Shown here: piece by piece, positions 1 through 64,000 of the stretch
Numbering within the stretch: the first letter of the stretch is position 1
Layout of the letters: every line of letters begins with the position of its first letter
DNA from: Octopus sinensis
Lineage: Eukaryota
NCBI RefSeq assembly: GCF_006345805.1
Contig: NC_043008.1
Span: 49,352,001 to 49,416,000 of the forward strand
Length of the DNA stretch: 64,000 bases
Direction of reading: 5' to 3'
Notes under the pieces: generated by a model
What the model was told of the DNA's origin: nothing
Database searches by the model: none
What the model saw: only the letters and a program-made list of their open reading frames with translations
Position numbers and translations under genes: made by a program

Positions 1-389
1 GGAATTTGTCATGCACCTAGCACATTAACTTCAACTATATATGTTTACATGTGTGTGTGTGTATTAAACAAATATGTATATATATATACATACATATATA
101 TATATATATATGTATATACGCGTGCATATTATACATGTGTTTGTGTGTGTATATATATTAGACATGTATGTATATATATATATATATATGTATGCACACA
201 TATGTGCGTTTGTGTGTGTATATATTAGACATGTATGTATGTGTATAATATATATATATATTTATATGTAATGTATGTATACATATGTATGCATGCATAT
301 TATGTGTGTGCTTGTGTGTGTGTGTGTATATTATTAGGCATACATGTGTATGTGTATATATGTATGCATGCATATGTACATATACACAT

Positions 390-431
<42 letters not shown>

Positions 432-480
432 TGTGTGTGCGTGTGTGTGTGTGTGTGCGCGCGCGTGTATGTATACATAA
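1..480. repeat. Compound (TA)n/(TG)n microsatellite
   Basis: Direct inspection; explains the YI/CV/HT-rich ORFs. Confidence 0.95.
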
Positions 481-984
481 TCCTGTTATAAGTTACTTTC
501 TTGTCTAGTGAACTTCTGAAATGGATCTGTGGAGAAATCTTTAGACTTTCTCTTTTTTTTTTTTATCCTGTTTTAAAAGAAAAGGAAGAAAAGGAAGAGA
601 GTTGCTTACTGGCAAAAGGAAATCTCTTTTGTTTCTTGTTTCTTTCTTTTTTTTTCTTTACTTTTTTTTCTCCCGCTCGTCCCCCCCCACTACTTTCCCA
701 ACACACACACACACACCACACACACACTCTCTCTCTCTCTCACTCTCGCTTTTTCTCTTGTTCACTCACACTTGTGTAAGATAATTCCTCACATAATTTT
801 TTCATCAGTTTCTCCTTACTAGGTCACATAATCCTTTTAAACACCACATGTGCTAGATTATAGACGCTGTTGTTTTAAACCCGACCACAAAAAAAAACCA
901 CAAAAAACCCCAGCTTTTAATAAAATACAAAACAACACAAAAATAACCAATAAACAAACAAAAAAAAGCAGAGAATTCAAAGGG

Positions 985-1182
985 AGACAACTTACCACAC
1001 ACACACACACACACACACACTGACAGACAGACACACACACTGACAGACAGACACACACACAGACAGAGACATACACACACACACACACTGACAGACACAT
1101 ACACACACAGACAGACATAGACATACACACACACACACACACACACTGACAGACACAGACATACATACATACGCACACACAC
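985..1182. repeat. (CA)n/(GACA)n compound microsatellite
   Basis: Direct inspection. Confidence 0.95.
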
Positions 1183-1424
1183 CAGCTATTTTCCCCATGG
1201 CTTCCACTGTACTTGAACCCTAAACCCTGTAATTATCAGTTAACCACGCAGCTGAACTGCTTTATCTGGCACCTTATTTCCTTTGGCATTATTCTTAGAC
1301 GCTCGTTACATGGCCAAATTAAAATGCTGACTGTAATTGTTTTATTTATTTATTTATTTGTTTTTGCAGTGAACTTTTTTAAAAATTCTTTTTCTGTAGC
1401 AACTTAAAGCTTTAAGAAATTGTT

Positions 1425-1585
1425 ATTTTACTGGTTTCATTGGACTGTGGCCATGCTGGGGCAAAGCCTCGAAGGGTCTTAGTTGATCAAATCTCACCCC
1501 ACCCAGCCTCTACATATTTTAGGGCTGGTACTTATTCCATTGATTCGTTTTTGTTGAACTGCTAAGTTACAGGGACATAAATCAA
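1425..1585 (-). mobile_element. SINE family A, 3' half, degraded
   Basis: Matches the reverse complement of the 3' part of the full copy at 12199-12600 (gactgtggccatgctgg, gctaagttacagggac). Confidence 0.7.
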
Positions 1586-2020
1586 TATTGTTTTTTACTC
1601 TAGGTACAAGGCCTGAAATTTTTGTGGAGGGGGCCAGTCGATTAGGTTGCCCTCAGTATGCAGCTGGTACTTAATTTATTAACCCCGAAAGGATGAAAGG
1701 CAAAGTCGACCTTGGCGGAATTTGAGCTCAGAACGTAAAGACAGACGAAATACCGCTAAGCATTTCGCCCGGCATGCTAATGCTTCTTATTTATTATTTC
1801 TTTATTGCCCACAAGGGGCTAAACATAGAAGGGACAAACAAAGACAGTCAAAAGGATTAAGTTGATTATATCGACTCCAGTGCGTAACTGGTACTTGATT
1901 TATTGACCCCGAAAGGATGAAGGCAAAGTTGACCTCAGCGGAATTTGAACTCAGAATGTAGTGGTAGATGAAATACCGCCAAGCATTTTGCCTGGCATGC
2001 AAACGTTTCTGCCAGGTCAC
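1585..2020 (-). mobile_element. Two tandem copies of tRNA-derived SINE family B
   Basis: Core cccgaaaggatgaaaggcaaagtcgacc..gaatttgaactcagaa occurs twice; B-box GAGTTCAAATTCC on minus; two different 3' tails. Confidence 0.9.
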
Positions 2021-2289
2021 CACCGTATAAACAAACCAATATTGATTCTCAAGTTGTAGTGAGAGGAAAACGCAAATACTAACATGTATGCGCACACACA
2101 TCTGCACCCACAAAACAAATTCCCTTATAAGGCTTTGGTTGGCTCAGGGCCCCAGTGCTATATAATGTAGAAGACATATATTCAGAGTGTTGGGTACTGG
2201 ACCCAAACCATGTGGTTGTGAAGTGAGAGGTTCTTAACCATGTATATGCCTACCTTTCGAGTGTAGGGCTTCTCTGAGGCAAAGACTGA

Positions 2290-2705
2290 GTCCATTTGGC
2301 ATTATGTCGTGGTTGAGAAGAAGACCCAACCAACTAACCAAGTAAAATTGCAGTTATGGCAGATACCAGTGTCACACAAATGGCATGTAAAAGCACCTTT
2401 CATGCGTTGGGCCTCACGGAGATCTTTGGCCATTATGTTGTGCTTGAGAACATGACCTAACCAGCCAAGTAAAATTGCAGTTGTGGCAGATGCCGATGTC
2501 ATGCAAATGGAACCTGTGTTGGTGGCATGTAAAAGCACATATTGCACTCTCGGAGTGGTTGGTGTTAGGAAGGACATCCTGCTGTAGAAACCATGTTAAA
2601 ACAGACTGGAGTCTGGTGCAGCCTTCCAGCTTGCCAGCCCTGGTCAAACCATCCAACTCATGCCAGCATGGACAATGGACGCTAAATGATGATGATGATG
2701 ACAAT
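2290..2705 (+). mobile_element. Interspersed family C (LINE-3'-like, (ATG)n tail) with internal ~130 bp duplication
   Basis: gtggttggtgttaggaagg(g/a)catcc(a/t)gctgtagaaacc core and ccatgccagcatgga..aaatgatgatgat end are shared with more than 15 copies in the window. Confidence 0.8.
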
Positions 2706-2879
2706 GATGATGAATTAAATTTTGTTTTAAAGTATTTGTTTCAAATTTTGGCACATGGTCAGCAATTCCAGGGGAGGGGGTAAGTTGATTAAATCAAATC
2801 CAGTGCATAACTGGTACTTATATTGTTGACTCTAAAAGTCGACCTCAGCTGAATTTGAACCACTTCCCCCTGCCAAGTC

Positions 2880-3110
2880 TAATGGTGGTGGTGGGAGGGG
2901 TAGCTTTGCCTTGCAAGTTACTTGGTGACCCCTCTGGTGCTGGTGTCATCAAAGAAAAGCACCCTAAACACTTTGCAAAGTGGATGGCATTAGGAAGGGC
3001 ATCCAGCTGTAGAAACCATGTCAAAGCAGGCACTGGAGCTTGGCTTAGTCCTTTGGTTTGCCAGCTCCTGTCAAAACAGTCCAACCCATTCCGGCATGGA
3101 AAATGGTGGT
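2880..3110 (+). mobile_element. Family C copy
   Basis: Same core motif ggcattaggaagggcatccagctgtagaaacc. Confidence 0.75.
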
Positions 3111-3829
3111 GATTTAATTTCAAACCTATGTAAATGGTTGAGTATCTCCTGATCATTCTGTAGAAGGAAGGGGCTTGGTCCATACCATGAAGGCTCAGTA
3201 CTTGACCGGTATTTTTTTTTTTTATTTACCCTCGAGGGATAAAAGTGAATGTTTACCTTGGTGGGATTTGAACTCAGAAATCAAAGAGACAGCCACTACT
3301 GCAAAGCATTTTTCCCCAATGCTTTTATGATTCTGCCAGCTTGGCAGATTTATTATTGGTGAGTAAAATGTAGATTGTCTGACATTAGCGATTCTCTCAA
3401 GTCTATTGATTATGGTGATGAGGTGAAATGACTATGGCTGAGCTGCAAATGCTGCTTGCTGAATAAGGGGATGATGTTTTCTGTTCTATAATACTCAACA
3501 GTGGCTTATAATAGCATTTAGAAACATAATTACTGTATTTGATGGCATAAAAGACACACAGACATATGAGGTGCATTCCAATTTCAGCAGAGCGTATTCA
3601 GGAAAAAAAAAGAAAGAAAATTTAACGCATTAAAGCATGTAACGTTTAAAGCATCTTTGCTTATAGGATGCAGGGTGGTATTTTGGAGACATTTTTTTGG
3701 TAAAGAAAAAAAAAGGTATTTTATGTACCATCAAATATGGTAATCTTATTCCAAATGCTGTATATTATCAATTCTCTGTGTGGTAATGAAATCTTTTTTG
3801 TGGGGTCTTTAAAATCAAAGAGAGTTCAC

Positions 3830-3900
3830 CTGTTAAGTCACCTTATGTCTAATCAGTTATGTACTCCTTTTGACTCACCTGTCAAAGAAAGTAAAGTTTC
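3830..3900 (-). other. Candidate recursive splice site (polypyrimidine-CAG|GTGAGT) with short RS-exon
   Basis: Minus strand ctttactttctttgacag|gtgagtca, junction 3879/3878; downstream alternative donors at 3842 and 3830. Confidence 0.45.
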
Positions 3901-4090
3901 TATATTTAAGGAGTGGGACATTTGGTGTTGTGCAGGTGAAGCAGATATCATGGAATGGTTATTTAGCCATAGATTCTTGTACTTGGCATCAACTTTTGAC
4001 GATTATTCTCCTGTATAGCAGGCAAGGTAAGGAGGCCAGTGATTGGATCTTATCATTGATTTTTTTTTTTTTATAACATAAAGCTGATAT

Positions 4091-4121
<31 letters not shown>

Positions 4122-4539
4122 ATCCTCCCCTTCCATCCTTTACTCTCGCATATCTCTCTCTCTCCCCCTCTCCCCCTCTCAATACCAGTCTGTAGCAAGT
4201 TTTTCCAGTCTACATAACCAGATTACATTCCACTTTCAGCCCTGCAGCCAGTGAAATACATCCTGTCTGCTACAATGGTGACTTGTCCTGTCCCCAAAGC
4301 ATTAATGTACGGTTAAATAAACTGGTCTGGCTCCCGATTCACTCATAGTTAAGCGTCTTTCCAGGAGCACAAACCAACCTGGTTTGAGAGTTTGCAACTT
4401 GCTAAACCCTTCAGTTGCTTGAGCAACATGCTTACAAATCAGCTAGACCCCCCCCCCCGCCATCCATCCATCCATCCATCCATCCACCCATCCACATACA
4501 CTTCTACATGTCTGTTTGTCTCTGTGTGTGTGTATGTGC

Positions 4540-4554
<15 letters not shown>

Positions 4555-4572
<18 letters not shown>

Positions 4573-4765
4573 TGTGTGTGTGTGTGTATATATATATGTA
4601 CGATGGGCTTCTTTCAGTTTCTATCTCCCAAATGCACTGACGAGGCTTTGATCTGCCCAAGGCTATAGTTGAAGGCACTTGCCCAAGGTGCCATGCAGTG
4701 GGACTGAACCTGGAACCATGTGGTTGGAAAGCAAGCTACTTACTACACGGCCACGCCTGTGCCTA
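4555..4765 (-). mobile_element. SINE family A, 5' half
   Basis: cacttgcccaaggtgccatgcagtgggactgaacctggaaccatgtggttgg. Confidence 0.85.
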
Positions 4766-4778
4766 ATATATAATGTAT

Positions 4779-4811
<33 letters not shown>

Positions 4812-5034
4812 GGCACGTAAAAAGCACCATCCGATCGTGGCCGTTTGCCAGCCTCGCCTGGCACGTAGAAACCACCCACTACACTCACGGAGTGGTTGGC
4901 ATTAGGAAGGGCATCAAGCTATAGAAACATTGCCAGATCAGACTGAGCCTGGTGCAGCCTTCTGGCCTCCCAGACCCCAGTTGAACCGTCCAACCCATGC
5001 TAGCATGGAAAGCGGACGCTAAACGATGATGATG

Positions 5035-5037
<3 letters not shown>
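4812..5037 (+). mobile_element. Family C copy followed by (TA)n
   Basis: Core motif and gatgatgat tail. Confidence 0.85.
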
Positions 5038-5093
<56 letters not shown>

Positions 5094-5754
5094 AAGCATT
5101 CTTGTACTTGTTGCATGCATCTTGGCCACTGAATTATTTCTCTTGGTTCAGGTTCTGTTCAAATTGTGCAAATACTGAGATCGTAAATGTGTTCTCCTTT
5201 TTTTAGTGTAAGTGATTTGGGTACTGGAGAGACAATGAGACAGTTGCCTTGCAGATGACCCCTGTTGAGGCAGAAAAACTGTTCACAAATGTCCTCAGTA
5301 TGTAAACGTTGGAGAATTCATGAAACTTGAGATTATCTCCCATTGTCAACAGGAGCTGCTCCAAATTGCCATTTGGCAATTATAATCCATCCTGAACAGG
5401 GGAGATAATTCTAATGCATGAAGAAGTTGTATGGTATTTGATAGACCTGTGTTTGTGTTGTTCACATACATGCTGCCAGCCACCCTGCGTTATTTCTATA
5501 AGCGCATTTTAGCATTTGTGTGTGTGTGTGATCATATGTTTAATGCCTGTTGTCCATACTGGCATCACCTGGACAGTTTGACCTGAGCCAGCAAGCTGGA
5601 CAACACACACACACACACACACACCATAAATGATTTGAAGTGACAGTAACCAACCAACAGAAAATATAGGCTAACAATGTGGAATTGTTTAGCAGTCCAA
5701 TCATGTGCTACAATTTTATGAAGGGCGGGGGGGGGGGGGTTGGAGACTTTCACT

Positions 5755-6000
5755 GAAAGAGAGACAGACATTCAGTGAGAGGGAGAGAGAGAGAGAGAGA
5801 GAGTGGGAGAGCAAGAGAGACATTCAGTAAAAGAAAGAGAAAGAGAGAAACACATATAGTAAAAGAGAGAGTGAGGCACTCAGTAAAAGAGAGAGTGAGG
5901 CACTCAGTAAAAGAGAGACAGACAGAGACATTCAGTAAAAGAGAGAGAGAGAGAGAGAGAGACCTGCAGGAAAAGAGAGCTGTGTGTGTGTGAGAGAGAT
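5755..6000. repeat. (GA)n with embedded 24-bp units (cagtaaaagagagagtgaggcact)
   Basis: Direct inspection. Confidence 0.85.
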
Positions 6001-6329
6001 TGAGAGAGTATTTAGCTGTAATTTTAGATTCCATTGACACTGTTATTTATTCATAAGGAGTGTTGTTTCTGTCAGAGAATAAAACACCTGTTGTTTGCTT
6101 TTAAATAAAGGGGGGGGGGAATGAAAATACAAAGCTAGGAAAAAATTCTGTCTTTACTGGAGTTATTCAAGGTGTGTCTGAGTAAATATTCTAATCTTTA
6201 ATAAAGTGTCTCAATGAACATTGCACTGTTTTGCAACTGTAATCATTGTTTGAAAGCTGGGCTTTATTTTGTTTGTTTTTCATCAATATAAAATGGATTC
6301 TGTTTAATACAACAACAACAACAAATAAT

Positions 6330-6371
<42 letters not shown>

Positions 6372-6554
6372 TGTGTGTGAGAGAAAGTTCTTTTTTTTTT
6401 AAAAAATGTGTCTTTTCCCTGTTTTCCATTGGAAAGAATAGACCTATCATTCGCCAGCTGTCATCATCATCATCATCATTTTATATCTGCTTTTCATGCA
6501 AGGTCATCATGGTTAGTAAGCACATATTGTGTGTGTGTGTGTGGTACTTACTAC

Positions 6555-6933
6555 CCATAAGGTGGACGAAATGCTCAGCGGTATTTCGTCTGCCACTACG
6601 TTCTGAGTTCAAATTCAGCTGAGGTCGACTTTGTTTTTCATCCTTTCGGGGTCGATTAAATAAGTACCAGTTACGCTCTGGGGTCGATATAATTGACTTA
6701 ATCCGTTTGTCTGTCCTTGTTTGTCACTTCTGTGTTTAGCCCCTTGTGGGCAATAAAGAAATAGGTATTTCGTCTGCCACTACGTTCTGAGTTCAAATTC
6801 CGCCGAGGTCGACTTTGCCTTTCATCCTTTCGGGGTCGATTAAATAAGTACCAGTTACGCACTGGGGTCGATATAATCGACTTAATCCGTTTGTTCCTTC
6901 TGTGTTTAGCCCCTTGTGGGTAGTAAAGAAATA
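6555..6933 (+). mobile_element. SINE B tandem dimer with 12-bp TSD
   Basis: TSD ggtacttactac at 6543-6554 and 6934-6945; second unit restarts at ggtatttcgtc (6764). Confidence 0.92.
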
Positions 6934-7149
6934 GGTACTTACTACTCACTAAATGAGCTGGGAAACCTCATCTTGCTTGTGTTTCGTTTATCTTTTGTTT
7001 GGCTTTTATGACAAGATGCCCGTCCTAACACCAATGTCATTAATATTACCCCAATATCAATGCTTGGGAGAGGAAGCTGTGTACAGCTTCCCTGAGGAGC
7101 AGTCAACAGAGCATGAAACAGTCTGTCTAGAGACTCCCACTTACTAGGG

Positions 7150-7310
7150 GACGGGTGTGGCTCTGCAGGTTAAAAAGCTTTCTTCCCAACCACATGTTTT
7201 CAGGTTCAGTTTCATTGCGTGGTACCTTGGGTAAGTGTCTTCTATGATAGCTTCAAGCTGACCAAAGACTTGTGAGTGGAACTGGTAGACAGAAACTGAA
7301 AGAAACCTGT
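7150..7310 (+). mobile_element. SINE A, 5' half
   Basis: tRNA-like head, cttcccaaccacatg..ggttcagt. Confidence 0.8.
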
Positions 7311-7544
7311 TTTATTGATGTGCGTGCTCTTGTCTTGATGTCACATGATGGCTGTAAACGAGTATCACTGTTATACAAGTAATGTTGTTCATTTCCAATC
7401 TTCCACAAAGACATGTCTGGCCTTGGGGAAAATATTATCTTGCTTGGCAAGAGTTGGTGACCGGAAAAGCATCCAGCTGTAGAAAAATCTATCTCAATAA
7501 ACTCTGTCCAACCCATGCAAGCATGGCAAAATGGGCTTTTAGAT

Positions 7545-7730
7545 CCTCCTCCTCCTCCTCTTCTTCTTCTTCTTCTTCTTCTTCTTCTTCTTCTTCTTCC
7601 ACTACCACATCCTCCCCCTCCTCCTCTTCCTCCACCACCATCACATCCTCTTCCTCCGCCTCCTCCTCTTCCCCCCACCCACTCTTCTTCCTCCTCTTCC
7701 TCTTCCTCCCCCCTCCTCCGCTGCTACTGC
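7545..7730. repeat. (CTC)/(CTT)n homopyrimidine tract
   Basis: Direct inspection; source of the poly-E/S/G ORFs. Confidence 0.95.
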
Positions 7731-7919
7731 CATCATTAATACACCTCATTTAAGAATGTCGGGCATTCTTCAGCTGATCATTGAATATTTTCGTCTACTT
7801 AAGCGAATGATTAATTTATATTAACGAAGTGTCTCATTGAAATAATGTTTATGAATTTGGTTATTTAGGTAATGGAATCACCGCCACCACCACCACCATG
7901 TTCATTATTTTACTTCCCA

Positions 7920-8100
7920 AAGCCATCTGTCTTGTTTGCTCTGGTTGATTCTGCAGCAGCCTGTTGTCAGAGGTCCCACAGGGTCTCTTTCTGCACATAA
8001 TAAGCTTTGATAATTGGTTGTTAATTACCGTAGAAGACATTCAACATCCAAGCACCAGTCTCAAAACCCTAGCTGTCCCCAGCAAAGCAGTCTTTTGGGG
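7920..8100 (-). mobile_element. R4/Dong-like non-LTR retrotransposon C-terminal relic
   Basis: Minus 8097-8041 translates QKTALLGTARVLRLVLGC*, resembling the QKxxLLGTAxILRxVL terminus of RLE-type (R4-clade) elements. Confidence 0.6.
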
Positions 8101-8237
8101 GCTAGCTCTGCTCTCATCATCGTCATCATCATTATTATTATTATTTTAAAATTCTTTGTCAATGTAAACTGTTTCTGATTAGTTCTACGTTGGTTCAAGT
8201 ATCTTCACAAACAAACAAATTGATATTATTTTTCCAG

Positions 8238-8368
8238 ATGTCTTCCCAACTCTAACCCAAATTCCACTCGGCTGTTGTTTGCGATTACAAGAAATGATGG
8301 AATATTTTTATAGATGGTTTCCAAATCATTGTCGAGTAGAAGAGGCAGCGATAAGATCAATCGCTTAG
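8238..8368 (+). other. Possible terminal coding exon (unverified)
   Basis: Acceptor tattatttttccag; open to stop as VFPTLTQIPLGCCLRLQEMMEYFYRWFPNHCRVEEAAIRSIA*; no homolog recognised. Confidence 0.2.
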
Positions 8369-8417
8369 GGTTTAATGCATTGCACGTTTATTGTGAAGAC
8401 ATACTTAGGTCTACACG

Positions 8418-8993
8418 GACACACACACAACAGTATAGCATGCACACACGTATACACACACACATACACAACACACAACAGTATAGCATACACACACGTA
8501 TACACACACACACATACACACACACATAGCATTATAGCACGCACACACACACACACACACAGAGCAGTATAGCATGCACACACACACACACATACAACAG
8601 TATAGCATGCACACATGTATACACACACATACACACACACACACATAGCATTATAGCATGCACACACATACACACACACATACACAGCAGTACAGCACGC
8701 ACACACACACACACAAACACAGAGCAGTACAGCATGCACACACACACATACAACAGTATAGCATGCACACATGTACACACTCACACACAGAGCAGTACAA
8801 CACAAATGTACACATACATACACACAGTAGTACAATACACACACTCATACACGTATGACACACACCCATCACACGCATACAACACACACACTCACCACAC
8901 ACACAACCACACACACCGATCACACACACCAAACACAACACACCCATCACACGCACATACAACTCACACACCACACAACACAACACATAGATG

Positions 8994-9024
<31 letters not shown>

Positions 9025-9030
9025 ACACGA
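8418..9030. repeat. Cryptic minisatellite (core CAGTATAGCATGCAC) embedded in (CA)n
   Basis: About 11 core copies in three variant classes. Confidence 0.9.
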
Positions 9031-9275
9031 ACACGTGACCAACAATTTTGAAAGGAGGGAGATAGTTTATACGATTGGTTCCTGCATTTGTTTGATTCCG
9101 AAAAGGTTGAAAGGCAAAGTTGAAACATAGGCATAAGTTTTGCAATTTTAAAAGGATTAGTTTGATTTGTCAATGCCATTGACCTCAGTTCATAACTGGT
9201 ACTGTATTTTACTGATCATGAAAAGATCGGAAAGCATTTCAAACTGAATTTTTGGTGGATTGTGTATAAAGTTGG

Positions 9276-9915
9276 TTAAACCTTTAGCATTTGAGCCAGC
9301 CATATACACCCTAAATATTCTTTTCTACTCTTGGCGCAAGGCCTGAAATTTTGGGGAGAGGGAGCCCAGTCAATTAGATCAACCTAGTATGCAACTGGTA
9401 CTTAATTTATTGACCTCAAAAAGATGAAAGGCAAAGTCGACCTCAGCAGAATTTGAACTCGGAACATAAAGACAGACGAAATACCGTTAAGCATTTCGCC
9501 CGGGTGTTCTAGCATTTCTGCCAGCTAGCTATCTTATATATTCTTTTCTACTCTAGACACAAGGTCTGAAATTTTGGGGGAGGGGGCCAGTTGATTAGAT
9601 CGACCTCAGTATGCAACTGGTACTTAATTTATCGACCCTGAAAGGATGAAACCTTGGTGGAATTTGAACTCAGAACACAAAGACAGATGAAATACCACTA
9701 AGCGTTTCGCCCGGTGTGCTAACGATTCTGCCAGCTCCACCCCAAATATTCTACCTGTTTTGTAGTCAAACTGGTCAAATCCAGACAATGTCATTCAAAA
9801 AATAAGCAATCACGTCATCAAAATCTCAAAGCTATGAGATAATACATGATTAATTCAAAACAAAGCGAATGAATAAGATTTAGATTTAAGAGTAATCTTA
9901 ATTCTAAAGGATTAA
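9276..9915. mobile_element. piggyBac-like TTAA MITE interrupted by SINE B copies
   Basis: ttaaacctttagcatt..attctaaaggattaa ends; internal sequence homologous to 30786-31015 and 60175-60344. Confidence 0.7.
9322..9740 (-). mobile_element. Two tandem SINE B copies (GAGTAGAAAAG tail)
   Basis: Two B cores; approximate TSD caccc(t/c)aaatattct on both sides. Confidence 0.88.
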
Positions 9916-10224
9916 ACAGGATTATAGTGTGCGATCTATCATAAAGGTCTACCATAACCTTGACCCTTAGAATTAGATGAGATCAACCCTGGAAGTGAAT
10001 AAAACATTTACTCAGTGTTTGTTTTGTTTGTATTGAGTGAATTTTATTTATTCAAGGGTACCACACAGAAAATAAGTACCACATTCAACCCTGTATTAGA
10101 TGGCTAAGGCAGAGCTTATTGTCTTACCATTTCTGTACTATAATGATGAGCACATGTCTTTATGGATACATCAAGTTTTCTTTTGATGTGCGTGTGTGTG
10201 TTCGTGTATGTGTCTTTTACCTTT

Positions 10225-10420
10225 TTACTCTTTTACTTGTTTCAGTCATTTGACTGTGGCCATGCTGGAGCACCGCCTTTAGTCGAGCACTTATTCTATC
10301 AGTCTCTTTTGCCGAACCGCTAAGTTACAGGGACGTAAACAAACCACCATCGGTTGTCAAACGATGTTGGTCGGGGGACAAACAGATACACAAACATATA
10401 CACACACATACATATATATA
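10225..10420 (-). mobile_element. SINE A, 3' half
   Basis: tttcagtcatttgactgtggccatgctggagcaccgcc. Confidence 0.85.
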
Positions 10421-10421
10421 T

Positions 10422-10439
<18 letters not shown>

Positions 10440-10456
<17 letters not shown>

Positions 10457-10735
10457 TTAATGTCTGCTTTTCATGCTAGCATGGGTTGGACGGTTTGACA
10501 GGAGCCAGCCAGGTAGAAGACTAAGCCAGGCTACTGTTTTCTTTTTTTGGCATGGTCTTTAGGGCTGGATGCCTGTCCAAACTCCAACCACTCAGCAGAG
10601 TGGACTGAGTGCTTTTTACGTGGCACCAGCACAGGTGAGGTTAGTTTTGGCATAGTTTTTTACAGCTGGAAGCCCTTCCAAATGCCTGCCACTTTACAAT
10701 GTGGACTGGATGCTTTTTACATGGCGCCATATATA
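10440..10735 (-). mobile_element. Family C copy with (CAT)n
   Basis: tttcatgctagcatgggttggacgg..gctggatgcc. Confidence 0.8.
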
Positions 10736-12198
10736 TTACTGTTTTGATGATTACTTTTTTATATCTTTTATGGGTCACATAGAGGCTGATGAGGCAGATT
10801 TTTTACAGACAGATGCTCTTCCTGTTGCTTACCCTCATCTGTCTCTATTTCCAAGCAAGGTAATAGTCACTCTCCGACCCCCAATTCCCCCAGGGCCCAG
10901 ATATCTTTTCTCCAGAAATTGAAAATCAACACCGTCATTTGTGACACCTGTTAACAACCATCATGTGATGTAAAGACCATGTGACATAATAACCCCACCT
11001 CACACACACACATACACAACACGGTCCATTTAACCTGTGCAATCCTTTGAACCATTTATATTCACCTTTTGGTAACTAGAAGGTATGCTATGATACCTCT
11101 TTAGTACCATCTCCCTTTTTCCAAAATGGGATTCCATGTATGTCCCTCCACAGCAAGACACCTATTTCTGACCTCCAACCCCTCCCCCTATCATACTTGT
11201 AACCTTTCATCACCTGACATAAAACCATATCCCCCAATGCTACACCCCCACCCTAGCTCTTTCTTGTCTTGAAAGTCACTTGGTGACCTCACTAGTGCTG
11301 GTGCCACATAGAAACGCACCCAATGCAATCTGTAAAGTGGTTGGTGTCAGGAAGGGCATCTAGTTGTAGAAACCATGCCAAAGCAGATATTGGTGCCTGA
11401 TGTAGCCCTGCAGTTTGTTTGCTTCTGCAGAACCATTCAACCAATTCTGGCACAGAGAAACGGATGTCAAAGAATGATGATGATATATTGTTTGGCAGAG
11501 TTTTAAATAAGTCTTTTTGTATTGTCAAAGTGTCTGTAGACTTTGTCTCCAAACTTTAAAGAATATTTATTCCACTACTGTTATGGTAAATGTGCTGATT
11601 TTTCAGTTTAAAGAACAATTCTAAAAAAAAGAAACAATTTCAAACCAATGAAGAATATTTTTAGACTAATCAAGATAATAACATTAGCTGATTCTTTGCC
11701 TCATTCTTTGGTTGCAGAATAATTTCCTTATCTCTAACAATAAAATGGGTCAGACCTCGCCTTTCAGTTCTAAATATTTGTCTACAAACACCATTCTAGT
11801 CTATGAAACAAAATTCCATTCCAAGAAAAATTTAATAAAATGGTTATCCATTTCAATGAAATTTAACCAAGCTGTAACTTCTTTTATTTATTTGCAATAC
11901 CAGCAGACATTGTCCAAATTAAGTTCACATTACTTCACTCACCCATTTTCAGTCTACCGGAGAATTAAATAAAATGTCTCAAAGTATTTGATTCTCTGAG
12001 TTTAAGTACAAGTCAGATCTTTGCCTTTCATCCTTTTGGTGCCAAAAAATTTGTTTAAATGTACCAAACCAAGGAGGTGGATTGGCAGGCCTTTAAGAAC
12101 ATCAGACCCTGTGCTTTGTGGTGTGGATTGGTGGAATTCTTCTGTGATTTTATTTTTTACCATCAGTGTTCTCAATTCAGTTAATCTTACATAATCTT

Positions 12199-12600
12199 AT
12201 GAGGAGTGGCTGTGTGGTAAGTAGTTTGCTTACCAACCACATGGTTCCGGGTTCAGTCCCACTGCGTGGCACCTTGGGCAAGTGTCTTCTACTATAGCCT
12301 CGGGCTAACCAAAGCCTTGTGAGTGGATTTGGTAGACGGAAACTGAAAGAAGCCCGTCGTATATATGTATATATATATATGTATGTGTGTGTATATGTTT
12401 ATGTGTCTGTGTTTGTCCCCCCAACATCACTTGACAGCTGATGCTGGTGTGTTTATGTCCCCGTAACTTAGCAGTTCGGGAAAAAAGACTGATAGAATAA
12501 GTACTAGGCTTACAAAGAATAAGTCCTGGGGTCGATTTGCTTGACTAAAGGTGGTGCTCCAGCATGGCTACAGTCAAATGACTGAAACAGGTAAAAGAGG
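12199..12600 (+). mobile_element. Full-length SINE A (tRNA head, internal TA/TG microsatellite, 3' body)
   Basis: A-box-like tggctgtgtgg, B-box-like ggttcagtccc; used as the reference copy. Confidence 0.92.
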
Positions 12601-14239
12601 TGAAGAGGTAATCTGCTTTTAATAGACATTTCGGTTGATAAATAGATTATTTAGTTGTTTACTAAGTATAAATCCTACAATATATTCCAAGGAATTAAAA
12701 TAAGGATTTCCTTATTACTGCTGGAACCTTCAAAAACACACAAACGGACTTGGATCACAACAGTGCACCTCATGTACACACTGACTGATTATATAAACAA
12801 ACACTCACACTGCACCAGCTGCATTATAGGACATTATGCAGGATAGTCTCAGAATAGATTAAACCACTGTATATTTTCTGAGGCCTGTTGGTTAATCATG
12901 AATATCTGATTGGGTCACCTCTGTGTTGTTGGTTTATTGCAAATAAACTGGTTAGCTACACAGAATATTGAATCAAAAGTCTTGAATTAAATTCCAGCTC
13001 AAATGGTTTTTTTGTGTGTGTGAAATTCAGGCTGCAAACTAAAGTTGTTTTTATTTCACTTCACCCAGATGCTGGGAATAGTTACTAATTATTTGAAGAA
13101 TGTTTGAGAGATTTTACATTCTGTCCAGGGAGAGATTTGTGCCTCATCTACTTCACATATATTAATTGTTCAGCACCCATAAGCCCTTAAAAGTAATCCC
13201 CCACCCTGGGACTTAAGGAGACATTTACATTTCGTTTTAGATCTACTGGCAACAAGCTGACTACAGTTGCTTAACAATAGTAGCAATGTTACTGTAGCTG
13301 TTAATTAATTATTTAAAATTAATTAAGAATTAAGTAATTTTATATATTTTCTCTCCTGCCTTCATGTCATTCCCTTTCAATTACAAAGGGGTTTATTCTG
13401 AAGAATGACACTTATGTCCAGTGTAGAACCTCCCTGCTGCCCTCTGAATATTCTAGTGTAATTGGATTTTTAGAAAAAGTTAATTGCATACCAGAGATAT
13501 ACACTGGGTATTTAATTTTTTTTTTTTGTGCGTTTCAAATGTAATATATTCATAGGCCATAGAGAAGGTGTTGGCTTTTAAATAGTCTTTAATGTCACAA
13601 TTTAATTTTTTGTTTAAAAAAGCATAGCCAGTGGTGGAAATGGAGAATATACTGGAATGTTTCTTGTATCCAAGATTTGATACATTACCCATTGTGACCC
13701 AGAGGAAAATGCCCCCTCTTCCTAAAAAATGTCAAAACTGGGTTGTTAAAAAAAAGGAAGTTGCTACTCTTTGGTATATATATTATTTCTAGAATTGGTT
13801 TAGAATATCCTTTATCACTGTGTAAATTAGCCTGTGGGTTTGTACAGTTTGTAATTCTTTAATTTTGCTTACTTTCTCAAAAGTAACTGTTGTTTATTTG
13901 GATTAAATCTGATGAACTTGCATTTAGTTAATTCCTTGTAATAGTTCACATCTAATGTCACTTCTTTGCATCAGAAAGAAGGACATTTTATACTAAAGTT
14001 TCTTATAAATACAGCTTTGTATATACTCAATTTCTTGATGTGTATATCAACCATATTTGTGGATAATCCTTGTGGTTGACTTTCAGGATTCAATGGGGTT
14101 GTAAGGCAATTATGAGGGGACAGTGTAGAGAATAAAAATCATTTTGTAGGTAGGCACTGCCATATATTTTCAGTTGCTACACCTTTGGTTTCATCAGTGA
14201 TATGGAAAATGTGGAGAAACATGGCTTGGGCATCAATCT

Positions 14240-14423
14240 TATTTCTTTATTGCCCACAAGGGGCTAAACATAGAGGAGACAAACAAGGACAGACAAAGGG
14301 ATTAAGTCGATTACGTTGACCCCAGTAACTGGTACTTAATTTATCGACCCTGAAAGGATGAAAGGCAAAGTCGACCTCGGTGGAATTTGAACTCAGAACG
14401 TAACGGCAGACGAAGTACCACGC
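14240..14423 (-). mobile_element. SINE B with 15-bp TSD
   Basis: TSD cttgggcatcaatct at 14225-14239 and 14424-14438. Confidence 0.92.
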
Positions 14424-14926
14424 CTTGGGCATCAATCTGTCTCTTGTACCATACTGTCCATGCTTGGGTCCCTTTGAATGCCCTATATGGGAGAGATCCA
14501 TGAATGTTATACAGGAAAGATGGATCTACAGAAAGAACCCCACAACTCAATACAGTACCCACTGCTTGGGTCAGACAAGGGTCATTGAAGCAGATTTTCT
14601 ACAGCTTGATGCTCTTCCTGTCACTAACTTTCTCCTGTTTCCAAGCAAAGTAATGATGTTCCACTAATTTGGACATGTTTCCACAGGAGACTGCAAACAG
14701 CACCATTTCTATAGCAGTTCTACTTGTCTACAGTTAGTGCATAATGTCAAAACAAAGAAACAGAAATATACATACATAGATATGTAGTTAAAATAAAATT
14801 CAGGTAAAAAAAAAATGTAGAATGCTATGCATAGCTCCTCCACAGCTGATGTCAACATACAATGGAAATGCTCCTGCTACTGGATATACATTAGGAATTC
14901 CATAGTATCCATATAGTTTATATAAA

Positions 14927-15547
14927 TAGATAAATGATAGAAAATGGAGTGAATGACATTCTTTGTTTAAAAATCCCTACAATTGTTTTGACACATTTTT
15001 ACACCTGTGATACATTGGCAAGATGTGTAATCGTTACAATACACACAAGGTGTAAAATGCACCCCCTCAGGTGATTGTTTAAATAAATCTTTTGGTAAAT
15101 CCTCTCTTCATTTCACTCAGTGTAAGAATGCTCAAAGGCAGCGAGCTGGCTGAAACGTAGCATGCCGGGCGAAAATGCTTAGTGGTATTTCGTCTGCCGT
15201 TACGTTCTGAGTTCAAATTCGCTGAGGTCGACTTTGCCTTTTAGCCTTTCGGGGTCGATAAATTAAGTAACCAGTTGTACACTGGAGTCGATGTAATCAA
15301 CTTATCCCTTTGTTTGTCCCCTCAATGTTTAGCCCCTTGTAGGCAATAAAGAAATAAGAATGCTCAAGTGAAATGACAGTGGGATCTACTAAAGGACTTG
15401 ATCCCCTAAGGAGGTGCGTTTTACACCTTGGATGGATGATGAGGGTAACCCAACATCTCACCAGTGTAATAAAAGTGTGAAAATGTGTTGAAACGATTGT
15501 AATGATATTGAATAATCTTGTTCATTCCGTTTTCTATCATTTATCTA
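14927..15547. mobile_element. Fold-back (long inverted repeat) MITE with SINE B inserted at its centre
   Basis: Terminal arms tagataaatgatagaaaatgga / tccgttttctatcatttatcta (21/22 match); imperfect symmetry continues inward. Confidence 0.75.
15136..15354 (+). mobile_element. SINE B with 13-bp TSD
   Basis: TSD taagaatgctcaa at 15123-15135 and 15355-15367. Confidence 0.92.
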
Positions 15548-15826
15548 CATAGATTATGTAAGTACACATGTACTTACACATTGCCAAGCTCCTTTTTCAG
15601 TTTCTGTCTACCAAATTCACTCACATGGCCTCGGTCAGCCTGGAGCTAAAATAAAAGGCACTGGCCCAAGGTGACGCGCAGTGGGGCTGAACCCAAAAGC
15701 ATGTGGTTGGGAAGCAAACTTCTTTACCACACGACCATGGCAGTTGGAAAGGAGTAGCAATGGCCAGTGGTGGTTCACTCTGCAATGAACTGGCATACCA
15801 TTCAGAGGTGGGTCCTTGGGTTTTCA

Positions 15827-15840
15827 GTTGCCATGGAAAC
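15827..15840. promoter_or_regulatory. RFX X-box motif
   Basis: GTTGCCATGGAAAC matches the canonical X-box, in non-repeat sequence. Confidence 0.35.
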
Positions 15841-16832
15841 CATGATAAACTCTGGCCTCTTGAGTTCATACGGTTGAAGCAGACGGATATTTGTTTACTT
15901 GAAATACTTGGAATATGGAACTTATCCCTTAAATCTCTCGTTTGATCTTCATGACATTTTCTAAAGACCTCTCTTGGAACTGTTGCATTCTTAGTTCTAA
16001 CCAAAGTTGCATTTAAAAATTCTGAGCCACATTATGTTTCAGTCCTCAACAGAGGATGATCCTCTCCTTAAGGGCCCAGATATTGCTTGCACATTACATT
16101 TATAGCCCCTCATATTCAACTAGACACCACACCACTCACAATAAAAGCTGTCTGCCTGATAGGTAGTGCAATGCCGAAGCTAGGTTTTGAACTTCTAACC
16201 TTTTGGTTTGTAGACCAGTATCCTATCTACCTGATTGGTTGTGATTCTCTAATCAATGAAAATATGGACAAAAATGTAAAACAAATCTATATTTAACATT
16301 GATTTTGTTTTATCTCATTTTTCTAAATCCATCTACTAAAAATAGAATGTAAAAAATATTATCAAACGAGCAAATTTGTAAGTGTATTTTGTTTTTATCT
16401 GTTATCAGTTATATTAAATAGTGTTTTATTTGCTCAGACTAATAAACAGAAAGATTAAAGGATGTTATCTGAGTAAATTTGGGTATATTTTCTGTACAAA
16501 GGCAACAATCAAGTTTCTGGTGACAATTTGTAAAAGAGACTTCAATATTAGGAAATATTTCCATTTGTAAAAACAAAATTACATCCTCCATGTAGCAGGA
16601 CTTATCGACCCATAGACTGTGCCATTCTAAGTCATGGAATCAGTGGACAGCTTACTTTGGATGCTCTACAAGTCAAGGGACCCAATACTTATGTATGTTG
16701 TGACTTGCTGTCAGAGGCTACAAGCTCCATTGTTTTGCTTTGTTTGGGGTCCTATAGGGCTAAGACAGCGCTGCTTAAAGGCATCGTATGTATTTTGATG
16801 GTACACTTAACTCTATACATAGGATGTCTGCT

Positions 16833-16860
16833 CATACCTGTCAAAAATGGGTACTGGATT
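16833..16860 (-). other. Second candidate AG|GT recursive splice site
   Basis: Minus cccatttttgacag|gtatgag, junction 16838/16837; shorter pyrimidine tract. Confidence 0.25.
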
Positions 16861-17099
16861 ATTTGAAAATATGACCTAAGGTAGACTAGCATACTATCCC
16901 GGGGGATTTTTCCTTGCCTGCTTATTAACACTAAGATTATGAAACTAAAGACTCAACCCTTTAAATCATTCACTTGATCATCCAAGTTATTTCTAGGGAT
17001 CTCTCATGGAAGTGTCACATTTGTATGTTGCTAACCAAAGTTGCTTTAAATATTGCTGTTCCACATTATACTTCAGTCCTCAACAGATGAAGATTCTCT

Positions 17100-17220
17100 T
17101 TAACCTTTTCGTTACTGTATTTATTTTGAGATGCTCTGTGTTTCTTTCAATTACTTTAAATATAACAAAGAATTTAGTAAAGTACTTTAGTTATCATTAA
17201 GCTAGTGTTAGGAACATAAA
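17100..17220. mobile_element. Partial TTAA MITE (second family)
   Basis: ttaaccttttcgttactgtattt; shares atcattaagctagtgttaggaacataaa with 17364-17530. Confidence 0.65.
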
Positions 17221-17363
17221 ACACCTCTACATTTGGGCAGATAGGCATTAGAAGCAGTTGGAAGGGTGTGGATTGAAGGAAATTTAGGCTATTATTTCTA
17301 GCATATAGAGCAACCACTCTGAGGTCTCCTTTCTTTTATGTCTTCTGCTGATTATTTTTCTTA

Positions 17364-17530
17364 TTAACCCTTTTGTTACCGTATTTCTTAATTATCATTA
17401 AGCTAGTGTTAGGAACATAAATTGTGACTAAGGTTTGGTGGAATATTTTAGTTCAAAACTTATGAAAACAAGACATTTGTACTACAGAGCCAGAGGCGGT
17501 TTCAGGAGGGGTTGGTATTGAAAGGGTTAA
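17364..17530. mobile_element. piggyBac-like TTAA MITE (second family)
   Basis: TIRs ttaacccttttgttacc / ggtattgaaagggttaa; related fragments near 18570-18643, 52800-52900, 53400-53500 and 57690-57870. Confidence 0.75.
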
Positions 17531-18114
17531 GGCCTCAAATATACCTCCAGGTATAGACCATAATATTCAACTCTACACTAGATCACTTACCATAAAACCT
17601 GTCTGCTTGTTTTAAGGCAAACAACCCACAAACACAAACAACTTCCCAACAAATGACTCGTTGACTCTGTTCAGTTGCATCTTTCTTCACCTGACTCTTA
17701 TTACCTACTGCAGCTTCTCTTCCTCACTTGGTGTCCACTTATTCTGAATCTTCTTGATCCTCTCACATCTTCTTTAACACTACTGCTGTGTCTCAGCTCC
17801 ATATTAAACATTTTATCCAATCTTTCTACTATGGACTTCTGTTCCCTTTGATATGTACTCACTGCTTGTTTCCATCTGTAATATAAAGCAGATCAAACAA
17901 GGCATTACACAGACTAACTTCATCCTGCTGTTTCAATCTTCCAAACACACAAAGACCAAAGAAGGGTAAAAACCAATTTTTACTTCTACTTTTGGAGTTT
18001 TAACACATAGTCTATCTTAGACTGTTCTTGGTTCCTGTTTTTAAAGAGATCTAAATTAGAATTTTCCATAAAAATTTCATCTTAAGTTATGTACCATACA
18101 TCAGATTTGTCGTC

Positions 18115-18545
18115 GTCATTTAATGTCCGCTTTCCATGCTAGCATGGGTTGGACGATTTGATTGAGGTCTGGCGAACCAGGTGCTGCACCAGACACCAAT
18201 CTGATCTGGCAGAATTTCTACAGCTGGATGTCTGTCCTAATGCCAACCACTCCGAGAGTGTAGTGGGTGCTTTTATGTCCCACCGGCACGAAGGCCAGTC
18301 AGGTGGTACTGGTAACGTCCATGCTCAAATGGTGCTTTTTATGTGCCACTTGCACAGTAGCCAGTACAGCGGCACTGGCAATGACCTTGCTCGAATGTTT
18401 TTTCACGTGCCACCAGCACAAGTGCTAGTAGGCGACACAGGTAACGATCATGCTCGAATGGTATTTTTAATGTGCCATCGGCTCAGAGGCCAGCTTGTTG
18501 CTCTGGCCCTGATCTCACTCGTATGCCAGTCATCAAATTTGATTT
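18115..18545 (-). mobile_element. Long family C copy
   Basis: tttaatgtccgctttccatgctagcatgggttggacg..cagctggatgtctgtcctaatgccaacc. Confidence 0.85.
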
Positions 18546-19289
18546 CGAACGACATGTTATTTCACTAAATTCTTCGTTATTTTAAAAATTAATTGAAACG
18601 AAGGCAGTGTATTTCACCAGAAATATGGTGCTGAAAGGGTTAATCCGTTACTGCACCTCCAAGATGCAAGTATTGTCCCCCCACCTTTTTCAATATGTAT
18701 ATATACAGTAACCAGTTGAACAGGACAGGCTTAAGGAATGTCGTTTGTTAGATCTTTGAAAACATTTACATGATTCTTTGAAATTACAACAGAGTAAATG
18801 TCACAATGAATGTAAAGTTAAGATGACTTTGTGTTTCGGGTGACACAGGTTGAATGAGTGTGCATGCAGGTTGTATGCAGTTTTTAATGTTCCTTTTGCA
18901 GCGAAATGCAGTTTGCTCTCTTTTGAGATTTCAGCAGATGTTTTCCTTTCTCGGCTCAGAAAGGTTAAAGACCGATTAATTTTTTTTTCTCTCTATGTAA
19001 ATCTGATGTGGGTTTAGCAGAAACGTAGCATCCCGCTTCCTCCCCAGCCACTCACTCCTGTAAACAGGTGTGAAGTGGCACAGAATTTCCCCTGGCCTAT
19101 CATGTCTGTTAATTAAGGTGAGGTGGGGGGAACCCAACAGTGTCTTCACCTCAGGGTACTGAGAGGACTTGTTACACGACTGTTGTTTGATATTCTTGAA
19201 GAAAAGTGTCTTAGGTGTGTGTGTGACAGAGCTTTGGTTAAAATGTTTTGTCATACAACAGCCATCATCATCAGCAGCAGTAGTGGAGG

Positions 19290-19655
19290 TGCAATGGCCC
19301 AGTGGTTAGGGCAGTGGACTCGTGGTCGGAGGATCGTGGTTTCAATTCCCAGATCGGGCGTTGTGTGTGTTTATTGAGCGAAAACACCTGAAGCTCCACG
19401 AGGCTCCGGCAGGGGGTGGTGGCGACCCCTGTTGTACTCTTTCGCTCCAACTTTCTCTCACTCTTTCTTCCTGTTTCTTGTCCCTGACTTCCTACGCAAC
19501 CGCTGAGCCTGGATGCGCATTCATCTATCTGTCAATGCTCTCGGTGTCGGGGGTTGACCTGCTTTCTCTTCTGCGGGTCTTACGAATAGCAAAGGATCAC
19601 ATTTCGGACTTCTCCCACGAAGACCGATTCGCTCAACAAACAAACAAACAACCAA
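19290..19655 (+). mobile_element. tRNA-derived SINE (family S4) with (CAAA)n tail
   Basis: tggcccagtggttagg A-box, gtttcaattccc B-box, caaacaaacaaac tail. Confidence 0.75.
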
Positions 19656-19956
19656 GCAGCTGCAACATAACATTCACATTTCCCTGCAAAAAAACAACAA
19701 CAAAATTCTCATGCTTCCATTGATCAGACTGAATTCATTGTGAAAGCTTTCCTACAGCTGGGTTGCCTTTCCTGTCACCAACCTTCACCTGTTTCCAAAC
19801 AAGATGACATTTCTCCTTGGCTGGTTACAGCTTTCCTAGAAGATTGGAAATAAATGACACAGATTTCCTATGACAAAGTCATTCATTTACAATCATCACA
19901 TGATGCCAAGACACAGCCAATTATTTATTTGTCTGTCTAGTTGAGTCCAAGACATT

Positions 19957-20195
19957 TACCTATTTCTTTATTACCCACAAAGGGCTAAACATAGAGAGGA
20001 CAAACAAGGACAGACAAACGGATGAAGTCGGTTATATCAACCCCAGTGCGTAACTGGTTCTTAATTTATTGACCTTGAAAGGATGAAAGGCAAAGTTGAC
20101 CTTGGTGGAATTTGAACTCAGAACCTAATATTCAGACTAAACACTGCTAAGCAGTTTGCTCAGTGTTCTAACAATTTTGCCCTGCTCCTTGCCTT
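19957..20195 (-). mobile_element. SINE B
   Basis: B core and tail. Confidence 0.88.
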
Positions 20196-20394
20196 TGTGC
20201 TAATAGTAATAATGCCCTGTGAATCTAGAGGTCACAGGTTATCACATAAGCCTTGTATTCAATGGTTTCTATGGTGATTCAAAAGAGAGAACACAGCAAT
20301 AGTTTCTCATTACATCCCCCTCACCTCTTCTGGCTGTGGGGCAGGTGGAGAGCATTTGAACTTCATCCCAAGAAACCTCGGGATTAAATGTTCG

Positions 20395-20580
20395 GGTTGT
20401 TTGAAATAGCTGTCAAATCTCCATTATATTACAGCCTTTCATATTGAAAAGAGAGGTGCACATTAAATAATAGATGCCCAGATATACAAAGCTTGAGAAA
20501 AAGGGACAAAGTGTTTATATCTGCAGCATAGTTGATGACAGGCCTACTGGATAAGGACTGACCTGTGGTTAAACACACAA
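20395..20580 (+). mobile_element. Unclassified interspersed repeat family F
   Basis: gaaatagc..caaatctcc..gactgacctg(t/g)ggttaaac shared with 41960-42120, 40185-40330 and (reverse) 55150-55270. Confidence 0.5.
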
Positions 20581-20822
20581 AAAAGCAACTAAATCTAATG
20601 AAATACTGATATAAAATATTTGCTTATTACAAAATAAATTATATACAATGATGTATATATAAATCATATACACCCATGGTCTCTTTAAACTACTTAGGCT
20701 TGTGATGTAAACTAACTGTAAACAATCATGGTTTATTATATACACTATGAACTATATACACATATGATGTATATAAGCTATGTACACCCATGGTGTATAT
20801 AAGCTATAAACTATGTGCATAC

Positions 20823-21015
20823 ATGGCTCAGTGGTTAGTGTGTTGCACTCACGATTGCGAGATCGTGGGTTCGATTCCCAGACCGGGCGTTGCATTGTGT
20901 TCTTGAGCAAAGCACTTCATTTCACATTGCCCTGCGATCATTTCATCATCTGACATGTGGCACATGGTGCACCTGTACAGGTAATGTCGATCTGATGGAG
21001 GAAGTAAGCTTATGT
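20823..21015 (+). mobile_element. tRNA-derived SINE family G, 5' part
   Basis: tggctcagtggttag..gggttcgattccc..gtgttcttgagcaaagcactt; related to 49215-49400 and 53070-53393. Confidence 0.75.
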
Positions 21016-21222
21016 CTACACACACATTTCCTTGCATTGTTGAGAATTATTCTGGTGGTTTTCCATTGTCTGAGGACTTTGGCATTTATCAATGTATCAA
21101 TGTAGGATACTTCAGCATTCCTCCAACAAACCACATCTCTGCAACACCAATAAGTTTTGGGCATTTCTTTGTTAATACCAACCAGTTCAATAAATGGTAG
21201 CGCTAATAATTCATATCTTATC

Positions 21223-21379
21223 CATAGAGATGCAATATTCTTTTCTACTCTAAGCATAAGGCCCGGAATTTCTGGAGAGGGGGCCAGTCGATTAGACCAA
21301 CCCTAGTACACAACTGGTACTTAATTCATCGACCCCGAAAGGATGAAAGGCAAAGCTGACTTCATAGAGATGCAATATT
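21223..21379 (-). mobile_element. 5'-truncated SINE B with 17-bp TSD
   Basis: catagagatgcaatatt at 21223-21239 and 21363-21379. Confidence 0.9.
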
Positions 21380-21949
21380 ACAATACTAATTTATTCCTTA
21401 CATACTATGTCTTGATGTTAAATCCACTTTTCTTTCTTTTCTTGTGTTTCTTGACATTTTCAATTCTACACAAATCAATTATAATAATCATAAGACTATA
21501 TCCCTGATTTTCTAAGAATTCTACCTGTATTCTGTCTAGAGATAGATTATCTCTAATCTAGCTTCACAAATTCAACTAATTTATTTCTGTAAATGACCGA
21601 TTGTCTCCCTTTAGACACGATCCTAGTCAACCATGGCTAACATTTTAAAAACTTTTCCCAAAATTCTTCTATCTTTTATCTATGGTTGAGAAATTGAGGT
21701 GTGATTGAAGGGATGTACATTTTCTCTAAGACAAAGTAAAACACCTGTAGTGGATTTGAGCTCCCAACTTACAAGTTGGTGGTCCTTTACAACATTCACT
21801 CACCCATTTCAATTTTGTTAATTAAGGAATGATGATTAAAAGGTCTGTGTTTTTTTTTCTGTCTCCTAATTAAATATTTCAAGAAACTTTCTAAACTATG
21901 GATTACATGACAACCATTTACTTAATTTAGAATCATCATGTTTTACACA

Positions 21950-22530
21950 TACACCTGCATACACACACATGCACATATACACCTGCATACACACACATGC
22001 ACATATACACATGCATACACACACATGCACATATACACATGCATACACACACATGCACATATACACACACTCTCTCACACTAACACATGCTCTCTCTTGC
22101 GCACACACATACACTCTCTCTCTCTCTCTCTCTTTCACACACACACCTACTTTCTCACTCTCTTGCTTGCTTGTTGTCTCTCTCTCTCATTCCATCTCTA
22201 GCTCACTCCTACTCTCACTCTCTCTTGATCTCTGCCTCTCACTCCGCTTCCTCGCTCTCTGTCGCTCCCTCTCTGTCTGTTGCTCCCTCACTCTCTCTTG
22301 CTTCCTTACTCTCTCACTCTCTGCTGCACCCTTGCTCTGTTGCTCTCTCTCTCTCTCTGTCGCTCCCTCACTCTCTGTTGCTTTCTCTCTCTCTCTCTCT
22401 CTCTCTGTCATACCTTTGCTCTCTGTCGCATCCTCGCTCTGTCGCTCTCTGTCACTCACTCTCTTTTTCTCACGCACTCTCTTGCTCATTCTCTCTCTCT
22501 CTGGTCCACACTCCCAAACACACACACACC
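21950..22530. repeat. 28-bp CA-derived minisatellite (x4) followed by degenerate CT-rich repeat
   Basis: cac(c/a)tgcatacacacacatgcacatata units; explains the 300-aa low-complexity ORF. Confidence 0.9.
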
Positions 22531-23075
22531 CTCCATTGTTGATAGTGAAAAACCTTAATCTTAAAACCTTCCACTGTGGACTGATCTACCTATTATATTT
22601 CACCTCCCGCCCACCCACCCCCACCCATTTCCTGGTTCTCTATTCTCAGTCCCACCTTATGTCAGATGAAGGAGACATGACATTGTACAAAAGTCATGTT
22701 GTTGTTGTTGTTGTTGTTGTTTGTATGTCACCCATATCTTTTCTTTTTCTTTTTTTTATTTCTACTCTTTTATTTGGCTTATTTTTCAATATCTTCAGGA
22801 TTGAAATCATTGTCACAAATATTGTGAAGATTACAAAACCCATTGAATTCCACCCATTAAGACTCTACTGAACTGTGGTGGCAGTAGTTATGGCAATGGT
22901 GATGGTGATGATGATGATCTTGTGGCATTCAAACAGTGGGGGCGGTGACGATGGCCCATGTGATGATATCAATGAATATTTCTTACATTGATAAAATCTC
23001 ACCTATTCACATAGGAGAGTGAGGTATATAGTAGTTAAAGATAAGTACCAATATATTACTGGTATTTGTCAATTA

Positions 23076-23311
23076 AACAAGGCGGCGAGCTGGCAGAAAC
23101 GTTAGCACGCTGGGAGAAATGCTTAGCGGTATTTTGTCTGCCGCTACGTTCTGAGTTCAAATTCCGCCGAGGTTGACTTTGCCTTTCATCCTTTCAGGGT
23201 CGATTAAATAAGTACCAGTTATGCACTAGGGTCGATGTAATCAACTTAATCCGTTTGTCTGTCCTTGTTTGTCCCCTCTCTGTGTAGCCCCTTGTGGGTA
23301 GTAAAGAAATA
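23076..23311 (+). mobile_element. Full SINE B with 15-bp TSD
   Basis: ggtatttgtcaatta at 23061-23075 and 23312-23326. Confidence 0.93.
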
Positions 23312-23892
23312 GGTATTTGTCAATTAATCAAAAGTGGGGTGGAATATAATGATGATCAAAAGCAATGATAAAAATCCAGCGTTTCCAAAAATCTGCAAGA
23401 CATGCACACCTGGTCTAAAATTATTTTCCTTTTATGGAAGAATAGAATTTACCTGTACATGCATGTCACTCCTCCCCACACCACTAATGATGTTTGAGGG
23501 AATGACCAATGTTTGTTCCTCAGACGATGTGTGGTGTGGCCCAAGCTGTGTTCCTCCAATCTATCTAACTCAAAACATGAACTCAGATCATGGTGCCTCC
23601 TCAAACCCATGCCAGCATGGACACTGGATGTAAAAATAATGAAGCTGAAGATATGTAAAAGCTTGGTGCCAGGCATTACTGCCAGAACACAAAGAACAGA
23701 AACAAACACTACAAACTGTTCCACGCTCCAGCAATTCCACCAGCACTGGTGTTTGGTCTTGGACTTTATCAAACCCAAAGGATGAAATACAGCCCTTCAA
23801 CCTCACAGATGATTGCACTGTCCCTCAGTAATCTTGTTTCCTATATTAGAACTCTAATTACGTTATAAATATTGCTACCACAGACTTGTGGC

Positions 23893-24280
23893 TGGAGTGG
23901 CTGTGTGGTAAGCAGCTTGCTTACCAACCACATGGTTCCGGGTTCATTCATACTGAGTGGCACCTTGGGCAAGTGTCTTCTACTATAGCCTTGGGTTGAC
24001 CAAAGCCTTGTGAATGGATTTGGTAAACGGAAACTGAAAGAAGCCTGTTGTATATATGTATGTATGTGTGTGTATATGTTTGTGTTTGTTCCCCCAACAT
24101 CACTTGACAACCGATGCTGGTGTGTTTACGTCCCCATAACTTAGCTGTTCGGCAAAAGTGGCCGATAGAATAAGTACGAGGCTTAGAAAGAATAAGTCCT
24201 GGGGTCGATTTGCTCAACTAAAGGCAGTGCTCCAGCATGGCCACAGTCAAATGACTGAAACAAGTAAAAGAGTAAAAGAG
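23893..24280 (+). mobile_element. Full-length SINE A
   Basis: Colinear with 12199-12600. Confidence 0.92.
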
Positions 24281-24780
24281 TAATATTCCCAAAGACATCT
24301 TGGCATTTTGGAAATGAATGAAAATATCTTGTATCCTTTAAGTCCACTTTGTGGACAAAGAACAGGGCAACCAAATGGAACCCATTGCTTCCAAGACTAT
24401 TGGAAATGTAAGAAGAAAGTTGATTGGTGAAATTAGTGAACAGGGAATTAAATTCTTCACCGAGGTGGTCTCCCAAGAATCTCTTACCTTTACACTCATT
24501 TAAATTCCTCTGTTGCTTAGTTTCAGAACTCGTTGACATTTTCCATTCAAACCTTGTTGTTCATATTCTTCTTTTACAAACTTTTACTCTTTCTTCAGTC
24601 ATTGGCCATGCTGGAGCACTGTCTCAAAGGGTTTAGCCAATCAAATTAATCTCGGTACTAATGCTGAGTAATGGGGCATGAACGAACTGATACCTGTTGT
24701 TAAGCAGTGGTGGGATACACACAGACATGAACACACAAACGCACACGCGCACACACACACACACAATGGGCTTCCATAGA

Positions 24781-25117
24781 TAATACAGTTATATATTTAA
24801 GAGATGAGGAATCATGTGCGTTATTTACATTATTTACATTATTTACATATGCCCCATGGGCCTATGGCGTAGTGGTTAAGAGTGCAGGCTACTAACACCA
24901 AGATTCCGAGTTCGATTCCAAACAGTGACCTGAACAACAACAACAACAACAACATCATCGAAAAATACCTTAGAAATGAGAACCCAGGTTCAAAATTTCC
25001 CCCAAGACATCCAATGAAAGCTGGAGGGTATATCAGCCGAAATGTTGTGTTAACAACAAACAAGAAGAGGACAAATATGCGTTGAATGTAAATAATGTAA
25101 ATAATGTAAATGATGCT
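24781..25117 (+). mobile_element. Composite insert: inverted tail segment + tRNA-like head + body + (AATGTAAAT)n tail, 12-bp TSD
   Basis: TSD ggcttccataga at 24769-24780 and 25118-25129; 26-bp perfect inverted repeat; tggcgtagtggttaagagtg..gagttcgattcc head. Confidence 0.8.
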
Positions 25118-25542
25118 GGCTTCCATAGAGTTTTCTCATACCAAATTCACCCAGAAGCCGCTGGTCACCCTAAGGCTATAGTAGAAGATACTTCCCTAAG
25201 GGTGCCATCCGAACCATCTATGTGGAACACATTACCATTATGTTTCACTCCAAGCAAGACAAAAAAAAAAACAACATGAAAACAGATAATAAAATTTATT
25301 TATTTTAAGTTGTCTCACCAACAGCAGGTCTGTTTTCTCAACTTGTATATAATCTTTAGAAGTTGAATAATTTCATTTTCCGCATTTTATTACATCATTT
25401 TATCAGCTGTCTGACATAACTGTGTGTGTATTTAACAGCAACCTGTAAAATTGTCGACTCTGTGTTATGAATCTTAGCTAAGCTATTTGCTTTTGTGATG
25501 TGAACGTGGGATAACGATTAAGTCTAACATCCAGCCCCATAC

Positions 25543-25711
25543 CTCGGTTCTTTCACCTGACGTCATCCGGCGTGTCTTTTCACAACAAAATAAGATTAAA
25601 TAATTGTTTAAACTGAACACACATAATTCTTTAATGCTTTTTTCTTCCTCATAACTAACACTGTTGTTTTTAACATTCACTTTATTAACTGTGAGATAAA
25701 ATTCAAAGACA
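25543..25711 (-). other. Candidate exon (169 nt), possibly containing the start codon MTSGERTE
   Basis: Acceptor ttttcctattttttccag, donor GAG|gtatgg; ATG at 25566 gives 8 codons to the donor. Confidence 0.4.
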
Positions 25712-25742
25712 CTGGAAAAAATAGGAAAATAGTTGGTTAATC

Positions 25743-25875
25743 TGTTGTGTCTGGGGAGAGTCATTTTCTTTTTGTGCCTTTATTATTTAACACACTCACC
25801 TGTAAAATTTCCACTTTTTTTCTCCTTATTTTTATTGTCCTAAAATTTTCGTTGCCTCTTGCAACCTTTTCAATA
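25743..25875. mobile_element. Single arm of the fold-back MITE seen at 52509-52728
   Basis: tgttgtgt.tggggagagtca..gtgcctt..tttaac.cactca..gtaaaatttccac..caaccttttcaata aligned by eye. Confidence 0.75.
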
Positions 25876-25978
25876 ATTTTGACTCTGTCCGTTATTTACA
25901 CTGCGTTCCCTTTTGTTTGTTTGTTTGTTGGTTAATCATTTGAAATAAAATCAGACACGCTCCCTATGACAACAATGT
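25800..25978 (-). other. Candidate non-coding (5'UTR-like) exon, 179 nt
   Basis: Acceptor tttctttaattttattttatag, perfect donor CAG|gtgagt; 88-nt intron to the next candidate exon. Confidence 0.45.
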
Positions 25979-26639
25979 CTATAAAATAAAATTAAAGAAA
26001 GCAAAAAGCATTATGAAATTAGCTTGAAGCCATTGTAACTTTCTATTAGTGTCACATGTGTCTATTTGTAATAATTGCAATCATTTTCTCATCTCTTTCT
26101 CTCTTCTCTCCAAAACCAAAACTGACCATTCCTGTTTTTCACTTTTGAAACACTCCCTCCAGAGGTCAGGTCATTTGAAACGTTCAGAACCTGTCTGCAC
26201 ATGTCGTGAAGTTAAAATTCTCATTGAGGAAAATGTCAGTCAAATCGTGATTACATTGAAGATAAACTTCCTAAATTTATTTGTTTCTTCTCCATGCAGT
26301 GGGTTTCTGTACTGGTATAGCCAGACAGACCTGCAAGGAAAGAAAGGTTTTGGTTTCATTCAGCTCAGCTATTTTCTCATAATCCTGTCTTGTTAAACCA
26401 TTTCCTGTCTTCCTCTTGTTCTCTCATCGGACTCTGTCACGATCTTATGCCATGTGCCCCCCCCCCCTCACTCCCTAACCCCAAACACCACCAAAGTTAT
26501 TATTTGCATGATTTTTGCAAAAATGACAATTGATGAAACAAAAACCACATTGTGGACAACAAAACCTTTGCTTGAATCATTGAATCATTGAATAATAATA
26601 ATAATAATAATGATAATGACAATAATGATAATGATAATA

Positions 26640-26835
26640 ATAATCCTTTCTACTATAGGCACAAGGCCTGAAATTTTGAGGGAGGAGATAGTTGAATACA
26701 TTGATCGCAGTATGTAACTGGTACTTAATTTATTGACTCGAAAAGGATAAAAGGTAAAGTGGACCCTGGCAGAATTTGAACTCAGAATGTAAAGACAGAT
26801 GAAATGCCACTAAGTGCATTGTCTGGTATGCTAGT
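26640..26835 (-). mobile_element. SINE B with (TTA)n tail type
   Basis: aataataatcctttctactataggcacaaggcctgaaattt. Confidence 0.85.
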
Positions 26836-27054
26836 GATTCTGCCAGCTCACCACCTTAATAATTATAATAATAACAACAATAATAATAATAAAAACAATA
26901 ATAATAATAATAGTAACAATAATAACAACAGTAATAATAACAACAATAACAACATAAAGCCCAAGAGTTCAAATCCTAGTAAAAACCATTGCATGCAACA
27001 CAATGACATTATGAAGATCATACTCATTTTCTAGTTGTTATTGTTTTTTAACCA

Positions 27055-27450
27055 TAGGCGCAGGGTGGCTGTGTGTGGTAAGTAGCTTGCTTACCAACCA
27101 CATGGTTCTGGGTTCAGTCCCACTGCATGGCACTTTGGGCAAGTGTCGTCTGTTATAGCCTTTGGTCAGCCAAATCCTTGTGAGTAGACAGAAACTGAAA
27201 GAATCCTGTCGTATATATAATGTAGACAAAATGAGAAACGAGAACATAAAAACCAAACTTTTTTTCAAACAACGAAAAAAACAAATAGAGAAACGAGATA
27301 TGCAACATAAAGAACATTCCCTTCATCAGTTGTCCCCTGTTTTATCTACTCTATGTTTCGAAGGTAAGGACAAAAGAGACCGATAGAATAAGTACTAGGC
27401 TTACAAAGAATAAGTCCTGGGGTCAATTTGCTCGACTAAAGGTCGCAGTC
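27055..27450 (+). mobile_element. SINE A with an unrelated insert in its middle
   Basis: 5' head 27055-27215, 3' end 27375-27450. Confidence 0.8.
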
Positions 27451-27924
27451 AAATTAAAGAATAAAAGAATATAGGAAAATTCTTTGTAAGACAATTCTCT
27501 ATATGGACAATGATAATGCGTATTTTTTCAAAATATAAAAAAAAATTATAAAATGTTTTATAAAAGCATTGAATATGCAAATCTTTAGTGAACATCAAAT
27601 ATTAAAACAAAATGCGATGAAGTTATTTAAAATGAAATTTTTTTTTTTATGGTGAATTTTCCTACAGCAAAAATGAACAAAATACTGGGAATGTGTTGGT
27701 TGTAGCGGAGTCAGCCATTACTCGCTTTGAAATCTTTTTATGTTCGAGTAGGATCTTTGAAAATGTCAGGAAATACAAATGCCAGTGGCACCAGATAGAG
27801 GTAAAGAACTCACTCAGGGTTGGTTAAACTGATTTAGTGTCAAGAAAATTGAAAGTGCTTCTGAGAGTCTGAAATTTAATGGTACAGTGAAAAGGGTTGC
27901 ATGTGCTAAGAAGCTTGCTGAAGA

Positions 27925-28150
27925 CAGCAAGCTGGCAGAAACGCTAGTGCGCCGGGCGAAATGCTTAGCGGTATTTTGCTCATCGCTACGTTCTGAGTTC
28001 AAATTCCACCGAGGTCGACTTTGCCTTTCATCCTTTCGGGGTCAATAAATTAAGAACCAATTACGCACTGGGGGCAATGTAATCGACTTAATTCCTTTGT
28101 CTGTCCTTGTTTGTCCTCTCTGTGTTTAGCCCCTCATGGGCAATAAAGAA
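27925..28150 (+). mobile_element. SINE B
   Basis: B core and tail. Confidence 0.9.
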
Positions 28151-28678
28151 ATAAGAAGCTTGCTTCCCAACCATGTGGTTCCTGTTAATTGTCCATCAAA
28201 TCCACTCGCCAGTCTTGGACTTTTGGCCTGTCTTGGGCTATCGGTCAGTCTTAGGCACATGCTGAAGGTGCTGCATGGTAGGACTGAACCAGTGACTACA
28301 TGGGTTGCAAAGCAAATTTCTCACCACATAACCATGTTTGCATCTATCATTAGAAACCCTCGCCCCGTCCCCCGAATGCTGGTTATAATAATTTATTTAG
28401 ACTGCTACTTGACAAAATCTATTTTCTAACCTAGCTGAGACGTTTTCCTTCTTTTCTCGAGATCTTTACATCTTTCATTTACTTTCAGTTATCTGAAATG
28501 ATGATTCTTTTTTTCTGGCTCTCAGCTCCTGCCTCACTTCAGTTATGCTTCACTCAAAATGATAACATTTCCAGTCAGCCAGACTTCATTTTTTCTTCTT
28601 GTCAATGAATGTTAACATGTTCACATATTTTTATGCTTACATGCATACATGGGATGTACACATGTACAAATGCATCTG

Positions 28679-28990
<312 letters not shown>

Positions 28991-29233
28991 CAAATGAATG
29001 TATACGTGATGTAAGGATATATCTATGAGGTGGAGCTTTGAAACAAATGAATGTGAAAAAAATACATTTAAAAAAGAATAATAAATTGCTAAAGTCTAGC
29101 AAACAGAACAACATTACAGAGTATTATGTAAGATGAAAAAGACTGTCTCCACAAACTGTTTAGCTATTCTGAGCCCTTTTACACACCATATTCCCTCCTT
29201 GTATTTTTTTTTCAGTACCCCTTGATATCATAC

Positions 29234-29274
29234 CTGCTTTGGTTCTCTGGCTTTTCCCTTCTTAAGACTATTTT
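29234..29274 (-). other. Candidate 41-nt exon
   Basis: Acceptor tttgcatactacttcag, donor CAG|gtatga; two frames open (KIVLRREKPENQS or NSLKKGKAREPKQ). Confidence 0.25.
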
Positions 29275-30109
29275 CTGAAGTAGTATGCAAAGTACTATAC
29301 CATACCTTACCATCTAATTTTACACTACTATTTTCAGCTTTCTCCTTCATGTTTTATCCCTCATTACTTTTTTATTTCTTACCACCATCCACCCAAAGCG
29401 CCCTTTGAATTCCAATACAATATTGGCTACCAATTGGTAAAGACCTCAGTAACCATTTTTTCAGAAACTTAGATGCTATGCAAGCTTAAATCATCTGCTT
29501 TCTACACTTCTTCTCTTAGTAGTTAATAGCTTTTTTTCCCACCTCCACTAAAACTACAAATGCTTACATTCCACTCAAGGAATTTCTCTCTTCTCTTGCA
29601 TGTTGTTGATTTATTAAATTTCCTGTTAAGAAAGAAAGTTTTTTTCTTTCACACGAATAAGTTCTTTTCCTTTCTTCGTTAAGTTAATATTGTAGTAATC
29701 AGTAAAGCTGATATTGTGTAAGGCATTCTTGTAATAATTGTATTAATTAGCTACAATAGTTTTGCTGTAACGAGTTGTTGTTGATTATCTTCTACTCTTA
29801 GCTCTGTTTGATCAGGCTTTTGATACAATGAAACTGGATAAACTAAATATTTAATTAGTGTTTTTAATTAGCTAGTGTTTCTAGTTTCAAGCTGCTGTTT
29901 CTAATGTCCTTATTGTGTGTGTGTGTGTATAAATTAGTGAGAAAGGATCTACAAATGTTGGGCCTCGCAGAGGGGACAACAGGGGACTGAGAGTTTTGGT
30001 GGTTTTCTCTGTTTGAAGAGACACATCAAGCTAAATAAAAATGGGGTTGCCCTTGCATACAAGCTTGTCCCCTACTCTTCTCTCCAGCTGAGCATCCCTA
30101 ATCTTGTGG

Positions 30110-30330
30110 GCCCATAAGTACTGGTGGCACGTAAATGCACCCGTGCCACTGTTGCTTGAAAGCACCTAGTACACTATGTAAAGTGGTTGGCATTAGGAAG
30201 GGCATTCAGCTGTAGAAACCATCCCAGGACAGACATAGAGACTGGGTAGCCCTTTTCAACTAGCCAGCTCCTGTCAAACTGTTCAACCCATGCCAGCATA
30301 GAAAACAGATGTTAAACAGTGGTGATGTTG
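30110..30330 (+). mobile_element. Family C copy
   Basis: Core motif. Confidence 0.8.
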
Positions 30331-30785
30331 ATGGTGATGTGTGTGTATACACACAGACACACATATAATATTACAATTAATAAGAGGAATGACCACTAAA
30401 GTGGATTCCTATACACTAGAAATAGATGTCAGATCCCCTTACCACAAAGAGTGTGTTCTCAAAATCTAACCAACTAGTCGATCGTTTGCTTAATGTACTG
30501 GTTTAGCCATCAATCACAATCTTATTGTGTCTTGGGAGGGTCATTACATCAATATTAATAACACACACACTGGTTCAATACCACTTCTTTATTGTTAGTC
30601 AGTTGGTTAAATATCTAACCAACTAATCAATCGGTTGTTAATCAAAGTTCTTTTGTCATTGTCCACAACCTATTTAGTGCCTTCCATCTCTCTCCAGGTC
30701 TTGCTCTGAGTCTGTCCAAGAATGGCCAAGAATTTATACAGTTTAACAAGAGCGAAATGTAAAACTCCTTAGATCCATTTAACAT

Positions 30786-31015
30786 TTAACCCTTGAGCAT
30801 TTAAACTGGACACATCCAGCCCGGATATTTCACTTGTTTTATGTTGAAACTGGCCGGATCCAACTTCTCACACCTTCCCTACAGTGTCATTCTAAAAATA
30901 AACGATCCCATCATTGAAAGTTTTGAAGCTACAAGATAATGCATGATTAATTCGAAGCAATGTGAATAAATAAGCTTTTCATTTGACAGAGTAATCTGAA
31001 TGCTAAGCGATTTAA
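30786..31015. mobile_element. piggyBac-like TTAA MITE
   Basis: ttaacccttgagcatt..aatgctaagcgatttaa. Confidence 0.75.
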
Positions 31016-31109
31016 TTGATTTTGACTGATTTCAATATCTCTCCACCCATGGCCAATTATTTTACAGTCATTATTCACTCTGTCAAACAATTCATAGAGA
31101 GAGAGAGAT

Positions 31110-31159
<50 letters not shown>

Positions 31160-31974
31160 CAAACAGCCTTTACAAGGAGCTGACTGGCAGTTGCTTCCCC
31201 CCACCCCATCTGTTGCTTCCAACCTGATCTTCTTAGACACCCATAAATGTTGTTCAAGTGTTGACACAAATCCACAGGGGTATAATGTTACTCCACCTCT
31301 CTCCTCTCTCCTCCTCCATTGCTGGGTTTAGTCACAGCATTTTGGGACTTTAGGTGGTTTTTTTATACCCTTTTCTTTTCTATTCATTTTTACCCCCTTC
31401 TTTGTGTGTGTGTGTGTGTGTGTGTGACAGCTGATAGCGGAAATGTTCATATGTATGTGTTTGTGTTTGAGCATGTATATATGTTAGTGTACACACACAC
31501 ACACAAGCTTGGTTGTCATGTTGATCATATAATGCAGTCTAACATTTTCATCCATTGTAAATCACTTACACAACAACAACAACAACAGCATTCCTTTCTA
31601 CTATAGGCATAAGGCTTGAAATTCGGTGGTGGGGCTAGTTGATTTCATTGACCCCCAGGGTTCAGCTGGTGCTTATTCCATTGACCTTGGTGGAGTTTGA
31701 ACTAAGAACCGTAAGGGCCATTAAGAAATGCCACTAAATAATAATTAATTCTTTTTATTGGCCACAAGGGCTTTCATAAAGTTACACTAAGAGACAAAGA
31801 CTAGCTGATACAAATGGTTTTTAAAAGCTTGTAAATAAGAAAATAACATAGAAAATTAAACAAATAAAACTCCCACAAGGGGGAGGTGCTTTAAGGTTAC
31901 TTGTGGAAAACCTCACAAAAGCCATGGGTGCCTGACCAACAGGGGCAAGAGCCTTTCTCCCTTTATTTTTCACA

Positions 31975-32170
31975 GGTGTATGCTCAGAATTGGTCCTTTG
32001 ACATTGGCCATTTTTCCAACATTCACCTACCTTTCAGCAAATTTGCTAGAAGGCAACACCTCCTGTTCCACCCTCACTTTCCCTTTTAAGGGAAACTTGA
32101 AAAAGTTTATGAAGGCTTGGCCAAAGACGAAAGAAAGTGTATTAGTTTGACGCTTGGGAAAAATAAAAAA
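31975..32170 (-). mobile_element. Tx1/L1-like LINE ORF2 C-terminal relic
   Basis: Homologous to 45200-45365 (GQAFINFFKFPLKGKVRVEQE..ILSIHL). Confidence 0.7.
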
Positions 32171-32204
32171 TTTTTTACGTTTTGAGTCTATGCTCTTCAA
32201 CAGA

Positions 32205-32470
32205 AAAGGCGGCGAGCTGGCAGGAATGTTAGCATGCTGGGTGAAATACTTAGCAGTATTTCGTCTGCTGTTACGTTCTGTGTTCAAATTCCTCCGAGGT
32301 TGACTTTGCGTTTCATCCCTTCGGGGTCGATTAAATAAGTACCAGTTACGCCCTGGGGTTGATACAATTGACTTAATCCGTTTGTCTGTCCTTGTTTGTC
32401 CCTTCTGTGTTTAGCCCCTTGTGGGTAGTAAAGAAATAGGTATTTCGTCTGCTGTTACGTTCTGAGTTAA
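32205..32470 (+). mobile_element. SINE B with partial restart after its tail
   Basis: aaagaaatag|gtatttcgtctgctgttacgttctg at 32439. Confidence 0.9.
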
Positions 32471-32519
32471 TCTCAGCTTTGTGCTTTCTGTTAAAGATTA
32501 TTATTTATTTATTCACTGC

Positions 32520-32725
32520 CCATAGGGGGCTAAACATAGAGGGAACAAACAAAGACAGACAATAGGATTAAGTTGATTAGATCGACCCCAGTACGTAACT
32601 GGTACTTATTTAATCAACCCTGAAAGGATGAACGGCAAAGTTGACCTTGGCAGAATTTAAACTCAGAATGTAAAGATAAAGCACTTTTCTCGGTGTGCTA
32701 ATGATTCTGCCAGCTCGCCGCCTTA
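32520..32725 (-). mobile_element. SINE B, inverted relative to 32205-32470
   Basis: B core on minus. Confidence 0.88.
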
Positions 32726-33049
32726 TAAAAGATTATTATTGTTGCATCAACACTTTGGATATTTCATGTGTGTCCAAGAAGAGCGAGTCAGATGCCAGAG
32801 ATCTGAGGTGATAAAAAGAGGGTCCTGAGTAGGAGTAAGAGAACCATCTTAGGTAATTAGGTAGGTGGGAGGAGAGACCCCTAAATAAAATACTGGATTA
32901 TTATTGTGATGCATCAAAAACAAGTGTCCCCTCTGTTTTTAATTATGTTGTTAAAATAGGCTCGTTTAACCTTGTTATTCTTTCTGCTGTCATCCACCTT
33001 TTGTAAAATACTTAGGAAGATGACCTTTCTCTCTCTGTCTGTCTGTCTC

Positions 33050-33470
33050 TCTCTCTCCTTCTCTTCACCTTCCTCTGGAAGTAGTATTCAAAGAAGTCGA
33101 TGAGGGCTTGGCTAAAGTGGAAAAAATCTCTGTTCTCAAACGTTTTAAGCACATCAACCAAACAATTTCCTTTTAGCATGATCACGAAATAGAGAAAGAC
33201 CCTTCCTAAACAAAGAAAGGTGGTAAGCCGATCTTCACAATATTTTCAGTTGGTAACCTTGTTAATCCTACACATATCAGCTGCTGTTTGACACAAACCC
33301 ACAAGTCAACACTGTACAAATACTGATAATGTGTGCTAAATAGTTGTTCTCATCTTGTGCAGATTACAGACAGGCCCAACTACTGGGACTTTTATGCCTG
33401 TAGTACTTGTTTCATACAGCCAAAGACCCTTCCCCACTTCAGGGGCACTCTCCAACCAAGGACTTTTGGG
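33050..33470 (-). mobile_element. Tx1/L1-like LINE zinc-knuckle region relic
   Basis: YRHKSPSSWACL*SAQDE and DLWVCVKQQLICVGLTRLPTENIVKIGLPP align with 44930-45130. Confidence 0.7.
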
Positions 33471-33549
33471 AGTTATTCATAATCCTCATCCTCAAAGCCT
33501 TCCAGAAGACACTGCTTAGACTGTCTGCCGCAACACTCACTTGTTCTCA

Positions 33550-33955
33550 GGCCATCATCATCACCATTGTTCGACCGTGGTCGAGACAATGGAATTTACT
33601 ATGTTACGCCAGACTTCACGGTCCATCATGGCATTATAGAGGTCCTGTCACTGGATGCCTGTATCCCTGGAGATTACATCAGGGTAGGAGAGTGTGCGCC
33701 CTCTGGTATTGCGAGAAGATGGCTTCCAGAGGAGGAGAGTAGAAATTACCTTGTTTTCAGCTCTACAACAATGTCCAGCAAACTGGACTCTTCTACCTTT
33801 CACAAGAGATGATACAGGTGGTAATTTCCCATTTATTTGTACTTTGGTTGAATGATGTTTCCACGAGAGATTTTGAGCTCTCATAAGGAGGCGAGTGTAA
33901 GTTCCATCCAACCGCCTCTCAAGCTTCTTTGATAACGTCCAGGTTTCTGAGAAAC
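33550..33955 (-). mobile_element. RTE-like LINE 3' end
   Basis: SETWTLSKKLERRLDGTYTRLLMRAQNLSWK..RRVQFAGHCCR..NAMMDREVWR followed by a TGATGA tail; typical C-terminus of RTE-type ORFs. Confidence 0.8.
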
Positions 33956-34387
33956 ATCATAGAAATTCAGGTCATCCATACTTCAATGTAAGATTGCACT
34001 GTAGGGTGATCCATAGATATACCATTTACTACTATCAACAACAACAACAACAACGGTTTCAAATTTTGGTGCAAGGCCAGCAATTTCATGGGCAGGGAAA
34101 GTTGATTACATCAACCCTGGTGTGTAATTGGTACTAATAACTCTTTATGAAATGTAAGGTTTGGCTTCCCTCTGACCACATTCTTCAGCTGGTTAAATGA
34201 CTTCCTAAAAAGCACAGCACTGAGCTTCCTCAGCCAGAGTTCAATGAAGGCTGTAATCCATTTTAATACATTCAGAATTAGGAAATCATAGAAATTCAGG
34301 TCATCCATACTTCAGTGTAAGATTACACTGTAGGGTGATCCATAGATATACCATTTGCTGCTATCAATATCTCATTGTTTCACAATA

Positions 34388-34593
34388 CAGTAATCCCTTG
34401 ACTATCACAGGTGTTACATTCCAAAGCCCCCTGCGGATAGGTGAAAATCCGCAAAGTAGAAAGAATACTGTATATTTTTCTCTGTTATTTTTATATTTTG
34501 TATATATTTATTTTAATATAAATGCAAAACAACCCCAACACAGGAATCACCGTAAGCTTAAATAATAAATCGCAATATGGCAAGGGATTACTG
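34388..34593. mobile_element. Tigger/pogo-like MITE
   Basis: TA|CAGTAATCCCTTG..CAAGGGATTACTG|TA. Confidence 0.85.
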
Positions 34594-34729
34594 TACACAC
34601 CAGGCAGGAGTATACTGGGCATGCTCAATAAAGTAACGTCTACAGTTTTATAAAATGTAACACGGGCAGAAATTATTGTAATAACTCTGTTTCAGACTTT
34701 TTGTGTATTCAATTTATCAACATTATATA

Positions 34730-34823
<94 letters not shown>

Positions 34824-34880
34824 ACTACAACAAACAACAACAACAATAATAATAACAACAACACTAATGATAATAATAAT
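34730..34880. repeat. (GAT)n(GAC)n(AAC)n(AAT)n compound trinucleotide repeat
   Basis: Direct inspection. Confidence 0.95.
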
Positions 34881-35450
34881 AATAAGACACCCTAATGCAG
34901 TACCAGACAATGGCTCTCATCTTAACTGATTGGAAGTGTCATCATGTACATTGTTTTATCTTAGTATAAAAGGTGGGCTACAGCAAATATTCTGCTCAAT
35001 ACCACAGATTTGCTTGTCAGTTGCTTGACCTTAACCAGTTGAACGCGTACCTTAGTGGCTGACGATATGTGCATCTCTGATGATGAGTAGAAGTAGTGGG
35101 GGGAGCATGTGTTGAGAGGAATTCTTTGGGGTTTGAATAATTCACCCTTGGAAACATGAGTGTTTCATTCAATATCATTAAACAACCCTTATTCAGGGAC
35201 CTTTTGAGTGGGATGGGCTACTCCACCTGTAGGAAATTCTAACTGGGCCCCACCTGCAAGGTCATGCGCTGTTTTTATTGATATGAGATCACCATGTCGC
35301 ACGCATATGGTTGTGATGCATGTGCCTGGTGTACCCTTATCAGACTGGTAGTCATGATGGGTATACTGGGCTTCGTATAATTGTACCCCAGTGTCACTTT
35401 GATGGCATGCACTGCTCTCTCACTCAATAATAATAATAATAATAATAATA
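34880..35450 (+). mobile_element. Unclassified retroposon-like segment ending in (AAT)n
   Basis: Complex sequence between simple repeats, ending cactcaataataataat; single copy in the window, so classification is inferred. Confidence 0.4.
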
Positions 35451-36503
35451 ATGAATGATTTCCACAATAGGCACAAGGTGTGAAGTTTTGTTGGGGAGAG
35501 GAGCAGTTGATCACATTCAACCTCAGTGCTTGATTGCTACTTGTTCCATTGACCCTGAAAGGATAAAAGATAAAGTTGATCTTGGTAGGAACTGACCTCA
35601 GAACATGAAGACTGATGAAATGCCGCTAAACAGCATATTGTCCAGTATGCTAACTCCTCCTCCTCCTTTTGATCAAACGGATCAATCCTAGTACTTATTA
35701 TTATATTGTAAAGCCTGATACTTATTCTATCGGTCACTTTTGCCAAACTGCTAAGTTACAGGGACATAAACACGCTAATTTATTAATTTTATAATACGAC
35801 ATTGATATAATAATATTGTTATTGCCTCACAAATGATTTTTGCAGTTCGAGGCCAGGAAAACAGCTCTGCCGCTTCGTTTCTAGCTGTGTTTTAGGTATT
35901 TTCCTTGCTCGGGGCTTGTCGTAACCGGTTTGTTGTAGCAAAACTATTTTCCGGTCTAATGCTTTTCCAACAGCTCTTCTTAACAGACGACATTCTACGA
36001 GAGCAATCTTTCACCCTTTTGTAACACAATCCCTTCTTGAGCTAACAAACCTAAAAGAAAACAAGAAAAAAAAAAGGAGCCAAAATGCATGTTTTACGTG
36101 TGTGTGTTCTTTAATAGGTACAAAAATGGGAATGATGGTGATGATGATGGTGGTGGTGGTGGTGGTGGTGATGTTAGATCAATCATATGTTATGACATTT
36201 GATATGGCTGGATACTATTCTAAGGAACAGAACGATGTAGCTAATGTTGGTAACATGAAGCTTATCTGCCAGCCCTCCTCCCTCGCCCCCCACCTAAGTC
36301 TACAAGAACTTTTCTAAATAAAGATGTGGCAATAAAATAAATAAATAAATAAAAATAACGAATTTTTCTATTGACAGACCTGTGGAAGACTAGTAAGTGG
36401 GGGGGGGGCATGTCAATATTAATGATGCTTACATGATTAACCTTTGGCGAAGTAGAAAGAGAAAGGTGAATTTACTGTGATTTGAACTCAGATTGGAGAG
36501 AGA

Positions 36504-36538
<35 letters not shown>

Positions 36539-39366
36539 GGCAAAATATTTTTTCTGATGCTCAGCTGATTATTACATTTGTCACTATTATAACCACCACC
36601 ACCACCACCACCATCATCACGTTTCCCATCCTTACACATTGGCAAGGGTTGGGTAAATTTATTTGTTTCTTTATTGCCCACAAGGGGCTACACTCAGAGG
36701 GGACAAACAAGGACAGACAAACGGATTAAGCCGCTTATATCGACACCAGTACGTAACTGTACTTATTTAATCGACTCCGAAAGGATGAAAGGCAAAGTCG
36801 ACCTCGGCGGAAGACGCAGTATTATCTGGCTGGCTGCTCTCCCTGTCGCCAACCCTTACCTGTTTTCCAACTCAGATATTTTTTATATTTGTCTGGTCTT
36901 CCACATGCCCAGACCACCAAGCTACCACAACGTATGGTTGAAAGGAGATGAAGACGTAACATCACATTCACATACTTACGTGCATGAATGCATGTGTATG
37001 GGTGAATGGTTTCTGATTGAAATGGACGGTCAGCTATTTTAAGGAGAGGAATTAGCTGATACCATCACGTCCAGTACTTGACTGGTTCTTAATCTTAATT
37101 AATCCCAAATAGATGAAAGGCCAAGTTGACCTTAGCAGGATTTGAACTCAGAGTATAAGGAACCAGAATGAATATAGCAAAACTCATATTCTAATGCTCT
37201 AACAATTCTGCCAGGGTCCTGACTAGACTGAGGGTTACACGGTTCATTTCCATAGTTTGTCTTTGGTGCAGCATTGTTTTCCTGTAAAAGACACTTCACC
37301 GTCACCTACATGTTTCACCTCTCTGTAAGTATTTATCGTGGGGATAGCAGCTTCCTTATTAGTACAGGCTGTGTTTTTAATTAATAAGTATTGACCCTTA
37401 ATTTTCTCCAGTGGTCTGGAGAAGGGATCAGTGGTACTGTAGTGAGGCCTATGCTGAATTTTGGACCATAGTTCTTGGGTTTTCCTCGCCCCAAATCATC
37501 ACAGTCTAAAGTATCTCCATAAAAGGAAAATTGTAAGCATAAAAGGTATTAATGGCTGTACGAACATAGCTGGGCCAATCAGCACTGGATGATTTTTATG
37601 GTTGATGCGGTAAACTTTGAAGGAAGCATGCAAGTTTTCCTACCAAACATTTTTACTGAAAATTCTAGAAGTGTGGCTTACAGCTATAAAAGCTGGCAAA
37701 TTCAACCTCAGGTCAGAGCCACCCAGCTGTCTCGTGGAATTTGTCATTTGTCTCGGCGTATTGTTCTCTCTTCCCCTCTTTCATTTTTCTTTAGTAACAT
37801 ACTCAACAAAAGGCTCCAACATACAAGTGTTGAATAACACATATCAGTTACATGTAGTGATTTAATTTCCTTATATTACTTTCGTAATGTATCCAGCAAG
37901 TTATGTACAGAAGACTCCTAAGTGTTATGTTATGTTTGAACGCTGATTCGTCAATTTATTGAATGGACATTACTCGTTATAGTCAGCTTTCGTTGCAAGC
38001 TGATGCGGTCTGCTACTGGTACCTTGTAAACCAGTACAACCTGTTCCATGGTCGCGTGGTCGGCGACTAAACCGGCTTCCCTCCACTTGAGTAGCTTGCT
38101 TCTCTTGTCAAGAGGGTGTCTAGACACTCAGCAGGACTAAAAAACTAAAAGATCTATTGAAATGACAGATGAGCTCCTTGTGGACCACCGTCCATCCAGT
38201 TGGAGAAAGCAATAGCAAATCACCCCAATATCTCTGTCAAAAGAAAATACTACAACGAAGTCAGAACAAAGTAACACTGAGGGTTCGTCCGATGGGAGAA
38301 GACTTGCGCTTAATGGAGAAGACTTGCGTTGTAGGCTCGTCAATGCGTGCGATACATGACGACGGCAACATTACTTTTACTTGACAGCCGCTCCTACGCC
38401 TACATGTATGTTAATGAAATAATTGAAAAGTCATTAAGATTTTAGTGCGTTCATTGTCTTCGCTCACAAACTACTTAATAGTGTGAAAAGCCAACAAAAA
38501 CTTTACGACCAACCATAAACTAAATATTTTCATTGAGATGCATGTTTTAATTTTAAACCGCAAACGCATTTTATTCTTATTTACATCACATAAAGATTCA
38601 GTTGCTTGGTCTCCAATCGTCATCAGCTGTCTTATTTCAGGGCGTGTACGTAATACCAAACTGGGTTCGAATTATGGACCATCATATCTAAACTTTGGGT
38701 TAATAACGTTATTACCCATCAGACCACCGGCGCATGAACGAAAAGCGTTGGTAGTCTGGTGGTTATGAACTAACTTCACTCCCAGAGAGATCATAGATCA
38801 AACCAAGTGAAGCGAAGTGCCAATGTTATATTAAAAAAAAAAAAAAGTTTTCAAGTGAGTATGGGGGTTCCGAAAGATTATAAATTAACAACTTATCTCA
38901 GTTATTTGATGAGGTAGCCTTTTTTTTTCTTTCTCACTGTAAAGAGTACAAGTTAATTTATGACATAATTATACAAGCACACACAGGCATTCAAGGTATG
39001 AGGTCATTTTGACATTAATTGGACAGGTCTACGTGTTTAGAAAGGCCTGAGTAGATCCATGGCGCGAATATTTGATAGCATTTGAGCTATAGCCATCTAA
39101 AATATTTTATTGAAATGAGCTGTCCTTTGTTTTTTAACATGGTATGAAGTGTCTCGTTGGAGGTTTTTGTGTGTGTTCATGGAGTTAGCTACATGTGTTT
39201 GTCACTTTATATATTAGGAATTAACCTTCAAATAATTTCTAGCCACCTTGGTTCTCATGTAACATGTCTCTTTCACATTGTCAATTGAATAATTTAAAGT
39301 ATAATGGTTGTGTGTAGCTAGTCGTTTCATGCGCCAAAGCATGTGTCTGTCTGATATGTTTGTGTG

Positions 39367-39401
39367 TATATAAAACCACAGTTTAAGGATAAGTTTCAGT
39401 C
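39367..39401 (+). promoter_or_regulatory. TATA box + Inr core promoter candidate
   Basis: TATATAAAA at 39367 (-31) and TCAGTC Inr with +1 A at 39398. Confidence 0.4.
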
Positions 39402-41183
39402 AGCCATAAACCACTCCCCCGCCAAACAATACTGTAATTCGATGTGGACACACAGACGTTAAAAGGTGTGGTTTCGCTTTATTATTATTATTGAAATCCA
39501 TATCTCATTACAGGCTTGTCACTTTCTGTTTGAACGAATAAAATCGCGTCTATTTCTGTTGTCAGTCGTACCCTGCTCGGCCTGTTCTTGGCCACACAAA
39601 CTCTAAATCTACCTGCAAACCTATCAGATATGCTAGGAATTCATGTGCATAATTTAATTCATCTTTCATTGAAAGTAACGTTGAACGTCGTGTTTATAAT
39701 TTGGAAGATAATTCGATCCCGGATTGTAGCCTTTCACTACTTTGGCGCACCTACTAATATCATTGAGAATGGGGGTTGCATAACATTCATGAGAATGTTA
39801 CATAACCCCCATTCTCACTTTAAAATATTTAAGGCTCTGATGAACATCTAAAAAGTTTCTTTCTTATTATATTCAATTTCTTTTTATTCAACAATTTCTA
39901 AAGAAAGAAAATCCAGAAGTGTTGAGCCCTTAATCCCTCTTTCTGCATCCCTAAACATAAAAACGGTTTTTCTGTATCTTTAAATTTTTATTTTATTAAA
40001 AACACGTTTCTGTCCCCCAAACACTATTTTCTTTAAAAAATGGTTTTTCTGTACTTCTAAACATTTTCTTAAAAAAAAAAAGGGTCTGTTTTATGTTCCT
40101 CAACATTTTTAGTTCCTTTTAAAAAGTTCGGGTTTCTGTAACCCTAAATTCTAAACAAGGCATTGAAGAAACGTCTACGCGGTCTTTTGACTTGCTAGTA
40201 ATAGTAGTCAAGTCTCCTTCAAATCACATCTGGATGCCTTGAAAACGGAGGACAAAAAGATGATCTGGTTTGTGGTTGGGACTACCTTAGACCAAAGAAT
40301 ATTTGATGATTTTCCCGTCTGTGATTGCTGATAATTTCTCATCTCTAATCAGTTAAAATTTCATTTGTTTTTACTTTCCTAATGTGCTACATTTTATCTA
40401 ACGAAAGATAAATTAAATATAATCCTTACAGTGTTTTCTGTATTACTTTACTCATCTCCTAAAATATAAAAATATGGATTTCTTTCGGTTAAGTCACACA
40501 CACATGCAACAAATAAAAAAAAGAGAAACCGGACGAGGCCGTGCGTGTGGCTAATAAGTTCATTTCTAACCCACGTGGTCCTGTGTTCGATCGCATTTCG
40601 CTGGTCATATCGAGCAATTAATTATAGTCTCCTATATAAAACCTCGGGTTGGGGGTAATCCTGACCTTTCCTAAGCAGTGTGCAAAGGTGAATTAAAGGG
40701 ACGTTAAAAGGGAGTCGATTATATTGGGATCGAAGGGATGGGTCGGGATACCTGACTGACAAACTCTTGCAAACCACAACAACAACCGAAAATCAATCTT
40801 CCAAAGAAATTATCAACTTATTTCCTGTTATTGATCGTTATCTTGTCACATGATTACTTTCCTTTATTTACTTTTCTAAAGAGAAACATAATTTACCTTA
40901 AAAGCTGTGACGACGTAAAATATATCATTTAAATGCCAATCCTTAAAATATACGGAGAGAGAGAGAACAACAATAATAAGTTTCTAATAATAATAATAAT
41001 ACCACCACCACCACCCACGTTTTATATTTGTGGGTATGAGGCACGTTGCTCTTCATTCGAGTTATAGTCGTTGGTTCATTCATTAACTAAGGTCGGTCCT
41101 AATGATACCTCAAATACTATGACCGTTCGAATTTCACTCAAATGAAAGCCTTTTCTTTCACATTCAATTAACTTTTTTCACTC

Positions 41184-41372
41184 ATGGCTTCAAAATTACT
41201 TCGACTTTTTAAACAAGTGAGTTTAATTATTAATAACTTTAAATTACTTTTTAATTCCTTCAACCTTTTTCGCTCTACTTTCTCGTCTTTCACCTTTACT
41301 TCTCTTACATAGTTTCACTATCAAAATTTCTCTCGTTTTATTTGTATCGTGTACGATAAAATTTTCAAATAA
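41184..41372 (+). other. Candidate spliced small ORF/uORF (30 aa) with 96-nt intron 41217-41312
   Basis: ctcATGG start; CAA|gtgagt donor; long pyrimidine tract ending ttctcttacatag; MASKLLRLFKQ/FHYQNFSRFICIVYDKIFK*. Confidence 0.3.
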
Positions 41373-43399
41373 GAACCACTAAAACCGTATACTTTAAAGG
41401 AAAACGGACTGATGTGGTGACGTTCATGCTTTTCCAAGGAACGAACAAAGTAATGGCTCAGTTCGCCGTCAGCTTATTTCTTCCCAGTCTTTAGAATTTG
41501 GCAATGGCCCCTTCGATTACATCTTCGGGTTTTCGACGATGTTCTTTACTAAAAAAAGGAAAAAAAAAGAGATGGACCTTGTGACGAATTAAAAAGGAGC
41601 CATTTATCTATTATTAAATACAGTAATATATATTAGTTATAATTCCAACTAAGGAAATAATCGAAAAGCCAGAATTTTCCGATTCTATAAAAGTAAAATC
41701 GAAAGTTTTCTTGCAGAATATTTATTGAGTTTTTTGTTTTTTTTTTAAACCCCCTTAAATTCTTTTTCTTCTCTTTTCTTTATGAAATATCCGAAACATT
41801 TGTCGTTAAAAGTTTTTAATATTATTAACTTATGTTTAATGACATTTCTGAATATTTTTACGTGTTCCAAGTGTTTCTTCTAAGATATTTGAATATATTT
41901 AGGTTTGTTAATTACACCCCCCCCAAAAAAAACCCCGATAGTTTTTCATTTGACTCAACTTGCTAGAAATAGTGTCCAAATTTGCCTCATATCACACTTT
42001 TCACCCCCTGGGACAATATAGCCTTAGATACACAAAAAGACTGGATGGTCACGACTGAGACACCTTTTATTATAGATTTGTTCGGTTAGGGCTGACCTGG
42101 GGTTAAACAGTAGCGATAGTATCGCAGCGCGCGCACTCACAATTTTCTTTTCATTCGATCCCTGAATGAAATTGTAAAAAATCACTGGGGATATTAATCA
42201 ATTAAAGTATAGTTAATTACTTTTATTTCATATTTTTCATGTTTTCTAATGCTAAAAAGAAGCTATTGTAAAACTTTCCTCTGTGTGTTTGTGTGTGGCA
42301 AAAAATGGATGGATAGAATAAGTACCAAAGGCACGAAATTGTAAGGACATTGACTGATGAGGAATTTGCTACGGATTTTCTGTTGTGTTTTTGTTAAATT
42401 TTTGAAATATTAAAAAATAAGTACTGGGGTCGATTCATTCGACTAATAATTCAAGACAGTGCCCCAGCATGGCCGCAATCTAATGACTGAAACAAGTAAA
42501 AGATTATCTATCTGTCTATTAGTGAGATCAATAGCTTTATTGATCTGCAAGTTGTTTTTTGGTGTTAAGCAAAAATGAATGAATGGATGAGTATTCCCTT
42601 CTGGTTTAGAGTCAGGGAGGGGCCCCAGATACAGCCATCACTCCTCACCTTTCAGTATTGCAGGCCTATGCTCTGCCAGGGCCCTCCCCATCTGGTCTTT
42701 GATTTGATCGCTCCATCTACCTCTTTGCTGTTCTCAAACCTTATTACCATATTTCTCTTGAAAACAACGAAAAATTTAGTAGAATAACTTTGTCCTTATT
42801 TAGTGGATTAGTATCAAAATGTTTAAATATGCTAGCAGAGTGGTTCCCAAAATTAGTAAATTATTTTGTCATAGAACCCTTTATCAATTTTCCATTAATC
42901 ACAGGATCCATAACTGTATTGTACATGTAATCCACGTCACCTTAATTCTTATACAATAAATGAAACAAAAATTGAATTTTTTTTTCAACATCATTATTTT
43001 GTTATGGACTTTTCTATACTTGTTTGTCAAGGCAAGATTTTTTTAATGTTCAGATGCCCTTCCTTTTGCTAACCCTCACCTGTATCTCAGCAAAGTAATA
43101 TTTCCCAAGTGGTCAGACATGTTTTTTATGAAAGACTTGAAACAAATGACACCACTTTTGTGATAGTGATGCTTATTTACAACCATCATACAATGTTAAG
43201 ACAAAGAGACCCTCATATGGACGCATGCAAACATATACATAGAATAAGCTTCTTTCATTTTTCATCTACCAAATCTACTCAACAAGACTATTGTCAACCC
43301 AGGGCTACAGTAGAATAATGTAACCATGTTTCCCCCTCAAATGCAAGATACCCTTTTATGCCCCTTAATACTCCTTCCCCTTCTCAGTTGAGGGATCTT

Positions 43400-43960
43400 G
43401 TCTTGCTAGAGACTCAGTGACCCCACTACTGCTGAGACCATGTAAAAAGCATCCAGTACACTCTTTTATGTGGTTGGCATTAGGAAAAGCATCCAGACAT
43501 AGAAACCATGCCGAAACAAAGACCAGAGTTGAGTGCAGTCTTCTGACTTGCCAGTTCCCGTTGAACCATCCAACCCATTCTGACAGAAAACAGATGAAAC
43601 TAAATGATGGTGATGACTTACTTAAGATGTCATGCAGAGGGACTGAACCTGAAAAATTGGGCATTAAAATGATAAAGATGATGATGAAATATCATTGTAG
43701 TCATTTAACGTCCGCTTTCCATGCTGGCATGGGTTTGACTGAGGACTGCTGAGCCAGAAGGCTGCACCAGGCTCCAATCTGATCTGGCAAAGTTTCTACA
43801 GCTAGATGCCCTTCCTAACACCAACCACTCTGAGAGTGTAGTGGGTGCTTTTACGTGCCACTGGCATGGTAGCCAGTCCAGCGGCACTAGCAACGACCAC
43901 ACTTGAATGTTCTTTTTCACATGGTACCGGCACATGTGCCAGTAAGGCGACGCTGGCAAT
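43400..43960. mobile_element. Two family C copies in tail-to-tail inverted orientation
   Basis: 43400-43620 sense and 43700-43960 antisense. Confidence 0.8.
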
Positions 43961-44639
43961 ATACAAAAAAAAAATTCATAAAATATGTTTGTGTGCCTTG
44001 GGTTGAGGTTATTCCTGATGTATTAGGCAGGACTCTTTTAATGTAACTGAGATAGAATTAAACATACACTACAATAGCTGGAATGTATAATTATTTCACA
44101 TCATCACTGGTCAAGCAGTCTTGTGGTAACACAGGTAGTTTAACTGAAGAACAAGGTGCATTCCATAGAGGATGTCTTTGCAAACTGTTGGTTTATTGCG
44201 CCAAAGTCATTTATACAATGTCATATGATCACCAGTATAGATTACAGCAAATAAGCAGGATATATATTTGCATTACCAAATTCTTTATTCCAGAAGTGTA
44301 TTAAAAAGGAAAGGAATGTTAGAGGATATGTAACGTAGTATTAAGGTGTGATTGTTGGGCATATAAATTGTTAGTGTATAAAAGCCACAATATCTGTGTT
44401 GAGACCTAGTTGTCTAGTCACTGTATTACTCTGTTCTTGCACATTAAACTCTCTGTATATGTGTTAGGTTGACTTGGACTTTCACTTTTTGTAGCTTGTT
44501 CAACCATTGATTGAAACTGGTTGATTAAAGTGGGAGGAGACAACCCAATGCATAAAATATATTGACTCTACTACAGCTTTTGTGTCCTTCCATCATTAGA
44601 TGTTTGTTGGTATTTCTATGACAGTCCTCACATTAACAT

Positions 44640-45368
44640 TATTGCTGAGAGAAAGCTATCCCTGAAAGGTTGGGCAGAGGTGGCTAATGTAAGCCATTTG
44701 AGAATATGTTGGGAACAGACAGAGGTACAAAAGATTTATATATATAGAACAAAGGATTTTATAAATAAATTAGTGGAGGAAAAGTGTGACAACGTTCTTG
44801 GAGAGATCTTGGGCATCAAAGATTAACTAGCCACTCTTTTCTGGAGAACTTTCGGCCCAGGACCAATAGATAATTCCAAAAAATCTCTGGCCGGCAGTGC
44901 TACTGGGAAACTTTGCCTGTTTGCGATTGACTTTACAGGCACGGAACTGCCGTCAGCTGAGCATGTCCGAGATGCACGCAAGACGACGAGATGGTCCTGC
45001 ATGCACTTGTTCAGTTCCTGAGCATTGCTGACCTGTGGGTTTATGCCGAACACCTGCTGTTGCATGTGGGATGGATGCAGCTGTCAACTGAATCCATCAT
45101 GAAAATTGCCCTGCTGCCTTCCTTTAACCAGGATGGAAAGGCTGTGTTTATTTGCCATGGCAAAAGAGGTCTGATGGATGGGATTGAAGGGGCTGAAGAC
45201 AAACACTTTTCTCTTTGGCCAATCCTTGATCAACTTCTTCAAGTTTTGCTTGAAAAGGAAAATAAGGTTAGAGAGGAAATATTGTCTTCTGGTAAGTTTG
45301 CTGTAAGATGGATGAAAGTGGTGAGAATGGTGTGAGTGAACAGGCCTGCACTGAGCATACACCTGTAA
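44640..45368 (+). mobile_element. Tx1/L1-clade LINE ORF2 3' relic
   Basis: AERKLSLKGWAEVANV, then TFGPGPIDN, LPVCD*LYRHG and ACPRCTQDDEMVLHAL (CCHC zf-RVT-like knuckle); frameshifts and stops. Confidence 0.8.
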
Positions 45369-45669
45369 TTGGAAAAAGGGCACCTGCCCCACAAGTCAGG
45401 GTACCTATGGTTTTTTATGGTTTTTTTTTCCATGAGCAACCCTTGAATGTCTCCTTATTGAGAATCACAGTTTGTTGAGTTTTTAAAGTTTTGCTAGTTT
45501 GTTTACACGCAAAACCCTCACACTCACATTCTTTGTTTTGTCCTGTACTGTCCATAATGTTTTTCTTAATGTAAACCCTTGTGGTTAATAAAGAAATCAT
45601 TATTATTATTAACCCATGCCAGCATGGAAAATGGACGTTAAATGATGATGATGATGATTATCATCATCA

Positions 45670-46269
45670 TTGCAGTAATCTGGCAGAATTGTTAACATGC
45701 TGGGCAGAATGCTTAACAACATTTCATGTCTTCATGTTCTGAGTTCAAATTTCGTTGAGGTTGTCTCTGCCTTTTGACTTTCAGCTTTTTAGAGGATTGA
45801 TATAATTAGTTTAACCCGTCTCACAAAATTGCTGATCTCATGCCAAAATTTGATATCATCATCATCAAGGTAGTAAGCTGGTAGAGTTGGTAGTGGCAAA
45901 GTGCTTTGTGGTATTTCATCTGTCTTTATGTTCTGAGTTCGAATTTGGCTAAGGTTGACTTTGCCTTTCATCCTTTCGGGCCTCAATAAGGACCAGTTGA
46001 TTCCTGGGGTCCATTCAATTGACTAACACCTTCCCCTGAAACTGCTGGCCTTGTGCCAAAACTTGAAACCATTATTATTAAGGCAGCAAGCTGCCGGAAT
46101 TCTTAGCATGGTGGACAAATTGCTTTGGGCACTCTGCTTTCTGAGTTCAGATGCCACTGAAGTTGCCTTGCCTTTCATCTTCTCAGGGTCCATAAAACAA
46201 GTACCAGTTGAGCACTGGGGTTGATGTAATTGGCTAGCTCCCCTCCCCCAAAATTTCAAACCTTGTGCT

Positions 46270-46270
<1 letters not shown>
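45670..46270 (+). mobile_element. Cluster of three degraded SINE B copies
   Basis: Repeated gttctgagttc..gcctttcatc cores with ttgtgccaaaa tails. Confidence 0.75.
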
Positions 46271-46302
<32 letters not shown>

Positions 46303-46820
46303 TATTATTATTATTAGCTGAAGTTTGTTGAATTATTAGTTTGAATCTCACGTTGCTGTTTGTCTAAACAATTTGTTTGAATAATTAAACATGAAACTTG
46401 GAATGATGATTCAGTTTCTAATAAAAATTTACTAACTCTGCCTCAGACATTCTGTACTTTTTCCTTCATTTCTTCACCAGTCTGTCTGTCTGTGTGTTTG
46501 AACTAATCCTCTTGGTTTTCTTAAACCTCAGTTTGTATCTTCACAAGAATCATAAATTTTCCTTTTATTCTCTGGAATGTCAAATGTTAGAGGAGAAACA
46601 GGCATACTTTTTTTTGCCCCTTTTTTTATCCTTTAAGTGCAACTCCCTTAAATCAGAATTAACTTGAGTAGTTACTAAACTTGACTATCTTTTTAGAGTC
46701 TTTCCTTTCCTTTTTCTGTTGTAATTTGTTAGAATCCGAGATATAAAAATGTCTGTATCAGTTCTTCATCTCTGAAGAGAAATTGTAGAACTTAAATGGA
46801 ATCTTTTATAGGTTTGTTAC

Positions 46821-46905
46821 CTTGTGTAAGATTTCTTCAAATTGCTTAGTCTTTGATTAACTCTTGCCAGCTGTTTATTCTTCCACTTAAACGATTCTCC
46901 GTTTA
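46821..46905 (-). other. Candidate 85-nt exon
   Basis: Acceptor ccaattttctcattag, donor AAG|gtaaca; single open frame NGESFKWKNKQLARVNQRLSNLKKSYT. Confidence 0.3.
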
Positions 46906-47126
46906 CTAATGAGAAAATTGGATAAGTTAGAAATGATGAAAAAAAGACAAAAAGATATCTACTTGGGCTTATTTTTGAACTGCAAAAGTTGGGGTGTGGC
47001 TCATACATGGGGGCAAAGCTAAAGCCATGAAGGGGAAAAAATTTTGTACCAAGATTTAATACTGATGGGTGTGACGTATTACACATAAATATTGTAATTT
47101 AGCTTCTTATAAAATGTTTTCAAACT

Positions 47127-47189
47127 CCTGTCCCCACCCACCTGTCCCCACCCACCTGTCCCCACCCACCTGTCCCCACCCACCTGTCC
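47127..47189. repeat. 14-bp minisatellite (CCTGTCCCCACCCA)x4
   Basis: Perfect tandem units; G-rich on minus. Confidence 0.95.
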
Positions 47190-47369
47190 ATAATTATTAT
47201 TGTTTGAGATATATAAAGACTGTTTTTGCATAATTTCATGAAATTGAGCAGGATCAAGGCATGTGGAAGAATTACATATTTCAAGTCTATCCAACAGGTA
47301 AAATGTACATAAAACCATAAATGATGATGATGATGAAGAACAGTTTAATGTCAATATTGGTCTAGTCAG

Positions 47370-47900
47370 TGCCACCCTGGGCCAACCAAAGCCCTGTGAA
47401 TGGATTTGGTAGACAGAAACAAGAAGTCTATTGTGTCCACCAAATCCTCTCCCATGGCTTTGGTCGACCCGAGGCTATAGTGGAAGACACTTGCCCAAGG
47501 TGCCACGCAGTGGGACTGAACCCGGAACCATGTGGTTGGGAAGCAAGCTACTTATCACACAGCCACTCTTGTGCCTATATATATATAATTATTTTTCAGT
47601 CATCAAACTGTGGCCATGCCGGGGCACCACCCTAAATCAAACAAATTGACCTTATTACTTTTTATATATTTTTTAAAGTCTGGTACTTTATTTGAGTTTT
47701 TTGCTGAACTACTAAGTCACAGGTTCATAAACAAACTGGCACCAACTATCAAGCAGTGGTGGGAGATGAAAACACACACACAGGCTTCTTTTAGTTTCCA
47801 TCTACCAAATGCATTCATAAGGCATGGTTTTGGTCAGCCTGGAGCTATTGTTGAGGACACATGCCCAAGGTACCATGCAGTGGGACTGAACTCAGCACCA
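47370..47900. mobile_element. Cluster of SINE A fragments in both orientations
   Basis: SINE A motifs on both strands. Confidence 0.8.
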
Positions 47901-48959
47901 TGTCGTTCGGAAGCATACATATGCGTGTGTATAACATATGACATCAATGTTTTGTACTGTTGATTTAAATGTAATCACAAAAATGTTGCATCATCATCAC
48001 CACCACCATCATTGTCATTGTAATCATCGTCATCATCATTCCCCCTCCCCCTCCACGGTTATCTATGACCTCTTGACTGCCATCAAAGGAAATCTATCTT
48101 GAAACGCATTCAGTAACAGAATATATTCCTGAGAATTTGAGAGATATTCTTTTAAGATAATTTTCTTTTTCCATCAACCATAAAATTTTGAGATTTTTTT
48201 AAAGAGAGCAAGGAAGAACAAAAAAACAAAATCCTGAAATCTAAGAGGGAAATATCACAAAATGTATTTTCCGCAGCTGTTAAGTTCCTTTTGAAGACTT
48301 TTGAATTTGGCATTTTGATTTAATAGTATTCTTCATGGCAAGCACTATTTATTTACATCACCATAATATATAACTCACCAGCCCCTCTCTGATAAGCATT
48401 CTTTCCCTGGGTTCTGTTACCCTTTGAAAGTGTTTTATATTCTTTTATTGATGTGGAATTTTAAAAATAGTCTTGCATTTTTTTATGTATTTTATTCTAT
48501 TTTGTTTTGTGTGTTTGTCTTAATTTTGCCATATCATTTTCTTATATTTATTAAATTCTAAATTTGAGTAGATATTAATCTGGGGCCCAAGTTGGTTTAT
48601 ATTCTCATGTGACAAATAATGGTCTCTGCTTTGACTTTGGCACTTGATTGGAAAACCATAGGAAGGACATGGAAAACCATAGGAAGGATGTCTAGTCGGA
48701 AAAAGTAACAGCGTCAACGATTTAAGACATGTCTTAATTTGAAAAAAGAAACAATAAATTTTATCCCAGTCATGCTAACATAGAAAAATCCTCATCCAAC
48801 GTCCATGCTTGAATAAGTGGGATGATTTGACAGGATCTGACAATCCTGAGGACTTTGTTGAGTTCTAGTGTCCGATTTGGTATGGTTTCTACAGCTGGAT
48901 GCCATTCTTAACACCAATGAATGTAAAATGATAAAAATGAAAACTTGTCCGGTCTGTTA

Positions 48960-49193
48960 TACCTATTTCTTTATTACCCACAAGGGGCTAAACATAGAGG
49001 AGACAAACAAGGACAGACATAGGTATTAAGTCGATTACATCGACCCCAGTGCGTAACTGGTACTTAATTTATCGACCCCGAAAGGATGAAAGGCAAAGTC
49101 AACCTCGGCGGAATTTGAACTCACAACGTAACGACAAGCGAAATACCGTTAAGCATTTCGCCCGGCGTGCTAACGTTTCTGCCAGCTCTCCGC
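48960..49193 (-). mobile_element. Young full SINE B
   Basis: CpGs retained; TSD ctgttatac at 48954-48962 and 49194-49202. Confidence 0.92.
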
Positions 49194-50657
49194 CTGTTAT
49201 ACTTTATATATGTGATGGTGTGTGGTGCCTTAGTGGTTACTGTATTTGGCTAGCAATCATATGGTTCCATCGTGGGTTCAATTCCTGGCAGTCTGTTCTG
49301 TTCTTGAGCAAGACACTTTATTTAACATTGTTCCAGTCCGATCAGCTAGCAAAAATGAGTTGTACCTGTATTTTAAAGGGGCCAGTCTTGTCATCCCTGT
49401 GTTCAACTGGTACTTATTTTATTGGCCCCAGAAAGGATGTAAGGCAAAATCGACCTCGGCGGAATTTGAACTCAGAATGTAAAGATGGATGAAATATTGC
49501 TAAGCATTTCACCGAGCATGCTAATGATTCTGCCAGCTCACCACCTTAATAATAATAATAATAATGATAACAATAGCCATGGTGCTATTAATGTCTGTTA
49601 ACTTCTACTTAAAGGTTATACCTAAAAAACTTGTTAATTTCTCTGGAGTTTCACTTTTATCTCAGAACCAAAATTATGAAGAAATTATGTTTAAGCAACA
49701 AACCATTATAAAAGTTGTGAGACTTTTTGGGTTCTGCTTCTTGAATTTCAGAAGGAATATTATTTGGAATTGTTTCTTTTTCTTTTTTTTTTTTTTGGTT
49801 CCCCTTTTTTCTCTTATTTTCTTGAGTCTAAAGCAGTCTCTCTCATCAACGTACCCCCACCCCCCATAAGTAAAAGCTGACATGATATTACAACCAGTAA
49901 ATGCTAATCTGTTCAGTTCTGGTCATTAGTTCCATCTTCCAAAGTTCTATTAGGGAGGGCGTCAGGCACAGACCTTTTCTCGGCAGGAGTCGATTAGTTT
50001 TGCTTCAGTTCTCAAACCATTTCCTTGTTGGCACATGTTCCAACTTATCATCTCGGTATTTACTTTGTAAATTTGTCCATCTCCATTAGCTTCAAGCTTT
50101 ACCCTTTTTTTCTCCCCACTAAACACAACGGAGATTTCCTTATACTTTTCAAGAACTGAGAAAAAAGCAATTTTTTTAAATCGCTGTTTCTATGACAACG
50201 TAGAATAAAACCAATTTAATTGCCAATAACTGAGGTTAAATGGTTGAGTGGTTGATGTTTTGTTCAAGCAAGTCATAAGGCTTGTGTTCAGTTCCACTGC
50301 AGGCATTATTACAGGGCAGAATCTTTGGCAGAATCATTAGAGCTTCAAGCAAAATGCCTTGTGGTATTACGGTTCCTTACACTAAGAGTTCAAATCGCAC
50401 TTATGTCAATTTGGCTTTTCATGTTCAGTAAAATGGCTGTTAAACTAAAAATAAGAACAAATATTTACTGCACTATTTCATGATTATTTCATGTAATACT
50501 TACTGGCCTCATAATGCTGTTAGTATTGGTTGTATACGACGAGTGTTGCCCATCCCTTTGACTAAATAAAATTATCTGGTGATAGCTTATTTCTTCGAAT
50601 TCACCCTTGGCTGGATTTGTGTTATTTCCTTGTTTCAGTTTTCACCTTAGGAAAGTA

Positions 50658-51043
50658 CAATGATACCTCACTGTACGAGTTTAAATTCATTCCATGACCA
50701 AGCTCGTCTTACAATTTACTTGTTTTGCAAATCAATTTGCCCCCATTGAAATGAACTAAAATATAATTAATCCGTTCCAGCCCCACGAAAACCACTCAAA
50801 AATAATTTATGGGTTTTAAAACAGAAGAGGTGTAGTTACAAATAAAATAACAATTATAAAAATAGAGAATGCAAAAGAAATGTGTTAACTGGGTTTATTA
50901 ACTGAATTATCTTCAAGATGGGACGATTTAAGTGCCCGGACTGCGGGTTTCTGCTCATACTTCAAGACAAAAATTCTCACGAGCCTCGGCTCATACAGCA
51001 AATTAGTCATACAACGGTGCACTCGTACTTTGAGGTTCTACTG
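50658..51043. mobile_element. Tigger/pogo-like MITE
   Basis: TA|CAATGATACCTCACTGTACGAGT..ACTCGTACTTTGAGGTTCTACTG|TA. Confidence 0.75.
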
Positions 51044-52508
51044 TAACTAATATATAGAGATGAGAGTCACAATAAAGATCTAGGTTACAACTAGATCCAA
51101 TCCATAGATTTTTATCGATTATTGTTATGGGGCTGAGGTAAGGAACTGGAATTTCAAGGATGAGGGATTGTTCTGGAATATCAAAGGGTGAGGTCAAAGG
51201 TGAGGTATTGTGTCAGAATGTCAAAGGTTAGAGATTGAACTGTGAGGAGTTCTAAACATGACAACAACATTTGTCCAAATTTTCATCAGGAGTAACTATC
51301 TACTCCCTCATTTTAGTATCATAGTGCTGACATGGCACCTTTGATGGAGTCTACTCTGTTACAAGCCTTCAGAGCAAACCTCAGGCTTTGATGATGCCTT
51401 TCTCCATTCCTCCTTCCAGTCTTGTAGACCCTGTAAAAGACCATGGGTACTGCCTTCTATCCTGGCTAAAAAAAAACTTTTTAAAATGTGTTTCGTTTAG
51501 AATTAATAGGGATGAAGGGGTCTCTCATTTTCTCAGAGTTAAGTCAATATGTGCTGCTCCTTTATAAACTGTCCAATTAAAGAAGACTATACCACTTCAT
51601 AGAGCTGAACCTAAGAAAAAATAAGGGGCTGTACCCTGATGAAGTAGTTGTACTAAAGTAGCAGGCTCTCGCCTACTTGATTAGAAGTTGTTCTGAAACA
51701 ACATAAAATTCATCACAGATTCTTTGCTCATCATCTTCATCATTTAATGTTATGTTCCATTCTGACATAGGTTGAACAGGTTGACAGGAGCTAACGAGTC
51801 CCAAGTTCTGCATTGTTGTCCAGTGTTTGGTTTGGCATAGGTTTTCATGGCTGGATGCCCTTCCCAACACCAACTGCTTTACAGCATGAAATGGGTGTGT
51901 TTCTGTTGTGCCCCCCAGCACCACTGGGTTGCTATGTGACTTGCAACCCTAACCCTAACCCTGAGGGAGGTGGTTTTTATGCTAGGAGATGAAAAGTAAA
52001 AGCATGAGAAAAGGGCCAGATTAGAACAAGTTTCTTGCTGCAGAGCAGCTACATGGCTACTCACATTTTAGAAGAGAGGCCAGGAGTAATGGGATGGAGC
52101 AGAGAAGAGATTAAAATAATGGTGATGAGGTACATGAGTGGGTGGGTGGAAGTTGCAAGAATGCATAGGGGCAGGGTGAGTGGTAGGAAATAGGTGAGGC
52201 AGTAAATGCAACGATTGAAAAACACTAATTTGATGAATAAATATTTTCTGAATGCTAAATTTAAAAGCTGTTATGTGGACCAAGTACATGTGTTGCCATT
52301 ATAATCATTTTGAGCACTCATTCACTGGCTTTAAATGGCTATAGAGTGCAGAAATGGTGTAGCAAGGAGTGTCTAGTTATTGAGGACACAAACAACTATA
52401 AAACTTTAATTTGCATAATCAATAAGCTACTAGATACACATATGACATGCGTTGAAGATATGGGATTAATTCTTGTTAACATATTTTCTGTTGAAATGCT
52501 CTGTTTTT

Positions 52509-52728
52509 TGTTGTGTATGGGGAGAGTCAATCTCTTTTAGTGCCTTATAATTTAACGCACTCATCAGTAAAATTTCCACTCCTTCTTTATTTAAAAAATT
52601 TTTTCATTGTGTCTTACAACCTTTTCAATAACTATTGAAAAGGTTGCCAGACACAACGAAAACTTTGTGGAAATTTTACTGATGAATATGTTAAGGCACT
52701 AAAAGAGAATGACTCTCCAGACACAACA
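52509..52728. mobile_element. Fold-back MITE, palindromic over about 100 bp per arm
   Basis: Perfect 14-bp core arms caaccttttcaata-ac-tattgaaaaggttg (52617-52646); outer arms ggagagtca..ttttagtgcctta / taaggcactaaaa..tgactctcc. Confidence 0.8.
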
Positions 52729-53069
52729 TAATATGCTTCAACACAGGAACTCACATAAAGAATCTTGCAAACCAAATCCAAAAACGAAATGCTCTTTGTT
52801 TCAATTAATTTTAGAAACAATGAATTTAGTAAAATAACTTTGTTTTTATAAAGCTGGTGTCTGGAACATATAAATTAACACAAAATATTGTGGAGGATTT
52901 AAATTTATATCACTTTCAAAATTCAGTTTTCCATGTTGGCCCTTTGATAATAAAATGGAAGGTATATGACATAAGGTTCTCTTATTACTGACCAGGTTTT
53001 CTTTTATATAGATTAAGAAAACAATGTCTGACAAAGGACTTGTTAGCTTGAAAGCCCTTAATTTAGTGT

Positions 53070-53393
53070 GGCCCTCCATTGGTAATGACGAAGAGTGTAC
53101 CAGTGGATCTAATCAACGGAACAACTTGGTCGTGAAATTAATGATCAAGTGGCTGAGCACCCCACAGACACGTGTACCCTTAATGTAGTTCTCAGGGAGA
53201 TTCAGCACGACACAGAATGTGATAAGGATGGCCCCTTTTAGTTACAAATACAACTCATTTTTGCCAGCTGAGTGGAGTGGAGTAACGTGAAATAAACTGT
53301 CTCGCTCAAGGACACAACACACCGATAGGAATTGAACTCACGACTTTATGATTGCAAACCAAACACCCTAACCACTAAGCCACGGACCTTCAC
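53070..53393 (-). mobile_element. Near full SINE family G
   Basis: gtggcttagtggttagg head, gagttcaattcc B-box, gtgtccttgagcgagac. Confidence 0.8.
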
Positions 53394-53689
53394 TGTTGAG
53401 ATACACAGCCTTTGTTTCAATTAGTTTTGAAATAGAGGATGGATTTAATAGAATAGCTTTGTCATTGTTAAGCTAGTGTTTGGAACATAAATTAGTATAA
53501 AATGTTAGTCAGGTCAGGTCGGGTCAAATGTGGGGTCATGCATTGTTGCATTCACTATTTGTCTGTATATTCCCTGGTCCTTCAGAGCAACCTGTTGAGC
53601 AGAATCCCAGTCAATCCCCATTTTCATAAGATCCCTCCTCATTCACTGTGACCAAAGGAACCAATAAAAAGAATAATTCTTCCTAATTT

Positions 53690-54076
53690 CGGCATGGGCC
53701 AACAATTTGAAGAGGAATGGGTTTGGTTGATTTCATTGACCCCCAGCACTTGATTGGTGCTTTTATTGACCTCAGTGAGATTTGAACTCAGAACATAAGG
53801 AGCCGGAAGAAATATCACTAAGTGTTTTGTCCAATGCCCTAATGATTCTGCCAGCTTACTAATTGAATAATAATAATAATAATAATCCTTTCTATTATAA
53901 GCATAAAGCCTGAAATTTGGGGGTCCCCAGTGCTCAACTGGTATTTATTGTATCAACCCTGAAAGGATAAAAGGTGAAGTTGACCGTGGCAGGATTTGAA
54001 CTCAGAACGCAGTGACAGGTGAAATACCTCTAAGTATTTCATCCAGTGTGCTGACGATTCTGCCAGTTTGCCACCT

Positions 54077-54112
<36 letters not shown>

Positions 54113-54310
54113 TAGTAATAATGGTTTCAAATTTTGGCTCAAGGCCAGCAATTTTAGGGGAGGGATCAAGTCGATTATATCAACCCCAGTATTCAACTGG
54201 TACTTATTTTATTAATCCCTGAAGGATGAAAGCTAAAGTCAACTGTAGCAGCATTTGAACTCAGAACAGAAGGTCAGAGGAAATACTGCTGACGATTCAG
54301 TCAGATCACT
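53690..54310 (-). mobile_element. Three tandem degraded SINE B copies
   Basis: Three gatttgaactcagaac cores with different tails. Confidence 0.8.
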
Positions 54311-54664
54311 ATCATAATAATAATAATAATAATGATGATAATAATAATCATAATGATAAGGTAAACAGAATTTATTCAATAAGTTGACTTTTCACAAATA
54401 AAAATGTATCTTTCGTTTATTCATCAAAGAAAATACGATTATCTCTTCATGGTTAAGCTATTTTACTTATTTATTAATTTTTTACGTTTGAATGCTTCTT
54501 CCTGAGCTAACCATTCAACCTTGAAAGGGAGTGGAACCTGTTGTTAGCTAGGAAGACTGAGACAGAATTATATCTGTTTCACACAGTTGTATAATAACCA
54601 CATAACAACATCCTTTTTATGTGTTTATTCAATTGTAAGGGTGTTACTTGGGTGAAATCTTATT

Positions 54665-55040
54665 TACTCTCTCTCTATTTTACTTGTTTCAGTCATTTGA
54701 CTGTGGCCATGCTGGACCATGGAGCAAATCGACCCCAGGACTTATTCTTTGTAAGCTTAGTACTTATTCTATCGGTCTCTTTTGCCGAACTGCTAAGTTT
54801 GGGGATGTAAACACACCAGCATCGGTTGTCAAGCAATGTTGGTAGGGACACAGACACTCAAACATATACACACACACATACATACATACATATATATATA
54901 TGCATATATAAGACGGCTTCTTTCAGTTTCCGTCTACCAAATCCACTCACAAGGCTTTGGTTGGCCCGAGGCTATAGTAGAAGACACTTGCCCAAGGTGC
55001 CATGTGGTTGGTAAGCAAGCTACTTACAACACAGCCATTC
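54665..55040 (-). mobile_element. Near full SINE A
   Basis: Colinear with the reverse complement of 12199-12600. Confidence 0.9.
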
Positions 55041-55400
55041 CTATGCCTATTTAAGGATTTTCTATTTGAAAACTGCTTTTATACTTCAATTTGGAGTTAT
55101 ATCCTTCTAATACATAGCTATGTTATTGTTACTTAGCCTCAGGTTGTATTTGATTTAGCAGAACTATGATCAAAGACATTCCACAGGCTTCCTAATGTGT
55201 TTGGGTTTTTTTTTTTTAGGTAGTAGGGAGTGATGTAAGGGAATTTTGGCTGTTCTTTCAAGCAGGCAGAGCAACCATGGAAAAAGTGGTTGTTGAACAT
55301 TGTCATCATCATGAGTTTAACATCTGCTGTTTGTTCTATGTTTGTTCATTGTAGCAAATTGTCTACAGCCATAAAACCTTTTCTGCCACCAAACACTCAC

Positions 55401-55448
55401 CTGTTTTTCGAGTCAGGTAATATATCCCCATGGATGGAGATGTTTTCT
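55401..55448 (-). other. Candidate 48-nt exon
   Basis: Acceptor ttttttccatcttcag and perfect donor CAG|gtgagt; frames ENISIHGDILPDSKN or KTSPSMGIYYLTRKT. Confidence 0.55.
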
Positions 55449-55808
55449 CTGAAGATGGAAAAAATCAATGATACCATTTGAATGACAGTGAGGCTCATTT
55501 ACAACTATTGCTGTTCAGATAAGGAGACACAAACAGACATATACTCATATGATAGGCTTCTTTCAGTTTCCATCTACCACATCCACTCACAAACCTCTCA
55601 GTGGCCCAAGGCTATGGTAGTGGAACGGGACTTGAAATCATGTGGATGGAAAGAGAATGTCTTAAGAGCACAGCCATACCTGCATGGATGTGTTGTCAAA
55701 CATGATGTATATAAGGATATATAACCAGCTAGCACCTTGTGCCAAAATTTGAAACCATTATTATGCACAACCACGCACTCACACACACGCACGCACGCAC
55801 GCACGCAT

Positions 55809-55851
<43 letters not shown>

Positions 55852-55910
55852 GATTCTACAATATATGTTGTAAAGTTGTTTGGCCCTAGTTCAACCCTAA
55901 TTGAGTAGGC

Positions 55911-56178
55911 CAGTAGTTCCCAAACTTTTTTGGGCCTGCCACTCCCTTGACACTTGAGCCACATTCCCCTCCCCCACAAACGTAGACCTCTTTCTGCAGC
56001 AAATTCAAAACAACACAAATAAAACTTTAACCCATTTTTTTGGGGCGGTGGGATGAGTGGGTTTACATCCATTGCCCCCTTTTGGCGGCCCTATTATTGC
56101 CCCACTTTTCTTCAAAGCCCCTCTTGATCTTTCTGCTGGCCACAGCAGGGGCAGTACTGCCCACTTTGGGAACCACTG
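55911..56178. mobile_element. hAT-type MITE
   Basis: TIR cagtagttcccaaa / tttgggaaccactg; 8-bp TSD gagtaggc / aagtagac (6/8). Confidence 0.8.
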
Positions 56179-57284
56179 AAGTAGACCAATAACCAAATGT
56201 CTTGTCATGCCATCCCTGGCCCCTGTGCTGATGCCACACAGAAAACAGTGGCACTGTTGCCACATAAAAAGCACCCAGTGTACCCTGTAAAATGGTTGGC
56301 ATTGGAAAGGGCATCCAGCTGTAGAAACCTTGTCAAACATAGACAATCGAGACCTGATCTAGCTCTCTGGCTTGCCAGCACCTGTCAAACCTAGGCCAGC
56401 ATGGAAAACAGATGATGACGATGATGACAAGTATTATGTGATTAGATGTAAATTAACCTGTTATTTCTAGCAGGTCTCTTCTATGTTTAAGTAATGTACT
56501 CCACAATTGTCTAACCACCTTTGTGTTGCAAATATTTTAATGACGTTTTATAGATCTGGTTCACGTGATGGACAAATGTGCACTACAACCATAAAATTGC
56601 CAGGTGAAACCAGTAACTTAAAAAAAAAAAAAGAAGTTTTTTTTTGTATATTTTGGTGTTTTGTAGTATGTGTATATATGTAGGTATTTATAAAACACAC
56701 CTTCCGCCTCCTTTTATACATCATTGTTCACCAGTTTATGACTACATATGCTGTGCAGTCACGTGTGTCTCTGGTCTATATTCAATCATTCATAAAAGAC
56801 ATTAGCTTTCTATTTATGCACCCCCACGTTCCTTTGTTGTCTGCATTTTCAGGGTCAGTGCCATAAGAGTAGATCTAATTTAGAATTGTACTGTCTGAAA
56901 CTGGTTTCTCCCCCCACCCCCGCCTCTCCTCTATTTTCTCACCCTCCTTTTCTTCTCTTTGATTCCGAAAGCTTATTTATTCTGTTATCGATTGACCCGG
57001 AAATTATTGCCACCCACAGTCAGCTATTTTCTCAAACACACCAATAAATACCTTTGTTATAAAACACATCTTGCTTGGCAGCTTTTGTTCCAAAATATGC
57101 CCCATTTGCAACAGTCTTAACGAGCAGTCTTAACGACTACAATTGTTGTCATTTACCTGTAGAGGTTTCATTTTTATTTTATGAGTTGTCAGTGAAAATA
57201 CTGCTGACCAGTCAATGAGGGTATCAAACTTTCCCCTATGGCTCAAGAAATCTATCTTTCCCCAGGTAAATTCATTTGCTTTCT

Positions 57285-57660
57285 CTCTCTGTGTCTGTCT
57301 TTTTCTCTCTGTCTGTCTGTCTCTTTCTTTATCTCTCTCTCTCTGTGCCTATCTGTGTGTGTGTGTGTGTGTGTGTCTCTCTCTATTTCTCTCTCTGTTC
57401 TCTTTCTGTCTCTTTCTGTGCCTGTGTGTGTGTGTGTGTCTCTCTCTCTTTGTCTTTTTATCTGTCTGTCTGTTTCTTTTTCTTTCTCTCTGTCTCTTTG
57501 TCTCTCTCCTTCTCTGTCTCTGTCTATGCCTGTGTGTGTGTCTGTCTCTCTCTTTCTGTGTGTGTGTGTGTGTGTCTCTTTTTGTCTGTCTGTCTCTCTC
57601 TCTCCTTCTCTGTTTCTGTCTGTGCCGGTGTGTGTGTATCTCTGCCTGCTCCCCCCCTCT
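57285..57660. repeat. (TC)/(TG)/(TGTC) compound microsatellite
   Basis: Direct inspection. Confidence 0.95.
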
Positions 57661-57894
57661 CTACTTCAAGTCATTTTTATGTATTTCTTTTGATACTAAC
57701 CTACCTGAAACTTACTTTTACGATACAAACTCCTTGTTTTAAAATGATCCAGATTTTAAAATTTTCCATAAAAATTTCCATGTTAATCTGTTTCAAACAT
57801 CAGTTGCTTTATTGAATTCTTTATTTTCAAATGAGAGGTTGTGTGTTTCAACAGAAATATGGTAACAGAAACAAAAATTCATCATTATTATAGA

Positions 57895-58050
57895 TGCAGG
57901 TGTGGCTGTGTGGTAAGAAGCTTTCTTCCCAACCACATGGTTCTGGGTTCAGTCCTACTGAGTGGCACCTTGGGCAAGTGTCTTTTACTATAGCCTTGAG
58001 CTGACCAAAGCTTTGTGAGTGGATAACTGAAAGAAGCCCATCATGTGTAT

Positions 58051-58094
<44 letters not shown>

Positions 58095-58095
58095 T

Positions 58096-58129
<34 letters not shown>

Positions 58130-58171
58130 ATATATATATATATATATCTATATATATATATATTTATATAT

Positions 58172-58266
<95 letters not shown>

Positions 58267-58775
58267 TTGTATGACTGTTTGTCCCCCCACCATCGCTTGT
58301 CAACTGCTGTTGGTTTGTTTACATCTCCCTTACCTAGTGCTTCAGCAAAAGCGACCGATAGAATAAGTACCAGACTTACAAAGAATAAGTTCTAGGGTCA
58401 ATTTGGACTAAAGGTGATGCTCCAGCATGGCTGTAGTCAAATGACAGAAACAAATAAAAGAATATATATATATTTATATATGTGTATATTCTTGTATGTC
58501 TGTGTTTGTCCCTTCCACCATCGCTTGACAACCGATGTTGGTATGTTTACGTCTCTGTAACTTAGTGGTTCGGCAAAAGGGACCGGTAGAATAAGTACTA
58601 GGCTTACAAAGAATAAGTCCTGGCGGTCGATAACTTAGTGGTTCGGCAAAAGAGACCAATGGAATAAGTACCAGGCTTACAAAGAATAAGTCCTGGGGGG
58701 TCGATTTCTCCGACTAAAACCCTTTAAGGCGGTACTCCAGCATGGCCACAGTCAAATGACTGAAACATGTAAAAG
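57895..58775 (+). mobile_element. SINE A with ~200-bp expanded internal (TA)n, followed by a second 3' half with a ~73-bp internal duplication
   Basis: Head 57895-58045, TA tract 58045-58265, 3' bodies 58265-58775. Confidence 0.88.
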
Positions 58776-59284
58776 AATAAAAGCCAGTTGACAGAATCAT
58801 TAGCACCCGGGACAAAGTGCTGGGCAGTATTTGTGTGCCTTTACATTCGGAGTTCAAATTCTGTTGGGACCAACTTTGCCTGTCATCCTTTCAGGGCCGT
58901 ATATTAAGTACCAGTTAAGTACTGTACGGCGGGGTTATGTCATTGACTGTCCCTCTAAAACAAGCCAAAATTTGAAGCAATTATTATCATTATGATACAC
59001 TGTGAATCAAGGGTCATTTCACTTTATGAAGCCCTTCTCCTGAATAAATTGCTCCCATGACCTAATCAAAATGAAATCAATAGTTTACATATAAATAGAT
59101 GTAGTTAAGTGCTTTTCTTTTTTCTTCTTCATTTAATGTTCTACCGAGATAAACATAGACAGTAGACATAAACTACATTCTACAGGTCACACTTTTATCT
59201 CTCTGGATTCTAAAATATTTTTAGTCCATTCCCCACCCTGCAACAGACTAATAGCTTCTGAACAATCCTTAAATGACACCTTTT

Positions 59285-59361
59285 ATATATATGTATATAT
59301 ACATACACACACACACACATATATATATGTATGTATGTATGTGTATGTATATATGTATATG

Positions 59362-59445
<84 letters not shown>

Positions 59446-59487
59446 TATATATATGTATGTATGTATGTGTATGTATATATGTATATG

Positions 59488-59573
<86 letters not shown>

Positions 59574-59600
59574 TACATATACATACACATACATACACAC
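59285..59600. repeat. Tandemly duplicated compound CA/TATG/TA microsatellite
   Basis: Two ~130-bp blocks with the same internal order. Confidence 0.9.
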
Positions 59601-60174
59601 ACTGTGATATGCTTAACATGTTGTTAAAAGATTAGGTTCATTAAATAGTTGATATAGAAGCTGTTTAAAGGCCAACCAATCATGCCAGCTGTTTCCATGC
59701 GGATTATGATTGAAAACAAAGTTGTTTTTGTGATACAATAACTATATTTGTGATCCTCTTTACTAAGAACTGATAAACATTTTAACGAAGATTGTTCATT
59801 GATCCCCATATCTGTCTCCTTCCACTCAGCTTTCCAGATTGATATCTCCATGTCTCGGTTGTTATTCTTCCATTTTCATTCCTTCAACACTGGACGGTTA
59901 ACCATTATATGACTGGTAATGTTTACATTATGGCTGTGTGGTTAAGAAGGTTGCTCTACAACCATGTGCGTTCAGGTTCTGTTCCACTGTGTGACATCTT
60001 GGGCAAGTGTCTTCTATAGCTCCAGCCTGACCAATGCCTTGAGTGTTAATTTCGTAGGTGGAAATGGGTTGAAGCCTGTTGTGTGTGTGTTTGTCCTCAC
60101 CCACCACTTGGCAACTGGTGTCCCCATGACTTAGAAGTTCAGCAAAAGGGGCCAATAGACTAAAGTACAAGTCT

Positions 60175-60344
60175 TTAACTCTTTAGCATTTAATCTAACC
60201 ATATCTGGCCCAAATATTCTTCTTTTATGTTTAAACTAAGCTGATTTGGCTTCTCACACCTACCCTACAATGTCAGAACAAACAATCCCAAATGAATGAA
60301 TAGGTCTTATATTTGACAGAAAAATCTGAATGCTAAAGGGTTAA
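60175..60344. mobile_element. piggyBac-like TTAA MITE
   Basis: ttaactctttagcatt / aatgctaaagggttaa (15/16 inverted match). Confidence 0.85.
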
Positions 60345-60507
60345 AAAAAAGTCCTGGGGATAATTTGTTTGACTAAAACCCTTCAAGGCTGTGCCCCAGC
60401 ATGGCCACAGTCCAATGACTGAAACAAAGAATAAAAGATGTTCTCTGTGATCCAAGCCCTTGCTCCCAGCCATCTGTTGCTGTCCCTGCATCCTTTTGTG
60501 AACTTAC

Positions 60508-60547
60508 CTGTCCCCCTCTCTCCTCTGTCCCTATTCTTGTGTTATGT
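60508..60547 (-). other. Candidate 40-nt exon
   Basis: Acceptor tctctctctctctgcag and perfect donor CAG|gtaagt; only one frame open (HNTRIGTEERGGQ). Confidence 0.55.
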
Positions 60548-60949
60548 CTGCAGAGAGAGAGAGATTTTATTCTATTTAACCCTCGTACCACCTTTTAGCT
60601 ACTTGAACTTTCTGACACAATTCACCTCTGATAAGATAAACTAGAATTAAATGTCCAGTGAATGTTTATGCCTTATTGACTTAACTTACCAATCACATAG
60701 TGCTTCACTCCAGGCAGGTCGCCTTAACCACTTCATGTTTTAAGAAAGGAAATTTTTTATCTGCACTTTGACATAGTCTAGGTATAACTGTGTAGTCAAG
60801 AATTTGACTTCCCAACCATGTGATTTCAGGTTCTGTCCTACTGCCTGGCACCTTGAGCAAGTATCTTCTGTATTTCTAGACTGACTGAAGCCTTGTGAGT
60901 AAATTTGGTAGCTGTAACCTGAAAGAAACTTGTTCTTTATGCACACATA

Positions 60950-61100
60950 CATACATTGGTGTTAGGAAGGGCATCCAGCTGTAGAAACTTTGCCAGATCA
61001 GGTTGGAGCCTGGTGCAGCCTTCTGGCTTGCCTGTCCTCAGTCAAACTGTCCGACCCATGCCAGCATGGAAAGCGGATATTAAATGACGATGATAACGAG
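60950..61100 (+). mobile_element. Family C copy
   Basis: Core motif and aaatgacgatgat tail. Confidence 0.85.
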
Positions 61101-61161
61101 GATGTTGATACATACAAACATACATGCAACCAACACAGAAGAAAGTTTCTTATGTACACGT

Positions 61162-61214
<53 letters not shown>

Positions 61215-61334
61215 TAATTGTCTATATGACTGTAACTTGATTTTGATCAATGGCTTTGCTTGGTTGTTCTCTTAAATATGACCAGTGCAGATGTGGCTGT
61301 TCAGTCATGTTAGGAACTTTCACTCTTTTACACA

Positions 61335-61560
61335 AATGTAGGTGTTCAAGGAGTTTGCCACCCACACTGACACATGCCTTTATTCTATCATTGAATTTTT
61401 TCAATGAATCTTTTGCATCAACCATAGTGTTCAACATATGATACAGATGCTAAAAATCAAGGGAAACCTGTGCCTGAAGTTTTCTTAAACTTGCACAAGG
61501 CCAGTTGCTCCCTCAAAACAATACATTTGCCTCCAAAGAGTTAGCATCTAGATCCCTTAA
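61335..61560 (-). pseudogene. Tc1/mariner transposase C-terminal relic
   Basis: One frame reads DANSLEANVLF*G..SLRKLQAQV..DSLKKFNDRIKACVSVGGKLLEH, resembling SPDLNPxxxxWG and RLxACIxxxGGHFEH motifs. Confidence 0.55.
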
Positions 61561-62949
61561 ACACCCCTATTTTGTGGTGAGCTAGGAATGACTGGATAAG
61601 GCTTATGCTTAGTTTCAACTTTTGCAAATTATTGTGGTTTAAGGAGAGGTGGTCATTGAGAGAAAGGAAGAAGATGGATTACATAAAGTATTTTTATTAT
61701 GGGAGGAGGTGTCTGGTGGAGTGAGATGCAGCAGAAGATGAAGGAAAGGTTAGGTGGATCAGAAGTGGGTTTCAGTTGGATGGAGTTGTACCTCACAGCT
61801 GGCAGGTTTATCTGATGTTCACAGAATGCCGTAGTCTCTGCTGGAAGCAAGAGTCATGAAGCTAACCTAACCTGAGTTGGTTGATTACAAGACAGATATA
61901 TACTTATCAGGGCTTTATTTAACCATCTGCTGTGTACCTGGCCTTGCCCTGTACTTTCAGCTTCTGGATGGAATCAAAGCGGTAATGTTAGACTTGGACA
62001 TTTGTTAGACTTGGCAGAACCCATCTCTCTCCACATCAATCACAGCTGATTTCTTCTTGAAAAAGGCAAAGACAAAAAGGAAAATACAGTGAGAGAAAGA
62101 CGGATCAACCCCAGTACATGACTGGTATTTATTTATTGACCCTAAAAGGACAAAGTTGATCTTAGATTTGAACTTAACTCATAGAAGGTTGAAAAATGAC
62201 TCAGTCATACCTACACCAAAGTCTTTTTGTTTTTTGCTTCCTTTTTTTTTTGTAGTGAGGGCTCAAACCTTTCCAAATCAGACATTTTGCTATTTTGTTT
62301 GATATAAAAAACATTTTGTCCTTTCCCACCTTTTTTTTTTCCTATTTATTTTACTTCCTTTTACCAATGTTTATTTTTATTTCTCTTTACAGCCAGCATA
62401 CTTCTTCTTCTTCTTCTTCTTCCTTTTGCAGTCACACATCTCAAACTTTTAAATATTTCTACCTCTGTACTGTATCACATAACAACACAAATATGGCCTA
62501 TTGTAGATTCCAACCAGATAAGGACTTGAGAGGTTTTTAGTTAAAAGATTTTTATTATTTGACTGAAGTAGGCGCTTGTCTCGCCTTTCTGCCCTTCCTT
62601 GTCTCTTTGTCTGTCTGTCTCCATTTTCCCAGCCACCCACTTCTCTCTCTTGTCTGTCTGTGGACCATTTCTCCTGACATTTTCTCGCAGACATGGATTA
62701 AATATAATTGTGTATCTTTCTGAAAAATTGACCTTATTTCATAATCTTTCATTGACTACACATGTTCTTACATACATTCGCACAAAAAACAAAAAAGCCA
62801 AAAACCAGGACTTGTTACCTTCACTTACTCACCCCCTCCTCATCTCTCTCCTTTCTCCCTTTTTCTCTCCTTCATTCTGTGTCTCTTTCTTTCACACACA
62901 CAACACTTACTAGAGAGGAGCATGTTTACATATCAACATACTGCTTCAT

Positions 62950-62950
62950 A

Positions 62951-62986
<36 letters not shown>

Positions 62987-62996
62987 TGCGTGTGTG

Positions 62997-63028
<32 letters not shown>

Positions 63029-63099
63029 CATATATATATAAGTATATTTATATATATACATATATATATAAGTATATATATATATACACACACATATAT

Positions 63100-63131
<32 letters not shown>

Positions 63132-63210
63132 CATATATATATAAGTATATTTATATATATACATATATATATAAGTATATATATATACACACACATATAT
63201 TATATATATA
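62950..63210. repeat. (TG)n and duplicated complex TA microsatellite
   Basis: Direct inspection. Confidence 0.93.
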
Positions 63211-63214
63211 TAAG

Positions 63215-63372
63215 TGCAGGAGTGGCTGTGTGTTAAGTAGCTTGCTTACCAACCACATGGTCCCGGGTTCAGTCCCACTGCATGGCACCTTGGGCAAGTG
63301 TCTTCTACTATAGCCTCAGGCTGACCAAGCTTTATGAGTGGATTTGGTAGGCGGAAACTGAAAGAAGTCCGT

Positions 63373-63466
<94 letters not shown>

Positions 63467-63560
63467 GTATGTATGTATATGTATATATTTGCTTGGCAAC
63501 CAAATGTTGGTGTGTTTATGTCAGCATGGTCACAGTCAAATGACTGAAACCAGTGAAAGA
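63215..63560 (+). mobile_element. SINE A with expanded internal TA tract
   Basis: Head identical in order to 12199; 3' body shortened. Confidence 0.9.
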
Positions 63561-63714
63561 AAGAAAACTGTGTGTGTGTATTAAATGTCTAAATACCTTT
63601 AGTGTTTTAGACATTTCCCTACCAAGAGCACTTATTAGAAATTCAGTATATTGTATTCTTATTGAATATATTCCATTAACGATATATGTGTGTTTGTGTG
63701 TTTCATAGATTGTA

Positions 63715-64000
63715 TTTACCCACTTGGGATGTTATACAATGTGCTTCCAATTCTTTTATTGATTGTGCCCTTCTTCTTCATCTTGGTCCAAATCATTTAA
63801 CTTAAATTGTCTTCCCATCATTGTGGATACCTTCCGAATGGCCCTTTTCAAACTCTGGTGTACCACTCGCCAATTACTAGTGAGCCCATCTTGGGAGTGT
63901 GCACCATGCATTCGTTGATTGTTTTTGGTGTTTACATAGTCATGAGCAGGCTTGGACACTCTGGCTTTCCTTCCCTTTGACCCACCGACACACTGATGAT
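63715..64000 (-). pseudogene. Probable mariner-type transposase HTH-region relic
   Basis: SVCRWVKGKES, NTKNNQRM..QD, IRKVST and KHIV..KWV spread across frames resemble VxRWV..E..SGRP..RKVxxRWVP..IVTGDExWV. Confidence 0.35.

What the first reader, a model, noticed from the sequence alone, without database searches (positions are those of the whole stretch)
3830..3900. Textbook recursive-splicing (ratchet) site in a probable cephalopod intron
Seen: the minus strand reads ctttactttctttgacag|GTGAGT, a strong 3' splice site fused directly to a consensus 5' splice site. Alternative donors follow 37 and 49 nt downstream, and all three frames of that mini-exon are closed by stops. Known: this is the architecture of Drosophila ratchet points and vertebrate RS-exons in very long introns. 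Inference: recursive splicing operates in this locus; I am not aware of it being described in molluscs. A rough composition estimate makes CAG|GTRAGT plus a 13/15 pyrimidine tract unlikely by chance in 64 kb.
Basis: partly seen in the sequence, partly recalled or inferred. Interest (0 to 1): 0.7.

Follow-up and report, generated by a model that had tools for sequence, protein, structure and literature searches.

The report
Splice-site look-alike in an octopus intron
The acceptor-plus-donor motif is really in the sequence, in unique DNA that is probably a long intron of an octopus gene. A motif this good is expected by chance thousands of times in such a genome, and nothing available here shows it is used for stepwise (recursive) intron removal.

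Summary
The minus strand does read ctttactttctttgacAG|GTGAGT, with the junction at 3879|3878. Weaker donors lie 37 and 49 nt downstream, and stops close all three frames of the mini-exon.

It is the best AG|GT of 453 in the window. They give an equal position-weight-matrix (PWM) score in about 14%. That means hundreds to thousands of chance sites in a roughly 2.7-Gb genome.

The site lacks TT at -5/-6, which 196 of 197 fly ratchet points have. Its only consensus branch point is 13 nt from the AG.

The context partly fits:
- The repeats are octopod.
- The site lies in unique DNA.
- The window is strongly CpG-depleted (o/e 0.38, against 0.84 in another octopus locus). In octopus that marks methylated gene bodies, so an intron is likely.

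No host exon, gene or transcribed strand could be identified. No RNA data or orthologous sequence was reachable.

Verdict: most likely a fortuitous cryptic splice-site pair (about 0.65). A genuine recursive site remains possible (about 0.12) and is easily tested with total RNA-seq and other Octopus genomes. Interest is low to moderate.

The parts
3879..3896 (-). Acceptor-like element: pyrimidine tract ctttactttcttt (3896-3884), then gacAG (3883-3879). Position -5 is G and -6 is T.
   Evidence: sequence. PWM 9.7 bits, ranking 57th of 7,597 AG sites in the window, so good but not exceptional.
3873..3878 (-). Consensus donor-like hexamer GTGAGT immediately after the AG. This is the putative ratchet-point donor.
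   Evidence: 13.3 bits with its CAG context, among the top 3 of 7,618 GT sites; one of only four AGGTRAGT in the window.
3892..3892 (-). Only consensus-like branch-point A (uuuAc). It lies 13 nt upstream of the AG. An upstream AG at 3901-3900 limits alternatives further away.
   Evidence: Read directly. This is inference, not tested.
3836..3844 (-). Downstream donor-like site AAG|GTGACT. It would close a 37-nt mini-exon.
   Evidence: 8.35 bits, rank about 102 of 7,618; stops in all frames.
3824..3832 (-). Second downstream donor-like site CAG|GTGAAC. It would close a 49-nt mini-exon.
   Evidence: 7.9 bits, rank about 140; it lies in an 11-nt near-repeat of the main site (TCACCTGTTAA / TCACCTGTCAA, 49 nt apart).
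4011..4035 (-). Upstream acceptor-like site cctccttaccttgcctgctatacAG. With the GTGAGT it frames a 132-nt pseudo-exon (4010-3879) that is closed in all frames.
   Evidence: 8.25 bits. The frames were read.
4024..4032 (+). Strong donor-like site on the opposite strand, AAG|GTAAGG. It shows that splice-like signals occur on both strands here.
   Evidence: 11.4 bits.
3827..3938 (.). Three CAGGTG/CACCTG E-box hexamers (3933-3938, 3876-3881, 3827-3832). TGACAG and TGAGTCA overlap the junction. The 6-bp inverted repeat TTTGAC/GTCAAA flanks AGGTGA.
   Evidence: 42 E-boxes in the window. (the only AGGTGA triple within 60 nt). (fold z-score -2.1).

Best explanation
The site is a fortuitous juxtaposition of an acceptor-like tract and a consensus GTGAGT. 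It lies in unique, non-coding DNA that most likely belongs to a long intron of a germline-methylated, broadly expressed octopus gene.

If the minus strand is the transcribed one, the site would be one of many intronic pseudo-exons or cryptic splice-site pairs. The spliceosome might sample it occasionally, but it would not be a selected ratchet point. If the plus strand is transcribed, it does nothing in splicing.

Shown: the sequence, its uniqueness, the octopod origin, the CpG depletion and the chance rates. Inferred: the intronic location and the lack of function.
For: - Motif-neutral scoring: 14% of composition-matched 64-kb windows contain an AG|GT at least as good, 0.146 per window. That is thousands per genome.
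- The extra features are common. 7.5% of the window's AGGT sites have an equally good donor 25-80 nt downstream, and 11-21% have all frames closed.
- The acceptor is only 57th best in the window. It has G at -5, whereas 196 of 197 fly ratchet points have TT at -5/-6. The only consensus branch point lies 13 nt from the AG.
- Equally strong splice-like signals lie on the opposite strand 150 nt away.
- No host exon, and no upstream exon to splice from, could be found. 275 ORF pieces gave no credible Pfam hit. The only protein-like ORF is a LINE fragment.
- Strand indicators are inconclusive.
Against: - It is the single best AG|GT of 453 in the window.
- Its local architecture matches the published model point for point (PMC8605326). 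That model has a strong ratchet donor, weaker donors about 40-50 nt downstream, an out-of-frame mini-exon with stops, unique sequence and a probable long-intron context.
- Three AGGTGA within 52 nt is the only such cluster in the window.
- Requiring the motif plus a downstream donor gives only about 0.01 chance sites per window.
- In flies, most very long introns carry recursive sites (PMC6110457). If cephalopods behave likewise, a motif this strong on the sense strand would more often than not be real.
Confidence: 0.65

Rival explanations
1. Genuine recursive splice site. The minus strand is the sense strand of a very long intron. The 37- or 49-nt cryptic RS-exon is defined through the acceptor at 3879 and a downstream donor. 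The upstream exon is ligated to G3878, which regenerates a 5' splice site. The stronger GTGAGT then out-competes the downstream donors, so the mini-exon is always skipped.
For: - The architecture matches the RS-exon model: juxtaposed acceptor and donor, a cryptic exon of about 50 nt, a ratchet donor stronger than the exon donor, and out-of-frame content.
- Scores are 13.3 bits against 8.35 and 7.9. Stops close all frames.
- It is the top AG|GT in the window and lies in unique sequence.
- CpG depletion indicates a gene body (PMC9476566).
- All four AGGTRAGT in the window are on the minus strand.
- Donor-like sites are mildly in excess on the minus strand: 41 against 30 expected, p about 0.05.
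Against: - There is no evidence of minus-strand transcription or of any upstream exon.
- The motif is within chance expectation at genome scale.
- It lacks TT at -5/-6, has a short interrupted Y-tract and a branch point only 13 nt away.
- Methylated octopus genes are mainly housekeeping genes, whereas neuronal genes tend to be unmethylated. Fly recursive-site hosts are enriched in development and morphogenesis genes.
- Conservation and RNA data were not obtainable.
Confidence: 0.12
2. Ordinary 5' splice site of an unannotated non-coding or poison exon on the minus strand. An example is the 132-nt unit 4010-3879, framed by the acceptor at 4011 and GTGAGT at 3878. It could be a lncRNA, UTR or NMD-targeted cassette exon. 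The pyrimidine tract before the AG would then be incidental.
For: A good acceptor (8.25 bits) lies 132 nt upstream of a top-ranked donor (13.3 bits), which is a typical exon-definition distance. All frames are closed, consistent with a non-coding or poison exon (read).
Against: Pseudo-exons of this quality are common in introns. The ORF across the region has no homologue, and no exactly matching product is on record among 5.8 billion proteins, a collection that includes Logan assemblies containing octopus-like sequence. There is no expression data.
Confidence: 0.08
3. Transcription-factor site cluster acting at the DNA level, in an intronic enhancer or silencer. The hexamer CAGGTG (an E-box for Snail, ZEB or bHLH factors) occurs three times in 112 nt. 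The junction itself overlaps TGACAG (MEIS-type) and TGAGTCA (AP-1). The splice-site resemblance would be a by-product, because CAGGTGAGT contains an E-box.
For: E-boxes at 3933, 3876 and 3827. It is the only AGGTGA triple in the window. A short palindrome TTTGAC-N6-GTCAAA is centred on the junction.
Against: There are 42 E-boxes in the window, so a triple is only mildly unusual. The factor assignments are recalled consensus sequences, not tests. The region is CpG-depleted like its surroundings, unlike the repeat-free, non-depleted island at 38-42 kb.
Confidence: 0.05

Closest known systems
Drosophila intronic ratchet points (zero-nucleotide recursive splice sites with a cryptic RS-exon)
   Same: Juxtaposed acceptor and donor around AG|GT. 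A strong regenerated donor (GTGAGT). A weaker donor about 40-50 nt downstream that could define a cryptic, out-of-frame exon containing stops. Location in unique DNA of a probable long intron.
   Different: - G instead of T at -5, whereas 196 of 197 fly sites have TT at -5/-6.
- The pyrimidine tract is short and interrupted rather than more prominent than in ordinary introns.
- The donor is GTGAGT rather than GTAAGT, which I recall as the fly preference (my own knowledge).
- Conservation, host intron, junction reads and lariat reads are all unknown.
Vertebrate RS-exons in very long introns (human, mouse, zebrafish long neuronal genes)
   Same: An exon-definition unit that starts with a reconstituted 5' splice site and carries premature stops, so inclusion would be a poison event. 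The ratchet donor competes with the RS-exon donor.
   Different: Vertebrate sites were defined from saw-tooth coverage and junction reads in introns over 150 kb, and no such data exist here. The host gene here appears to be of the methylated, housekeeping type rather than a long neuronal gene.
Intronic pseudo-exons, decoy exons and cryptic splice-site pairs
   Same: Good acceptor and donor matches at exon-like spacing, no coding capacity, deep intronic unique sequence, with similar signals on both strands.
   Different: The zero-length AG|GT juxtaposition with a consensus donor is a rarer subclass. It is the top-scoring AG|GT in this 64-kb window.

Membership tests
Drosophila-type intronic ratchet point | [quoted passage not shown] | tested here: met
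   cAG|GTGAGT at 3881-3873 on the minus strand. It is the top combined PWM score of 453 AGGT sites.
Drosophila-type intronic ratchet point | Pyrimidine tract more prominent than in ordinary introns, with TT at -5/-6 (196 of 197 sites) | tested here: not met
   -6 is T and -5 is G (ctttctttGAcag). The tract is 12/15 Y with an internal A. The acceptor ranks 57th in the window.
Drosophila-type intronic ratchet point | Cryptic RS-exon of about 50 nt closed by a downstream donor that is weaker than the ratchet donor | tested here: met
   Donors at +37 (8.35 bits) and +49 (7.9 bits) against 13.3 bits. Base rate for at least one such donor is 7.5% of AGGT sites. Model.
Drosophila-type intronic ratchet point | Lies on the sense strand of a long (>10-40 kb) intron | tested here: inconclusive
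   No exon was recognisable in 64 kb. CpG o/e of 0.38 against 0.84 suggests a methylated gene body. The strand is undetermined.
Drosophila-type intronic ratchet point | Core motif far more conserved than flanks and than control AGGT sites | not testable with these tools
   No cephalopod genome collection was searchable by DNA. A 25-mer of the site was absent from metagenome contigs. The ORF spanning the site has no homologue.
Drosophila-type intronic ratchet point | Junction reads from exon to ratchet point, saw-tooth coverage and recursive lariats | not testable with these tools
   No RNA-seq access.
Vertebrate RS-exon | RS-exon carries premature stops or is out of frame, so inclusion is a poison event | tested here: met
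   37 and 49 nt are not multiples of 3, and stops occur in all three frames. Base rate is 11-21% of AGGT sites.
Vertebrate RS-exon | Located in very long introns of long genes, with RNA evidence | not testable with these tools
   The host gene was not identified.

The most novel reading that the evidence does not exclude
The site is a working recursive splice site (ratchet point with a cryptic 37- or 49-nt RS-exon) in a long intron of a methylated, broadly expressed Octopus gene. That would be the first documented recursive splicing in a mollusc or any lophotrochozoan. It would also show that the fly TT(-5/-6) rule is not universal.
Probability: 0.12. Interest if true: 0.55.

Novelty: not a real feature. 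Interest (0 to 1): 0.2.

Why it matters
Recursive splicing has been documented in flies and vertebrates. The papers I searched contain nothing on it in cephalopods. Octopus genes have very long introns, so cephalopods are a natural place to ask whether stepwise intron removal is a general bilaterian solution.

A validated site would extend the mechanism to Lophotrochozoa and give a motif for a genome-wide search. One unvalidated motif match does not do that. Its main value is as a cheap, precisely specified test case (junction 3879|3878) for anyone holding octopus total RNA-seq.

Tried and rejected
1. Repeat origin. Self-BLAST and repeat finding show 3342-4539 is unique, so the motif is not part of a SINE or TE consensus.

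2. Coding exon at the site. The 93-104-aa plus-strand ORF across the site has no exactly matching product on record and no homologue. Minus-strand frames are closed.

3. Host-gene search.
- 235 ORF pieces of >=55 aa and 40 splice-flanked pieces of 28-54 aa were scanned against Pfam. Nothing scored better than E = 0.0017.
- The best-looking exon candidate (45132-45291, plus strand) proved to be the 3' end of a LINE ORF2. Its 46 homologues include several with zf-RVT. The PDB hits were repeat artefacts.
- Ten ATG-ORFs are not in the protein collection.

4. It lies in AT-rich, non-protein-like sequence with only middling scores, so it is not convincing.

5. Strand inference. Base skews are small, and the single O. 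bimaculoides calibrator gene is uninformative. The AATAAA and GTRAGT asymmetries follow base composition. The donor excess on the minus strand is marginal and includes one tandem array.

6. Structured RNA. Rfam found nothing at the site, only sub-threshold hits in microsatellites at 4500-4820. The fold z-score is -2.1.

7. Orthologue retrieval. A 25-mer of the site is absent from metagenome contigs. No tool searches cephalopod genomes by DNA.

Full report
**Observation.** On the minus strand the window reads gaaactttactttctttgacAG|GTGAGTcaaaagg. The AG is at 3880-3879 and GTGAGT at 3878-3873. AAG|GTGACT follows with its GT at 3841 (+37), and CAG|GTGAAC with its GT at 3829 (+49). Both mini-exons have stops in all three frames. 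The pyrimidine count directly before CAG is 12/15, not 13/15. Only four AGGTRAGT occur in the window. All four are on the minus strand, and only this one has a pyrimidine tract. The region 3342-4539 has no copy elsewhere in the window or in a 62-kb O. bimaculoides comparison locus, so it is not a repeat consensus.

I then used a generic acceptor-plus-donor position weight matrix (frequencies recalled from textbook consensus, hence approximate). By that score the site is the best of 453 AG|GT. Its donor is among the top 3 of 7,618 GT sites. Its acceptor is only 57th of 7,597 AG sites. Block-shuffled windows reach its combined score in 14% of cases, or 0.146 sites per window.

Among the window's own AGGT sites, 7.5% have an equally good donor 25-80 nt downstream and 1.8% have two. 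Between 11% and 21% have all frames closed. A 49-kb stretch of real O. bimaculoides DNA had none at this score, consistent with that rate.

**Organism and context.**
- A repeat-derived ORF hits 'uncharacterized protein LOC106868243 [Octopus bimaculoides]'.
- The genomic locus of that protein (L001, CM046612.1) shares many interspersed repeats with the window at 75-92% identity. The window is therefore octopod.
- About 29% of the window is covered by such repeats, and microsatellites add more.
- No host coding exon was recognisable. 235 ORF pieces of >=55 aa and 40 splice-flanked pieces of 28-54 aa gave no Pfam hit better than E = 0.0017.
- The one protein-like ORF (44961-45332, plus strand) is the C-terminal end of a LINE ORF2. 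Several of its homologues carry zf-RVT.

The most informative context signal is CpG content:
- The window has CpG o/e 0.38 with GpC o/e 0.94.
- The O. bimaculoides comparison locus has CpG o/e 0.84.
- Both repeats (0.45) and unique DNA (0.30) in the window are depleted.
- In O. bimaculoides fewer than 10% of CpGs are methylated. They cluster in the bodies of a subset of constitutively expressed genes, and transposons and intergenic DNA have very low methylation (PMC9476566).

The depletion therefore argues that most of the window lies in a transcribed gene body. With no exon in sight, that means a long intron. This step is inference.

**Strand.** Nothing settled it. Base skews are small and the single calibrator gene is uninformative. 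The hexamer asymmetries follow composition. Donor-like sites of >=9 bits number 41 on the minus strand against 30 expected (p about 0.05), but four of them belong to one tandem array.

**Anatomy against the known model.** Published work describes fly ratchet points as juxtaposed acceptor and donor with a cryptic RS-exon of about 50 nt. That exon is closed by a downstream donor weaker than the ratchet donor. Its content is poorly conserved and out of frame, and the core is ultraconserved (PMC8605326).

The site meets the local criteria. The donors score 13.3 bits against 8.35 and 7.9. The mini-exon lengths are 37 and 49 nt, both with stops.

It fails the most diagnostic fly feature. 196 of 197 ratchet points have TT at -5/-6 and an unusually prominent pyrimidine tract (preprint 10.1101/006163). 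Here -5 is G and the tract is short and interrupted.

The only consensus-like branch point (uuuAc, A3892) lies 13 nt from the AG. An AG at 3901-3900 restricts more distant branch points (read).

Conservation, junction reads, saw-tooth coverage and lariats are the defining evidence in all published studies. None could be tested here.

**Other readings of the same bases.**
- A good acceptor at 4011 (cctccttaccttgcctgctatacAG) lies 132 nt upstream. Together with GTGAGT it frames a non-coding pseudo-exon.
- The reverse complement of that tract is itself a strong plus-strand donor, AAG|GTAAGG, at 11.4 bits. Splice-like signals are therefore present on both strands.
- CAGGTG is also an E-box, and three occur within 112 nt.
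- The junction overlaps TGACAG and TGAGTCA and sits in the loop of a UUUGAC/GUCAAA hairpin (fold z-score -2.1).

None of these is individually significant.

**Weighing.** If cephalopods have a few hundred recursive sites of this architecture, as flies and humans do, then real sites and the few hundred chance sites genome-wide would be comparable in number. That gives a prior of roughly 0.1-0.3. Probable gene-body context raises it. Unknown strand halves the benefit. The missing TT, the weak acceptor and the housekeeping-type methylation lower it.

| Reading | Probability |
|---|---|
| Working recursive site | about 0.12 |
| Ordinary unannotated non-coding exon boundary | about 0.08 |
| DNA-level factor-binding cluster | about 0.05 |
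| Fortuitous, unselected cryptic splice-site pair | about 0.65 |

**Novelty.** Full-text searches found no paper combining recursive splicing with octopus. A broader search across cephalopod, mollusc and squid terms listed none among its top 20 hits, though it did not require the recursive-splicing term. A validated site would be a new member of a known kind in a new phylum. As it stands, the finding is an unvalidated motif match. The decisive tests are cheap and are listed under next steps.

Noticed in passing
window 38086-42401: This 4.3-kb stretch is the longest repeat-free stretch in the window. Its CpG o/e is about 0.9-1.5 at only 30-40% GC, inside a window that is otherwise at 0.13-0.56. 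It is bounded on both sides by interspersed repeats. It looks like an unmethylated, TE-free island, possibly a promoter or regulatory block, or the gap between two methylated gene bodies.
   Followed up: partly
window 41185-41222 (+): Inside the island there is a short ATG-initiated frame, MASKLLRLFKQ, followed directly by a consensus donor, caa|GTGAGT (9.2 bits). It is a speculative first coding exon of a plus-strand gene. All three donors of >=9 bits in the island are on the plus strand.
   Followed up: no
window 44961-45332 (+): A 124-aa open frame is the C-terminal end of a non-LTR retrotransposon ORF2. It has 46 homologues at E <= 1e-3, and several of the longer ones carry zf-RVT (PF13966). 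It looked like the best exon candidate in the window but is a LINE fragment.
   Followed up: yes
window 1-64000 compared with L001: The window-wide CpG o/e is 0.38, against 0.84 in another O. bimaculoides locus. Repeats and unique DNA are both depleted. This implies regional germline methylation, which in octopus is reported only for the bodies of a subset of constitutively expressed genes.
   Followed up: partly
window 47139-47190 (-): A tandem array with a 14-nt period (gggtggggacagGT...) creates four identical strong donor-like sites, CAG|GTGGGT, and four E-boxes. It inflates motif counts on the minus strand.
   Followed up: no
The surrounding sequence is AT-rich and not protein-like.
   Followed up: no
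window 53322-53385 (-): This is the only Rfam hit above gathering score, a tRNA-like sequence (32.6 bits) that ARAGORN does not call. It is probably the head of a tRNA-derived SINE.
   Followed up: no
window 1617-1787, 6531-6954, 9348, 23079, 26671, 27921, 32206, 32552, 49010-49531, 53891-54320: At least 13 copies of one SINE-like family of about 170-250 nt occur in both orientations (8 one way, 5 the other). The same family is present in the O. bimaculoides comparison locus. Translated copies give recurring pseudo-peptides such as RPRKDERQSRPRRNLNSER.
   Followed up: partly
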